Below, one piece after another: positions 1 to 53,790 of a stretch of 53,790 bases of DNA. The stretch spans positions 1 through 53,790 of the forward strand of contig CAZILC010000009.1 in the NCBI GenBank assembly GCA_964540055.1. Direction: 5' to 3'. The notes below the pieces were generated by a model. That model saw nothing but the letters and a program-made list of their open reading frames with translations. It did not search any database and was not told the origin of the DNA. The DNA is from an uncultured Gammaproteobacteria bacterium (lineage in GTDB: Bacteria; Patescibacteriota; Microgenomatia; Levybacterales; UBA12049). The position numbers were made by a program, and so were the translations under genes. Position 1 is the first letter of the stretch. Each line of letters opens with the position of its first letter.

Positions 1-1105
1 ACCCAACAATAAATGCGATCGTAAAATCTGAAAAAACAAGAAATCGCCAAGGGAATTGAATATAAGAAAAAGGCTGTATAGCATTCCAAATACTAAGAGA
101 ATACTTTGTCTGAATAAAAAGTGAGAAAAGGAACATACATATAAACAAAATTAAAATGCCGTAGTCTTTTCTTTTTTTCCATATAAAATACAAAGAAACT
201 ATCGTTGATAATCCCGCCAGTAGTAATTGTGCCTGACCGACTTGGAATGAAAGTCCATCAAAGCAGCCGGGTATTGAACCTCCATAACCCCACGGGGAAT
301 TTATAAATTGTTTAATGCAAACAAAATAAGAATGGTAATCTGCACCTTGCTCTGTTAATAAATAAACCATGGTGAATTGTTTCTCAAAATAAGCAGGAAG
401 CCAAAAATATGCAGATAAACCTAATCCCAACAAAATACTAAGACAAATATTTCTGAATAAGACCTTTTTTTTCTTTGTTTGCACTATGAGAAAGAGAAAA
501 TAAGAAGCTAGGAAAAAGCTGCTCATCATTGCGATGAGATCATGTGTCAATGCCAAACATGCTACAAAAAAGCCCGATAAAATAATAAACGTATAATTTC
601 CTTTTTTTGCCAATTGATGAAAACTCCAAAACAGTGCAGGAATAAAAACAAACGACCAAAATTCAGGAAGCGCTCCTCGTACATACACATCAACCGAATG
701 ATACGGTGCATACGAATAGGCAATCGCTGCAACAATTCCACCAATTCGACCCAGATACTCTTTGGCAAACAAATACATGAAGATCCCAGCCAGTATAAAT
801 CCGAGACCAATCATGAGTTTTGTTGACGAAATAAAGGGAAAACCAACTAAATGAAATATCTCGGCAACATAATAGACAAAAGAAGGATAAAAATTAAATA
901 ATGGGTAATCAAATCCAAAACCTAAATCTTGTGCAAGACGCGGGGGCATGTGACCTGCTAATACATCTTTATTCAGCTCAAACAATCTGCCAATTTGCTC
1001 ATCATCATGAACCGAAAACCACCCGGGTACGAAAAGTGGCGATACGGTAAATATCAAAAGTATTATAATGACAAGATAATCACTGTATTTCTTAAGAAAG
1101 CTCAT
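1..1105 (-). CDS. GT-C-like polytopic membrane protein (6-pyruvoyl-tetrahydropterin-synthase-related membrane family), partial, runs off left edge
   Basis: Not in ORF track. ATG at 1105 gives MSFLKKYSDYLVIIILL...HDDEQIGRLFEL...GHMPPRLAQDLGFGFDYPLFNFYP...YAPYHSVDVYVRGALPE, the typical HD / G-x-G-(Y/F)-x-x-PLFNFYP / RGALxE pattern. TATAAT 9 nt upstream. Confidence 0.75.
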   Translation of the reverse strand, partial: MSFLKKYSDYLVIIILLIFTVSPLFVPGWFSVHDDEQIGRLFELNKDVLAGHMPPRLAQDLGFGFDYPLFNFYPSFVYYVAEIFHLVGFPFISSTKLMIGLGFILAGIFMYLFAKEYLGRIGGIVAAIAYSYAPYHSVDVYVRGALPEFWSFVFIPALFWSFHQLAKKGNYTFIILSGFFVACLALTHDLIAMMSSFFLASYFLFLIVQTKKKKVLFRNICLSILLGLGLSAYFWLPAYFEKQFTMVYLLTEQGADYHSYFVCIKQFINSPWGYGGSIPGCFDGLSFQVGQAQLLLAGLSTIVSLYFIWKKRKDYGILILFICMFLFSLFIQTKYSLSIWNAIQPFSYIQFPWRFLVFSDFTIAFIVG

Positions 1106-1154
1106 CGTATAAATATTATACAAGGTTTTGGATAAAAGCGTAATTCATATCAGC

Positions 1155-3134
1155 TTATTCCGTATGTTTTTTAAGAGACAAACGCCAGTCCAAATAAACG
1201 GTAAAGAATATAAAAATAACTGCGAAAATAAACTCCGGATTTGTAAGCACAAAGAGTAATCTATTCAAAAATACTATCCATGGGGAATGCAACAATATGT
1301 TTTTTGGTATTGTGTTTATTGAAACAAAACTTGAGGGAGTTGTATCAATAAAGATTTGGTCATCCGGTCTACCATTTGAGAGGGATAACTCAGCAATATA
1401 TGATTTTCCTTTAGAATCGGAAATTGCAGGAAATCCAAATCCAAACCGTGGACTACCTTCTACGATATAGGCATTTCTAGCTGATGAAAAAAGTTTTTTG
1501 TTCTTTGTGTCCAGTAGGCTAAATTGTAATGTCGCTGGATTTTTTCTATTAGTTTGTGTATACATTGCATTTTTTGCATATCGTAAATACAGTGATACTG
1601 CGCTCAAATTTTCGTTATATGAAGTAAAAGGAATACGGATTCTTTTAGTAAGCAGTGATTGTTCCCCACTCAAAGAAACGCCAGTAAAAGCATTCCTTGA
1701 AACTAATTGTGATGGGGTATACGCTGCAACGTACAATATAAAAAAAGCAAGTATCCCAAATCCAAGCTTAAAGCCAGGATGACGCAACACACTACTCTCT
1801 TTTGTTACGGGTTCTCCCTCACCATCTTTTGCGAGCGTTGTCATAAGTACAGCTTTTTTCTTTTTGGTCGAAAAATATAAATATTCAATCGTCCTAAAAA
1901 GTATTGATGCAACTGCGATACTTAACACTATTGCTATAATGAGAAAAATGAGCTCAAGAAACTTATCGGAAGGAACAACAAAACGGAAATATTCCTTTAG
2001 CGTTTGTGCCCAGGTAATCGTTTGCGGGTGAATTAAATATAACGAATAACTTATTATTCCTAAGAAAACAAACATTTTACTGCTAAAAATTTTGAACACA
2101 TATGTTCGTGGAATTATGGCAACTAAAATAGTAAGACTAAATACCCAACTGGAGATACAATAATAGATATTATTTATAAATATACTTTGTCCGTCCCGAA
2201 TAGCCCAATCTCCCCATTGAATTGTAATAAAGAGTAACAAAACAACTAACGAAAATAATTTGTTTTTTAACAACGGTTCAAGAGTTTGCCAAATTTTCCC
2301 CTTTGTTTGATATATAGTTCCAATTGTCACTCCTGCTACAAAACCACTTGATCGCGCAATATTGATACTTTGCAGCCCTCCTACTGCGACGAATTCTTTG
2401 TCTAAATCAAATAATATTTTTGTTACTCCGATAATAATCAGTACACTTACAAGCATGCCATACTGTTTTCCGATTTTAATCAAGGGTACTACAATAAATG
2501 GATATAATAGATAAAAATACACTTCAGGAGCCAAACTCCAAAATACGAGACTTAATCGTGGAATATCTTTTGAGAAAGGCGTAGTCAACGTAATATTACT
2601 CAGCAGTATTACCATATTTTTTATGTTGGTTGGTAATTGAATTACATCAGATTGAACAAAATGAGGTAATATCAAGGCAACAATTAAAAACATAACTATT
2701 TGGAGACTGATGAAGCTAAAAAACACTATCTTTCCTATTTTTGGAATCTTTTTTATGAGATTCCAAAGTATAAAAATAAGCATTGCAAGAGCTAACAAGA
2801 GGATAATTTGTAACCACCAAATTGTGGTAACCTGTTCTATAGAGATTGCCCAAAGAAATAACACAATTGTTGCATAAATTGGAAAAATACGGGCATATCG
2901 TTTTTGTATAAAACTTCTTGGATTTTTAGTTTGCGGATATAAAAAAGCCATTAAGAAACCTGAAAGAACAAAAAGTATCTGCACTGAATTTGGACCTACC
3001 TGCAGCGTGTTGTAAGCCGCAATAACAAACGGAACAGAAATCAAAGATGCTGGATGATAGCCGATATGGGAAAGCATTACTGCCAGCGCGGCAAATCCTC
3101 GTAAACCGTCAAGAGCCGGCAATCTATCTTTCAT
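1155..3134 (-). CDS. Acyltransferase-3 (OafA/YrhL-like) membrane O-acyltransferase with C-terminal extracytoplasmic domain
   Basis: LDGLRGFAAL, ILFVLSGFL, KRYARIFP, FWSLAPEVYFY and LGIISYSLYLIH are AT3 motifs. Confidence 0.85.
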   Translation of the reverse strand: MKDRLPALDGLRGFAALAVMLSHIGYHPASLISVPFVIAAYNTLQVGPNSVQILFVLSGFLMAFLYPQTKNPRSFIQKRYARIFPIYATIVLFLWAISIEQVTTIWWLQIILLLALAMLIFILWNLIKKIPKIGKIVFFSFISLQIVMFLIVALILPHFVQSDVIQLPTNIKNMVILLSNITLTTPFSKDIPRLSLVFWSLAPEVYFYLLYPFIVVPLIKIGKQYGMLVSVLIIIGVTKILFDLDKEFVAVGGLQSINIARSSGFVAGVTIGTIYQTKGKIWQTLEPLLKNKLFSLVVLLLFITIQWGDWAIRDGQSIFINNIYYCISSWVFSLTILVAIIPRTYVFKIFSSKMFVFLGIISYSLYLIHPQTITWAQTLKEYFRFVVPSDKFLELIFLIIAIVLSIAVASILFRTIEYLYFSTKKKKAVLMTTLAKDGEGEPVTKESSVLRHPGFKLGFGILAFFILYVAAYTPSQLVSRNAFTGVSLSGEQSLLTKRIRIPFTSYNENLSAVSLYLRYAKNAMYTQTNRKNPATLQFSLLDTKNKKLFSSARNAYIVEGSPRFGFGFPAISDSKGKSYIAELSLSNGRPDDQIFIDTTPSSFVSINTIPKNILLHSPWIVFLNRLLFVLTNPEFIFAVIFIFFTVYLDWRLSLKKHTE

Positions 3135-3139
3135 ATTTT

Positions 3140-4657
3140 CTAGGGATTTACTCTATATAATGTGTAATATGTATTTGGAGCGAGCTTTTTAATTGAAAAA
3201 ATTTGAGTGACCGGCCAGGTTGTCGGAGCTTTACCAATTGCAGTGCATGTCGGACATGACTGATAAAAAATTATATACGTTGGCATCTTTTTACTCGCAT
3301 CAGTAAGTTCTTTAGGCGGAATACTTTCCATAGGCCAGAACCCTTGTGTCATAATGTTAGGATTTTTATCCAGATAAATTTGCAGTGCATAGGGCATAAG
3401 ACCAAAGGTGCCTTCTGTTCCCACATAGATTTTCCCGTGTTTTGCTTGTTCTTGGAGATAATCGACTGTTTGCTGTACTCCAACCCCCGATGACCAACCA
3501 TAATAGAGCTGATCCTGATCGCCACTAGCTATAAACGCGCGAGGAAAATTAGTCAGTATAAAAAAATCATTCACTAAGAACATGCTCACAAAAATAAGTG
3601 CTAATAATATTTTTAACCCAGTTTGTTTTATTTTATTCATAAGAATAAACAATGCATAAGCGCCTAATACAAGTATCGGTATTGTCATAAATAATATAAA
3701 TCTGGGATAGATAACTTTTCCGAAAAACGCCAGAGCGATAAAGGGAAAGATAAACCACGCACATAGCAATACTTTTTCTTTCCAATTTTTCTTATCCACA
3801 ATGCAGGCAACAATAGTTACAACCAAAAAAGGAATTGTCATATACTCGATAAACCAACCAAATAAACCTTTGAAATTTCCGTAAAAAAATGCAAATGGTT
3901 CCCTTATCCAATCATGAAAAGAATAAATAAATGTTAGATTTTTTTGTGCAATTATGTAAAAGAAAGGAGACAATCGAAGGATTTGATACATAACATTTGC
4001 GATAAAAACCGCAACTAATGCATAAATCGTCCAATGAAATAATCTGTTTTTGTCAAATTTTTTCTTAAAAGGGAAAAGTACTAACGTGAATGGCAACATA
4101 CCAAGTGCCAAATTTACATTGGTTTTTGTCAGCATGCCAAGGCCAGCAACAATACCAAGAATCATCCCTAAATCCAAACGTACATATCGAACCAGCAAAA
4201 TGGAAAAATAAAATATCCAAATAGTAAACATCGCGACAAGAGAATCATACAGTGCCATTTTGTCGTAAACCAAGGCGAAGGGATAAAGAACATAGAGTAA
4301 ACTTGCAAGCATTCCAATTTTGGTGTTTTTAAATAATTCTCTCCCAAGGAAAAATATACCGATCATCGAAAAAAATCCAGCAGCAACTGATACCATTCTT
4401 CCTGCAGCAAGTGGGTCATGAATAAGTTTGAGGAAAATAAGTGCAAGCCAGACATACATCGGCTGTTTGCCATCAGTTAAAGAAATAAACCGCCAGCTTG
4501 CGTCATTGAGAGCAATTTGCGACCAATGAATATATATAGCTTCGTCAGTAAATATTGGAAGAAAAGTAGATAGATGATACAGACGAGTAAAAAAATAAAG
4601 AATTATTAAACCGATAAACGCAATCGCAACCCATTTATTTTTTTGTAAACTCTTCAT
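3140..4657 (-). CDS. ArnT/PMT-like (GT39/GT83, GT-C) glycosyltransferase
   Basis: Multi-TM; IFTDEAIY loop with DE pair, GKQP, YDSL, LTK. Confidence 0.75.
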   Translation of the reverse strand: MKSLQKNKWVAIAFIGLIILYFFTRLYHLSTFLPIFTDEAIYIHWSQIALNDASWRFISLTDGKQPMYVWLALIFLKLIHDPLAAGRMVSVAAGFFSMIGIFFLGRELFKNTKIGMLASLLYVLYPFALVYDKMALYDSLVAMFTIWIFYFSILLVRYVRLDLGMILGIVAGLGMLTKTNVNLALGMLPFTLVLFPFKKKFDKNRLFHWTIYALVAVFIANVMYQILRLSPFFYIIAQKNLTFIYSFHDWIREPFAFFYGNFKGLFGWFIEYMTIPFLVVTIVACIVDKKNWKEKVLLCAWFIFPFIALAFFGKVIYPRFILFMTIPILVLGAYALFILMNKIKQTGLKILLALIFVSMFLVNDFFILTNFPRAFIASGDQDQLYYGWSSGVGVQQTVDYLQEQAKHGKIYVGTEGTFGLMPYALQIYLDKNPNIMTQGFWPMESIPPKELTDASKKMPTYIIFYQSCPTCTAIGKAPTTWPVTQIFSIKKLAPNTYYTLYRVNP

Positions 4658-4705
4658 AGAATTATCTTATTATAACGAAATAAATAATCTTACTGCAACG
4701 ACAAG

Positions 4706-6121
4706 CTAACTAAATAGAGCAACGTGCTTTGCAAATGTTTTGTTTTTAGATAAGAAAAAGATCACTGCCGGTAAAACAAAAATAAAGAGATACGTGAATA
4801 TGGGCCATATACTATTATGATAATCATAACGAAAAGAAAGCCATAAAACGGGATAGGCAAATAAAGATGTGAACGAGAACAGTACGACGAATAATTTAAA
4901 TCTCGCAACCTTTAGTAATGGAATAAGGGTTAACACCCATAATGCATACCAATTCCAATAGGCTGTTGTAAAAAAGAAAAGATAAAAAACTAACGAATAA
5001 GCATATATTAAAAGTGGATTTTGTTTGGTTCTTATTTGATACACAATAAACAAACATAAAATGAGTATAAAGGTACCAGTAAATAGTATATTAATATGAG
5101 GGTCAACCTGTCGTAAAAGATTTGGAAGGGATTGCCAATAGACTCCTGCGTTATAGCTTACTCGTTGAGCAAAAGTAATCGGACTTACCGCCATTAACCA
5201 AAAAGAAATACAATTAATGATAAGAAAACTGCCGACGAAGAGTAGAGTGTTTTTGAATGCTTTATTTTTCAACAAGGAAATAGTCAAAAAGGCAAACAAA
5301 AGAACAGGAATTATTTTCACTTGCACAGCACATGCAAGGACAATTCCTGCAAGTAAAAATCTTTTACGTTGGAAGAAAAAATAAGATAATAACGAAAAGA
5401 AGATCATAATGCTATCATTATGACCAGATCCAAAGAGTTCAACAAGAAAAAGAGGATTCCAAATAACCATTCTTAAATTTCTTGCAATATGTTGTTTATT
5501 TTTCTCAGTATCTAAAAGACACAAGTAAAGCACCCATATAATTCCAATTGCAAATAAACTGCTTACAATTTTATATAAAGCAACAAGGAGTACCACATTA
5601 TTCCTTCCAATCATTGACGGTAATGTATAAATCAGTTGGTTAACTCCTCCATACACCCTGGTTGTATTTTTCCAATCTGCCATGATTGCAAAAGGGTCAG
5701 AGTTGTGTGTTAAGGGAACTACTTGCCAGACGTTTTGGTGATATACCGTTTCGATCCTGTCTGAAAAAATGTACGAGAAAATATCAGAAGATAATCCGGG
5801 ATAGGAGAAGTAAAGAAGTAAACCAAATACCAAGCTTGAGATAATTGTTTTTTTGACAGAAATATTTTGTTTGAGTGAATAATAGTAAAAGAAAAAAGAT
5901 GCAATCGCAAAAATAGCAAAAATTAAAGTTGGAACTGTATTTATTTTATAATGCATCAGCGTTGTTTGTGTAGCAAATAAACTTGTTCGAAGAGTGGGGA
6001 AAAAATTGCTAATTGCGAGAAGTGCACGAGTATCCTGATAAAATAATATCCAGGAGAGGATAACAAAAATTACTAAACAAACTCCCAATAAAATACCGGT
6101 TGGTTGCAAAAATTTATGCAT
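4706..6121 (-). CDS. GT-C polyprenol-phosphosugar-dependent glycosyltransferase (MptA/B-like)
   Basis: SSDIFSY, VYG, WNPLFLVE, GHNDSIM, VQVK motifs; ATG at 6121 overlaps upstream stop. Confidence 0.7.
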   Translation of the reverse strand: MHKFLQPTGILLGVCLVIFVILSWILFYQDTRALLAISNFFPTLRTSLFATQTTLMHYKINTVPTLIFAIFAIASFFFYYYSLKQNISVKKTIISSLVFGLLLYFSYPGLSSDIFSYIFSDRIETVYHQNVWQVVPLTHNSDPFAIMADWKNTTRVYGGVNQLIYTLPSMIGRNNVVLLVALYKIVSSLFAIGIIWVLYLCLLDTEKNKQHIARNLRMVIWNPLFLVELFGSGHNDSIMIFFSLLSYFFFQRKRFLLAGIVLACAVQVKIIPVLLFAFLTISLLKNKAFKNTLLFVGSFLIINCISFWLMAVSPITFAQRVSYNAGVYWQSLPNLLRQVDPHINILFTGTFILILCLFIVYQIRTKQNPLLIYAYSLVFYLFFFTTAYWNWYALWVLTLIPLLKVARFKLFVVLFSFTSLFAYPVLWLSFRYDYHNSIWPIFTYLFIFVLPAVIFFLSKNKTFAKHVALFS

Positions 6122-7391
6122 GTTGTTTGTTATACGCAAATCTGAATCTCAGATGTAGCATTCTTGTGCCTATTGTTAGTAGGTATATGGCGCTACCAAT
6201 AACTCCACCCAATATTATCCAATACACAATTTTTTCAGGGAAGGTATACCAAATGCTATGCCAATCCCCTGTCGCAAGAAACGGAATATAAAGAAAAATG
6301 CTGATACTGGGAATCACAATAAAACTGAAACGTATATATTTATTACTTATAAAAGGAACAAATGGCAACACATACAAAAGATACCATGGTTGAAACGTCG
6401 TTCGTAAAGTTACAAAAAGAAGTGGAAAAAGCATGAAAGCAAAACTTAGCTGGTAAATTTTTTCTTTAATTAAATTCCATTTCTCGTGCTGCAGAAGAAC
6501 AAGAAGAAATATTGGAATAAGTGCAGCGGTTGCAAATTTAATACCGATTGAAATTGCCAACAGTAACAGACTTATCCAATATTTTTTCTGCATCAGATAA
6601 TAGAGTGCAGCAATTGCAAATGCCATCATAACAATATCATTATGACCTGAGATCAAACATTCATAAAGCAATAAAGGATTAAGAGCTATGAATGCAAGAT
6701 TTTCTACAGCTTTAGTTTCATTTACTTTTTTTAAAATCTTAAATAAATAATATATTGCAAATAGATAACTTGCGCCCATCAATATTTTAAATAAAAAGAA
6801 AGTGACAATAAAAATATTTGCTCCAATAAACGATAACGGCACAGTGATTACCAACCATAACGGTCCATATGGATAGGTGCGTTCCGTCCAATGCATAAAT
6901 CCAAGCATCGGATCCTGAGCATAATCTAAGGCTTTATGTATATAAGGATTCTGATGATAATGAGTTATGATTTTTGCATCAAATATGTAGTTGAATAAAT
7001 CATAAGAAAAAGCATTATAAGAAAATAATAAGATAATCGAAACGACACCGATGATACTCCAAACTGTATAGGAATGCATTTTTTTCTGACTAAGATGTTT
7101 CCAAACAATAAAATACAATAAAAGAAAAGTTGATGCTAGTAGAATAAATAGCTCTGCGGAAAGTGGTCTATTGAAATACCCAATATATTGAAATAATTTT
7201 TCCACAGAATATAAACTCGGAACTCTGGTAATTACTAATCCTAAATCGACTTGTGTATAGCTATAAAGTAATAATGCAATGCTTGCAATAAAATAAAAGA
7301 GAAAGATGCATTTTTCAGTAATGGTTCCTTCTCTAAACAATAACTGCAACTGTTGTTGCAAGAAAGTGAATGGTTTGAGCAGTAATTTCAT
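6114..7391 (-). CDS. GT-C polyprenol-phosphosugar-dependent glycosyltransferase (MptA/B-like)
   Basis: SYDLFNY, NPY, YPYGPLW, LNPLLLYE, GHNDIVM, IK, QPWY motifs. Confidence 0.75.
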   Translation of the reverse strand: MKLLLKPFTFLQQQLQLLFREGTITEKCIFLFYFIASIALLLYSYTQVDLGLVITRVPSLYSVEKLFQYIGYFNRPLSAELFILLASTFLLLYFIVWKHLSQKKMHSYTVWSIIGVVSIILLFSYNAFSYDLFNYIFDAKIITHYHQNPYIHKALDYAQDPMLGFMHWTERTYPYGPLWLVITVPLSFIGANIFIVTFFLFKILMGASYLFAIYYLFKILKKVNETKAVENLAFIALNPLLLYECLISGHNDIVMMAFAIAALYYLMQKKYWISLLLLAISIGIKFATAALIPIFLLVLLQHEKWNLIKEKIYQLSFAFMLFPLLFVTLRTTFQPWYLLYVLPFVPFISNKYIRFSFIVIPSISIFLYIPFLATGDWHSIWYTFPEKIVYWIILGGVIGSAIYLLTIGTRMLHLRFRFAYNKQHA

Positions 7392-8149
7392 TATTTATAA
7401 AGTCCGGCAAGGATATTTTTCTTAATGGTAACAAGATCAAGTACTCCGGTTATGGAATCTCTAATTGGGTTAACTCGCCTGGTTTCGACATGTAGCCAAT
7501 TAATTGGTACTTCTTTTATTTTATATCCGCGTTGTTTGGCAAGATATAACAATTCAATATCAGCACCAAAAGTAATCGCGGTTCCTTTAATTTTTGTAAA
7601 ACCGTGTTTGAGTTTTTTATATCGAGAAAAGATATCATCAGTTGCAATGCCGGTAAATAATTTGAAACCGCATTGTGTATCAGACAATTCACGCATACCA
7701 ATCATATATTTTCGCAATATTATTGAACCTTTGGAAATAAAAAGCCTCTCAAACGGTGCTCCTTTTCTGACAGTATTTCGTGAACCAATTGCGACATCAA
7801 ACTTCTTACTTTCAACAAATGGAAGCAGTTTGTTAACCTCTTCAATGGGTGTTGCTTGATCCATATCCGTAAATAATCTATATTCTCCAGTTGCTATTAG
7901 CATCCCAGTTGTCACTGCACCGGCTTTTCCATAATGAGGATTTTTAATAAGTGTAAAATGGGAGTTATCTTTGACAAATTTTTCAATAAACTCGATACTC
8001 CCATCTTTTGATCCATCATCAACAATGATTACTTCAAAAGATGCGTTCTTTGTTGTAAGAAAATGGTCAATTTTATCAAGCACGCCTTTTTGGAGATTGG
8101 CCATCTCATCATAGCAGGGAATAATAACAGAGAGATAAATACTACCCAC
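7391..8149 (-). CDS. GT2 polyprenyl/dolichyl-phosphate sugar synthase (ALG5/DPM1-like)
   Basis: SVIIPCYDE, VDDGSKD, GKAGAV, FTDMD, DTQCGFKLF; GTG start at 8149 lies 6 nt after TATAAT. Confidence 0.85.
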   Translation of the reverse strand: MGSIYLSVIIPCYDEMANLQKGVLDKIDHFLTTKNASFEVIIVDDGSKDGSIEFIEKFVKDNSHFTLIKNPHYGKAGAVTTGMLIATGEYRLFTDMDQATPIEEVNKLLPFVESKKFDVAIGSRNTVRKGAPFERLFISKGSIILRKYMIGMRELSDTQCGFKLFTGIATDDIFSRYKKLKHGFTKIKGTAITFGADIELLYLAKQRGYKIKEVPINWLHVETRRVNPIRDSITGVLDLVTIKKNILAGLYK

Positions 8150-8282
8150 GCTTGAATTATACAAAAAAATAAGCATTTCAACAATCTTATCGCTATTGAT
8201 GAGGTCTACTCAAAACCATCCAATAAATAAAGTCAGCATTATGATAAAATAGAAAATAATGTTCCAAGGATAAAATCTAAAT

Positions 8283-9812
8283 ATGAAATTGCAAACAATA
8301 TTTTTAGTGATTATCATTGTCCTTGGTTTTCTCCTCAGATTCATTGATGTCTCAAATAACCCACCCGGTCTCTATAGCGATGAGGTATCTATCGGATATA
8401 ACGCATATAAAGTATTAACTACCGGAAAGGATGAATATGGCGTGCCACATCCGTTGTGGTTTCGCTCTTTTGGAGATTATAAATTGCCTGTGTATGTCTA
8501 CTCAGTTGCCGGTGCGATGAGCATTTTTGGTAAAACCGAATTTGCAGTCAGAATTCCATCAATCCTTGCGGGAACGCTGACTATATTTATTTTCTATCTC
8601 TTTATTAAGAAACTTTTGGAACTTGAAAAAGACAAAGACATCAAAAAGAGATTTGCATATCTACCCATACTTGGTGCATTACTCTTAGCAACATCTTCAT
8701 GGCATATTCAATTCTCCCGAGGTGGATTTGAAATAACTGTTGGGACGTTACTCTTTCTCTTAGGCTGTTATTTCTATGCGTTCTTCATTCAAAAAAAATC
8801 AATAAAACTACTACTCTTTGGCATCTTTTTTTTCGCATTAGCAGTCTATACCTATCATATCTTCAGAATTCTATCACCTCTTGCTCTAATATTTATTGCA
8901 ATCCATCAAAAAATATATAAAAAACCGAAGTCACTTCCTATTGTTTTACTTGCAATCATATTTTTCTTACCAATTGTACTTTTTTCTCTATCTCCTGAAG
9001 GTATTGAACGTTTCAAAGGGACATCTGCCTTTGGGGAATTAAATATTACAAGTCCCTTGCAACAATTATTTATTTACCCAATTGATTATATTAGAAATTA
9101 TTTATCATTTTATTCTTTTGACTTTCTTTTTAGTTATGGTGACGGTATCGGCAGACATCAGATGCCTGATTTTGGTGATCTTTTCCGTTGGCAGCTGCCC
9201 TTCTTACTTGGTGGCATATTTGTTCTGGTTAAAATGAAACGATCGACCTTGAAATTTGCCACTTTTTTACTTTTTTTCTCAGCACCACTTGCCGGAGCAG
9301 TTGCAGTTCCCAGTCCCCACGCGCTTCGTTCACTACCCCTCGTTCTACCTTGTATAATACTAATTGCTGTAGGTATTATTTCTTTTGTTCAAAGTATTCA
9401 TAAATATCGATTACGAGTTGCGAGTGTGGTAATTATTGGATTAGTTGCCCTCTTTGAATTTTTCCTTTATCTTCATTTTTATTATATTCACTACCCTATC
9501 ATTAACCAGCTAGATTGGGGAAGCAATTACAAAGACCTTGTTTTATCAACCTCTGCAATTAAACATAAATACAATCATATTATTGTCGATCAAAATTTGG
9601 CATTTGCTCCTGCTTATTTTCATTTTTATGATGACTCCATTAATTTCACTGTAGTACCCGTCACCTGGCATGAACCGGCTTCATGGAAAGGCAGTAAGAC
9701 ACTGTATATTCGACCTTTCTATGGACAAGATCATCCCGATGGAGTCATAAAAAATATTACTCTGAATGGTACAACCAATCCAATCTTTGCACAATTATGG
9801 GAACTAAAATAA
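8283..9812 (+). CDS. ArnT/PMT-like (GT39/GT83, GT-C) glycosyltransferase
   Basis: PPGLYSDEVSIGYNAY, GKDEYG, FGDYKLP, AVRIPS, WHIQFSR. Confidence 0.8.
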   Translation: MKLQTIFLVIIIVLGFLLRFIDVSNNPPGLYSDEVSIGYNAYKVLTTGKDEYGVPHPLWFRSFGDYKLPVYVYSVAGAMSIFGKTEFAVRIPSILAGTLTIFIFYLFIKKLLELEKDKDIKKRFAYLPILGALLLATSSWHIQFSRGGFEITVGTLLFLLGCYFYAFFIQKKSIKLLLFGIFFFALAVYTYHIFRILSPLALIFIAIHQKIYKKPKSLPIVLLAIIFFLPIVLFSLSPEGIERFKGTSAFGELNITSPLQQLFIYPIDYIRNYLSFYSFDFLFSYGDGIGRHQMPDFGDLFRWQLPFLLGGIFVLVKMKRSTLKFATFLLFFSAPLAGAVAVPSPHALRSLPLVLPCIILIAVGIISFVQSIHKYRLRVASVVIIGLVALFEFFLYLHFYYIHYPIINQLDWGSNYKDLVLSTSAIKHKYNHIIVDQNLAFAPAYFHFYDDSINFTVVPVTWHEPASWKGSKTLYIRPFYGQDHPDGVIKNITLNGTTNPIFAQLWELK

Positions 9813-10402
9813 CATACCTATGTATCGCAGCAATTGCGGTTGTTGAATTTTTGACAGTAAAGGCGTGGTTCGTCTGCAAAAGTTTTACTGATCTTTTCCA
9901 TCTTGCTTCAATAAATATCACATTACAAATTGAGGACTATATTCATTTGGAAAAAGGGACACCTCTTTTTCTAACTCGTTTGTTTACTAATAAAATTGTC
10001 AATTCATTTTTTGATTTATTCAGATTATATTTCAGATTTTGGGATATACGTTTTGGCGCAAGTTGGTTTTCTTTAATTGGCTATTTCGGAATTTTTGCAG
10101 GGTTTTATTATATTTTTTCAAATAATAAAAAACGCTGGTATCACTGGGTTATGGTCATACTCATTTTAGTTTTGCCGGTTTTTGAAGTTGTGAAAGGACC
10201 TCACATTTCACTAGTAATTAAAAGTATTTATTTGTGGGCGCCTTTTTGTTTATTTTCATTGTATGGAATTTATCAATTCTTGACTCACGGAAATAGGAAA
10301 CTGAAATTAGTAATAATACTACTTCTCACCATACTTAGCATTTGGTGGATTTATTTTCTCCCATTTACTATGCCACCGTATTGTATAAAACCAAATGTAT
10401 AG
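9797..10402 (+). CDS. Hypothetical membrane protein
   Basis: 201 aa, several hydrophobic segments, overlaps upstream GT gene end. Confidence 0.55.
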   Translation: MGTKITYLCIAAIAVVEFLTVKAWFVCKSFTDLFHLASINITLQIEDYIHLEKGTPLFLTRLFTNKIVNSFFDLFRLYFRFWDIRFGASWFSLIGYFGIFAGFYYIFSNNKKRWYHWVMVILILVLPVFEVVKGPHISLVIKSIYLWAPFCLFSLYGIYQFLTHGNRKLKLVIILLLTILSIWWIYFLPFTMPPYCIKPNV

Positions 10403-10462
10403 CTAGTAATCATTAAATTAATTATAGTTAGATTAAATAAATTATAATTAATAATAAACATC

Positions 10463-10491
10463 TTGACATTTAATTTAGTAAAGCATATATT
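10463..10491 (+). promoter_or_regulatory. sigma70-type promoter of glnA
   Basis: TTGACA (10463-68), 17 nt, TATATT (10486-91); ATTTAATTTAG direct repeat at 10468 and 10489. Confidence 0.55.
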
Positions 10492-10505
10492 TAATTTAGA
10501 TTGAT

Positions 10506-11945
10506 ATGGTAATCAGTGATGCTCCTCTAAAAAATTCTCTTGAGATATCTTATGACCAACTCGAGGAAATGAATCTAGAACTCAAAGCAAAAGCTGACTC
10601 GTTAACTCCAAAAGCTCTCCAAAAAGAACACATCGCTTATTTAGAAAAAGAAAATCGTATAAAAGCTGTTACTGTTTGTTTCACCGATATAGAAGGCAGA
10701 TTTCAGATGCTGGATTACGACAAAAAATTCTTGTTGGAGTCTCTTGAAAACTTAACGTTTGATGGTTCTTCAATAAGAGGATTCTCAGCCCAACACGAAT
10801 CTGATTTACGATTGAATATTGATTGGTCTTCGATTAGACTGCTTCCGGCTGATGTTTTTGGACCGGGTAAAATTTTTGTTTTTGCATCGGTTTTAGGACG
10901 AGATAGAAAACCGTACATCTCAGATTTTCGCGGTCAACTAAAGCATTACACCGATGAATTAAAGACAAAAACTGGTATCACTGCGTACGGCTCAACGGAA
11001 ATTGAAGGATTTGTTGTTGATGGAATTCATGCAGAGCAGCAATATCTGTCAACGAGCGGTTTCAAACTTATTTCCACAGGGGGATATTTTCATTCCTTAC
11101 CTTTGGATAAACTAAAAGAATTCATTGACCGCTCAACTGATGCACAACGTGCCATGGGTTTTAGAAATGAAAAAGATCATCCGGAAGTTGCTCCTTCACA
11201 GTTTGAAATGAATTTCTCCTATACAGATGTTCTCAGAGCTGCCGATCAGGTGCAGTTATACAAACTCGTCTGTCGACAAGTTGCACGAAATATGGGACTG
11301 ACCGCAACATTCTTACCAAAACCCGTGATGGGGATCAATGGCTCAGGCATGCATACTAATTTTTCTATAGCGAAAAATGGTAAAAACATTTTTTATGACG
11401 CAAATGGACAAGATGGTTTATCGAAAGTTGCCTGGAGTTATATCTCACGAATCTTAAATCATGCACCGGAAATTTGTTTGATTCTTAATAGTTCAGTTAA
11501 TGCGTATCGCCGCCTCGACCCGCATTTTGAAGCACCAAATCAAATCAAAGTCTCACCTATTGATCGTGGATCTATGATACGAATACCAGTTGCGAATGAA
11601 AAAACAGCAAGAATTGAGATCCGTTCAGTTGCACCAGATGCAAATCCTTATCTCGTTTTCTATACCATTTTAAAAACCGGCAATGAAGGCAATCAACTAA
11701 AAACAGATGAAGTAAAACGTCCAAGGCTTCGATTCCTTCCTGACAATATCAATGACGCAATAAGACTGTTCAAGCAAAGTAACTTCATAACTTCACTAAT
11801 TGGCGAAGAAAATAAGGAAAAATATATTGCATATAAGCAGATCGCTGCTGATAGAAGCCCTAAAGCGCTTGGTGTACATATCAAGGAGTCTGAAATTATT
11901 TACCACCATGAAGTTACCAATCAGGTCCTCTGGAATATGTTCTGA
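10506..11945 (+). CDS. glnA: Glutamine synthetase (type I-like)
   Basis: FDGSSIRGF, EIEGF, HPEVAPSQFE, ATFLPKP, GINGSGMHTN, NAYRRL, FEAP, RGSMIRIP, RIEIRS, DANPYL. Confidence 0.93.
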   Translation: MVISDAPLKNSLEISYDQLEEMNLELKAKADSLTPKALQKEHIAYLEKENRIKAVTVCFTDIEGRFQMLDYDKKFLLESLENLTFDGSSIRGFSAQHESDLRLNIDWSSIRLLPADVFGPGKIFVFASVLGRDRKPYISDFRGQLKHYTDELKTKTGITAYGSTEIEGFVVDGIHAEQQYLSTSGFKLISTGGYFHSLPLDKLKEFIDRSTDAQRAMGFRNEKDHPEVAPSQFEMNFSYTDVLRAADQVQLYKLVCRQVARNMGLTATFLPKPVMGINGSGMHTNFSIAKNGKNIFYDANGQDGLSKVAWSYISRILNHAPEICLILNSSVNAYRRLDPHFEAPNQIKVSPIDRGSMIRIPVANEKTARIEIRSVAPDANPYLVFYTILKTGNEGNQLKTDEVKRPRLRFLPDNINDAIRLFKQSNFITSLIGEENKEKYIAYKQIAADRSPKALGVHIKESEIIYHHEVTNQVLWNMF

Positions 11946-12009
11946 GAGTATTTCTGCAATTTATTGTCTTCCAAAGCTAAATAAGGTAAAATAATCCCAT
12001 AGCTAACTC

Positions 12010-12082
12010 GGCCCCATCGTCTAGTGGTCTAGGACAGTGGATTCTCATTCCACTAACCGGGATTCGAATTCCCGTGGGGTCA
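12010..12082 (+). tRNA. tRNA-Glu (anticodon CTC), CCA not encoded
   Basis: Acceptor GGCCCCA/TGGGGTC, D arm GTCT-AGTGGTCT-AGGAC, anticodon arm GTGGA-TTCTCAT-TCCAC, T arm CGGGA-TTCGAAT-TCCCG. Confidence 0.95.
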
Positions 12083-12178
12083 CAAAATGCTGATTGGACA
12101 ACTTATATTAATTTCTCTATTTCTTCGTGGTTATTTTGGTTTCAATTAATAGGCAAGAATCTATAGAAAGCACCTTTG

Positions 12179-13789
12179 TTATTGTGATTGATTTAATTTA
12201 TCAGCAAGTGCATTTATTTCATTGGCAAGAGAAGCATCATTTTTTACCATTTGGTTCTCAGAGGCGTTTAGCCACTGATTCGCTTGCATTTTTGTAAGCA
12301 CTGTTGATACATTGGCAATTCTTTGTGCAACAAGTTCATTAATCCGGTCAACATCAGCTTTATGTTGTCCATAAAAATCTGCATTATCTTTTAAAGCTGC
12401 CCAACCTGGTTGGATACCTTGGAGATTTGCAAGTGCAGTTTGCCAACTTTGAACATCCGATTGGGAATAATTTGGTGGAACATATCCAGCAAAGTGCTGA
12501 ACTATAATTTGTGTAGGACAACCATTTATTTGACCCTCAACTTCTGATATACCAACTTCATCATAGTCCTTATTTAATAAAAACTTCTGCGTGTCAGGGA
12601 AGGAAAATTGATTGTCAATAAATTCATCAGCAGTAAAATATCCTTGAGTTGTAGATTCACCATATTCTGGATCAGAAAAGCCAACTTCATTCATTGCCTG
12701 AAGCATAGTATAACCGCTTTTTTTTCCTTCAAACGAAAAATCGTCATATTTAATAATCATCTCACCTCGTTTTTGGGCAGTCTGTTCAAGTTTGTCTTCA
12801 TACTTTAATTCCGGAACTCCTGCTTCTTTTCTTTTTTTATTTAATAACTTCAGAAATTCTTGTTTATCAAGTTTTATCTTTGATGCACTGTCAAAATCTT
12901 TGCTAGTATCACGCCAGTATTTATCCCATATTCCTTTTTGAGCTGCTAATGTCAAAACATTTTGAATGTCCGAAACATCTACAAATCCAAATTCACGCGA
13001 ATCGCCACTTCCCTTTCTGTTGTCTCCCATCACAAAAACTTTACCCGTAGGAACAGTAATTCTTTTACATTCACTAAGAAATTCTTCGCCAAATGTCGTT
13101 TGCGGGCCTGCAGTGTACGGTTCTTTCAGTGGTTTCCCGTTAAGATACACAATACCACCCCTCAATTCCAATGTATCTCCTGATAATCCAATGACTCTTT
13201 TAACAAATCCACTCGGTGATCCATATTGTTTGCGTGAGATTTCGTCAGTTTTTTTATTTTCAAATATAACAATATCCCCTCGCTCTAAAGTATGGTTGAA
13301 AAATTGCGTGCCAAATACTCGAAATCCTGTCGGATATCGGTTGAACTCTGGTGTTACGACTACTTGTCCAAAATTTTCTTTATCTGACGCCCCTGTACCT
13401 TTTGGGAATGTCGGAGACATTGAACCAGTTCCGAAAATATTCTCCATTATCGGTGAATACCCAAATAATCCACCGTACAAATTGACAAATATAACAAAGG
13501 CCAATATATATGCACCAACCCAAATAGGCATTAATAAAACATTAAAAACAGTTGCGGCGAAAAAAATTAGACGGCTATGTATTCTTTTTTTTGTTTCACG
13601 GTGACTATATATCTGCCGTAACATAAAAAAAGGAAAAATTGTAACTATGCCGCAGATTTTAAACAAGAAAAATATTTTTTTCGCTAAAGAAAAAAATAAA
13701 CGCCATAGGAGAATTTTTCTGAAAAAGGACGCAAAATCGGGAAGACCCCATAGGGCATATAACCTCAATTGTCCAAGTAGCTGAGCCAT
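12179..13789 (-). CDS. lepB: Signal peptidase I (S26) fused to CAP/SCP-like domain
   Basis: GTGSMSPT (Ser), FVKRVIG (Lys), MGDNRKGSGDSREFG; then LNKKRKEAG..LKYEDKLEQTAQKR..LLNKDYDEVGI..IVQHFA (CAP-like). Confidence 0.8.
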   Translation of the reverse strand: MAQLLGQLRLYALWGLPDFASFFRKILLWRLFFSLAKKIFFLFKICGIVTIFPFFMLRQIYSHRETKKRIHSRLIFFAATVFNVLLMPIWVGAYILAFVIFVNLYGGLFGYSPIMENIFGTGSMSPTFPKGTGASDKENFGQVVVTPEFNRYPTGFRVFGTQFFNHTLERGDIVIFENKKTDEISRKQYGSPSGFVKRVIGLSGDTLELRGGIVYLNGKPLKEPYTAGPQTTFGEEFLSECKRITVPTGKVFVMGDNRKGSGDSREFGFVDVSDIQNVLTLAAQKGIWDKYWRDTSKDFDSASKIKLDKQEFLKLLNKKRKEAGVPELKYEDKLEQTAQKRGEMIIKYDDFSFEGKKSGYTMLQAMNEVGFSDPEYGESTTQGYFTADEFIDNQFSFPDTQKFLLNKDYDEVGISEVEGQINGCPTQIIVQHFAGYVPPNYSQSDVQSWQTALANLQGIQPGWAALKDNADFYGQHKADVDRINELVAQRIANVSTVLTKMQANQWLNASENQMVKNDASLANEINALADKLNQSQ

Positions 13790-13795
13790 GGCTGG

Positions 13796-13824
13796 ATTTT
13801 ACCACAGACATCCTCTAGCGTCAA
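13796..13824 (-). promoter_or_regulatory. sigma70 promoter positioned for a leaderless transcript
   Basis: TTGACG, 17 nt, TAAAAT, 6 nt, ATG (13789). Confidence 0.65.
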
Positions 13825-13845
13825 CCTATAGGTCTTTATTAAGGA

Positions 13846-14655
13846 CTAATTTTTCTTTGAAAGCAGTTTTGAAAAAAATGATTTTTTATCTTTCAAGATC
13901 TTCCCTGATAACCAAAAAGTTCCAGATACATAACCTCCAACAACAGGCTTTTTGTTAAGTAATGATGGATCAGTAACTATATCTATCTCCCCACCTAAAG
14001 TATCAACTATCATCCATATAAATGAATTCTCTGTAAATTCATTTTTCCTCTCCTCAAATTTGATTATTCTACCTGTAAATTTTGCTACCGCTTGTTCCCT
14101 TTTGCCTTTACTGACAAATGAGCCTATTGGAATAAATGAATTAGAAGCGAATTGAAGAGGCTTTCCTTCCTTATTCTTACCTCCTAATTGAGCAATATCA
14201 CTTTTGTAGTATTCCTTTTCTATATCAAAACATTCAATTTTTTCTGCAAATGCAGTTAATTGAATATTTGTAAGGTAGGGGAAATCAAAATTAGGTACTG
14301 TATAAAAGTGAGGCGATTCAAACAAAAAGGGATACTGACCAGTTTCAGGATTTTCGTCAACGGGATCAGCCCATGCTTTAAATGATCCATCTAGAGTTCC
14401 CTCATGTCCCGTTGCCGAGTAAATAATACTAACTTTTCTAGAAGATTCTCCTAAAAATCCAGGCGTCATACCTATAACTTCACCTTGATCATTTAATTGA
14501 AGCCAAAGTTCTGCACCAGATTTAAGTTGCCACTTTATATATGAACCATTATATGCACCAACCCGTTTACCTTTCTCAAAAGTATGTTGAGCAATTTGCA
14601 TAAATTCGGATTGATCTTTAACGTTAAAACCAATATCCGATAAATGACTTACCAT
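13846..14655 (-). CDS. Conserved-looking hypothetical protein
   Basis: 269-aa globular ORF with leaderless promoter (TGcTATAAT, 7 nt, ATG); no confident family. Confidence 0.7.
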   Translation of the reverse strand: MVSHLSDIGFNVKDQSEFMQIAQHTFEKGKRVGAYNGSYIKWQLKSGAELWLQLNDQGEVIGMTPGFLGESSRKVSIIYSATGHEGTLDGSFKAWADPVDENPETGQYPFLFESPHFYTVPNFDFPYLTNIQLTAFAEKIECFDIEKEYYKSDIAQLGGKNKEGKPLQFASNSFIPIGSFVSKGKREQAVAKFTGRIIKFEERKNEFTENSFIWMIVDTLGGEIDIVTDPSLLNKKPVVGGYVSGTFWLSGKILKDKKSFFSKLLSKKN

Positions 14656-14693
14656 AGCTGAGATTATAGCATAAATAAATCTTATAGTGTATA

Positions 14694-15017
14694 ATGCCCA
14701 TGAATATGGAATTACTTGGCAACTTATTCGGGACTATATTGCCCATCGCCTTTTTAATAGTAATTGGTTTCTTTCTATTTACAAATAAAGGTCGAAGCAT
14801 TGGTAGAAATTTGGCCTTTGGAGAGGTCATCGAAGATTATGGCATCATTGGTGAAGAGTTTGGCGGAAAACAAAAGTATATACTGCTTAAGTGTAAAAAG
14901 AATCTTGAAACATTCTATGTCCTAGAAGTACAAAGAAGCGGTTTTGGCTCTTATAAAGTTGATATGTTTAAACTAAACCAAGAGACTACCCAAAATCTTC
15001 AAACCTTACTTAGATAA
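14694..15017 (+). CDS. Small hypothetical membrane protein (true start probably 14700 or 14706)
   Basis: N-terminal TM helix; TATAAT at 14690-95 overlaps the first ATG. Confidence 0.6.
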   Translation: MPMNMELLGNLFGTILPIAFLIVIGFFLFTNKGRSIGRNLAFGEVIEDYGIIGEEFGGKQKYILLKCKKNLETFYVLEVQRSGFGSYKVDMFKLNQETTQNLQTLLR

Positions 15018-15044
15018 TGCGTCGGAGAGAAAATTAAGTCGATA

Positions 15045-15636
15045 TTAACTTTTTGCAATTATCACCTGATGTTTTTCTCCTCCAGATCCATCTATCTCAT
15101 TTAATACTATTTCAAAACCTGCTTTCTCTACCATCTCACTATTTTTCTCTGCCCCATAATGGCTCCAAAACATTTCCGCACCATGAAAATTCTCTTTTCC
15201 TTCCCACTCACTTGCACCCATGGTAATTAATAGAGCACCTCCATTTGGCATAAAAGAAGCAAATGTTTTGAACATTTCTTGATGTCTTTCCCGAGGTGTA
15301 TGAAAAATTGCATAAAATGAAACTATGCCATTAACACAGTACTCACCTTCTTGTAATGATGACATATCCTTCACTTCGTAAAACGCCTGAGGAACGTTCT
15401 TTTTTGCCAATGCAATCATCCGTTCAGAGATATCAATACCATTTACGGCAAAACCATTTTTTACTAGAAATTCATCAACCGGTTTCCCAGCGCCACAACC
15501 GACATCAAGCACCGTTTTTCCTGTATCTACTAATGTACTAAAAATCTTTAAGTATTCTAAACTTTCAAACTGACCTCTACTACTAGTAGTTATCAGCAGC
15601 TTTATTGTAACCTTTTTTAACAAAGTCGTTAGTCAT
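15045..15636 (-). pseudogene. Class I SAM-dependent methyltransferase, frameshifted near the N-terminus
   Basis: ATG 15636 gives MTNDFVKKGYNKAADNY then TAG TAG TAG; the catalytic body (VLDVGCGAG, GIDIS) continues in another frame. Confidence 0.7.
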
Positions 15637-15651
15637 ATTGTAAATAGTTAT

Positions 15652-15732
15652 TCATTTCACTTCCTTTACCTCTCTGATATTCTTGAAACCATCTACTTGT
15701 TCCGCAATCTGTTGTCCTGACCGTACCATCAT
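15652..15732 (-). pseudogene. 26-aa ORF / gene remnant similar to C-terminus of ORF 20350-20910
   Basis: MMVRSGQQIAEQVDGFKNIREVKEVK vs LRSGQQISEQVDTFQEFQEARGN. Confidence 0.6.
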
Positions 15733-15738
15733 GCTTCG

Positions 15739-15767
15739 ATTATATTAAGCTCTTCTCACAACGTCAA
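15739..15767 (-). promoter_or_regulatory. Near-consensus sigma70 promoter, leaderless
   Basis: TTGACG, 17 nt, TATAAT, 6 nt, ATG (15732). Confidence 0.7.
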
Positions 15768-15805
15768 CCTTAATGTAGTCAAAAAAAACTGTTATGTAAA
15801 ACACT

Positions 15806-15833
15806 AAAATCCTCACCGACGTTGGTGAGGATT
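15806..15833 (-). terminator. Intrinsic-terminator-like hairpin
   Basis: AATCCTCACC-aacgtc-GGTGAGGATT followed by short T run on minus strand. Confidence 0.5.
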
Positions 15834-16046
15834 AACATGATGATTTAAGGCTAAAATCGACGAAATTTATATCGCCTACCTTTACCAATAAGGGAGTAGG
15901 TTGGGGTAGGCAAATAGTAAGTACCATAGCAAATGACTTTTCTAAACAGCAATTCTTCTTTATATCTGTGAGTATACTTCACAGCTTCTTATAGGTTTAT
16001 AAATTAAATAAAGTTAACGCATATAATCTCTGCTACAATATTTCCA

Positions 16047-18026
16047 ATGGAACAAAATAGCAAAGCAAATAGATTACATGCCCTTGATGGATTACGGGGT
16101 TTGGCAATTATATTAGTTTTTTTAAGTCATATTAACGCAACGTTCATCAATCGATCAAACTTCATAGAAAGCTATATTTTTGAAAGTGGCGTTCTTGGAG
16201 TAACCTTCTTATTTATCCTATCAGGTTTTTTAATGGCTTATTTGTATCCTCAAACCCAAAATAAAATGGCATTCTTACAAAAAAGATATACCCGTATATT
16301 CCCTCTTTTTTTAAGCATGTGTACGATTAATTTTATTCTTAGTTTCATGCCCACTGCTCAATGGTATATTGTTCTAGGAGTACTACTGAGTATCGCTATT
16401 TTTTCGCATAGTATTTGGGTTTTTATCGTAAAGCGATATGTACTAGGTAACTTCACTAAAATAATTTTCTATGCCTTTATTGGCATTCAGATACTAACTG
16501 GAATGTTCTATTTGTGGATTGTGAGTCATCCTGCGGTTTTTTATTATCAACAACTCCCCCTGATAACCCGAGCTTTTACAAATTATTTCGTTAATGCTAC
16601 GTTAACATTTCCCATAGGCAAATATGTTACGATGCTTGATCCTGTATATTGGAGTCTTGCCGCTGAAGTATTATTTTATATTCTGTACCCGTTTATTTGC
16701 GTTCCAATCATATCCTATATGTCAAACAGAAATAAAGGCACAAAAATAGTACTACTAATCTGTCTTATCCCCTTCTTTTTGAGCATTTATATGGTCTCAC
16801 AACATATTTTGTATCTCAGTCTTTTTCGATTTCAATTATTTTATTACTTTGTTACCGGAATGACACTCGGTTATGTATATCGAAAGACTCCAGATACCAT
16901 TTCTAAAATGAAACATTTGTTCCCCAAAGGATTCTCTTTTCTAAGTATAATCGTGTTCTTTGGATGTATCTACCTTGCACATACTTTGGGGCAGAATAAC
17001 CAAACGCTTGAGATATGGCTTGAGATTTTCTTTGCGCTTCCATTTACTTTTCTTGTGGCAGTAGCATTATCCCATGATACTGCATTAGCAAAATTTTTCC
17101 GCTCAAAAATGCTTGTCTATATTGGGACTATTAGCTATTCGTTGTATCTTAGCCATATGTTGGTATTAAATACAATGATTCATGTAACACATCAGCCAAA
17201 TTCTGCAATTACTACGTTTTTTTATATACTTCTAACCTTTGGAATATCTATTCTCCTTTCAAGTGTTTTATATTTTCTGCTTGAAAGACCATACTTTATA
17301 CGTAAATATGCAGAGAAAAAATCAGGAGTATTTCTTTATACACCCAACAGAAATATACCAATACTCTTTGGAAGTATTTCATTGGGACTTTTACTTCTCA
17401 TCTTTATCATTTATCAATCTAATGTAAATTTTTTTACTCTTGCTCAGCCAGAAAATAATGCTATAGTTATCCCGAAAAATGCAGATCCTTTAATATCATT
17501 GAGCAAGAATGCATCGGTAACAATGCAATTTACTGCTGCTTATAACAATTTGGGTATTATGACGCTTCATCTGTTACACAATTCACTACCAAATAAAAAA
17601 TTTGTTCCCCAACAATATACCTTTCAAATTAAAGAAAAAGGGGCAGCCAATTGGTATTCAACTTCTACATTTTATATAACACACCCAACAGATATGTTAC
17701 CTGTATCCTATGGTTTTCCTGTCATTAGTAATGCAGCAGGAAAGACGTATATTGTTTCATTATCCCAACTCGTTCCTTCATCTTCTGAATATATTTTGTT
17801 AGATAATGAAAAAAACAGTATGGATGGTGTTTACTTTATTAATAAAAAAACTATTATTACAAATCCCCAGCAATTAATTACTTTCCTGGAAAATAAATTT
17901 TTAACGGTTATCAACACTAATGAAGCTCTGAAAGAAATTGAACTAGCTCTCCCCTTTATTCTTTTTAGTTTGTATGTATACAGCACATCTATTCGGATTA
18001 TAAAATTAAAAAGTACCAAAAGATGA
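16047..18026 (+). CDS. Acyltransferase-3 membrane O-acyltransferase, paralog of 1155-3134
   Basis: LDGLRGLAI, FLFILSGFL, KRYTRIFP, YWSLAAEVLFY, IGTISYSLYLSH, LLERP. Confidence 0.85.
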   Translation: MEQNSKANRLHALDGLRGLAIILVFLSHINATFINRSNFIESYIFESGVLGVTFLFILSGFLMAYLYPQTQNKMAFLQKRYTRIFPLFLSMCTINFILSFMPTAQWYIVLGVLLSIAIFSHSIWVFIVKRYVLGNFTKIIFYAFIGIQILTGMFYLWIVSHPAVFYYQQLPLITRAFTNYFVNATLTFPIGKYVTMLDPVYWSLAAEVLFYILYPFICVPIISYMSNRNKGTKIVLLICLIPFFLSIYMVSQHILYLSLFRFQLFYYFVTGMTLGYVYRKTPDTISKMKHLFPKGFSFLSIIVFFGCIYLAHTLGQNNQTLEIWLEIFFALPFTFLVAVALSHDTALAKFFRSKMLVYIGTISYSLYLSHMLVLNTMIHVTHQPNSAITTFFYILLTFGISILLSSVLYFLLERPYFIRKYAEKKSGVFLYTPNRNIPILFGSISLGLLLLIFIIYQSNVNFFTLAQPENNAIVIPKNADPLISLSKNASVTMQFTAAYNNLGIMTLHLLHNSLPNKKFVPQQYTFQIKEKGAANWYSTSTFYITHPTDMLPVSYGFPVISNAAGKTYIVSLSQLVPSSSEYILLDNEKNSMDGVYFINKKTIITNPQQLITFLENKFLTVINTNEALKEIELALPFILFSLYVYSTSIRIIKLKSTKR

Positions 18027-18128
18027 CGTTTTATTCATTCACCACACGACTTGCAGTAATGTAATTACATGCACAATCATTACATATATTCGTTATAATG
18101 AATTGTGGATTGAAGTTAGATTACTTGT

Positions 18129-18269
18129 ATGGGAAAGGTATTCAGAGGAATCAAATCTATTATAGTCGTAATCGAAATAATCGGCGCCATGCTGAGTGCT
18201 ATTTTTTTCGTTATTGAAAAATTCAGAGACATGAAAAAAATGCACAAACCCCAGACTCCGACCACATAA
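18129..18269 (+). CDS. Candidate 46-aa single-TM small protein
   Basis: MGKVFRGIKSIIVVIEIIGAMLSAIFFVIEKFRDMKKMHKPQTPTT; TATAAT about 30 nt upstream; not in ORF track. Confidence 0.4.
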   Translation: MGKVFRGIKSIIVVIEIIGAMLSAIFFVIEKFRDMKKMHKPQTPTT

Positions 18270-18532
18270 TACAAGTGGATAAAAAATAATTTCTTCCAGA
18301 AAAAAATTTTTGGGTACAAAAAAGAGTGGGGCTAGCTAAAATTACATCGTATTAAACGACAATTCCCGCGGATTACTACTCATTATTTCTGCCTAAGTAG
18401 TCCAACGGGTTTGTCTATTTTTGATTACCTGAACTTATCTATTACTTATAATAGTGAAAGGATGTAAGAGATACCTACTGATGAGAGTAAGAAGGAAGTA
18501 TGGAGAATAGCTCAAAATAAATCTTCCGATTT

Positions 18533-18913
18533 TTATTTCTTGGAATGTGTTTTCAGCCATGCAGAGATTTCTTCAATCTCCGGATGAGAATTCTCTATAT
18601 AAAGCGCATATTCCACTACCTCTTTTTGTGTTGCATCAAAGATATATCCATCTAATTCTAAAAATGTCATAACGGCAAACATTGCCGTTCTTTTGTTACC
18701 ATCTACAAATTGATGATTCATAAGAAGTGAGTGCACCAATGCTGCTGCTTTATCAAAAATTGATTGGTAAAGATCGATACCATCAAACGTTGCTTGCGGA
18801 CGCTTTACTGCTGATTCCAAAAGTCCTAAATCACGCAATCCATGTGAACCACCAAACTCATCAATTGCAATACTGTGTAAAAGCAGAATATCTGCAACTG
18901 TCAGGTATTTCAT
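18533..18913 (-). CDS. doc: Doc (death-on-curing) family Fic-fold toxin
   Basis: MKYLT..LLHS..GG.HGLRDLGLLESAVKRP..KAAAL..NHQFVDGNKRTA. Confidence 0.9.
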   Translation of the reverse strand: MKYLTVADILLLHSIAIDEFGGSHGLRDLGLLESAVKRPQATFDGIDLYQSIFDKAAALVHSLLMNHQFVDGNKRTAMFAVMTFLELDGYIFDATQKEVVEYALYIENSHPEIEEISAWLKTHSKK

Positions 18914-18920
18914 AATGGGG

Positions 18921-19163
18921 TTATTTTTTGGCGAGTTCGGCAAATGCACCTTTATATCTCTTTAAGAGGCTTTTTGCAACTTTATATACTTCAGGGTCTA
19001 TTACTTCATCCACTATCTCCTGCGGATTAAAATCAATAATTAATCGTTTTTTGTCAGGTTCGAACTGCACCTTTGCCACGTCAACGTCCCCGACTTGTTT
19101 TAATACTTGGCTTGAAATGGTAATTGCTTTTGAATTTCCTACATTTATTAATTTCTGCATCAT
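18921..19163 (-). CDS. AbrB/MazE-type antitoxin
   Basis: QKLINVGNSKAITI N-terminus; C-terminal ..LLKRYKGAFAELAKK; directly upstream of doc. Confidence 0.8.
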   Translation of the reverse strand: MMQKLINVGNSKAITISSQVLKQVGDVDVAKVQFEPDKKRLIIDFNPQEIVDEVIDPEVYKVAKSLLKRYKGAFAELAKK

Positions 19164-19164
19164 A

Positions 19165-19185
19165 TTATAACGATGTTATAACGAT
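19165..19185. promoter_or_regulatory. Probable TA autorepression operator
   Basis: TTATAACGAT-G-TTATAACGAT direct repeat containing palindrome GTTATAAC, between TTGACA and the antitoxin start. Confidence 0.5.
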
Positions 19186-19608
19186 ATACCCAATCTGTCA
19201 ATAGGTTATTTTCGATAGCAATACGTGTATCAAAATCCCCAACTTTGTATATGCAAACATATACCAAACAAATGCCATTACGAAAAGTATATATAGTAAG
19301 TAAAAATTATTATACAATTTGATGGTGCGGAAACCATCAAAAAAAACGAAAAAACGAAGCTAAATTGAGAAAAAGTTTCTTCCCTATATTCTTATATATA
19401 AATATATAAGAGAGAAGAAAAAATAATAGAATAAAAAAATAATTACATAACATATAATATTTAATTTAATAAGTTTTGTATCATAATCATACTTTTGGAA
19501 ATGGTAAATAACTCAAATCAAAGCAAGCTGCAAACATGTCCCAAACAAGGAATATGCCAGATATCTCCTACTCGTGCCCGCTGTTTGGGATAATGCATAA
19601 AACATCAA

Positions 19609-20280
19609 TCACATAGGTAAAGCTCTCGGCGGTAAGTAGTCAAGTGCAATTGGAAACCCTTCGTTTGCTTGTGGAAATTCAGTAAAAGGATAATCAAATA
19701 ACGTTCCTTCTCTCAGAGATAAAGCAACACTACGAACCGTATCACCAAACAAATCAACCTCTACCAATGGAATTTTATGCTGTGAAATTACATCCCATAT
19801 TTGTTCAGCGACGAATGCACTTTCAGTGTGAGACCCTGTAACTTTGTCTTTTCGACCCCCTACCATTCTTGCCTCAAATGCATCTAGTGGATGTCCCATG
19901 TCCAAAAGAGATGTTATTGCATCTTTTGTACCTTGTCTCGCATCAGTTATTATGGCAGAATGTGAAAATTGTCCAAATTTTATATCTGGAGCATAAAGAG
20001 TCAAAGCGACACATTTCCCCAATGGTTCAGTCTTTATATAGTGAAGCCCATTAGCATCGTAATAACCAGCACCTCGGCGTAAAAAAGGTACATTCGCAAC
20101 ACCACTTTCAGCAGAAATATCAATTACTGGACGTGGTTGTCTTCTCACCACACCAAATTCTTTATCAAAGACAAGTCTTGATTGCGGTAAAGCGCCAACT
20201 CCTAAACTCAAATCAATCCCTCCGCCTACTTTCGCATAAGCATCCTTATACCCGGTAACATGCCTTTCAAACTTACTCAT
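19609..20280 (-). CDS. CheD-like (Cys-His) deamidase-fold protein
   Basis: TEPLGKCVALTLYAP..FSH..ARMVGG..IPLVEVDLFG..RSVAL matches the CheD pattern LGSCV-x-L-YDP..H..AK-x-GG..DVGG..R-x-V. Confidence 0.6.
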   Translation of the reverse strand: MSKFERHVTGYKDAYAKVGGGIDLSLGVGALPQSRLVFDKEFGVVRRQPRPVIDISAESGVANVPFLRRGAGYYDANGLHYIKTEPLGKCVALTLYAPDIKFGQFSHSAIITDARQGTKDAITSLLDMGHPLDAFEARMVGGRKDKVTGSHTESAFVAEQIWDVISQHKIPLVEVDLFGDTVRSVALSLREGTLFDYPFTEFPQANEGFPIALDYLPPRALPM

Positions 20281-20289
20281 TGCAGGCGT

Positions 20290-20318
20290 ATTGTAACAAT
20301 ATGACCATGCAAAGTCAA
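20290..20318 (-). promoter_or_regulatory. sigma70 promoter
   Basis: TTGACT, 17 nt, (TGt)TACAAT, 9 nt, ATG (20280). Confidence 0.65.
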
Positions 20319-20349
20319 CCTATAGTAATTATCGTGAACACAGCAGTTA

Positions 20350-20910
20350 CTAATTTCCTCTAGCTTCTTGAAATTCTTGAAACGTATCTACTTGTTCACT
20401 AATTTGTTGGCCTGAGCGCAGTACATACAGCGGATTTACTAATTGACCTGAAGCATCTTTCTGAAAATACCTGGCAATGAACCATGGATGTGCTTTTTCA
20501 CCAAATCTTCTTGCCATCACTTCCATTTTCATGGCATCGTGTTGATCATAAGGAAGTTGTAATACAGGCGCTTTTTTAAGTTCATCACTCGTCGAAAGCC
20601 CCAACTTTTCAGCTACCCATTGTAAAACTTCTTGTTGAACCTGGGAATTTTCGTCAAAGAGGACAAAATCAGATGCATCCGCTTCTCCATCACTTTCTCT
20701 GCCTGTACTTTTTTCTCTCCCAACGAGTGAGTAATCTGCATCATAGTGTCCAGCTAATGTAGCTTCCCCCATCTCTATAAGGGTACGAGCTTTTTCCGCT
20801 AGTACTTTTTTTTCAAGTATTGCATCTTTTTCCTTATGTTCCCGAGATTTTTGTCCATTACTAACATTTTCTTGTTTTGTTGATTCACCAATATCTCCAC
20901 CTTCATTCAT
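20350..20910 (-). CDS. Hypothetical acidic protein
   Basis: 186-aa ORF; C-terminus similar to remnant at 15652-15732. Confidence 0.65.
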   Translation of the reverse strand: MNEGGDIGESTKQENVSNGQKSREHKEKDAILEKKVLAEKARTLIEMGEATLAGHYDADYSLVGREKSTGRESDGEADASDFVLFDENSQVQQEVLQWVAEKLGLSTSDELKKAPVLQLPYDQHDAMKMEVMARRFGEKAHPWFIARYFQKDASGQLVNPLYVLRSGQQISEQVDTFQEFQEARGN

Positions 20911-20943
20911 ACTTCATTAGTAAAAACTCCATGCATATCCTAT

Positions 20944-21750
20944 TTATTTTTCTGCAGTTATGACAATCGCTTGTATGGTCGTATGTATTTCTCCATGGCC
21001 GAAATGCTTTATCATTGCTTTTTCTACTGCATCGGTTGCATCATTCAAACTCATGCCCCTTGCAACAATTTCATTTCTGACAGGTACTCCTTGCGTATAC
21101 GAATAAGCTGGGATATGCGCTGATGTAGCATGAGTTTGTTTTGTGACCGTTTCACTGTGTATTTTTTTAAAACCCGCCTTACCTAATTGTTTTTTTATTT
21201 CGTTTTTATCGGAATAGCCATACGGTACTCGACTCAGAAACGAAGGAGGATCATTGGGAAAAAGAGTGTTAAGTGTTTGCTGCGTAATTGCCGCATACGT
21301 ATTCGCTTCAACACGATCCCATACAGTAAAAATGAACACACCCTGAGGCGTTAACACTCTTTGTACCTCTTGATAAAATTTCACCTTGTCGGGTAAAAAC
21401 ATCGCCCCAAACTGGCAAACAACTGCATCAAATGACTCTTGTTCAAATGGCAACTGCATGCCATCTGCTTGTCTCCACTCAATGGGACGACTTGTTCCTT
21501 TTTTAATCCCTTCATCAAGCATCGCCTGATTGAGATCTGTTGCTACAATTGAGACATTTTCGGATAATTCTGAGGCTAATAATCGAGTCACCACACCTGT
21601 CCCTGCGGCAATTTCCAATACTCGTGTGGGTGAATATTTACGTAGGCGATTTATGAGATCGTGAGCATATTGTTCAAAAATAAGTGGGACAAGATATTTC
21701 TCATAAATCTGGGGAATTACATCGACAAATTCTTTATCACCTTTGTGCAT
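20944..21750 (-). CDS. Class I SAM-dependent methyltransferase (UbiE/type 11-like)
   Basis: IYEKYLVPLIF, VLEIAAGTG, TDLNQAML, ADGMQLPF..SFDAVVCQFG. Confidence 0.88.
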   Translation of the reverse strand: MHKGDKEFVDVIPQIYEKYLVPLIFEQYAHDLINRLRKYSPTRVLEIAAGTGVVTRLLASELSENVSIVATDLNQAMLDEGIKKGTSRPIEWRQADGMQLPFEQESFDAVVCQFGAMFLPDKVKFYQEVQRVLTPQGVFIFTVWDRVEANTYAAITQQTLNTLFPNDPPSFLSRVPYGYSDKNEIKKQLGKAGFKKIHSETVTKQTHATSAHIPAYSYTQGVPVRNEIVARGMSLNDATDAVEKAMIKHFGHGEIHTTIQAIVITAEK

Positions 21751-21795
21751 ACTATACGTATTCTATTACTCCTGATGGTAAAAAACAACTAAATT

Positions 21796-23253
21796 TCATG
21801 TAATCGGAAGTCGGAAGTAAAAAGTAGTACCTCTGTTTTCTTTACTTTTTACCCAAATTTTCCCATGATGTTGCATAATAATTTCTTTAGAAATGTATAA
21901 CCCCATACCGAATCCTGGAATATTATGCACATGTGATCCTTCTGCTCGGAAAAATCTATCAAAAATTTTATCAATATTACTACTTTTTATTCCAATACCG
22001 AAATCTTTTATTTTTATGGAAACATCTTTTTGTGTTGCTTTTAAAATAATTTCTATCTTTTTAGCGTTAGGCGAATATTTAATTGCATTCGTTAAAAGAT
22101 TAATAATGACTTGTTCAATCCGTCCTTTATCTGCCGAAATTTTAGAATCAACATTATACTGGAAATTAATTTTATGTTGCGTTGAAATAAATAATATATT
22201 TTCTACGCAACTTTTGATTAAATCAACAAGTGAGAATTCTTCCATTTTTAATTGCAAATTATTCGACTGTACTTTTGATACATCAAGTAATTCATTTACC
22301 AGATAATCAAGTTTTTCTATTTGCTCATTCATTTTGGGAAGATAGTGTCCCAGATTGGCATTGTTTTTACTTAAAATTTGAGCATATAATTTCAAACTCG
22401 TAAGAGGCGTTTTTAACTCATGACTGGCGATACCGATAAATTCATCTTTTTTTCTATCTTGATCCATCATCGATGTAATATCGATTATTCTTGCAATAAA
22501 TATGTCTTTACTTATTGGAGTAATAACACTCAAAAAATCAAATAATTTGCCATCAATGAAGTATTGCGATTTTATCGTCTGAGAAATATTTTTTTGCATT
22601 GCAAGCCTGATTTGCGGTAATGATTCTTTTGCTCTAGAAGTACCGATGATTTGTGCTATTGTTTTTTGCTTCATAATTGATAAATCAACAATTGCCATTT
22701 TTTCATATGCTGTATTTGCTTCAATAACAATTCTATCGACTATTTCTCTTTTTTTATTTCGAATTACTTTATAAATTGCGATACCGTCTTGCATTGACTC
22801 AAAAAGCGTTCTATATTTTTTTTCACTTTCTATAAGTGCATCCTGAGCCTTCTTTTTTTCTGTAATATCAGTTATTGTGCCCAAAATTGCTTTTTCTCCA
22901 CCATAGTTAATCAATTTAGTAGCAAGAATTGTATTTAATTTTCTTCCTTCTTTTGTGATTAACGCATATTCATATGGTTTAACTTCTTTACCTTTTGCAT
23001 GAAGCCTAAAATTTTTAATTACTAAATCTCGGTATTCAGGAGCTGTGATGGTTAAATGAGTAAAGGTCGGTGAATAAAATTCTTTCAGGCTATATCCGGT
23101 AACCTCTTCGCAACGTTTATTAGCATACGCAACTTTTCCACCTACATTGATAAAAATCATATTGGGTGATTGTTCTGCAATCGTTCTGAATTTCACTTCT
23201 GATTCGATTACTTCATCGCTAATTTGTGTATATAAAACATTTTTTTGATTCAT
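21796..23253 (-). CDS. Cytoplasmic PAS-PAS sensor histidine kinase
   Basis: ASHELKTPLTS, NLLTNAIKYS, DFGIGI, FDRFFR, GFGMGL. Confidence 0.92.
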   Translation of the reverse strand: MNQKNVLYTQISDEVIESEVKFRTIAEQSPNMIFINVGGKVAYANKRCEEVTGYSLKEFYSPTFTHLTITAPEYRDLVIKNFRLHAKGKEVKPYEYALITKEGRKLNTILATKLINYGGEKAILGTITDITEKKKAQDALIESEKKYRTLFESMQDGIAIYKVIRNKKREIVDRIVIEANTAYEKMAIVDLSIMKQKTIAQIIGTSRAKESLPQIRLAMQKNISQTIKSQYFIDGKLFDFLSVITPISKDIFIARIIDITSMMDQDRKKDEFIGIASHELKTPLTSLKLYAQILSKNNANLGHYLPKMNEQIEKLDYLVNELLDVSKVQSNNLQLKMEEFSLVDLIKSCVENILFISTQHKINFQYNVDSKISADKGRIEQVIINLLTNAIKYSPNAKKIEIILKATQKDVSIKIKDFGIGIKSSNIDKIFDRFFRAEGSHVHNIPGFGMGLYISKEIIMQHHGKIWVKSKENRGTTFYFRLPIT

Positions 23254-23278
23254 AACAGTTATTCTTTCGGAGTAAATC

Positions 23279-24364
23279 TCACCTGAATTCCTCTTGATGG
23301 AGTTTTTTCCAATCTTTCCAGATAGTCGTAAAAATTGCTTGGAGTAAACCTATTGCAGGAGCACCAAAAAGAACGCCGTAGAATCCAAACAAATCTGATG
23401 CAACCAATATTGCAAGAAGGGACACTAACGGATGAATACCCAGTGCCCTGCCAACAATCCTCGGGCCAACGATATCAGCTTCAATGATATGTAACCCGAT
23501 AAAATACAGTAATACCAAGAGAGCTATGAGCCATCCTTGCGTTAAGGCAAGAAGCACACAGGCAGTTCCCGAAATGAATGTTCCCAATATGGGGACAAAT
23601 TCCATAATAAATGCAACCAATCCCAAAAGAATGGCATACGGGACATGGAAAATCGCCATACCTACTCCCACTAATACGCCGATTATCATTGATAACAGTA
23701 ATTGTCCACGGATATAGGCACCGACCACCCGGTGCAAGGTTTGAAGAAAAAACTGCACTTTACCTCTGTGAGAAAGCGGGATATTCGATGCATCATTGAG
23801 CCAATTTGCAATTCTCTCCCCATCCGTTAATAAATAAATACTAATAACAATAACAATTGTTGTACTCAACACAGAATCTAAAATATGACCTATGAGTGGC
23901 AGGATATTGGTTGCAAACTGTTCAAGATATTTCGTAAGTTCCCGCCCTGCAGCAAGTACTGATTCTTGAGAAAGGCCAAAAGAATTAAGAAAAAGAAAAA
24001 TTGGTGGAACTTGTTGTGGACTGGTATAAAAAAAGATTTTATGAATTGTTGGGATAAGCGCGGTGATTTGTGAAATAGCAATTTGTAATGAAAAATAGAT
24101 AAATGTGCCAAAAGCACAAATGAGAACTACATAGATAATAAGAATTGCCCAAATACGGTTCATATACCTTTGGAGAAATTTCATAACCGGAAAAAGCATA
24201 TAGGCAAGAACGCAGCCAAAAATGAGAATAATCAATGAGTGCCAAATTTTTTGAATAATAAAAAACAAAACGGCAATAACACCAATCCAAGCAAGAATCG
24301 TTAACGGTAGATCACGTCGTTGTGTAGTTTTAACAGGCAGTTGGTAAGAACTTTGTGTTGCCAT
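23279..24364 (-). CDS. AI-2E family transporter
   Basis: LAYMLFP, YLLTDG, YIRGQL, EFVPILG, GPRIVGRALGIHP, GVLFGAP. Confidence 0.9.
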   Translation of the reverse strand: MATQSSYQLPVKTTQRRDLPLTILAWIGVIAVLFFIIQKIWHSLIILIFGCVLAYMLFPVMKFLQRYMNRIWAILIIYVVLICAFGTFIYFSLQIAISQITALIPTIHKIFFYTSPQQVPPIFLFLNSFGLSQESVLAAGRELTKYLEQFATNILPLIGHILDSVLSTTIVIVISIYLLTDGERIANWLNDASNIPLSHRGKVQFFLQTLHRVVGAYIRGQLLLSMIIGVLVGVGMAIFHVPYAILLGLVAFIMEFVPILGTFISGTACVLLALTQGWLIALLVLLYFIGLHIIEADIVGPRIVGRALGIHPLVSLLAILVASDLFGFYGVLFGAPAIGLLQAIFTTIWKDWKKLHQEEFR

Positions 24365-24411
24365 TGCAATCGTAGTTTATACAATGATTATATCATTCAT
24401 AATGCATTTGG

Positions 24412-25008
24412 TCATAAAAGGTGATTTTTCTTTAAATCAGCGTGCAATTTCTCAGGACTTTTAAATAAAAAAGTATGTATTCCCATCTCCTTTGCAGATG
24501 GTAAGAATTCAGCCTTGTCATCAATAAATACTGCTTCCTCAGGCTCAACGTGAGCTTTTTTAAGGACAAATGTATAGATTTGAGGATTTGGTTTTCTCAC
24601 TCCTACTTCGTGGGAGAATACACCATCTTCAAACCAGTCAATAAAATGATATCGAGTGTTTATTTTTTCAACACGATCTTTTACATTATCTGATAAAAAA
24701 TATACCTTATATCTTTGTGAAAGTTCCTGTATAAGTCTTCTTGTCCCTGCAATTACTTCGTAGCCTTCTATCCATTTTTCCTCCAATGTATCTATATCTT
24801 CATCAATTTGAAGCTCATGCAACGATCGTTTCCAAAATTCATCACGGGTAATTTTTGCTTCTCTATACAGGGTTGCTGTAGGCCCATCAATAATCTCTTT
24901 TACAAATGCTTTATCAAGAGAATAGGTAGTTGCGATAAAATCAATAAATTTTTTTGTGCCATTTGTAAATACTACTCCGCCTAAATCAAATAGTATCGCT
25001 TTGATCAT
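24412..25008 (-). CDS. HAD-family phosphatase
   Basis: FDLGGV, LSDN, RKPNPQIY, FIDD. Confidence 0.9.
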   Translation of the reverse strand: MIKAILFDLGGVVFTNGTKKFIDFIATTYSLDKAFVKEIIDGPTATLYREAKITRDEFWKRSLHELQIDEDIDTLEEKWIEGYEVIAGTRRLIQELSQRYKVYFLSDNVKDRVEKINTRYHFIDWFEDGVFSHEVGVRKPNPQIYTFVLKKAHVEPEEAVFIDDKAEFLPSAKEMGIHTFLFKSPEKLHADLKKNHLL

Positions 25009-26291
25009 TGTTGGGTTTTTTCTCTTTCTAACAAGTAGATAGTATAGTGGTCATTTAGTGGCCATTTTTTGAGTATTTTTGACGGCTTAAAAAATGCTAC
25101 TTCATAGGACATGGTATCGTAGACATTGGAATTACTCTTTTTAACAACAAATAAATAGGTATTGTGATAATAATCGTCATAATTAATGGTAACGTTATCC
25201 CTCTTTAAGAGGTATTTTATGACATATGCCTCAGTGTTGTAATAGGCTAAATTGGCAACATTATAATCCTTAAGATGTTGCGACTGAATAATTTGATACG
25301 CTTTAAATTCATCAGGATAGGACCAAAATGGCGCTGGTGACCAATATGACTGCTGTGGTTTGTGAAAATTATTTATTGCAGTCCAAGAAAACAGTACAAC
25401 AGCTAGTACTCCACTCAGTACGATGAAATTTTTGCCCTTAGAAAGCTTGTTTTTGATTACGCCCAGTAACACGACCAGTAACATAAATGAAATACTTAAA
25501 TAATAATGCGGTGTATAGATATTCCCCGCAGAATTAAGTTCCGTTCTGTGTTGGTAAAATAATAGAAACGTGCGAATATGATAAAAATCGTGTTTTAACT
25601 CAAATAAAATAAGCGGAGAAAAGCCGATTGCGAGTCCTACGAAAAAATGAATTAGAAGAAGTGGCGAAATTCTTTTGATCACAAAATAATAAAACGCAAT
25701 TCCTCCAATTACAAAAATGAACTGGTAATGAAATTGAAAAAGAATCCCAAGAAATATTGCAATCAAAATAAAAAGTTTTTGCGATTTATATGCATGTTTT
25801 TTATAAAGTCCCATCAACAAAAGTAATATCGGCAAAAGGGAAAGCTGATAATTTGGATTCCAGTGAAAACGGGTATATGCCACATAATACGGCAGAAGCG
25901 AATAGATAATAACCATAAGTATTGCACTTTTTTTATCGAGTAATAACTTCACTCCGTAATACAAGGGAATAACCATAACCGCACAAAAAAGCATAAAAAG
26001 ATAGGACGAGCTGATTGGCTCAAAATTTGTCAAAAGAAGAAACGGAAAATACATGTAATAATATGCAGGACCTTGGTAGATGAAATGGCCTTGATAATTT
26101 GGGGAACTGGCACGATTTCCAATCAGTGGGATTTTATGCATTCTATAGTCCTGCAAAATATCTGTTGCCTGAATTCCCTGATCATCGGAGAAATTCAAAT
26201 GCTGTGTAAAATAAACTGATCTGACAAAAATAAAGACTACAACACAAAGGAGTAACAAAAAGTGTTCTTTTTTAAATAATTTTTTCATCAA
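25005..26291 (-). CDS. GT-C (ArnT/PMT-like) glycosyltransferase-type membrane protein
   Basis: FSDDQG, PLIG, GPAYYY, WNPN, QFHY, SPLILFELKH. Confidence 0.65.
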   Translation of the reverse strand: MMKKLFKKEHFLLLLCVVVFIFVRSVYFTQHLNFSDDQGIQATDILQDYRMHKIPLIGNRASSPNYQGHFIYQGPAYYYMYFPFLLLTNFEPISSSYLFMLFCAVMVIPLYYGVKLLLDKKSAILMVIIYSLLPYYVAYTRFHWNPNYQLSLLPILLLLMGLYKKHAYKSQKLFILIAIFLGILFQFHYQFIFVIGGIAFYYFVIKRISPLLLIHFFVGLAIGFSPLILFELKHDFYHIRTFLLFYQHRTELNSAGNIYTPHYYLSISFMLLVVLLGVIKNKLSKGKNFIVLSGVLAVVLFSWTAINNFHKPQQSYWSPAPFWSYPDEFKAYQIIQSQHLKDYNVANLAYYNTEAYVIKYLLKRDNVTINYDDYYHNTYLFVVKKSNSNVYDTMSYEVAFFKPSKILKKWPLNDHYTIYLLEREKTQQ

Positions 26292-26330
26292 AGCTTATTA
26301 ATGATATCTGAGTAGCTCAACATTTTCAAC

Positions 26331-28709
26331 TCACGCTTTATATTTTTTTGCGACAAACCCTAAAAGGAGTAAGGAAACAAAGCTAATCAATGCGCCAAGA
26401 TAAAAAGATGTAGGTCTATAGCTAAAATGAACTATATGTTTCCCTTCAGGAACCTGAACTGCTCGAAACGAATAGTCTGCAAGCATAATAGGAGTAGATT
26501 TTCCATCAATTGTTGCCTGCCATCCCGGATAAAAATTATCTGATAGAAAAAGTAGTCCCGCTCTTTTAGTAGTAGTTTTAATTTCAATATCATTTGCTGC
26601 ATATTTGGAAATCGTAACTGGTGTTATTGCAGAGGGATGGGGAGAAAATGTTGGTGCAGTGCCAACAATTAATTTTTGCCGATACGGAAATGCCGGATCA
26701 AACAGTGTTTGTATTTCCTTATCCTTTTGACTAATTACCGTATAGTCATAACTGACAAAAGCTCGAGGAAGTGCCTTTGTATTCTCAAATATTTTCCATT
26801 TGTACGATTGGTAGACCAAATGAAATCTGCTTGGAGGGAATTTGCTTGGCCGTGGATCCCAATTCCTGGGTGCACTATCGTCTTTGTCCATCAGATACTT
26901 AACACCTAACAGATTTAACAACACTTGCTTTCTATACGTATCCGCAACAGGAAGCGATAAGGGCAAAAGCGCATCAGAACGGGGAAGATCTGTCTCAAGT
27001 TTTCCTGTTTTTCCTGCATACACTAGTTCTGAATAATTTTTTATATATAAAGGATCATACCCTTCAGGCGTTTGCAATCTAAACTGCACCATGAGATTTG
27101 TCTCAACATCTGCTGTGTCATACCCATAGACTCTATCACTTCCTGCTATCTCTTGCAGTTTAGTCATAAGAGGATGTGGAGGGAACATATATTGCGCTGG
27201 CGCTAACGGTAAATATTTATTCAAAAAATATGAATATTCAAAACCCATACAAACAAAAAGAATTATCCAAACAACAAAAAAATGTTTGGTATATTTCTTA
27301 AGTAAAATAGTAAGCCCCGCTAAAAATGCAATAGCTGTTGGCAAAATGATATTGTGTTTTGTTACCGTGAGATGTACAGGATCAATACGTAACGTCAAAA
27401 CCAGTATCCACATCACAAGATATATGGCTAGAAAAAAAAGTACTGGTGGCATAATTTTCCGAAGCTTCATTGATTGAATTGCTTCTACACCGTATGCAGA
27501 AGTAATTACAAAACCTAGCGCCGCAAGAAACGTCGTTCGGGAAGGTAGTTCCGTATTCAGAAGAGGAATTGGTGATCTAAATAATAATTCTGCAACCGGT
27601 GGAACAAATGCTACAAGATATGCAATGACTGCAAGTACTGCAGACAACCGAACAAGTTTATGTTTAAACTGTGTGTAAAACCCGATAAATGCTACAAGCA
27701 GTACAACAATTCCGGAATAACTCATAAATTCACCATAATCCTTCCCCCAAAAATTATTTGTCGCAGGATTACCAAAAAAATCCGGGGCAAATAGCATCGC
27801 AATATGAGATGGTGGTGAAATATATTTATGAAATACTCTTGTTGCAGTTATCTTGTCTTGTACTGAGTGTGAAAGTAATTCGTACGTAGGGATAACTTGT
27901 ATAGCTGCGAGTGAAAAACCTAAAGAGAGAATAAAAAGACTTACAATTAATTGGGCCTTTGTGAGTTTATTCCAACCAATATAGATAAGATACGATAGAG
28001 AAAATAATAGAGCATATGCGGTTGCTTGCGGATATCCTGACAACAGAGAACAGGTAATTCCTGTTGCAGCCAATACCAGAAAATATCCTTTTTTCGTATT
28101 AATAAATTTTGTAATTCCCCATAAAATAAATGGAAACCACAAAGCAGCATGACCGATAATTCCCATTTCAAACCAGACATCTAAAAAACCTAAAAAGGCA
28201 AATCCAATTCCAGCAAATATACCTGCCAATCGTGAAAGTCCGATACTTCGAATGAACATATACATAAAGCTTGTTGCAAGAATTGGTTGGATCATAATGT
28301 AGATAATCCAAGCTGCTTGAGGTTTCAGAAATAAAAATAAAATATTGAGAGGATAAAAAACTGCAGATTGCAAATTAGCTATCAGCGGATTGCCGGCAAA
28401 AGAATAGATATTCCATAAAGGAATAATTCCTTGTTTTATATATTCCATAGCTAACAGTCTCCATGGATACATCATGCGCACCACATCAGCAAGGATAAAT
28501 TCCTTATGCGTTGTCCAGGGAGAAAATCCCGCCCATCCGCCACTGTTATACGGGAAAAACCATGATACTAATAAATCACCGGGGAAAGGTACAAGATGAG
28601 ACATGAACACTTTTCTAAAAATAAAAATATAGATTACTAAAAAAATAAGTACAGGCCAAAAGCGGCGAAGCATGCGTGAAATTTTATGTAAAAAAGGAGA
28701 ATGTTTCAT
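26331..28709 (-). CDS. YfhO-family membrane protein (GT-C)
   Basis: PLWNIYSFAGNPLIANLQSAVFYP, GYDP, LLNLLGVKY, ENTKALPRAF, LSDNFYPGWQATIDG, FRAV..G.H.V.F.YRP. Confidence 0.85.
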   Translation of the reverse strand: MKHSPFLHKISRMLRRFWPVLIFLVIYIFIFRKVFMSHLVPFPGDLLVSWFFPYNSGGWAGFSPWTTHKEFILADVVRMMYPWRLLAMEYIKQGIIPLWNIYSFAGNPLIANLQSAVFYPLNILFLFLKPQAAWIIYIMIQPILATSFMYMFIRSIGLSRLAGIFAGIGFAFLGFLDVWFEMGIIGHAALWFPFILWGITKFINTKKGYFLVLAATGITCSLLSGYPQATAYALLFSLSYLIYIGWNKLTKAQLIVSLFILSLGFSLAAIQVIPTYELLSHSVQDKITATRVFHKYISPPSHIAMLFAPDFFGNPATNNFWGKDYGEFMSYSGIVVLLVAFIGFYTQFKHKLVRLSAVLAVIAYLVAFVPPVAELLFRSPIPLLNTELPSRTTFLAALGFVITSAYGVEAIQSMKLRKIMPPVLFFLAIYLVMWILVLTLRIDPVHLTVTKHNIILPTAIAFLAGLTILLKKYTKHFFVVWIILFVCMGFEYSYFLNKYLPLAPAQYMFPPHPLMTKLQEIAGSDRVYGYDTADVETNLMVQFRLQTPEGYDPLYIKNYSELVYAGKTGKLETDLPRSDALLPLSLPVADTYRKQVLLNLLGVKYLMDKDDSAPRNWDPRPSKFPPSRFHLVYQSYKWKIFENTKALPRAFVSYDYTVISQKDKEIQTLFDPAFPYRQKLIVGTAPTFSPHPSAITPVTISKYAANDIEIKTTTKRAGLLFLSDNFYPGWQATIDGKSTPIMLADYSFRAVQVPEGKHIVHFSYRPTSFYLGALISFVSLLLLGFVAKKYKA

Positions 28710-28805
28710 TGAACAAGAAACGTTACTGTTTTATATTCTATACTTCAGCTTCAGTATAACACAAATATTCGGATATATTTAAAACTTTACTGGTACCAAC
28801 CAAAA

Positions 28806-29438
28806 TTAATAGTCTTCTTGTAATTTTTGCAAATCTACAATAACCAATTGGCGATAGGTAAATGAAATAATTTTCTTTTTTTCAAGTATCTTTAATTCTC
28901 TTGTGACATTTTCTCTTGAAACATTTATGGATTCAGCAATTAATTTGTGCGTTATGGGTAACTCTATACGGATAGTCTCTCCATCAGGTATACCAAACCT
29001 ATTCACAAAAAAAAGCAATCTATTTTTTAATTTTTGCCTAACGGTATCTTCTTCAAGATTTTCTACGCGGTCCACATAGGTCCTTAGATACACCAGAAGA
29101 ATATCAATAACATCCAAAGCAGCCTTGTGTGATGTATTAATATACTTAATAAACACTTCTTTTTCAACCAATTGCATTGAACCATCAGAAATGGCTTGAA
29201 TATACATATCATGACGAACAGTATTACTATTTATAGTCCATGCCAAAGGAAAGACATCACCCTTTTTAAGAATTGTTTGAATTCTTCTTTTATGCGTTGT
29301 TGATTGACTATACGAAACAATAAACCCTTCAGTTACTTGATATATTCCCAGAGGTTCTTTTTTGGGAGTTATAAAAAATTCTTTTTTTTTAAAGTGGACC
29401 GTCTTGCCGTCTTTAAATAAATCTGTAAGTGTGGACAT
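28806..29438 (-). CDS. Crp/Fnr-family transcriptional regulator
   Basis: cNMP-like N domain, PITHKLIAESINVSRENVTRELK HTH. Confidence 0.88.
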   Translation of the reverse strand: MSTLTDLFKDGKTVHFKKKEFFITPKKEPLGIYQVTEGFIVSYSQSTTHKRRIQTILKKGDVFPLAWTINSNTVRHDMYIQAISDGSMQLVEKEVFIKYINTSHKAALDVIDILLVYLRTYVDRVENLEEDTVRQKLKNRLLFFVNRFGIPDGETIRIELPITHKLIAESINVSRENVTRELKILEKKKIISFTYRQLVIVDLQKLQEDY

Positions 29439-29498
29439 GGCTAGTATTATACATTATTTACCCCTCTAAACCTATAGAAATTTCCCTCGTTGACAAGC

Positions 29499-29516
29499 AT
29501 GTGATAAATATCACAT
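29499..29516. promoter_or_regulatory. CRP-type box
   Basis: ATGTGATAAATATCACAT = TGTGA-N6-TCACA, just downstream of TTGACA (29490-95). Confidence 0.75.
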
Positions 29517-29532
29517 ACTTAATTCTAGAGTT

Positions 29533-29886
29533 ATGAACAAGTTAACCAAGTTATCAGTAGGAATAATTGCATCAGCATCAATGGCTTTGGTATTCACGGG
29601 TATATCATTTGCCCAGTCATATAATCAGGGAATGGCAAGCTGGTGGCAAATGAATGTACCATCGGGAACGAAATGTTACAATGTGTATTATGGAGCAAAA
29701 TCTAACCCAAAACAATATGCTGTACGCTGTGTATCCAATAAAGTAACTTCTATTACTATTAAATACTTAAATCCCGGAGTGACTTATTATTATGAAGTCG
29801 TAGCACTTGGCTATAATGGAAAAGAATCAACCTTGCCTACAGTCAAACCTCTTTACACCACTCAAATGGAAAATAGTAAATGGTAA
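29533..29886 (+). CDS. Small secreted fibronectin type III-like protein
   Basis: Signal peptide ending SFA; YNVYYG, ITIKYLNPGVTYYYEVVAL. Confidence 0.7.
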   Translation: MNKLTKLSVGIIASASMALVFTGISFAQSYNQGMASWWQMNVPSGTKCYNVYYGAKSNPKQYAVRCVSNKVTSITIKYLNPGVTYYYEVVALGYNGKESTLPTVKPLYTTQMENSKW

Positions 29887-29942
29887 ACTATTTATCCAAC
29901 TCCTCACAAGTTTATTTATGTACTTTTTTTGCAACAAGCTAA

Positions 29943-30737
29943 CTACCTATTTGAGAGTCTTTCAAAGTCTTCATCGCTTAGTTGTATATGCATAGCTTGA
30001 CTATTCTCCCGCAAATGTGTTTCGGACAATGATCCGGGAATTGGGAGCATTACAGGTGATCTCTTAAGAAGCCACGCTAATGCAAGTTGTTCGGGAGTTG
30101 CGTTATATTTCTCTCGCATCTGTTGTAAAATCCTAAACTGGGATGCATCAAAATGTAATGGGAAAAAAGGAATAAAAACCATGTTCTCTTTTTCCGCATA
30201 CGCAATCACATCATCATACATTCTGGCAGATAAATTGTACTCGTTTTCTATTGCAACTATTTCAACATAGTTCCTTGCTTCTTCAATTTGCTCAATGGAT
30301 ACTTGAGAAAGTCCAATATGTTTTATTTTCCCTTCTTTTTGCATTTCTTTTAAGAACAGTAGTGATTCTTTTAACGGGACTTGTGGATCAACACGGTGGA
30401 GAAAATAAAGAGGAATAGTTTTCAGTTTCAGTTTTGTTAAACTTGCATCAAGTTGTCTTTCTAATGTTTTAGGACTTGCATCAATACGAAAATCAGGCGC
30501 AACCATTCCCCCTTTGGTCGCAATTAGTACCTTCCCATACGGCGCCAACATCTCTCCTATTACCTCTTCGCTCTGCCCACTTGAATATGCGGATGCGGTA
30601 TCGATAAAATCGATACCTAATGCTACAGCATGTCTAAGGGCTTCTTTTGATTGTTCAGTATCATGAATTCTATTAGTTCCCAAACCAATACGATGTACAC
30701 TACTATCTCGTCCAATGGAAATTGTATTTTTAAGCAT
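29943..30737 (-). CDS. Aldo/keto reductase
   Basis: IGLGT, FIDTASAY, ATKGG, LYFLHRVD, GKIKHIGLS, QLALAWLL, PIPG. Confidence 0.92.
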   Translation of the reverse strand: MLKNTISIGRDSSVHRIGLGTNRIHDTEQSKEALRHAVALGIDFIDTASAYSSGQSEEVIGEMLAPYGKVLIATKGGMVAPDFRIDASPKTLERQLDASLTKLKLKTIPLYFLHRVDPQVPLKESLLFLKEMQKEGKIKHIGLSQVSIEQIEEARNYVEIVAIENEYNLSARMYDDVIAYAEKENMVFIPFFPLHFDASQFRILQQMREKYNATPEQLALAWLLKRSPVMLPIPGSLSETHLRENSQAMHIQLSDEDFERLSNR

Positions 30738-30800
30738 AGTAAAAAGTATAGTGAAATAAGTACCTTTTTCTGTAAGAATCCAACTACATACAATTTGCTC

Positions 30801-33209
30801 TTACTTTTCTTTATTCTGAGCTAACGGTAAACTGAAAAAAAATGTGGAGCCTTTTCCCTTCTGACTAGAAACCCACATTTTTCCACTGTGCCTTTTTATT
30901 ATTTCATTGGAAATATAAAGTCCCATTCCAAGTCCTGGAAATGTTTTTACTTCAGGATCTGTTACCTGGTACAGTTTTTCAAAGATCTTTTGATGTTTGT
31001 CTTTAGGAATACCGATCCCAAAATCTTTAACTGAAACAACTGCTTCGTTTTTAATTTTTTTAGCAGTGATAATAATTTTATCTTTTTTAGGTGAATATTT
31101 AACCGCATTATTTAATAAATTTGTAATTACTTGATAGATTCGGAAACGATCGCCATATACTACTATCTTTTCATTTTGATTAAATAGTAGTTCATGTTTT
31201 CTCACTGCCGGCTGCATTCCATCAATAGTATCACGTAGTATTTCGTCCAAAAAGAAATTTTCATTATTAAAACGCATTTTTCCTGTCTCAATTCTTGAAA
31301 CATCAAGTAAATCATTTACTAAATCTCTAATTTTATTTGCCTGGTCTTTAATTCTGTTAACATATCCTAATGCCTCAAAATTTTCATCTTTAGATAAATA
31401 ATTATGTAATATATCAAGAAACATTTTCATACTTGTTATAGGAGTTTTTAATTCATGTGATGCCATTGAAATAAATTCATCTTTCAATTTCTCCTGTTCT
31501 TTTTGTTGAGAAATATTACGAACTATTGCTGAAACCCCAACCACCTGTCCTTGCGGATCTTTTAAAGGAGAAAGAGTCATCGAGACATCAATTTTTTTCT
31601 TTTCCTTTGTTATCCGTATTGATTCAATAGATTGAATTGATTCTCCTTTAACAACTCTTTTTGTAATTTTTTCAAGTTCTGCATATTTATCAAAAGGTAC
31701 CACAAGCGTATCAATTTTTTTTCCTAGTACTTCTTTAGCAGTATAGCCATACATCTTTTCAGCTCCTTTATTCCAACTGAGAACTCTATTATCAAGTGAT
31801 CTACTCCAAATCGCATCAGAACTGGACTCCACAAGAGATGCAAGATGCACAAGCTCATTCTCAATTTTCTTTTTTTCTGTAATATCTCGGGTGATATTTG
31901 AGGCTCCAATTACGTTTCTTTTATCTTTAATTGCAGAGATTGAAATTGAAACACTTATTCTTTCTCCATCTTTTCGTATTCGTGTCGTTTCATAATGCTC
32001 AATATGTAAACCTTTTTTTATTCTTTTAATAATTTCTTTTTCTTCCCCTCGTAATTCTTTTGGTATTGTTATGGTCATTGGTTTACCTATTGCTTCTTTA
32101 GCAGTGTATCCAAACATACGTTCAGCACCCTTATTCCAACTCGTAATAATGCCATTAATCGTTTTACTAATTATTGCATCATCTGAGAAAGAAACAATTG
32201 CAGATAACCGCTCTTCTGCTTCAAGAGATTTTTGAGAACCTAAAAATATTCGTGCATTCTCAATGGCACTTGCAACACGTCTTGCGACTTCTTCGGCAAA
32301 TACTAAATCATCTTTTGTATAGGTGCGATCCTGTCTTGTTGATGAAAAAGTAATTGCTCCGATTACTTTATTTTTAATTTTCAGCGGAACACCCATGTAG
32401 GATTTGAGATTTAGTTCATTAACGATATTTTGTACATTTTTATTGGTGCTAAATGATTTAAATGTCTGAGATGAAATCAAACTCATTATTTCAGACTTAC
32501 CTGTTTGTAAAATATGATCAACACCATAGGTAGATCCAGAATCATTTTTATACGCATTGTATAATTTCTCTACTTCTTTTAATTTCTTTGGATTTGCGTG
32601 ATGTGCATAGATTTCTGAGATATGTTTATTGTCATCAACCAAAATAATGCGTCCATAATCAGCAAGTGCGGGTACTATACTTCTACTAATGTTATCAAGA
32701 GTCGTTCGATAGTCTATGGACGTTCCAAGTAATTTGCTTAATGTATCGAGAAATTTTTGTCTCTCTTCTTTCTTTTTTTTATCGGTAATTTCATGAAGTA
32801 TTGCAAGTATGGCGGGTTTACCTTGATACATAAATGGTACGGCTTTTGTCTCAGCAATAATAATATCACCCCCAACGCCGATAAATTTTTCCTCAACAAA
32901 AGGAGCAACCTTTTGTTTACTCAGCATTGATGTAATCCGTTCTTTAATTAGAGACTGAGAATCCGGATGAATGAAATCCATTACCGATCTACCCAACAAT
33001 TCCTTTTCCGATTTAGCGCCAATCATTTTTACCGCTGTCGGATTTATATACACAATTTTTCCTCCACTATGAATGACAATTGCCTCAGGTGTTATTTCGA
33101 GTAAATGTTTATAAAATATGTTATTCTCCTGTAATACCTTTTTGGAAATGCTATGAGTACTAGCTTGTCGTGAATTGTTTTTCATTTCATTAACAACGGT
33201 ATCTATCAT
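30801..33209 (-). CDS. PAS-GAF-PAS-PAS sensor histidine kinase
   Basis: Three PAS repeats (SDDAII..SWNKGAE), GAF (SYMGVPL..AIENARI), SHELKTP, NAVKYS, DFGIGI, GLGMGL. Confidence 0.93.
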   Translation of the reverse strand: MIDTVVNEMKNNSRQASTHSISKKVLQENNIFYKHLLEITPEAIVIHSGGKIVYINPTAVKMIGAKSEKELLGRSVMDFIHPDSQSLIKERITSMLSKQKVAPFVEEKFIGVGGDIIIAETKAVPFMYQGKPAILAILHEITDKKKKEERQKFLDTLSKLLGTSIDYRTTLDNISRSIVPALADYGRIILVDDNKHISEIYAHHANPKKLKEVEKLYNAYKNDSGSTYGVDHILQTGKSEIMSLISSQTFKSFSTNKNVQNIVNELNLKSYMGVPLKIKNKVIGAITFSSTRQDRTYTKDDLVFAEEVARRVASAIENARIFLGSQKSLEAEERLSAIVSFSDDAIISKTINGIITSWNKGAERMFGYTAKEAIGKPMTITIPKELRGEEKEIIKRIKKGLHIEHYETTRIRKDGERISVSISISAIKDKRNVIGASNITRDITEKKKIENELVHLASLVESSSDAIWSRSLDNRVLSWNKGAEKMYGYTAKEVLGKKIDTLVVPFDKYAELEKITKRVVKGESIQSIESIRITKEKKKIDVSMTLSPLKDPQGQVVGVSAIVRNISQQKEQEKLKDEFISMASHELKTPITSMKMFLDILHNYLSKDENFEALGYVNRIKDQANKIRDLVNDLLDVSRIETGKMRFNNENFFLDEILRDTIDGMQPAVRKHELLFNQNEKIVVYGDRFRIYQVITNLLNNAVKYSPKKDKIIITAKKIKNEAVVSVKDFGIGIPKDKHQKIFEKLYQVTDPEVKTFPGLGMGLYISNEIIKRHSGKMWVSSQKGKGSTFFFSLPLAQNKEK

Positions 33210-33306
33210 ATACTATAAATTCCAATCTGAACAGATAAAAAGGTAAGAAAAGAGTAAGTAATTAGGAGGTTTTGATTACTTTATTTCCTCAACAACGTTT
33301 CCTATG

Positions 33307-34746
33307 TTATTCGAAGCTAATTTGTTGATGAGCTGAAGAATGATGTTCTTTTTTTTGGTTCGGATTTTTTTGCTTTATAACTACCAGAGAGAGAAGGAGT
33401 GCAAATAGCATAAAGAAAACTCCGACAAGAAACGCCTTATCATATCCGAATACCAGAGATCCAACTTTACCAAACTGAGATGCTGATGCTGTCGCTCCTG
33501 CTGCGACACCTGCTAATATTGCCAATCCTAAAGCACCTCCCATTTGCTGAGCAGTACTTATCAGACCTGATGCAAGACCGGATTGATCTCGTCTGACACC
33601 TGATGTTGCTGCTACTATTACGGGCATAAATGTCATGCCAATACCAAATGGCATAAGAATAATAGACGGGAGCACATTAATAAAATAATTACCATTCACC
33701 GGTAACCTACTCAACAACCAAATACTTATGGCAATAACAATGGGTCCTGCAATGAGAAATCGTTTAAATCCGTATTTTGAAACCCACCCTGACACTCTTG
33801 TCGAGGTATATCCCATGATAATAGGAAAGGGAAGAAAACTTAAACCGGTAATTACCGGTGAATAGTGCATGACGGTTTGGATATAGAGTGATAACAAAAA
33901 GAAGTTACCAAACATTGTTGCAGCAACAGGTGCCATAACAAGATTTGCTCCAACGACATTTCTATTTTTAAAAATAGAAAGTGGCATAAGTGGATGATTG
34001 CTTTTTGATTCGTTATAAATAAAGAAGGAGAGTAATACGACCGTTAGTATAAATAATCCGATTATTGGCAAACTGAATATCCCCCAAACCGGTGCCATAC
34101 TTATTAAAAACACCAGTACAATGAGACCTCCTGTAACCAGAACCGCCCCTGGTAAATCCAAATCATTATGCTCCGCTTCACTCTCATGGAGAGGTACAAT
34201 CTTAGTTATCAGATAAGAAATGATAATCCCAACCGGAACGTTAATAAAAAAGTTCCATCTCCACCCCAAATATTGTGTGAGAAATCCTCCTAATAATAAA
34301 CCCACAGCAGCACCCCCTGTTGCAACTGTCGACCAATAACCAAGCGCTTTATTCCGATCACTTCCCTCTTTAAAGGTTGTTAATACAATTGATAAAGCAG
34401 AAGGAGACATAAATGCTGCAGCAATGCCTTGTACTGCTCGAAGAATAATAAGCATCATTGCAGATTGTGAGATTCCAATAAGAAAAGAGACTAACGTAAA
34501 TCCGAGCATGCCAAATAGTAATGTTTTTCTACGACCAAATAAATCCGCGGCACGTCCTCCAAGGAGTAAAAAACCGCCAAAGGTCAGTGCATAGGCAGTA
34601 ATAACCCATTGCAAAGAATTTGCATCAAAATGCAACGTTTGTTTTATCGTCGGTAATGCTACATTGGTAATTGAGATATCCAAAACTACCATGAATTGCG
34701 CTACTGCTACTAATATAAAAATAAGCCAGGGAGATCGTTGTTTCAT
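33307..34746 (-). CDS. MFS DHA2 (EmrB/QacA-like) efflux transporter
   Basis: QFMVVLDISITNVALP, GGRAADLFGRR, WRWNFFINVP, QQMGGALG; start moved to ATG 34746. Confidence 0.92.
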   Translation of the reverse strand: MKQRSPWLIFILVAVAQFMVVLDISITNVALPTIKQTLHFDANSLQWVITAYALTFGGFLLLGGRAADLFGRRKTLLFGMLGFTLVSFLIGISQSAMMLIILRAVQGIAAAFMSPSALSIVLTTFKEGSDRNKALGYWSTVATGGAAVGLLLGGFLTQYLGWRWNFFINVPVGIIISYLITKIVPLHESEAEHNDLDLPGAVLVTGGLIVLVFLISMAPVWGIFSLPIIGLFILTVVLLSFFIYNESKSNHPLMPLSIFKNRNVVGANLVMAPVAATMFGNFFLLSLYIQTVMHYSPVITGLSFLPFPIIMGYTSTRVSGWVSKYGFKRFLIAGPIVIAISIWLLSRLPVNGNYFINVLPSIILMPFGIGMTFMPVIVAATSGVRRDQSGLASGLISTAQQMGGALGLAILAGVAAGATASASQFGKVGSLVFGYDKAFLVGVFFMLFALLLSLVVIKQKNPNQKKEHHSSAHQQISFE

Positions 34747-34771
34747 ATTTATTGTATTCAATCATTATAAA

Positions 34772-34802
34772 TGTAAATAGTTGATATTGTCAAGTATTTA
34801 CA
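34772..34802. promoter_or_regulatory. Probable MarR operator
   Basis: TGTAAATA-g-TTGA-tattg-TCAA-g-TATTTACA inverted repeat overlapping the MFS promoter (TTGACA, 18 nt, TATAAT). Confidence 0.65.
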
Positions 34803-34838
34803 ATGTAAGAATTTTAGTGTATTATACGAATATACAAT

Positions 34839-35270
34839 ATGTCCACTGTAACATTAAAAAATAATCTTTATTGGCAATTACTACGAGTTGCAATCAATGC
34901 AAAACATAATCTAATGAATATTGCAGAAAAACATAATTTAACTGTTATGCAGATGTACACACTTTGTCTTTTAGATGAAGATGCTGCAATACCAATGAAT
35001 TCATTAACTGCAATGCTGCATTGTGATGCTTCCAATGTTACAGGAATTGTGGATAGATTGTTTCAGCATAAATTTATTAAACGAGAAGAAAATCCCAGTG
35101 ACAGGCGGGCAAAATTAATAACATTGACCACGAAAGGCGCAAAACTTTGTGAAAAATTAACTGACGCACTAAATACTTTTCAACCGGCGACTTTTAAAGA
35201 ATTATCTGATGCAGAAAAGAAACAACTGTTTACGATTTTATCAAAAACTACCCTTCTTACTTCAAATTAG
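34839..35270 (+). CDS. MarR-family transcriptional regulator
   Basis: CDASNVTGIVDRL..REENPSDRRAKLITLT.KG; divergent from MFS. Confidence 0.92.
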   Translation: MSTVTLKNNLYWQLLRVAINAKHNLMNIAEKHNLTVMQMYTLCLLDEDAAIPMNSLTAMLHCDASNVTGIVDRLFQHKFIKREENPSDRRAKLITLTTKGAKLCEKLTDALNTFQPATFKELSDAEKKQLFTILSKTTLLTSN

Positions 35271-35290
35271 CCTCACAACGTACTCCTCCA

Positions 35291-36346
35291 TTATTGTAAG
35301 TAGTGATTAAAAAAAGCAACGGATGTATTCATTACAACAGTCGTGTCGGGGACCAAATTATGATTTGCTCCTGGATAGACATGATAATCAACAACTTTAC
35401 CTTTTTGTGTAAGTACATCAGTAAGTGTTGAGGAAAAATTTACGGGAACGTCTTCATCTGCCGCTCCAACTTGTATTTGAACGGGTGCAGTTATAAAGTC
35501 GACAAACTTGGTCGGATCAAGAGCATTCCAAAAGGTCGGATTTGCATCAGGTGCGCCATTATCCTGAATCATTTTTTCAAATACATAATACGTATCTAGA
35601 TCATTGCCTACAATACTATGATCTGCATATCGATGACTCCACCAATTCGCCAAATCCGATTCAGTACCAACAACGCCTGCCAAAAATTCCGCGGCTTTAA
35701 TATCATGCGTTAAAACAATTTCATGAAGCGTGATATTACCACCCATGGAATGTCCAATAACCCCTATTTTTTCAGGATTTGCATCGTTATATTCTTTAAT
35801 CGAAGAAAGCGCATTCATACTATCGGTGACATAATCTGGAGTAATGTAAGGCTGTGTGGGAGTTCCCTTCGAATTCCCATTACCGCGATAATCCGGTTTA
35901 AATACAATATAACCGGCTCTTGCCAGAGGAGCAACCATACTTTGATAGCTCGAAAGCGTCGAATATGATGCGGGTGGGATATAACCATGATTAAATAAAA
36001 TCACAGGCCATCCACCTTTTGGTTTTTTGCCAGTTGGTACCGTTAATAGTCCGTATATTTTTAATCCGTCAGACTTATACGATACTAGATATTGCTTATA
36101 ATTTACGCCTGGAGTTAGTGTTTGGTCAATGGTAATAGCACTTCCGGGATATGTTTTTTCACGCATGGATGCAATGGCAAGAGGTGATGAGATTGTGTTT
36201 GTAGGTGTAGTTGTAACGGGTTTTTTGTGTGTTAATGAAATTGTTTTTTTAGCGAGTGAGACTGAAGTTGGATACTGTAATAATTTGTAACATACTCCCC
36301 CAAATACTATGACCAAGAATAAAAAAGCCACGATGGTTTTTATCAT
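35291..36346 (-). CDS. Membrane-anchored alpha/beta hydrolase (S9-like)
   Basis: N-terminal TM, NHGY, PDYRG, GHSMGG, DEDVP, NHN. Confidence 0.85.
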   Translation of the reverse strand: MIKTIVAFLFLVIVFGGVCYKLLQYPTSVSLAKKTISLTHKKPVTTTPTNTISSPLAIASMREKTYPGSAITIDQTLTPGVNYKQYLVSYKSDGLKIYGLLTVPTGKKPKGGWPVILFNHGYIPPASYSTLSSYQSMVAPLARAGYIVFKPDYRGNGNSKGTPTQPYITPDYVTDSMNALSSIKEYNDANPEKIGVIGHSMGGNITLHEIVLTHDIKAAEFLAGVVGTESDLANWWSHRYADHSIVGNDLDTYYVFEKMIQDNGAPDANPTFWNALDPTKFVDFITAPVQIQVGAADEDVPVNFSSTLTDVLTQKGKVVDYHVYPGANHNLVPDTTVVMNTSVAFFNHYLQ

Positions 36347-36393
36347 TGCCCCATTATAAGATATGAGAAAACAAATGTAAAAGAGTAGTGAGG

Positions 36394-36789
36394 CTAGGCT
36401 GGCATGTTGAGGACTTCTTTGATCTTGGTGACAATTGCTTCAAGCGTCACATTGGATTTAATCAGATAAAATGCAGGTTTGTGTTCAAGAATTGATTTAA
36501 TTGTTTGATCAGCGTCGGGATTGAGATTTGTGAGTATAATTACCGGTACATTATGTCCCCATGGATCACTTCTGAGGGTTTCAAGCATTGTTAACCCGTC
36601 CATTTTGGGCATAAAAATATCAAGAAGAAGCAAATCTGGATGTTCTTTTAAAGCAAGCGCCAATCCGTCTTGACCATTATCTGCAGTAATTACTGAAAAC
36701 GCATTTTGCTTAAGCGTATCTGCAACTGCATCAAGCATTGGCTTTTCATCTTCAACGAGTAATATTTTTTTACTTTTGCTTTCTTCCAT
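36394..36789 (-). CDS. Single-domain response regulator
   Basis: LLVEDE, LLLDIFMPKMDG, ILTN, LIK. Confidence 0.9.
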   Translation of the reverse strand: MEESKSKKILLVEDEKPMLDAVADTLKQNAFSVITADNGQDGLALALKEHPDLLLLDIFMPKMDGLTMLETLRSDPWGHNVPVIILTNLNPDADQTIKSILEHKPAFYLIKSNVTLEAIVTKIKEVLNMPA

Positions 36790-36830
36790 ACCCTGAGTAT
36801 AATTGACTACCTCATCAAATTCAAGTGTTA

Positions 36831-38324
36831 CTATGGCAGTTTAATTGCTGATGATAAATTTGTTGGAACAAAGGGAAGTTCTATGGTGAATGTTGAACCT
36901 TTATTCTCTTCTGATGAAAACCTGATTTCACCTCCATTTAATTTGACTATTAGTTTGACAATATACAAACCAAGCCCTGTACCTCCCATAACATTTGCCT
37001 TGGCATTTGTCGCACGGAACATCTTGGAGAATACTTTCTCCTGTTCATTTTTGGGTATCCCGTATCCTGTATCACTGATACTTATTAAAAACATATTTTT
37101 CTTCGTCTGATCAATACTCACTCCTATGGAAATGGTTCCTTGAGCTGGAGTATAGTTAACCGCGTTTGCGATAAGTTGTTGAAATATCGTTTTAAGAAGA
37201 AACAAATCGGTTTGTATATCTGGCAATTTTTCAGCATAGGTTTCTTTAAGAGTAATTTTTTTGTCGGTAATGGTATGTTGAAAGTCTTCAAGTACTCGTT
37301 TGATTATCTTTTCAAGTGACAAGGTTTCAGGTTTGAATGGCATTCTACTTAACTCAAGTTCAGAAACGGTAAGAAGATCATTCGTTAATTGAACAATACG
37401 CTTTGAAGCATTATATAATTCTTGAATATACTTGCGCTGTGAGTCAGTCAAACCCTGAGCTTGTTGTTGCAGTAACATTTCTGCATTCCAATTGATTGTC
37501 GTAAGCGGTCCTCGCATCTGATGTGAAGCCATTGAGAGAAACTGGGTTTTAACCTGATCAATTTCTTTATCATGCGTAATATCATGGACAGTACCAACCA
37601 TTCGTAATGGCTTATGGTCCAGATCAAAAAAGGTTTTAGTTCGTGAATGAAACCATTGCGTTTTTTCATTCTCAGGAAGCATGACACGAAAATCAATAGA
37701 ACTTTTCCCCTCTTTAAGTGACTGCTCTATAAAACTTTTAACTTTATCCCTGTCTTCTTCAACAATATACGCCATAAGGGTATCGTTATTAACTTCTGAC
37801 AGCGTAGTTACTCCAAATAGTCTAAACATCTCTTCAGTCCAATGAAATTTATTCGTTTGAATATCCCACACCCAACTGCCAAAATGAGCTATTTGCTGCG
37901 CCTCTGAAAGCTGACGTTGCGCCTCTCGTACTTGTTCAAGCTCTGAAAGATGCGGTGTTATATCATGAAGTACACAGATAATTTCCTGCGGATTTCCTTG
38001 ATTATCCTTGAATACTGAACCTGAAAAAGACACACGAAGCATTGATCCATCTTTTTTTAGCGCCAAATATTGCACATTTGAAACAGATCCATCTGTTACC
38101 ATTCGTGCAATTGCTGTCTGAATTGTCGATTTATCCTCTTCTGAGGAAAATTCTGCAAAATTTCTATTGATAAGCTCCTGTTCAGTCTCCCATCCGAAAA
38201 TATTGAGAACTTGTTTATTCACTCTCGTAATAATTCCTTTAAGATCAAGAATAATAATTGCCTCAGGAAATAATACTACTCTCTTTTGAAAACTTGGCGT
38301 ATTGCCTTGGGGTATATCGCTCAT
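36831..38324 (-). CDS. PAS-PAS sensor histidine kinase
   Basis: ASHQMRGPLT, ANAVNYT, DTGYGI, FSKMFRA, GTGLGL; start moved to ATG 38324. Confidence 0.9.
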   Translation of the reverse strand: MSDIPQGNTPSFQKRVVLFPEAIIILDLKGIITRVNKQVLNIFGWETEQELINRNFAEFSSEEDKSTIQTAIARMVTDGSVSNVQYLALKKDGSMLRVSFSGSVFKDNQGNPQEIICVLHDITPHLSELEQVREAQRQLSEAQQIAHFGSWVWDIQTNKFHWTEEMFRLFGVTTLSEVNNDTLMAYIVEEDRDKVKSFIEQSLKEGKSSIDFRVMLPENEKTQWFHSRTKTFFDLDHKPLRMVGTVHDITHDKEIDQVKTQFLSMASHQMRGPLTTINWNAEMLLQQQAQGLTDSQRKYIQELYNASKRIVQLTNDLLTVSELELSRMPFKPETLSLEKIIKRVLEDFQHTITDKKITLKETYAEKLPDIQTDLFLLKTIFQQLIANAVNYTPAQGTISIGVSIDQTKKNMFLISISDTGYGIPKNEQEKVFSKMFRATNAKANVMGGTGLGLYIVKLIVKLNGGEIRFSSEENKGSTFTIELPFVPTNLSSAIKLP

Positions 38325-38391
38325 ATTTGCCAGCACTATCAAGCATATTACAATTTGCAAGTTGATTCAAGAGGAGTTTTAAGACTTAAAA

Positions 38392-40767
38392 TTAATAGGC
38401 CTGGGAGATTGGCATTACCGGAGGCATTTCGACTTCTTTTTTGGCTTTTTTCTTTGGTTCCACTTTCAATGGTTTGATTAAAGCGATTTTCAAAACTTCA
38501 TCCATGTGAGTGACGAATTTAAAATGAAGATCTTTGAGCACTTCTTTTGGCACATCTTCAAGATCTTTTTTATTGTCTTTAGGAAGGATAATAGTTTTGA
38601 GTCCGGCTCGGTGTGCTGCAATAACTTTTTCTTTAACTCCACCGATTTCCAAAGCTCGTCCGCGAAGGGTAACTTCTCCTGTCATGGCAACTTTTCTATC
38701 AATCGCTATTTTAGTCAAAGCTGAAACAATGGCAGTTGTGATTGCCAAACCAGCCGATGGACCATCTTTTGGCACTGCGCCTTCAGGTACATGGACATGG
38801 ACATCAATCTTTTGATAGAAATTCTCAGGAATACCCAAATCTTTCGCACGTGCTCTGATATACGACATAGCAGCCTGGCATGATTCTTTCATGACATCAC
38901 CAAGTTGTCCAGTCAGTATGAGCTGACCCTTCCCCGGCATCAGTGCAACTTCGATAAAGAGAATATCTCCGCCTGCTTCAGTCCATGCAAGACCGGTTGC
39001 CTGACCAATTTCATCATTCTTCTCAATCATATTTCCATGAATTCTTTCAGGTCCAAGATATTTCGTAATTTCTTTTTCGGTAATAGTGATTTTCCCTTTT
39101 TCCCCTTCTGCGACTTTTTTCGCTACTTTTCGAAGGACAGTTGCAATTTTTCTCTCAAGATTTCGAACACCGGCTTCGCGTGTATAATGATGGATGATAA
39201 ATTGCAGTGCTTTATCCGTCAATTCAACTTGTGTATCTTTCAATCCATGATTTTCAAGTTGTTTTTTAATTAAGAAGTCTTTTGAAATCTTGAATTTCTC
39301 ATCATGGGTGTATCCTGAAAAAGTGATAATTTCCAAACGGTCTCGAAGAGCAGGTGGAATGGTATCCAATACATTAGCAGTAGTTATAAACATGACATTT
39401 GAAAGATCAAAAGGAACTTCCAGATAATGATCGGAAAATTGTCCATTTTGTTCAGGATCCAGTGCTTCAAGAAGCGCGCTGGATGGATCGCCTCTGAAAT
39501 CTGAGCCGACTTTATCAATTTCATCAAGCATGAAGACAGGATTTTTTGTCCCAGCATCTTTAATACCCTGAATAATACGACCTGGTAATGCACCCACATA
39601 CGTTCTTCTGTGCCCTCGAATTTCAGCTTCGTCTCGGATTCCACCAAGTGAGACACGTACAAACTTGCGACCAAGTGCTCGGGCAATTGATTTACCAATT
39701 GACGTCTTACCGACTCCGGGAGGACCTGCGAAACACAAAATCGGACCTTTCATTTTGCCGGATAATTTGTGAACTGCCAGATACTCAACAATACGTTCTT
39801 TTGCTTTTTTCAAACCATAATGGTCTTCATCAAGAATTTTCTCTGCTGAGCCAATATCTGAGCCATCTTTACTTTCCTTACCCCATGGGAGCGCAACCAT
39901 CAAATCAAGGTAATTACGAATGTATCCTGCTTCGGGATTGAATTGATTCATATTCTGAAGCTTGTTCAATTCTTTTTTGGCCTTTTCTTCAACTTCTGCT
40001 GGCATCTTTGCATCCTTTATTTTGTTGAGTAAAACTCGGATCTCAGAATTTTCTTCTTTGTCACCAAGTTCTTCTTCAATCGTTCGGAGTCTCTCTCGAA
40101 GCATTGCTTCACGTGCACCTTTTTCAAATCTCTCCTGTGTCTTTGAAGCAATTCGTCTCTCAAGTTCAAGAATTTTTATTTCTTTTGAGAGGAGTTCTGA
40201 TAATTTCTGAAGCCTCTCTTTAACATTGGTCATTTCCAAAAGTTCTTGTCGTTCATGAGGTTTAAGATCCAAAGCTGATGCGATCAAATCAGAAAGTTCT
40301 GAAGGTGACGTCTCAGACATAATATTCATGAAAAGGAGAAAATCAGCAGATTTGCCGTAATTCATGGCTTTTCTGAATTCATTGGTCAAATGATTGCACA
40401 ACGCTTTGATTTCTTCATTGTTTTCAACATCATCAGGCATTTCAAGTACTTTTGCCATGAAGTAGGAATCATGTCGTTCATAAGAGAGAATCTTTACACG
40501 GGAAATGCCGCGGACTTGCGCGTTGATTTCACCATCTGTTCTGATCATGCGTTCAATACGTGAAAGGGTACCTATTTGATAGAGATCATCAGTTGTGGGA
40601 TCATTCAAGCGTGCGTTTTTCTGTAATACGAAACAAACGACGCGTTCTTTTTGGAAAGCGGATTCCAAAGCCGCCAGACTCTTAGGTCGACCGAAAGTCA
40701 ATACTGAATCGGTACTGGGGAAGATGATGCCATCTCTGATTGGGATTACTGGTACTACTTTTTCCAT
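38392..40767 (-). CDS. lon: Lon protease (endopeptidase La)
   Basis: GPPGVGKT, RGHRRTYVGA, LDEIDK, PKDGPSAG, GGVKEK. Confidence 0.97.
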   Translation of the reverse strand: MEKVVPVIPIRDGIIFPSTDSVLTFGRPKSLAALESAFQKERVVCFVLQKNARLNDPTTDDLYQIGTLSRIERMIRTDGEINAQVRGISRVKILSYERHDSYFMAKVLEMPDDVENNEEIKALCNHLTNEFRKAMNYGKSADFLLFMNIMSETSPSELSDLIASALDLKPHERQELLEMTNVKERLQKLSELLSKEIKILELERRIASKTQERFEKGAREAMLRERLRTIEEELGDKEENSEIRVLLNKIKDAKMPAEVEEKAKKELNKLQNMNQFNPEAGYIRNYLDLMVALPWGKESKDGSDIGSAEKILDEDHYGLKKAKERIVEYLAVHKLSGKMKGPILCFAGPPGVGKTSIGKSIARALGRKFVRVSLGGIRDEAEIRGHRRTYVGALPGRIIQGIKDAGTKNPVFMLDEIDKVGSDFRGDPSSALLEALDPEQNGQFSDHYLEVPFDLSNVMFITTANVLDTIPPALRDRLEIITFSGYTHDEKFKISKDFLIKKQLENHGLKDTQVELTDKALQFIIHHYTREAGVRNLERKIATVLRKVAKKVAEGEKGKITITEKEITKYLGPERIHGNMIEKNDEIGQATGLAWTEAGGDILFIEVALMPGKGQLILTGQLGDVMKESCQAAMSYIRARAKDLGIPENFYQKIDVHVHVPEGAVPKDGPSAGLAITTAIVSALTKIAIDRKVAMTGEVTLRGRALEIGGVKEKVIAAHRAGLKTIILPKDNKKDLEDVPKEVLKDLHFKFVTHMDEVLKIALIKPLKVEPKKKAKKEVEMPPVMPISQAY

Positions 40768-40891
40768 ATATATTCTACAAACTTTTGTGGAGAGTTTGTC
40801 TAACCATTTGTTGTAATTAGCAATCTATCACACTATCTGCTAATTGTCAACTATCTCTTAGTGCATAATCTACCAAGGAAAGAAGCAACTG

Positions 40892-41254
40892 TCAACTTTT
40901 CACGTATTTTCTTACAATGTAGAGGAGATCGTCTATATTAAATGGTTTGAGGAGAAAATCGTCAGCTCCAACTTCTTTTGTTATTCTCTCTGTTGCGTTA
41001 TTGGCCGACATCAAGACCAGCGGAATGGTCTTTGTATCATCTTTCGATTTGAGATGCTTGGCAATTTTGCCTCCATCTTCACCAAAGAGCCATATATCCA
41101 TAAGAATCATATCAGGACTGTGATTTGCGATTGTCTCATGGACTGTTTTACTTTGATCAGCGGTAAATACGTCATACCCGTCATTTTCTAGAATTATCTT
41201 TACTACATCAACTATAGCTTTATCGTCCTCTGCAATAAGAATTTTCTTTTTCAT
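40892..41254 (-). CDS. Single-domain response regulator
   Basis: IAEDD, LMDIWL, MSA, LLKPF. Confidence 0.9.
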   Translation of the reverse strand: MKKKILIAEDDKAIVDVVKIILENDGYDVFTADQSKTVHETIANHSPDMILMDIWLFGEDGGKIAKHLKSKDDTKTIPLVLMSANNATERITKEVGADDFLLKPFNIDDLLYIVRKYVKS

Positions 41255-41262
41255 ACGTAATT

Positions 41263-41889
41263 TCAGTTTTGTGCTACTAATGTAGAATATACCACAAGTC
41301 GATCCGAATAGTTCTTGGTATTTTTATCCCAAACGCCATTGCAGGTGATAAGATTGAGCATAGGAGTCTGAGAGGCTCCAAAAACTTCTTGAATTGGAAA
41401 GTTATTATAAGGATACCTCACTATCCGACTTACTGCAAATATGTATTTTCTATCATTATTTTCAGAAACTAGTATGTGATCCCCGACGCTCAGCAACTTT
41501 AAGTTCCAAAATACAGCTGGAGCACCTGTTACCTTATCCAAATGTCCATCAATTACCGCACTACCATTCATTCCTGGTTTGTACCCTGGGCTATACCATG
41601 CTGTATCGTCTGCCCTTTTAGGTATATCCATCCTTCCCTGAGCATCCATTTTTACAGATTCTACTGCAGCACTAACATGGATTTTGGGAATGGTTATGGT
41701 AAGAGGGATTCCAGGAGGGACTGAAGGTCTAGGCGTTGGATCAGGCGTTGGCAATTGCTTCTGTTCTTGGGCCAAAATTGCCTCAACTTGTTGCTTCGCA
41801 TGACTCGTAGTATGGGTTAGCATACTTCCGAAAATAATTCCGGTTATACTACCAACTAATATTATAACTAAGAGCAGATTGTTCTTCAT
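41263..41889 (-). CDS. Class F sortase
   Basis: N-terminal TM, ITIPKI, AWY..PG..GSAVIDGHLD, VFWNL, LNLITC.G.WD..YSDRLVV (His/Cys/Arg triad intact); ATG 41889 lies 7 nt after TAGAAT. Confidence 0.9.
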   Translation of the reverse strand: MKNNLLLVIILVGSITGIIFGSMLTHTTSHAKQQVEAILAQEQKQLPTPDPTPRPSVPPGIPLTITIPKIHVSAAVESVKMDAQGRMDIPKRADDTAWYSPGYKPGMNGSAVIDGHLDKVTGAPAVFWNLKLLSVGDHILVSENNDRKYIFAVSRIVRYPYNNFPIQEVFGASQTPMLNLITCNGVWDKNTKNYSDRLVVYSTLVAQN

Positions 41890-41985
41890 ACATTGTATTC
41901 TACGGAGCAAAACGCCATTTTTTAGAATACCTCACGTCTCATTTCGTTTTGCTCCCTTCTTTTTCAAAACGACTCTTTTTACAAA

Positions 41986-42162
41986 TTATTTAGCTCGACC
42001 TGTTGCTGGTGCTGCTGTTGGAGCACTAGCTGCTGCTGTCGGAGTAACTGTTGTTGTAGAAGTAGTCGGTGCAGTTGTGGCAGTTTGAGCAAATGTAAGT
42101 GTTGCTGCTGCCATAGCAGATACTGCGAAAACACCTGTTGCGATTACGGCTTTTTTGATCAT
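41986..42162 (-). CDS. 58-aa secreted Thr/Ala-rich peptide ending in sortase-like motif APATG-RAK
   Basis: Not in ORF track. SD AGGAGGTGA then ATG; MIKKAVIATGVFAVSAMAAATLTFA|QTATTAPTTSTTTVTPTAAASAPTAAPATGRAK. Confidence 0.85.
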   Translation of the reverse strand: MIKKAVIATGVFAVSAMAAATLTFAQTATTAPTTSTTTVTPTAAASAPTAAPATGRAK

Positions 42163-42190
42163 ATTATCACCTCCTTCCTTTAATAAAATC

Positions 42191-42207
42191 TTTAAGACTA
42201 TTTTAAG
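42191..42207. promoter_or_regulatory. OmpR-family (CiaR/PmrA-type) direct-repeat box candidate
   Basis: TTTAAG-ACTAT-TTTAAG between the divergent peptide and KGG genes. Confidence 0.35.
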
Positions 42208-42441
42208 TAAAACTAGTTACTGTCAATATAATCAAAACTCTCAAGTAATCAAGGCTATCCTAACATACCCTACATACTCAGTCAACAATATGTCAGATTT
42301 CTTACATCCCAGTAAACCTGAATCATATAAAACTCATACATATGGTTCTAAAATAAACTCTTGCGTTTTCCTTACAGGATTTTCTTTGAACTCTTATGCT
42401 AAAAAATTATCCTTTATTGCAGAGAGGAGGTGAAAATAACA

Positions 42442-42630
42442 ATGGCAAATGCAACAACAAAAAAAGGAAAAGGTCGCGGTTTTGCGTCAATGGATAAGAG
42501 TAAACAGCGAATGATCGCCAGTAAAGGTGGTAAAGCCGCACACAAAAAAGGAACTGCTCACACATGGACGAGTGAAGAAGCAAGAAAAGCTGGTCAACTC
42601 GGCGGTCGGGCACGGCAGAAAAGAACATAG
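42442..42630 (+). CDS. KGG-domain stress-induced protein (YciG/Con-10-like)
   Basis: RGFASMD..QRMIASKGGKAAH.KG.AH.W.SEEARKAG..GG; SD AGGAGGTGA. Confidence 0.9.
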   Translation: MANATTKKGKGRGFASMDKSKQRMIASKGGKAAHKKGTAHTWTSEEARKAGQLGGRARQKRT

Positions 42631-42698
42631 TGCCAAACCAGATTCTGTCCTGGTATAGACAGAGCAATCGTTACTTCTAAAAGAAAGGAGGTGAATTA

Positions 42699-42950
42699 AT
42701 GAATATTTTATCTTGGATACTTTTCGGTCTAGTCGTAGGTATCATTGCCAATGCGATTGACCCATCACCAAACAAAAGCGGCGTAACCGGATCAATATTA
42801 TTAGGTGTAGTAGGAGCACTCGTCGGAGGACTTCTCGCAAATCTGATGTTTGGAATTACTGTAACTGGATTTAGTATCACTACTTTCTTAGTAGCGATTG
42901 CAGGATCTTTATTGTTACTCTTCTTCGGAAAAGCAATGAGAAGAGTATAA
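42699..42950 (+). CDS. GlsB/YeaQ/YmgE family stress-response membrane protein
   Basis: ILSWILFGLVVGIIA..P..G...SILLGVVGALVGG..G..VAIAGSLLLL. Confidence 0.9.
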   Translation: MNILSWILFGLVVGIIANAIDPSPNKSGVTGSILLGVVGALVGGLLANLMFGITVTGFSITTFLVAIAGSLLLLFFGKAMRRV

Positions 42951-42960
42951 AATTACAAAC

Positions 42961-42992
42961 GAAATTCGATGGTAAACGTTATTTCGAATTTC
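42961..42992. repeat. Intergenic inverted repeat
   Basis: GAAATTCGA-N14-TCGAATTTC. Confidence 0.5.
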
Positions 42993-43023
42993 AAAAAATA
43001 CTACCTGAAAGGAGGTGAATAAT

Positions 43024-43320
43024 ATGTTACATACAGATGACAATACAAATCATCCACATCATCATAATAAAGATGTTGTAATGGCAGGACTCGCAGGAAT
43101 TCTTGCAGGTGCCGCAAGTATTACAGCAATAGCTCTTACAGATAGAGAAATAAGGAAAAAGGTTGGCAAAAAAGCCAATCACCTTAAATCATCTCTGCAG
43201 GATTGGAGTGTGGATAAATTACATATGGTTGAACACCATAAACCCAAAGTAATGGATGCTGTAGAAAGAACAGAAAAAATTACTGAAGAAAAAAGAGAAG
43301 ATGAACCACTGGGTACCTAA
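43024..43320 (+). CDS. YtxH-like small protein
   Basis: AGLAGILAGAASITAIALTDREIRKK: Gly/Ala hydrophobic helix then charged coil; SD AGGAGGTGA. Confidence 0.55.
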   Translation: MLHTDDNTNHPHHHNKDVVMAGLAGILAGAASITAIALTDREIRKKVGKKANHLKSSLQDWSVDKLHMVEHHKPKVMDAVERTEKITEEKREDEPLGT

Positions 43321-43453
43321 ACTATGAAAAAGAATGTAAAAAGCCGTTCCCCTTTTCAAAAGTGCTAAATCTTCAAAAAACGTAAGAATCTATTATGAAA
43401 TGCTTATAACTGCTTGTATCTTTTGTTTTTTTTGGTAAGATTAAAGTAATTTT

Positions 43454-44632
43454 ATGAACAACGAAGTAGCCCTGGAACAGGTAAATAAAGCAGTGTTAGA
43501 ATTGGTCAACGCAAAATCTGACAAACAATTAAATCAAGAAATTGTTGAATCTGCGAAGTCATTTATGCTTGCTGCTTATGGCAAGTTATATTTGTATAAT
43601 AAAGATCACTTAAAACGTGCTTATTATTGTTGTGATGAAGTAAAACATAACACCCTCGTAAATAATAAAAGTTTTATCAAACTGCTTAATAAGCGTTCTG
43701 TTTTTACTATTACGAGTCAAGAGTTGAAAAAAATGCAATTGAAGCATTTTTCACCAAAAATTAAACTCCTGGTCATAGTGCCCTTAATCCATGCTCAGCA
43801 ACCGCTGGGTTTTATTTTTCTTTATTACACTAATAAAAACAGTCTTGAAACAAATGAAATTGAACTGCTGTCAATTTATAAAAATGCTGCTGTTTTGGCC
43901 TTGACGAAAGCAAAATTGCAGGAACAGTCTCAAAAAGCGCTTGAAATCCGTGATAGATTTATTTCTCTTGCCTCTCATGAACTAAGAACTCCGTTAACCT
44001 CAATACATGGATATATTCAATTATTACATACAAAGGTAAAAGACAAGGACTCAGTGGAGTCACGATGGGTTCAGGAATTATATATCGAAAGCATCAGGAT
44101 GACCCAATTAGTTAAAGAGCTTCTCGATGTAAATAGAATTAAACAAGGACAATTCGCATTCGTTTTTAGTGAAGTGCCAATGCATGAAGTTGTCACGAGG
44201 GCAATTGATCGATATAGACTCACCAATGCAGATCATCCTTTTATATTACAATCAAAAGTACTGAATCATCAGTCAGTGGTGGTTGGAGACTTTGACAAAC
44301 TCGTAGAAATGGTTTCAGGATTATTAGGAAACGCAGTTAAATTTTCAAAACCGGGTGAAAAAATAGTAATTTCACTTAAGCAAACCCCAAATGCAATTTC
44401 GTTAGAAGTGAAAGATACAGGAAAAGGTATTTCCAAAAAAGATATTGCAGCAATCTTTAATGGCTTTTACAAAGCGGAAAATGCCAGTTATATAGAAGGT
44501 ATGGGTGTGGGACTGCTTCTTGCGCAACATATCGTTGACAATCACCGAGGAAAACTAAAAATCAAATCAAAGGAAAATAAAGGAACTTCAGTAACAGTAA
44601 GCTTACCTACGATTAAAACTTCGAATTTTTGA
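43454..44632 (+). CDS. GAF sensor histidine kinase
   Basis: GAF-like N domain, ASHELRTPLTS, GNAVKFS, DTGKGI, GMGVGL. Confidence 0.9.
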   Translation: MNNEVALEQVNKAVLELVNAKSDKQLNQEIVESAKSFMLAAYGKLYLYNKDHLKRAYYCCDEVKHNTLVNNKSFIKLLNKRSVFTITSQELKKMQLKHFSPKIKLLVIVPLIHAQQPLGFIFLYYTNKNSLETNEIELLSIYKNAAVLALTKAKLQEQSQKALEIRDRFISLASHELRTPLTSIHGYIQLLHTKVKDKDSVESRWVQELYIESIRMTQLVKELLDVNRIKQGQFAFVFSEVPMHEVVTRAIDRYRLTNADHPFILQSKVLNHQSVVVGDFDKLVEMVSGLLGNAVKFSKPGEKIVISLKQTPNAISLEVKDTGKGISKKDIAAIFNGFYKAENASYIEGMGVGLLLAQHIVDNHRGKLKIKSKENKGTSVTVSLPTIKTSNF

Positions 44633-44637
44633 GGGGT

Positions 44638-45309
44638 TTATTCTTTAATTACGTATCCAAATCCTCGGACTGAATGCAATAATTTTTTCTCTGTATTTGA
44701 ATCAATCTTTTTTCGCAGATATCCCATATAGACATCAACTACCCTTGTTTCAACATCACTTGAATAAAGCCAAATTCTAGAGAGGATCATTTCTCGAGTC
44801 AAAATCCGTCCTTTATTACTCATGAGATACTGAAGCAGTTTAAATTCCTGAGGAGTAAGTTGAATTTGCGATCCATCTCGTTTTACTTCCATTGTTTTAC
44901 TATCCAGTTCCAAATCCGCAACTTTCAAAATAGAATCACTATTCATTTGCTTGCGAAGTCTTGCTTTAATTCTGGCAAGAAATTCATCGGCGATAAAAGG
45001 TTTGGTAATATAATCATCAGCACCTAGGTTCAAACCTTCAACGATATCATTGATAGAATCTTTTGCCGTGAGAATAACAATGGGTGTGTCTTTATATTTT
45101 TTCCTGATTTCCCGGCAAACTGCTTCACCTGACATGACGGGCAATCCCAAATCGAGTACAACAAGATCGGGGACAGTTTTTTTGAAGTAATCAAGCGCAG
45201 CTATGCCGTCAGAAACGGTTTGCACCGAATAACCGTTATCTAAGAGTAGCTCTTTGAGGTATTTTTGCAGTCCTCTATCGTCTTCGACAACTAATACGGT
45301 TTGCGTCAT
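44638..45309 (-). CDS. OmpR/PhoB-family response regulator
   Basis: VVEDD, LDLGLP, GADDYITKPF, LTPQEFKLL, VVDVYMGYLRKK, SVRGFGY. Confidence 0.95.
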   Translation of the reverse strand: MTQTVLVVEDDRGLQKYLKELLLDNGYSVQTVSDGIAALDYFKKTVPDLVVLDLGLPVMSGEAVCREIRKKYKDTPIVILTAKDSINDIVEGLNLGADDYITKPFIADEFLARIKARLRKQMNSDSILKVADLELDSKTMEVKRDGSQIQLTPQEFKLLQYLMSNKGRILTREMILSRIWLYSSDVETRVVDVYMGYLRKKIDSNTEKKLLHSVRGFGYVIKE

Positions 45310-45759
45310 AAGTACAGATGATTATAGCAACTTTTGTAAGAACGTACAACTAATAAAACGATTATTTTAGCTTTTTGGGCAAGAATGCAATATATACTAT
45401 AGTATATGTTTTCAGGTAACATTGTAAGAAATTTAACCGTAAATTTTAATAAAATAGTAAAAGCAAACATGACTCATAGAAATAAATCGAAATTTATTTA
45501 CTTAATTCTTACTTTGTTACTACCTAATTTTTATATAGGTCTTGACATACCGTTATTGTTTCCATATAGTATTAGACACCTGCCATGTTAGAAAACCTTC
45601 TCAAATCAATCGAGATTTCACCAAAGCAACTAAAAATTTTTCTTTTTACTTTTACCGCTGTAGTAATTATGGTAACCCTCAAGAATCTTGGCGTACATTC
45701 CCCTTTCCCGCTTATCTTCCCTTGACAAACAATTCATAATTCACCAAGATTATATATGC

Positions 45760-47037
45760 ATGATGATTTATCTATTGGCTCTTTTAATCTTACTTTTTTT
45801 AACTCTCATTGTTTTTGTGATTAATTATAGTTATTCACATGCTGTTAAAAAAGCTCAAGTTGAAATTTTTTCTTCGTTAAATGAAGCCGCAATCGTGCTG
45901 GATGCTAAAGGAACTATACTATTATTTAATGAAAGAGCTGAAAAATTAGTTAATATAACCACAAAAGATGCAATCGGAAAAAATATAGATACAATAGTAA
46001 AATTGTATACTGATGAAACCCTCATCCCTTACTCAGTCTATGGAGTCTCTTCAGATGCTACAAAAAAACAAAATTTTACCTTCAGTCTTCTTTTGGATAA
46101 CGGGAACAAAACACAAGTTTTGATGTCAGTTTCTAAAAATCTTATCGGCAGAGCAAATCAAACCCTTATTACCCTGCTGGATACGTCACAGGAAAAGCAA
46201 CTTGAAGAAATGAAAGTAGACTTTGTTTCTATGGCAGCTCATGAACTAAGAACGCCTTTAACAGCAATTCGTGGATACGCTTCATTAATGCAAATGCACT
46301 ACGCGCAACAGCTTGATAATTCGGCACGGGAACTATTAACCAGGCTTATTGTTAGTACAACAACGCTTACCAATCTTATTGATAATTTATTAAGTGTTTC
46401 ACGAATAGAAAGAAATGACTTGATAATAGAGGGTAAACCAATAGATATGGGAGTGATTATCAAAGATATCTATACCAGTTACAAACAAGAAGCAGCCATC
46501 CGTAAGCAACAATTTATTCTCAATCTCCCTCCAAATCTACCACTTGTTATGGCAGATCCTTTTCGAATTGGCCAGGTTTTTATCAATTTGATTGGCAATG
46601 CGATTACCTACACTCCAGAAGGAGGAAAAGTAACGATTACTGTATCGGTGAAAACTGATCATCTTGAATTTGCAATTCAAGATACCGGTGAAGGAATACC
46701 CAAAGATGCTATGCCCCGCCTTTTTACGAAATTTTTCCGCGTTTCAGGTTCACTGGAACAAGGATCCAAGGGTTCGGGACTTGGACTGTATATCACAAAA
46801 TCAATAATTGAGCTGCATCATGGGAAAATTTGGGCAGATAGTATACTGGGACATGGAACTACTTTTACCTTTACTATTCCCATGGCAACAGAAGAACAAA
46901 AAGCGAACGATACACATAATCTTGCAAACAATGCATTCTTGACAGTCAAAAATGGACAGAGTATCATAATTAGAAACTCACCAATGAAGGTGGCAAGTGA
47001 AAACGTGCAACAAAGCACGAACACAACAAGCGTATGA
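45760..47037 (+). CDS. Membrane-anchored PAS sensor histidine kinase
   Basis: N-terminal TM, PAS, AHELRTPLT, GNAITYT, DTGEGI, FTKFFR, GSGLGL; start moved to ATG 45760. Confidence 0.9.
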   Translation: MMIYLLALLILLFLTLIVFVINYSYSHAVKKAQVEIFSSLNEAAIVLDAKGTILLFNERAEKLVNITTKDAIGKNIDTIVKLYTDETLIPYSVYGVSSDATKKQNFTFSLLLDNGNKTQVLMSVSKNLIGRANQTLITLLDTSQEKQLEEMKVDFVSMAAHELRTPLTAIRGYASLMQMHYAQQLDNSARELLTRLIVSTTTLTNLIDNLLSVSRIERNDLIIEGKPIDMGVIIKDIYTSYKQEAAIRKQQFILNLPPNLPLVMADPFRIGQVFINLIGNAITYTPEGGKVTITVSVKTDHLEFAIQDTGEGIPKDAMPRLFTKFFRVSGSLEQGSKGSGLGLYITKSIIELHHGKIWADSILGHGTTFTFTIPMATEEQKANDTHNLANNAFLTVKNGQSIIIRNSPMKVASENVQQSTNTTSV

Positions 47038-47426
47038 GAAAAATTTTAATTGCAGAGGACGATTTCTTCATCAGAGATATTTACAGCAAAGTCTTTTCGC
47101 TTTCAGGATACGATGTAAAAGTCGCAGTTGATGGCGCGGATGCATTAGAAAAAATAAAAGCAGATATATTTGATATGATTTTGCTTGATATTATGATGCC
47201 GCGTATGACCGGCATTGATGTTCTGAAAAATGTTCGCTCAATGACTACAACGGTAAAAAGTACACCTATTTTTATTATTACCAATCTTGGACAACAAAAC
47301 GTGATTGAGGAAGCATTCAAGCTTGGAATGGACGGCTATATTCTGAAATCACAAGTTTCTCCACAGCAGATTGTTGATGAAATCAATAATTTTTTCATCA
47401 ACAGAGAATCTCAACAATCACAATAA
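47034..47426 (+). CDS. Single-domain response regulator
   Basis: IAEDD, LLDIMMP, ITN, ILK; ATGA overlap with the kinase. Confidence 0.9.
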   Translation: MRKILIAEDDFFIRDIYSKVFSLSGYDVKVAVDGADALEKIKADIFDMILLDIMMPRMTGIDVLKNVRSMTTTVKSTPIFIITNLGQQNVIEEAFKLGMDGYILKSQVSPQQIVDEINNFFINRESQQSQ

Positions 47427-47804
47427 TTGTATTACGAGCTCTCTTTCTCGTGGCCCATCCAATTCAACCAACACAACTCTTTGCCAGGTACCTAGTGTCA
47501 ACTTACCATTTGAAACGGGAATTACAATGGATGATCCAATAATTGATGACATGATGTGATCCGGAACGTGAGCTGGATTATGGGGATGTCGGTATGATAA
47601 TTTAGGAATAATTGCCTCAAAGGCATCCAGCATATCAAGATCTGTTCCTGGATCCAGATCCGCAGTTGTTAAAGCTGCAGTGGTATGTTTGATAAAAAGA
47701 AAACAGATACTAGCATCCTTTTTCTTTTCAAGAAAACGGAGAATCTTGTCTGTGATATCAACAATTTCTTTCTTTTTGGTAGTCGAGATAGTAACCTGTT
47801 GCAT
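47418..47804 (-). CDS. yjbQ: YjbQ (UPF0047) family protein
   Basis: DIT, HTTAAL, YRH, LGTWQRVVLVELDGPRER. Confidence 0.88.
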   Translation of the reverse strand: MQQVTISTTKKKEIVDITDKILRFLEKKKDASICFLFIKHTTAALTTADLDPGTDLDMLDAFEAIIPKLSYRHPHNPAHVPDHIMSSIIGSSIVIPVSNGKLTLGTWQRVVLVELDGPRERELVIQLL

Positions 47805-49168
47805 TACATAAATAATGACACAATTGTGGCAATACCGGAAATCGTCATTATTCCTGTAATATACCAGCCTAACGCTGCAACAAAAGGCGGATTAATTCTT
47901 TCTTTAACGACTTTTTTATTGCTTGCCATATGAACAATGAAATATAAAATAACCGGAGCAACCAATCCATTTACAACCGCTGAATAAATGAGCATTTTAA
48001 TCGGATCAAATCCGATAAAATTAATGACCAGACCAACGAGCATTGAGAGAATGATTACTCCATAAAAAGACCGGGCATTTTTCAATTTACGATATAATCC
48101 TGATTTCCATCTAAATCCCTCAGCAATAGTATAGGCAGCAGAACCTGCAAGTACTGGAACAGCAAGCAGTCCCATTCCAACAATTCCAAACGCAAAAAGG
48201 ATAAATGCCTGATCACCTGCAAGTGGTTTCAATGCTGCGGCTGCATCAGCAGCAGAGTGTATTGTTGTTATTCCGTGAGAAAAAAGCACCGCTGCACACG
48301 TTGCAATGATAAAAAACATCACTGCGTTGGAAACAAACATCCCGGTCCATACATCTATTCGCATTTTTTTAATTTCTTCATCAGATGTGCCTTCACGAAG
48401 CCGGAGGGAAGTTTTACCGTTCGCGATTTCATCTTCCACTTCATGTGACGTTTGCCAAAAAAATAAATAAGGTGAAATTGTGGTACCCAAAACCGCAGTG
48501 ATGATAAAAAACTGATCTTTCGTTGGTGTAATCGATGGCATAAAAGAGTGAGTGAAAAGCTGTCGAATATCAATGTGTACAATAAATGCAGTTGCAACGT
48601 ATGATAAAAGAACAAGTACAAGATACTTTAAATACTTTGCGTAACGCTCGTATGGCGTATAAATTTGAAGCAAAAGACAAAATAACGTAAAAATTGTTGT
48701 TATGAGCAAAAAATTAAAGTGAGGAAAAATCAACTGTACTGCCTTTGACATGGCTCCCAAATCGGCGCCGATATTTAGCGTGTTTGCAATAAAAAGTAAG
48801 CCTGCACACATATAAATTACCCATTTCGGATAATTAATTCTGATATTTCCTGCGAGTCCACGACCGGTTGTCAAACCAATCCTCGCACACATCTCTTGCA
48901 CAACAGCCATAAGAGGAAAAGTAAATAAAGAAAGCCATAAGAGTTGAAAACCATATTGAGCGCCGACTTGTGAATACGTCGCAATTCCGGAAGGATCATC
49001 ATCTGCAGCACCCGTTATCAAACCTGGTCCCAAACCAGACCAAAAACTATGCGCCTTACGTAAATGAGCAACATCAGCAGCGTCTTTACCTAATTTTTTT
49101 GTTAAGTCAACACTTTTTTCCAAAGCAACGGAAGGCGCGGCAACGATATTTTCAAATTTTTCTTCCAT
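47804..49168 (-). CDS. NRAMP-like divalent metal cation transporter
   Basis: GPGLITGAADDDPSGIATYSQ, QEMCARIG, GTTISPYLFFWQ. Confidence 0.9.
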   Translation of the reverse strand: MEEKFENIVAAPSVALEKSVDLTKKLGKDAADVAHLRKAHSFWSGLGPGLITGAADDDPSGIATYSQVGAQYGFQLLWLSLFTFPLMAVVQEMCARIGLTTGRGLAGNIRINYPKWVIYMCAGLLFIANTLNIGADLGAMSKAVQLIFPHFNFLLITTIFTLFCLLLQIYTPYERYAKYLKYLVLVLLSYVATAFIVHIDIRQLFTHSFMPSITPTKDQFFIITAVLGTTISPYLFFWQTSHEVEDEIANGKTSLRLREGTSDEEIKKMRIDVWTGMFVSNAVMFFIIATCAAVLFSHGITTIHSAADAAAALKPLAGDQAFILFAFGIVGMGLLAVPVLAGSAAYTIAEGFRWKSGLYRKLKNARSFYGVIILSMLVGLVINFIGFDPIKMLIYSAVVNGLVAPVILYFIVHMASNKKVVKERINPPFVAALGWYITGIMTISGIATIVSLFM

Positions 49169-49275
49169 ATATTAATAGTACCTAATTTAAAAAAGATAGC
49201 AATACCATATGCGATTCCTTGACTTTAAAATGACTTAAGCTTATCCTTTAATAAGGAGCTTTTTACCCATAACGT

Positions 49276-50121
49276 GTGAAAGAATTATTGACATCATCAA
49301 AATTTATCTCAATTTCTTTAGCAGTAGTCGCACTCATTATTCTCCCATTAACTCTCATAGAATTAAGAAATACGCAAACGTTCCAACAATCTGCAGCTAC
49401 AAATTGTCCTTCTGGTTATAATGGTGATAGTAATGCAATTATTTGGTGCGGCGCAAACAGTAATGGCTCTGCACAACCAAGCAGAATTACCTACACGTAT
49501 AACCACGGTGATGGACACAACTCAGCAAAAAGTATACAGAATATTTATGGTTCTGGTTTTTTCGGTATTACTAGTTCAGAAATCCAAAATTTAGGAAGTA
49601 CTGCCAAAGTCGGCTCGGTCACAAAAAGCGGTGATGTTATTGTGGGGGGCAAAGTCGTCGCAACCAATGCTGTCACAGCAGGCCGTCTGAATATATCGGG
49701 TAGTACCAAACGAACAAGCAATGGGACGGTGTTTTATACACGTCCACCCAAAGTTTCCTTTTTGAGTAATTCGCTAAGTGCCTATGTCGTTATGGTCAAT
49801 GGCAAATTTAAATTTGCAATCCTTATTAGCTGCGGAAATCCTGTGATTGGCACTCCCAAAGCACCTGCACCTACCCCCACGCCGACTAAAAAACCTACTC
49901 CCACACCAACTAACAAGCCCGGACTGACCCCCACGCCGACTAAAAAACCACTACCAACACCTACTAAAGCACCAACAATTGCACCGACTAAAAAGCCATC
50001 ACCTACTCCCACTACTCCACCTGGTCAGCCAACACCTACGATTTGTCCGACATTAGGTCCTGTGAAGAATGTCAAAATTACTTGTCCGAACTGTCAATTA
50101 AGCCCTAGTCCGGATCAATAA
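49276..50121 (+). CDS. Exported protein with Cys-containing domain and Pro/Thr-rich stalk
   Basis: N-terminal TM + QTFQQSA; [23 protein letters not shown]; PTPTPTKK repeats. Confidence 0.75.
49873..49949 (+). repeat. 23-bp intragenic direct repeat (54-bp period)
   Basis: ACCCCCACGCCGACTAAAAAACC at 49873 and 49927, encoding TPTPTKK. Confidence 0.8.
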
Positions 50122-50132
50122 GTATAAAAAAT

Positions 50133-51296
50133 ATGAATAAACCTAAACTATCAAAACCAATAGTATTTACCTTTCTGTGTATTCTCTTGGTCGGAATTTC
50201 GCTTTCTTTGTATGCGTTGCAGCATCAACAAATCTTTCAACAATTTGCATGGACAACCGAGCAATCTGCATTGACGCAATGTTCCCCTGATGGAACCGCC
50301 GTAATTGTTGCTACTTTTTCCAATACCGAGGCAGATAAGGATATGAATGTCATTGTCTCGGATATCCAGACGGGGGCGACTGTCGATATGAGAACAGTAA
50401 AGGCTCAGGAACAAAAATCAGCAAATATCGTTACCAATAAAAAATCACTGGCAAAAGGTTCCGTTATCTTCCACCTGACGTGGACTGATGGTTCTAAAGG
50501 AACTGACCAATTTAGTGCCTCTTATAATGCAATCAATGATTGTCCTGTACCGACGGTGAATTTCTGTCCTGATACTACTCAAAACGGTCAAGGCACGTGT
50601 TCTTGGGATCCAATACCTGATGCGAAAGGATACAATGTCGTAGTCAAGGAAACAGATAACGGTGCTATCATTCAAGCTATCAGTTTATCTCCTGATGCAA
50701 CACAAAGTGCCTTCCCCATGACACCAGGCGTTCCCTATGTTTGTACTGTTACACCAACAAATGAATGTGGTGGGGGAACACCGGCTCAAAGTTCAGAGAA
50801 AATTTGTACTGTTCCGACACCTACGCCGACAAGTGAAATTAGTCCAACGCCAACCCTTTCACCTACTCCATCAACAGCAGTGAGTATATCGCCATCCCCC
50901 GTACTCTCTCCAACTGAAACGCCTGTTCCCACCCAAATTCCAACCGCAACCCCGGCACCTACGGCAACTCCCGTGCCAACAGCTAAACCAACACCGCATC
51001 CAACGCCCTCGCCGGTTGTTGTTATCATTACACAGCCTCCACAGCAAGTAGTAATTACATCACCTCCAAAACAGACAATTGTGAGAATTCCGGGACAAAC
51101 CCAGACTATTGTTCAGCAATTACCTCCGCAGACTGTCGTCGTCACCCAACCGCCACAGCCAACTGCCAAACCATACTCACCTGTTACGCCTGTCCCGACT
51201 GTTCCTCCAACAGGAAATACGACACCAACAGTTATTTTAGTTGGCACAAGTGCTTTCCTATTAATCGCTGGGGGAATTGTTTTCTTCTTACTATAG
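50133..51296 (+). CDS. Surface protein: Ig/FN3-like domains, Pro/Thr stalk, C-terminal PPTG + TM (putative sorting signal)
   Basis: N-terminal TM + QIFQQFA; SWDP..A.GYNV..Y.CTV.P.N; VPPTGN followed by hydrophobic helix. Confidence 0.75.
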
Positions 51297-51312
51297 TATA
51301 ATCGAAGAGCTC

Positions 51313-52185
51313 ATGGAACTTGCGCTCGTATTGGCATTTATAACATTCATAGGTTGGGGAACAGGAGATTTATTTACTATCTATTCTGTTCGTAAAATCG
51401 GAACAAAAATTACTATAATTTGGATTTATCTATTTAGTTTTTTGTTAGCTCTTGTAGCGCTACCTTTTTTTCCACATAATGTTGCAGCCATAACATTTCC
51501 CTTATTATGTTTTAACATTATCTTAGGATTATTCTTTGTATTTGGAAATGTCCTCGTTGCTGAAGCATTTCGTATTTCCAGTGCGCCGTTAATTGGAGTA
51601 ATTATTCCGTCATTTCCCGCAGCAGTTCTGGTTCTCAACGCAATACTTTATCATGACACAATAACCCCATTACAAATGCTTTGCATTCTAGTTATTCTTT
51701 TTGGTGTTAGCCTTTGCTGCGTTAATTTTACACTGGTAAAAAAATCCAAAAAAATATTTGATAGAGGTACAACACTCGCTCTCATCGCAATAACATTTTT
51801 TACCATATTTTTTACCTTTTCTAGAATTTTGATACATACCTATGGGTGGTTTCTTCCCACATTTATTGCAACAGCGTGCTTTCCTATTTTATTTTTCCTC
51901 TTTTTTAAAGGCAAAGAAAAATTTACCGTGCCAAAAAACACTAAAATTCTTTTCTCTTTGTTTATGGTTGCGCTTTTGATTAGATCCGGTGACTTTGCTT
52001 TTAATTATGGAATCACTCTTCCAAACGCCAGCGGTATAGTAACACCAATTGCAAATGCAGCGCCAGTTCTTTTTGTGGTTACCTCATTTTTATTCTATAG
52101 AGACAAATTGTCCAAACAGCAAGTATTCGGTATTCTTGTTACCCTAATCGGTCTTATTCTATTAACTTTTTTTGGCACGAAATAA
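51313..52185 (+). CDS. EamA/DMT-family transporter
   Basis: About 10 TM in two repeats; GWGTGD, PIANAAP, YRDKLS.QQ..G; start moved to ATG 51313. Confidence 0.8.
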   Translation: MELALVLAFITFIGWGTGDLFTIYSVRKIGTKITIIWIYLFSFLLALVALPFFPHNVAAITFPLLCFNIILGLFFVFGNVLVAEAFRISSAPLIGVIIPSFPAAVLVLNAILYHDTITPLQMLCILVILFGVSLCCVNFTLVKKSKKIFDRGTTLALIAITFFTIFFTFSRILIHTYGWFLPTFIATACFPILFFLFFKGKEKFTVPKNTKILFSLFMVALLIRSGDFAFNYGITLPNASGIVTPIANAAPVLFVVTSFLFYRDKLSKQQVFGILVTLIGLILLTFFGTK

Positions 52186-52209
52186 ATATAACTGTAGTAT
52201 AATAATGCT

Positions 52210-52893
52210 ATGAAAAAAGTTGTTGTCATTACCGGCGCGTCGAGCGGATTGGGTAAAGAGATCGCAAAACAGCTTCTTACAACTGGTAACTATGTATTGA
52301 TTGTGACAGGAAGAAACAATGAGGGTTTTGAGGAATTCAAATCTTCACCTGATGTCACAATCATTATTGGTGATCTAACGAAAAAAACTACAATTGATCT
52401 GCTAGAGCATGCTGTAAAAGAACAAGGGAAAATAGATATTCTTATCAACAATGCTGGAATTACGTATATTAATCCAATTACAGAAAATTCAGAACAAAAA
52501 ATTGATGAACTTCTGGCAATAAATCTTAAAGCCCCAATGCTTCTCACCCAAAGACTTTACCCGCTCATGGTAAAGCAACAATCAGGCCATATCATAAACG
52601 TTAATTCAGCAGCCGGAAAAGAAGGTAAACCAAATCATACTATTTATTCCGCAGCAAAATTTGGTTTAAAAGGATTTACCGATGCGCTTCGTCACGAAGC
52701 AAAATCTCATAATATTCGGGTTACCAGTTTCCACCCAGGAGGGATTAACACTCCTTTATATAGAAACCTCCCGCATGTTCCGAAAGAAAAATATATGGAT
52801 CCTTTGGACATAGCAAAATTACTAATTCAGCTTATTCAGACGGATCCCTCTCTTTCTCCGGATGAAATAGTCATTACGAGAATGACAAAATAA
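52210..52893 (+). CDS. SDR family NAD(P)-dependent oxidoreductase
   Basis: TGASSGLG, INNAG, NS, YSAAK, PG. Confidence 0.93.
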   Translation: MKKVVVITGASSGLGKEIAKQLLTTGNYVLIVTGRNNEGFEEFKSSPDVTIIIGDLTKKTTIDLLEHAVKEQGKIDILINNAGITYINPITENSEQKIDELLAINLKAPMLLTQRLYPLMVKQQSGHIINVNSAAGKEGKPNHTIYSAAKFGLKGFTDALRHEAKSHNIRVTSFHPGGINTPLYRNLPHVPKEKYMDPLDIAKLLIQLIQTDPSLSPDEIVITRMTK

Positions 52894-52929
52894 TTTTTAA
52901 ACAAACTACTTTTTTGTTATACTTATGTA

Positions 52930-53790
52930 ATGCTGACCTATTTCCAGGCAATAATTTTTGGTTTATTGCAAGGCATCACTGAGCTTTTTCCAATCTCAAG
53001 TCTCGGACATAGTGTACTATTGCCAAAACTTCTTGGTTGGAATATCGATCAGCATGCACCATTTTTTTTAACCTTCCTCATTGCCACACATTTCGCAACA
53101 GCTCTCGTTTTATTTTTCTATTTCTTTAAAGAATGGAAACGTATATTTGCCGGAATTTTTCGATCTTTAAAAGAACGCGAAATTAGAGAGAGTGATGCAG
53201 ATGCTAAGTTGGGATGGTTAATTGTTGTCGCAACTATCCCCGCGGGAATACTTGGAATTTTATTTGAAAAAACGTTTGCAGAACTTTTTGCAAATCCTCA
53301 GCTAGTGGCTGGCGTTCTTGTTCTTAATGGTTTACTGCTTTTGGGTGCTGAGAGAATTAGAAAAAGGAAAACTGAAAAACGAGAAGAAACACATAGCAAT
53401 AAACGTATTGCAAAACTCACGTGGATGCAAGCAATTAAAGTTGGCCTTCTGCAATGTATTGCGCTTATTCCCGGCTTTTCAAGAACGGGTGCAACGTTAA
53501 CGGGAAGTTTATTGGAAGGCTTATCTCATGAAGATGCAGCACGATTTGCATTTCTTTTGGCAACGCCAATCATTGGTGCTGCAGCTCTTTTGAAATTACC
53601 CGAGCTTGCTGGTGCCAATGATAAAGCAACGCTTATTCCCATCCTAATAGGTGCAATAACAGCAGGTATTGCAGCATATTTTTCAGTAAGATTCCTTATA
53701 AAATATTTTGAAACAAAAACCTTAACACCCTTTGGAGTATATTGTTGTATCGTTGGTGGAGTATTAACTATTCTCTTCTTCTTTTACTGA
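52930..53790 (+). CDS. uppP: Undecaprenyl-diphosphate phosphatase (BacA/UppP)
   Basis: LQGITELFPISSLGH, ATIPA, ALIPGFSRTGAT, AARFAFLL. Confidence 0.95.
   Translation: MLTYFQAIIFGLLQGITELFPISSLGHSVLLPKLLGWNIDQHAPFFLTFLIATHFATALVLFFYFFKEWKRIFAGIFRSLKEREIRESDADAKLGWLIVVATIPAGILGILFEKTFAELFANPQLVAGVLVLNGLLLLGAERIRKRKTEKREETHSNKRIAKLTWMQAIKVGLLQCIALIPGFSRTGATLTGSLLEGLSHEDAARFAFLLATPIIGAAALLKLPELAGANDKATLIPILIGAITAGIAAYFSVRFLIKYFETKTLTPFGVYCCIVGGVLTILFFFY

Follow-up and report, generated by a model that had tools for sequence, protein, structure and literature searches.

Can a sortase act on a substrate that has no membrane anchor of its own? The question is raised by a locus in the window, by which we mean the whole 53,790-nt stretch of DNA that was analysed. 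A very short open reading frame, the mini-ORF, encodes a peptide that stops three residues after a sortase-like motif, and a sortase gene follows it directly. The features, in the order in which they would be transcribed, are these.

42197..42226, minus strand: promoter-like TTGACA-18 nt-AATAGT directly 5' of the mini-ORF; 10/12 consensus positions, a consensus match only
42175-42167, minus strand: Shine-Dalgarno sequence AGGAGGTGA, 4 nt 5' of the mini-ORF ATG
41986..42162, minus strand: mini-ORF, 58 codons and a TAA stop; putative tail-less sortase substrate precursor
42088..42162, minus strand: predicted signal peptide, residues 1-25 (MIKK, hydrophobic core, TFA; -3/-1 rule)
42013..42087, minus strand: Thr/Ala/Pro/Ser low-complexity spacer, residues 26-50, starting with an invariant Gln
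41998..42012, minus strand: sortase motif APATG, residues 51-55, with cleavage expected at T54/G55
41989..41997, minus strand: tail RAK, 3 residues, the presumed leaving group, with no hydrophobic helix after it
41904..41955, minus strand: conserved RNA hairpin between the mini-ORF and the sortase, core GGAGCAAAACG / CGTTTTGCTCC, with no T-run after it
41263..41889, minus strand: class-F-like sortase, 208 aa and a stop; N-terminal membrane helix (residues 3-23), Pro/Thr-rich linker, catalytic barrel (about 62-207)
41542-41544, 41341-41343 and 41299-41301, minus strand: catalytic triad H116, C183 and R197 of the sortase
40892..41254, minus strand: receiver-only response regulator (PF00072, 78.8 bits), starting 8 nt past the sortase stop

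The sequence-only reading had proposed a mini-ORF with its Shine-Dalgarno sequence, a signal peptide ending TFA/Q, a Thr- and Ala-rich composition, an APATG-RAK terminus and a 96-nt spacing to the sortase, and each of these is present where it had been placed. The gap runs from 41890 to 41985, the sortase ATG is at 41889, and both genes are on the same strand. The signal-peptidase site before Q26 is a prediction, made by applying the -3/-1 rule to the sequence by eye. By count on the translation, 12 residues of the 33-aa mature part that it predicts are Thr and 10 are Ala. The peptide matches no family in Pfam or NCBIfam, anchor models included. Its database copies are nameless or called 'hypothetical protein'.

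One must ask how often such a frame arises by chance. Across all six frames of the 1.58-Mb genome that holds the window, 58 stop-to-stop frames finish in xPxTG followed by at most 6 aa. Only 3 of these have a signal-peptide-like N-terminus, and 2 of the 3 abut class-F-like sortase genes: the mini-ORF and C5:8212-8469. The presence of the mini-ORF beside the sortase exceeds chance. The second peptide of this genome, on contig C5, ends APKTGFQPK and lies between two class-F-like sortases. The arrangement recurs in relatives, where the mini-ORF is upstream and co-oriented in 25/30 loci. It is so in 22/80 named-genome loci (the best 80 of 492 sortase relatives), and each of these 22 falls in the Patescibacterial clade of the sortase tree. 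In total 40 distinct loci have the pair, all from Patescibacteria of the Microgenomates group. Three pairs are present in one complete relative (G012), and in two loci (L032, L059) a single peptide gene is flanked by two sortases. The sortase itself is carried by 23/61 related genomes. Within the mini-peptide clade 9/51 sortases have no mini-ORF within 1.5 kb, so those genomes either do without the partner or have it elsewhere. It must be noted that the loci are related to each other, and the counts are of non-independent events.

Both ends of the peptide are conserved. In the aligned mini-peptides Q26, P52, T54 and G55 are invariant, P48 and A25 are almost so, and Gln holds position +1 in 39/39. 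The extended motif has the consensus [VM]-P-[ST]-x-A-P-x-T-G-[RFML]-[GA], with Ala replacing Leu at motif position 1 in 36/40 peptides. A profile search of a library clustered at 50% identity matched 322 cluster representatives. Among the best 150 of these 322, PxTG plus 1-8 residues forms the C-terminus in 148, and 143 of those 148 have Gln at +1. The same residue is at +1 in only 3/162 of the other signal-peptide-like ORFs in this genome, a rough figure, as the rule used for cleavage is crude and membrane proteins are among the ORFs counted. An xxA/Q-type signal-peptidase site is present in 39/40 loci, and a GGAGG-like site precedes 38/40 homologous mini-ORFs. Among genus-level relatives the signal-peptide part is 73-96% identical while their sortases are 37-65% identical. 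Its codons differ by 668 synonymous and 388 non-synonymous changes (14 genus-level copies, 91 pairs). The predicted mature part varies from 17 to 51 aa, and the family composition is 31% T, 16% P, 12% A and 9% S, with Cys absent. The sequence-only reading had staked itself on conserved linkage and a terminal PxTG in homologues, and both hold across the 40 loci, with PxTG invariant. Judged by this comparative evidence, we take the mini-ORF to be a real, translated and conserved gene linked to the sortase.

The lack of a hydrophobic helix is borne out in the relatives too. Tails after the motif are 1-7 aa in 40/40 loci and end in TAA (29), TAG (10) or TGA (1). The residue right after the motif Gly is basic in 18/40 (Arg in 17/40) and Phe, Met or Leu in another 17/40. 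One can imagine that read-through or a frameshift hides an anchor. Neither read-through nor a shifted frame gives a helix and basic tail in the 40 loci, and in the 150 nt downstream of the mini-ORFs nothing hydrophobic is encoded except the N-terminal helices of the sortases themselves. Longer or fused forms of the peptide were not seen among 8000 scored candidates of 140-2000 aa, which is weak evidence.

What kind of sortase is next to it? The enzyme scores 71 bits against Pfam PF04203 (cut-off 26.6), and residues 65-205 span the whole 125-position profile. Its best NCBIfam family is class_F_sortase (NF033748) at 136.5 bits, which is under the curated cut-off of 166; the next is class E at 26.6 bits. 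All 10 relatives tested, Bacillaceae and Chloroflexota included, are likewise below that cut-off (117.5-152.2). It had been called a class F sortase with an intact His/Cys/Arg triad. The triad is confirmed, as H116, C183 (in LITC) and R197 are invariant in 16/16 aligned sequences. The class stands as the best match by far, by about 110 bits, but the score falls short of the cut-off, so we call the enzyme class-F-like. It shares with class F the triad, the N-terminal membrane anchor and a motif ending in TG. The class F prototype is Cutibacterium acnes SrtF (cited in PMC8225981), which differs in recognising LPXTG on classic anchored proteins.

Structure agrees with the family assignment. An AlphaFold2 model of the sortase has a mean pLDDT of 83.6, and its top Foldseek matches are all sortases of classes A, E, C and D (probability 1.00, E about 4e-9, TM-score 0.5-0.78). 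The protein is a member of the sortase superfamily, with a predicted beta-barrel fold. The single sequence has no match in the PDB. A profile of the sortase finds its nearest match there at E 7e-9, and the clade is without a solved structure. The genome has seven sortase-domain genes, and the other sortase classes in it retain classic anchored substrates.

A clue to the substrate comes from outside the Patescibacteria. Apart from Chloroflexota, the nearest relatives of the enzyme are in the Bacillaceae. In 23/26 rows of Bacillota-clade sortases the adjacent protein ends in M-P-S-E-M-P-x-T-G-M-G-G, a helix and RKK. The two substrates scanned are DUF4397 proteins. The substrate gene is upstream and co-oriented there as well, with the motif P-[ST]-x-[AM]-P-x-T-G-[ML]-G-G, and the pattern P-[ST]-x-[AM]-P-x-T-G-[MFLR]-G is common to the anchored Bacillota substrates and the mini-peptides. 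The DUF4397 substrates differ in being about 265-280 aa long, with two DUF4397 domains in the two scanned, and in following the motif with a helix of about 20 aa and an RKK tail; the mini-peptide has neither domains nor anchor. Since related Bacillaceae sortases adjoin anchored DUF4397 proteins with the same motif, we argue that the mini-peptide is very probably the sortase's own substrate, without the passenger domain and the anchor. The 17 rows of Chloroflexota loci showed no recognisable substrate within 1.5 kb, which the filter or short flanks may explain. Our literature search found no paper on the Bacillaceae pairs.

A model of the complex points the same way. It puts PxTG in the active site with a median score of 0.70, against 0.02 for the best of 3 controls. 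That score is reached by 58/80 solved complexes and by 2/110 mismatched pairs, counts that are only approximate because the analysis used its own alignments. At least 72% of contacts agree between runs and partner pLDDT is at least 58, but one of the three runs scored only 0.34. Peptide residues 45-58, the sole confidently placed part, face sortase residues 87, 89, 114, H116, 181-183 and R197. P52 contacts 87, 89, 114 and 181, T54 contacts H116/117 and A51 contacts R197. The score may come from likeness to solved sortase-peptide complexes such as 7s4o. The shared motif and the complex model both support the earlier suggestion that the peptide is a putative sortase substrate, and we think it very probable that it is the cognate substrate of the adjacent enzyme.

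Did the tail-less state arise once? A tree of 105 sortase rows, from which identical catalytic domains were removed beforehand, places all 42 mini-associated rows in one all-Patescibacterial group of 51 (SH-aLRT 83). The neighbour labels were corrected by hand: two L035 rows and L102 had wrongly been labelled 'mini', L068 and L103 had wrongly been labelled 'classic', and L030 was reset to 'classic'. The mini label needs 5 changes on this tree versus a shuffled mean of 33, and 0/500 shuffles reached 5. This fits a single origin, with modest tree support (SH-aLRT 83, from a quick search).

The mini-peptide can be set beside known sortase signals. It shares with a classical LPXTG protein the signal peptide, the PxTG core and, ahead of the motif, a wall-spanning region rich in Pro and Thr. 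It differs in having no hydrophobic domain or passenger, a tail of 1-7 aa (here RAK, with no hydrophobic segment) and Ala in place of Leu. Experiment suggests that such a signal could work. According to PMC4723074, LPETG peptides that lack an anchor and are supplied from outside are built into the wall by Staphylococcus aureus SrtA, and basic residues added to their C-terminus raise incorporation 20-fold. An experimental precedent for a tail-less signal, by analogy, is AbpA-SrtB of oral streptococci. According to the excerpts of PMC4974636, AbpA ends LPKTS-AVK with no hydrophobic domain and is anchored to the wall by the adjacent SrtB. Its signal is necessary and sufficient for anchoring and is cleaved after Thr, and some AbpA is in the supernatant. 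In both systems, as far as those excerpts go, the substrate gene adjoins a dedicated accessory sortase, the motif is followed by three residues with no hydrophobic domain or long charged tail, and the N-terminal signal sequence is conserved among homologues. The differences are clear in the same excerpts. AbpA is an adhesin, folded and about 200 aa long, and the mini-peptide a low-complexity stalk of about 29 aa with no passenger domain. SrtB is of a class-B-like subfamily, whereas the enzyme here scores best to class F and not B. The motif is LPxTS in Firmicutes there and APxTG in Patescibacteria here. AbpA, which is polymerised, has lysines next to the motif; the mini-peptides have none. The likeness would be one of mechanism and not of family: a tail-less motif beside a dedicated sortase.

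We favour a dedicated enzyme-substrate pair in which the peptide is cleaved and then transferred to an envelope amine, most likely in the wall, and we consider this explanation as a whole probable. The 58-aa precursor would be exported via Sec. The membrane-anchored sortase would recognise the extended motif (V/M)P(S/T)xAPxTG, cut between T54 and G55 and free the RAK tail. A Thr/Pro/Ala-rich peptide of about 29 residues would then pass to an envelope amine, with a peptidoglycan precursor or the wall as the likeliest acceptor. Taken by itself, the claim that the acceptor is the wall or lipid II could go either way. Because an anchor-less PxTG peptide adjoins the sortase in many genomes, the peptide probably represents a surface protein of which only the stalk is left. 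After transfer it would amount to a wall-anchored protein cut down to the wall-spanning part, with no passenger domain or C-terminal membrane anchor. How would the motif stay near the enzyme? Because the peptide is so short, its signal peptide could remain embedded and hold the motif there, the role played by the classical C-terminal helix and basic tail. A soluble anchor-less peptide could escape before it is processed, and this counts against the favoured reading.

One can imagine that the acceptor is some other envelope component, such as a secondary polymer, the amine of a lipid, or a protein of the S-layer or a pilus, that gets tagged with a hydrophilic Thr/Pro tail. These bacteria have unusual envelopes, and seven sortase-domain genes and 26 PMT_2 matches fit in a 1.58-Mb genome. 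That the other sortase classes there retain anchored substrates suggests that the mini-peptide clade acts differently. However, the excerpts of PMC8225981 have every characterised non-pilus sortase using a wall-precursor amine. No third gene is conserved beside the pair across the more distant loci. We find this reading unlikely. O-glycosylation of the peptide by the window's GT-C enzymes, which had been proposed too, gains no support here. PMT_2 and GT87 genes at 3140-6139 are about 36 kb from the pair, and PMT_2 is present in 61/61 related genomes with or without the pair, so the co-occurrence is uninformative and implies no specific link. The antifreeze likeness of the peptide would be one of composition, its sole basis.

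A second alternative keeps the cleavage and changes the nucleophile. The alpha-amine of Gln26 would attack the Thr54 acyl-enzyme, and the sortase would join peptides head-to-tail into a long mucin-like chain or close them into a macrocycle of about 29 residues. Sortase A does cyclise or oligomerise peptides that have both an N-terminal nucleophile and LPXTG. The invariance of the +1 Gln is what one would expect here, and the loci with two sortases around one peptide gene resemble the two-sortase logic of pili. But N-terminal Gln readily and spontaneously cyclises to pyroglutamate and would then no longer serve as a nucleophile, and protection of the N-terminus explains the invariance equally well. 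We know of no sortase that uses a Gln alpha-amine as nucleophile, which counts against this route, and the complex model is confident for residues 45-58 alone. Glutaminyl cyclase (PF05096) was not found in this 82.6% complete genome, and that says nothing because the cyclisation is spontaneous. Ligation of the peptide to itself, which had also been proposed, is unlikely through lysine. A Lys upstream of the motif is present in 1/40 mature peptides, so a pilin-type Lys nucleophile is not conserved and lysine-linked polymerisation is excluded. AbpA forms ladders that depend on SrtB in vitro in the excerpts of PMC4974636, a point in favour of joining peptides to each other. We put little weight on this route, and the stronger form of it, in which sortases stitch the mini-peptides into wall-tethered and probably O-glycosylated Thr/Pro polymers or rings with Gln as the acceptor, is likewise doubtful. 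If it were true, ultra-small episymbiotic bacteria would have a ribosomally encoded, sortase-built mucin-like coat, and the unusually conserved signal peptide would be a transient membrane anchor replacing the classical C-terminal helix.

The peptide could also be a regulator or signal. It might sit in the sortase as a pseudo-substrate, or its trimming might be sensed by nearby two-component genes. The neighbourhood lends this some colour. The receiver-only regulator is probably in the same operon as the sortase, and the locus is surrounded by stress genes (KGG, Transgly_assoc) and histidine kinases. In family-level relatives, where the REC-Lon neighbourhood recurs, the gene right after the sortase encodes a receiver; a receiver gene also adjoins the sortase in L025, L055, L080 and L069. 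Loss of AbpA alters two-component gene expression in S. gordonii (excerpts of PMC4974636). However, the more distant family-f2 loci keep the pair with neither REC nor Lon flanking it, so the regulator is part of a family-level neighbourhood and outside the core pair. A mature part that varies freely in length and sequence is what one expects of a spacer rather than of a specific ligand, and the strong ribosome-binding site suggests bulk production. We regard a regulatory role as very unlikely. Finally, the frame is short, low-complexity and nameless, but the idea that it is a chance open frame or a decayed classic substrate is contradicted by conservation and is hardly credible, since both ends are intact in 40 loci beside sortases down to about 35% identical, and the profile matches, Shine-Dalgarno-like sites and excess of synonymous changes all oppose it.

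If the cleavage and transfer reading is right, a large natural family, with at least 322 clusters at 50% identity, can do without the three-part sorting signal of the textbooks. Nearly all Microgenomates have sortases according to PMC6744442, and the literature we found describes no substrate or role for them, nor did our search find a paper on the peptide-sortase family. The gene is missed by standard annotation because it is short and low-complexity, which points to a CPR cell-surface component that has been overlooked. The pair offers a sortase clade that lacks a solved structure a concrete, synthesisable candidate substrate, about 12 residues long: a peptide carrying VPSGAPATGRAK, for the catalytic domain (residues 58-208). 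If the product is a wall-linked and possibly glycosylated brush, it bears on the surface that episymbionts show to hosts and phages. The enzyme and motif could double as an orthogonal ligation tool.

How the two genes are expressed bears on how much peptide there is. The strong ribosome-binding site, promoter-like site and downstream hairpin lead us to infer that the peptide is abundant. The sortase has no Shine-Dalgarno-like sequence in the 20 nt before its ATG, and an arrangement that makes much substrate and little enzyme fits this together with the strong peptide site and the conserved hairpin. Among runs recorded as RNA, one alone contained part of the window, as a single contig of 168 nt that covers 41975-42142 with 4 differences. 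The two that are away from the contig ends are one synonymous change and A43T in the spacer. DNA can occur in such libraries, so the contig is weak support for expression of the mini-ORF; uncovered stretches have no value as evidence, nor do the DNA runs in which the share was small (X4, X6). A consensus scan gave no intrinsic terminator between the genes, and no Rfam family matches the hairpin at threshold, with sub-threshold matches solely on the opposite strand. The hairpin folds at -18.6 kcal/mol (z -1.88). Across 16 relatives its 15 pairs are formed in 95.4% of cells, and 11 of them have changed on both sides. None of 500 shuffles scored as high and slid controls are 35-50% paired. The strand is that of the mRNA, judged by its G-U pairs.

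The 58-codon mini-ORF upstream of the sortase gene belongs to a family of probable sortase substrates that have neither passenger domain nor anchoring tail and go with one clade of class-F-like sortases in CPR bacteria. The unit of peptide and sortase genes lies on the minus strand and is laid out as follows:

42226-42197, minus: promoter-like site, a sequence-consensus match
42175-42167, minus: ribosome-binding site AGGAGGTGA, ahead of the mini-ORF
42162-41986, minus: mini-ORF of 58 codons, read from the sequence
between mini-ORF and sortase gene, minus: spacer of 96 nt, containing the hairpin 41955-41904
41889-41263, minus: sortase gene of 208 codons, downstream of the spacer
41254-40892, minus: receiver-only response-regulator gene, 8 nt past the sortase gene; lon comes next

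The mini-ORF product begins with a predicted signal peptide (MIKK, a hydrophobic core and TFA), continues with 33 residues from Gln onward that contain 12 Thr and 10 Ala, and has APATG-RAK as its C-terminus. The order Transgly_assoc-KGG followed by the divergent peptide, sortase, response regulator and Lon genes is found again in family-level relatives. More distant relatives (the family-f2 loci) retain the peptide and sortase alone of this neighbourhood, so the two-gene pair is the core. Divergent from the peptide gene, at 42430-43320 (+), are three small stress-type genes that are syntenic in family-level relatives. They encode a KGG-repeat protein, an unassigned protein of 101 aa and a membrane protein of the Transgly_assoc (GlsB/YeaQ-type) family.

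Of 61 related genomes, 23 have a sortase homologue at E <= 1e-10, and at 25 of the 30 loci listed from related genomes a 53-85-aa ORF of like build lies just upstream in the same orientation. A scan of species-representative genomes gave 492 sortase relatives. Among the best 80 of these, 22 have the mini-ORF, every one of them in the Patescibacterial clade. By record title the carriers include Levyibacteriota, Roizman- and Daviesbacteria, while several are labelled 'uncultured Gammaproteobacteria'. L041, L042, L044, L045, L047, L048 and other loci are titled 'uncultured Gammaproteobacteria bacterium', yet their sortase and mini-peptide lie inside the Patescibacterial clade, and one contig of the same set has Methylomirabilota as its title. 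Such labels look mistaken. With identical rows removed there are 40 distinct mini-peptide loci. Q26, P52, T54 and G55 are invariant in their alignment (precursor numbering), and A25 and P48 are nearly so. The extended consensus is [VM]-P-[ST]-x-A-P-x-T-G-[RFML]-[GA], with a tail of 1-7 residues after it in all 40. The predicted mature part has 17-51 residues (31% T, 16% P) and no Cys at any of these loci. Searched with a profile, 1.84 billion cluster representatives gave 322 matches at E <= 1e-3. Among the best 150 of the 322, 148 have a terminal PxTG with 1-8 residues after it, and the A|Q site is present in 143 of the 148. The two exceptions are an unrelated repeat protein and a match with PEAG.

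In genus-level relatives the signal peptide (window 42088-42162, L009-L037) is 73-96% identical, versus 37-65% for the adjoining sortase domain. Across 14 genus-level copies (91 pairs) its codon differences are 668 synonymous versus 388 non-synonymous, and 2-4 different codons stand for several of the invariant residues. The synonymous changes show that the high identity comes from selection on the peptide rather than from recent copying. Such conservation suggests that the signal peptide may have a function beyond export.

A GGAGG-type site stands ahead of 38 of the 40 mini-ORFs. The ribosome-binding site of the window's peptide gene is near-perfect, and for the sortase gene none was found within 20 nt ahead of its ATG. 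The hairpin between them is conserved in 16 relatives, with 15 pairs, 95.4% of cells paired and both-side changes at 11 pairs. Its score was equalled in 0 of 500 shuffles, and in slid controls the paired share is only 35-50%. Its G-U pairs indicate the mRNA strand. No T-run follows the hairpin, and it matches no Rfam family. We infer that it is a 3' stabiliser or attenuator working in favour of the peptide message; it may instead be a processing site. In a run registered as RNA, a single contig of 168 nt spans 41975-42142 with 4 differences, those listed away from its ends being a synonymous one at T49 and A43T in the spacer. It is a weak sign of transcription, because such libraries can contain DNA.

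One could suppose that an anchor is hidden behind stop read-through or a frameshift. At the 40 loci neither ever produces a helix and basic tail. The stop codons are TAA (29), TAG (10) and TGA (1), which makes recoding implausible. Hydrophobic stretches downstream of the mini-ORFs are solely the sortases' own membrane helices. No longer forms of the mini-peptide were found, in a search that counts as weak evidence.

The window sortase scores 71 bits against Pfam Sortase. Among NCBIfam families class F fits it best, with 136.5 bits, which is under the curated 166. H116, C183 and R197 are invariant in an alignment of 16 homologues. In the AlphaFold2 model, of mean pLDDT 83.6, a disordered Pro/Thr linker joins the N-terminal helix to a barrel, and only sortases stand at the top of the model's Foldseek list. 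In a sortase tree of 105 rows (quick IQ-TREE search) all 42 rows with an adjoining mini-ORF fall in a single 51-row Patescibacterial group (SH-aLRT 83). In a clade of 26 rows from Bacillota, 23 have an adjoining anchored substrate. The two of these substrates that were scanned are DUF4397 proteins, and the Bacillota substrates end M-P-S-E-M-P-x-T-G-M-G-G, then a helix of ~20 residues, then RKK. They share the extended motif of the mini-peptides, which therefore have the first half of a homologous sorting signal. Patescibacterial sortases of a paralogous clade (L030, L034, L036) have partners of ~390-415 aa that end in LPNTG, or FPNAG in L034. The anchor is classic in L036, whose partner was the one scanned and is Ice_binding-like (PF11999), and degenerate in the other two. 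No recognisable substrate was found within 1.5 kb of the Chloroflexota class-F-like sortases (17 rows, L052-L113), which could be due to the search filter, to a genuine difference or to their high GC content. These sortases lie in very long open frames, e.g. L052:622-1944.

A model of the complex puts peptide residues 45-58 on the sortase, with P52 contacting 87, 89, 114 and 181, T54 contacting H116/117 and A51 contacting R197. Its median score is 0.70 versus 0.02 for the best of 3 controls. A score of 0.70 is attained by 58 out of 80 solved complexes and by 2 out of 110 mismatched pairs, figures that apply only approximately here, since our own alignments were used. At least 72% of contacts agree between runs, with a partner pLDDT of 58 or more. 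As sortase-peptide complexes have been solved, likeness to them may explain this result.

The whole 1.58-Mb genome has 58 stop-to-stop frames that end in xPxTG with no more than 6 residues after it. Only 3 of the 58 have a signal-peptide-like start, and class-F-like sortases adjoin 2 of those 3. The second pair (L032:290-1944, on contig C5 at 7442-9096) has a 79-aa Thr/Asn-rich mini-peptide ending APKTGFQPK, flanked by two divergent class-F-like sortase genes. The gap to the downstream sortase is only ~30 nt and lacks a hairpin. The sortase-peptide-sortase order is seen in L059 too. Among the genome's 7 sortase-domain genes, those on contigs C14 and C34 adjoin proteins with ordinary motif-helix-basic-tail signals, and the genome-wide scan lists further ones, so the organism also uses the classical signal.

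We argue that the pair probably works as follows. The peptide would be exported through Sec, the membrane-bound sortase would capture the motif and cleave after Thr54 with release of RAK, and the stalk of ~29 residues would be transferred to an envelope amine. An anchor-less substrate is credible because S. aureus SrtA is described as building added LPETG peptides into the wall, 20-fold more with basic residues after the motif (PMC4723074), and streptococcal AbpA, which ends LPKTS-AVK without a hydrophobic domain, as wall-anchored and laddered by the adjoining SrtB (PMC4974636). The tail-less signal itself is thus not without precedent. No publication on the peptide-sortase pair was found in the main texts of open-access papers and preprints, where sortases in Microgenomates are noted. 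The signal peptide, still embedded in the membrane, may retain the short peptide as a C-terminal helix does long proteins. Its high identity relative to the sortase fits this idea and is no proof of it. Conserved signal sequences are noted for AbpA as well (PMC4974636).

By analogy the acceptor is most likely the wall precursor, as described for every characterised non-pilus sortase (PMC8225981). The invariant Gln26 may be the acceptor instead, but pyroglutamate capping accounts equally well for an invariant Gln; no Glu_cyclase_2 gene was found in the organism's genome, which is 82.6% complete. Polymerisation through lysine is rejected, with Lys upstream of the motif in only 1 of the 40 predicted mature peptides.

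Glycosylation of the peptide has no specific support. The PMT_2 and GT87 genes of the window are ~36 kb from the pair, and PMT_2 occurs in all 61 related genomes, several in each. The organism's own 1.58 Mb holds 26 PMT_2 (GT-C glycosyltransferase) matches, which for its small size is a large investment in envelope glycosylation. The PMT_2 region of the window is at 3140-6139, and the window also encodes two Acyl_transf_3 proteins of 659 aa and has a GT87-like gene. At 12179-13789 (-) a 536-aa protein joins a signal-peptidase S26 domain to a CAP (cysteine-rich secretory protein) domain, an unusual fusion.
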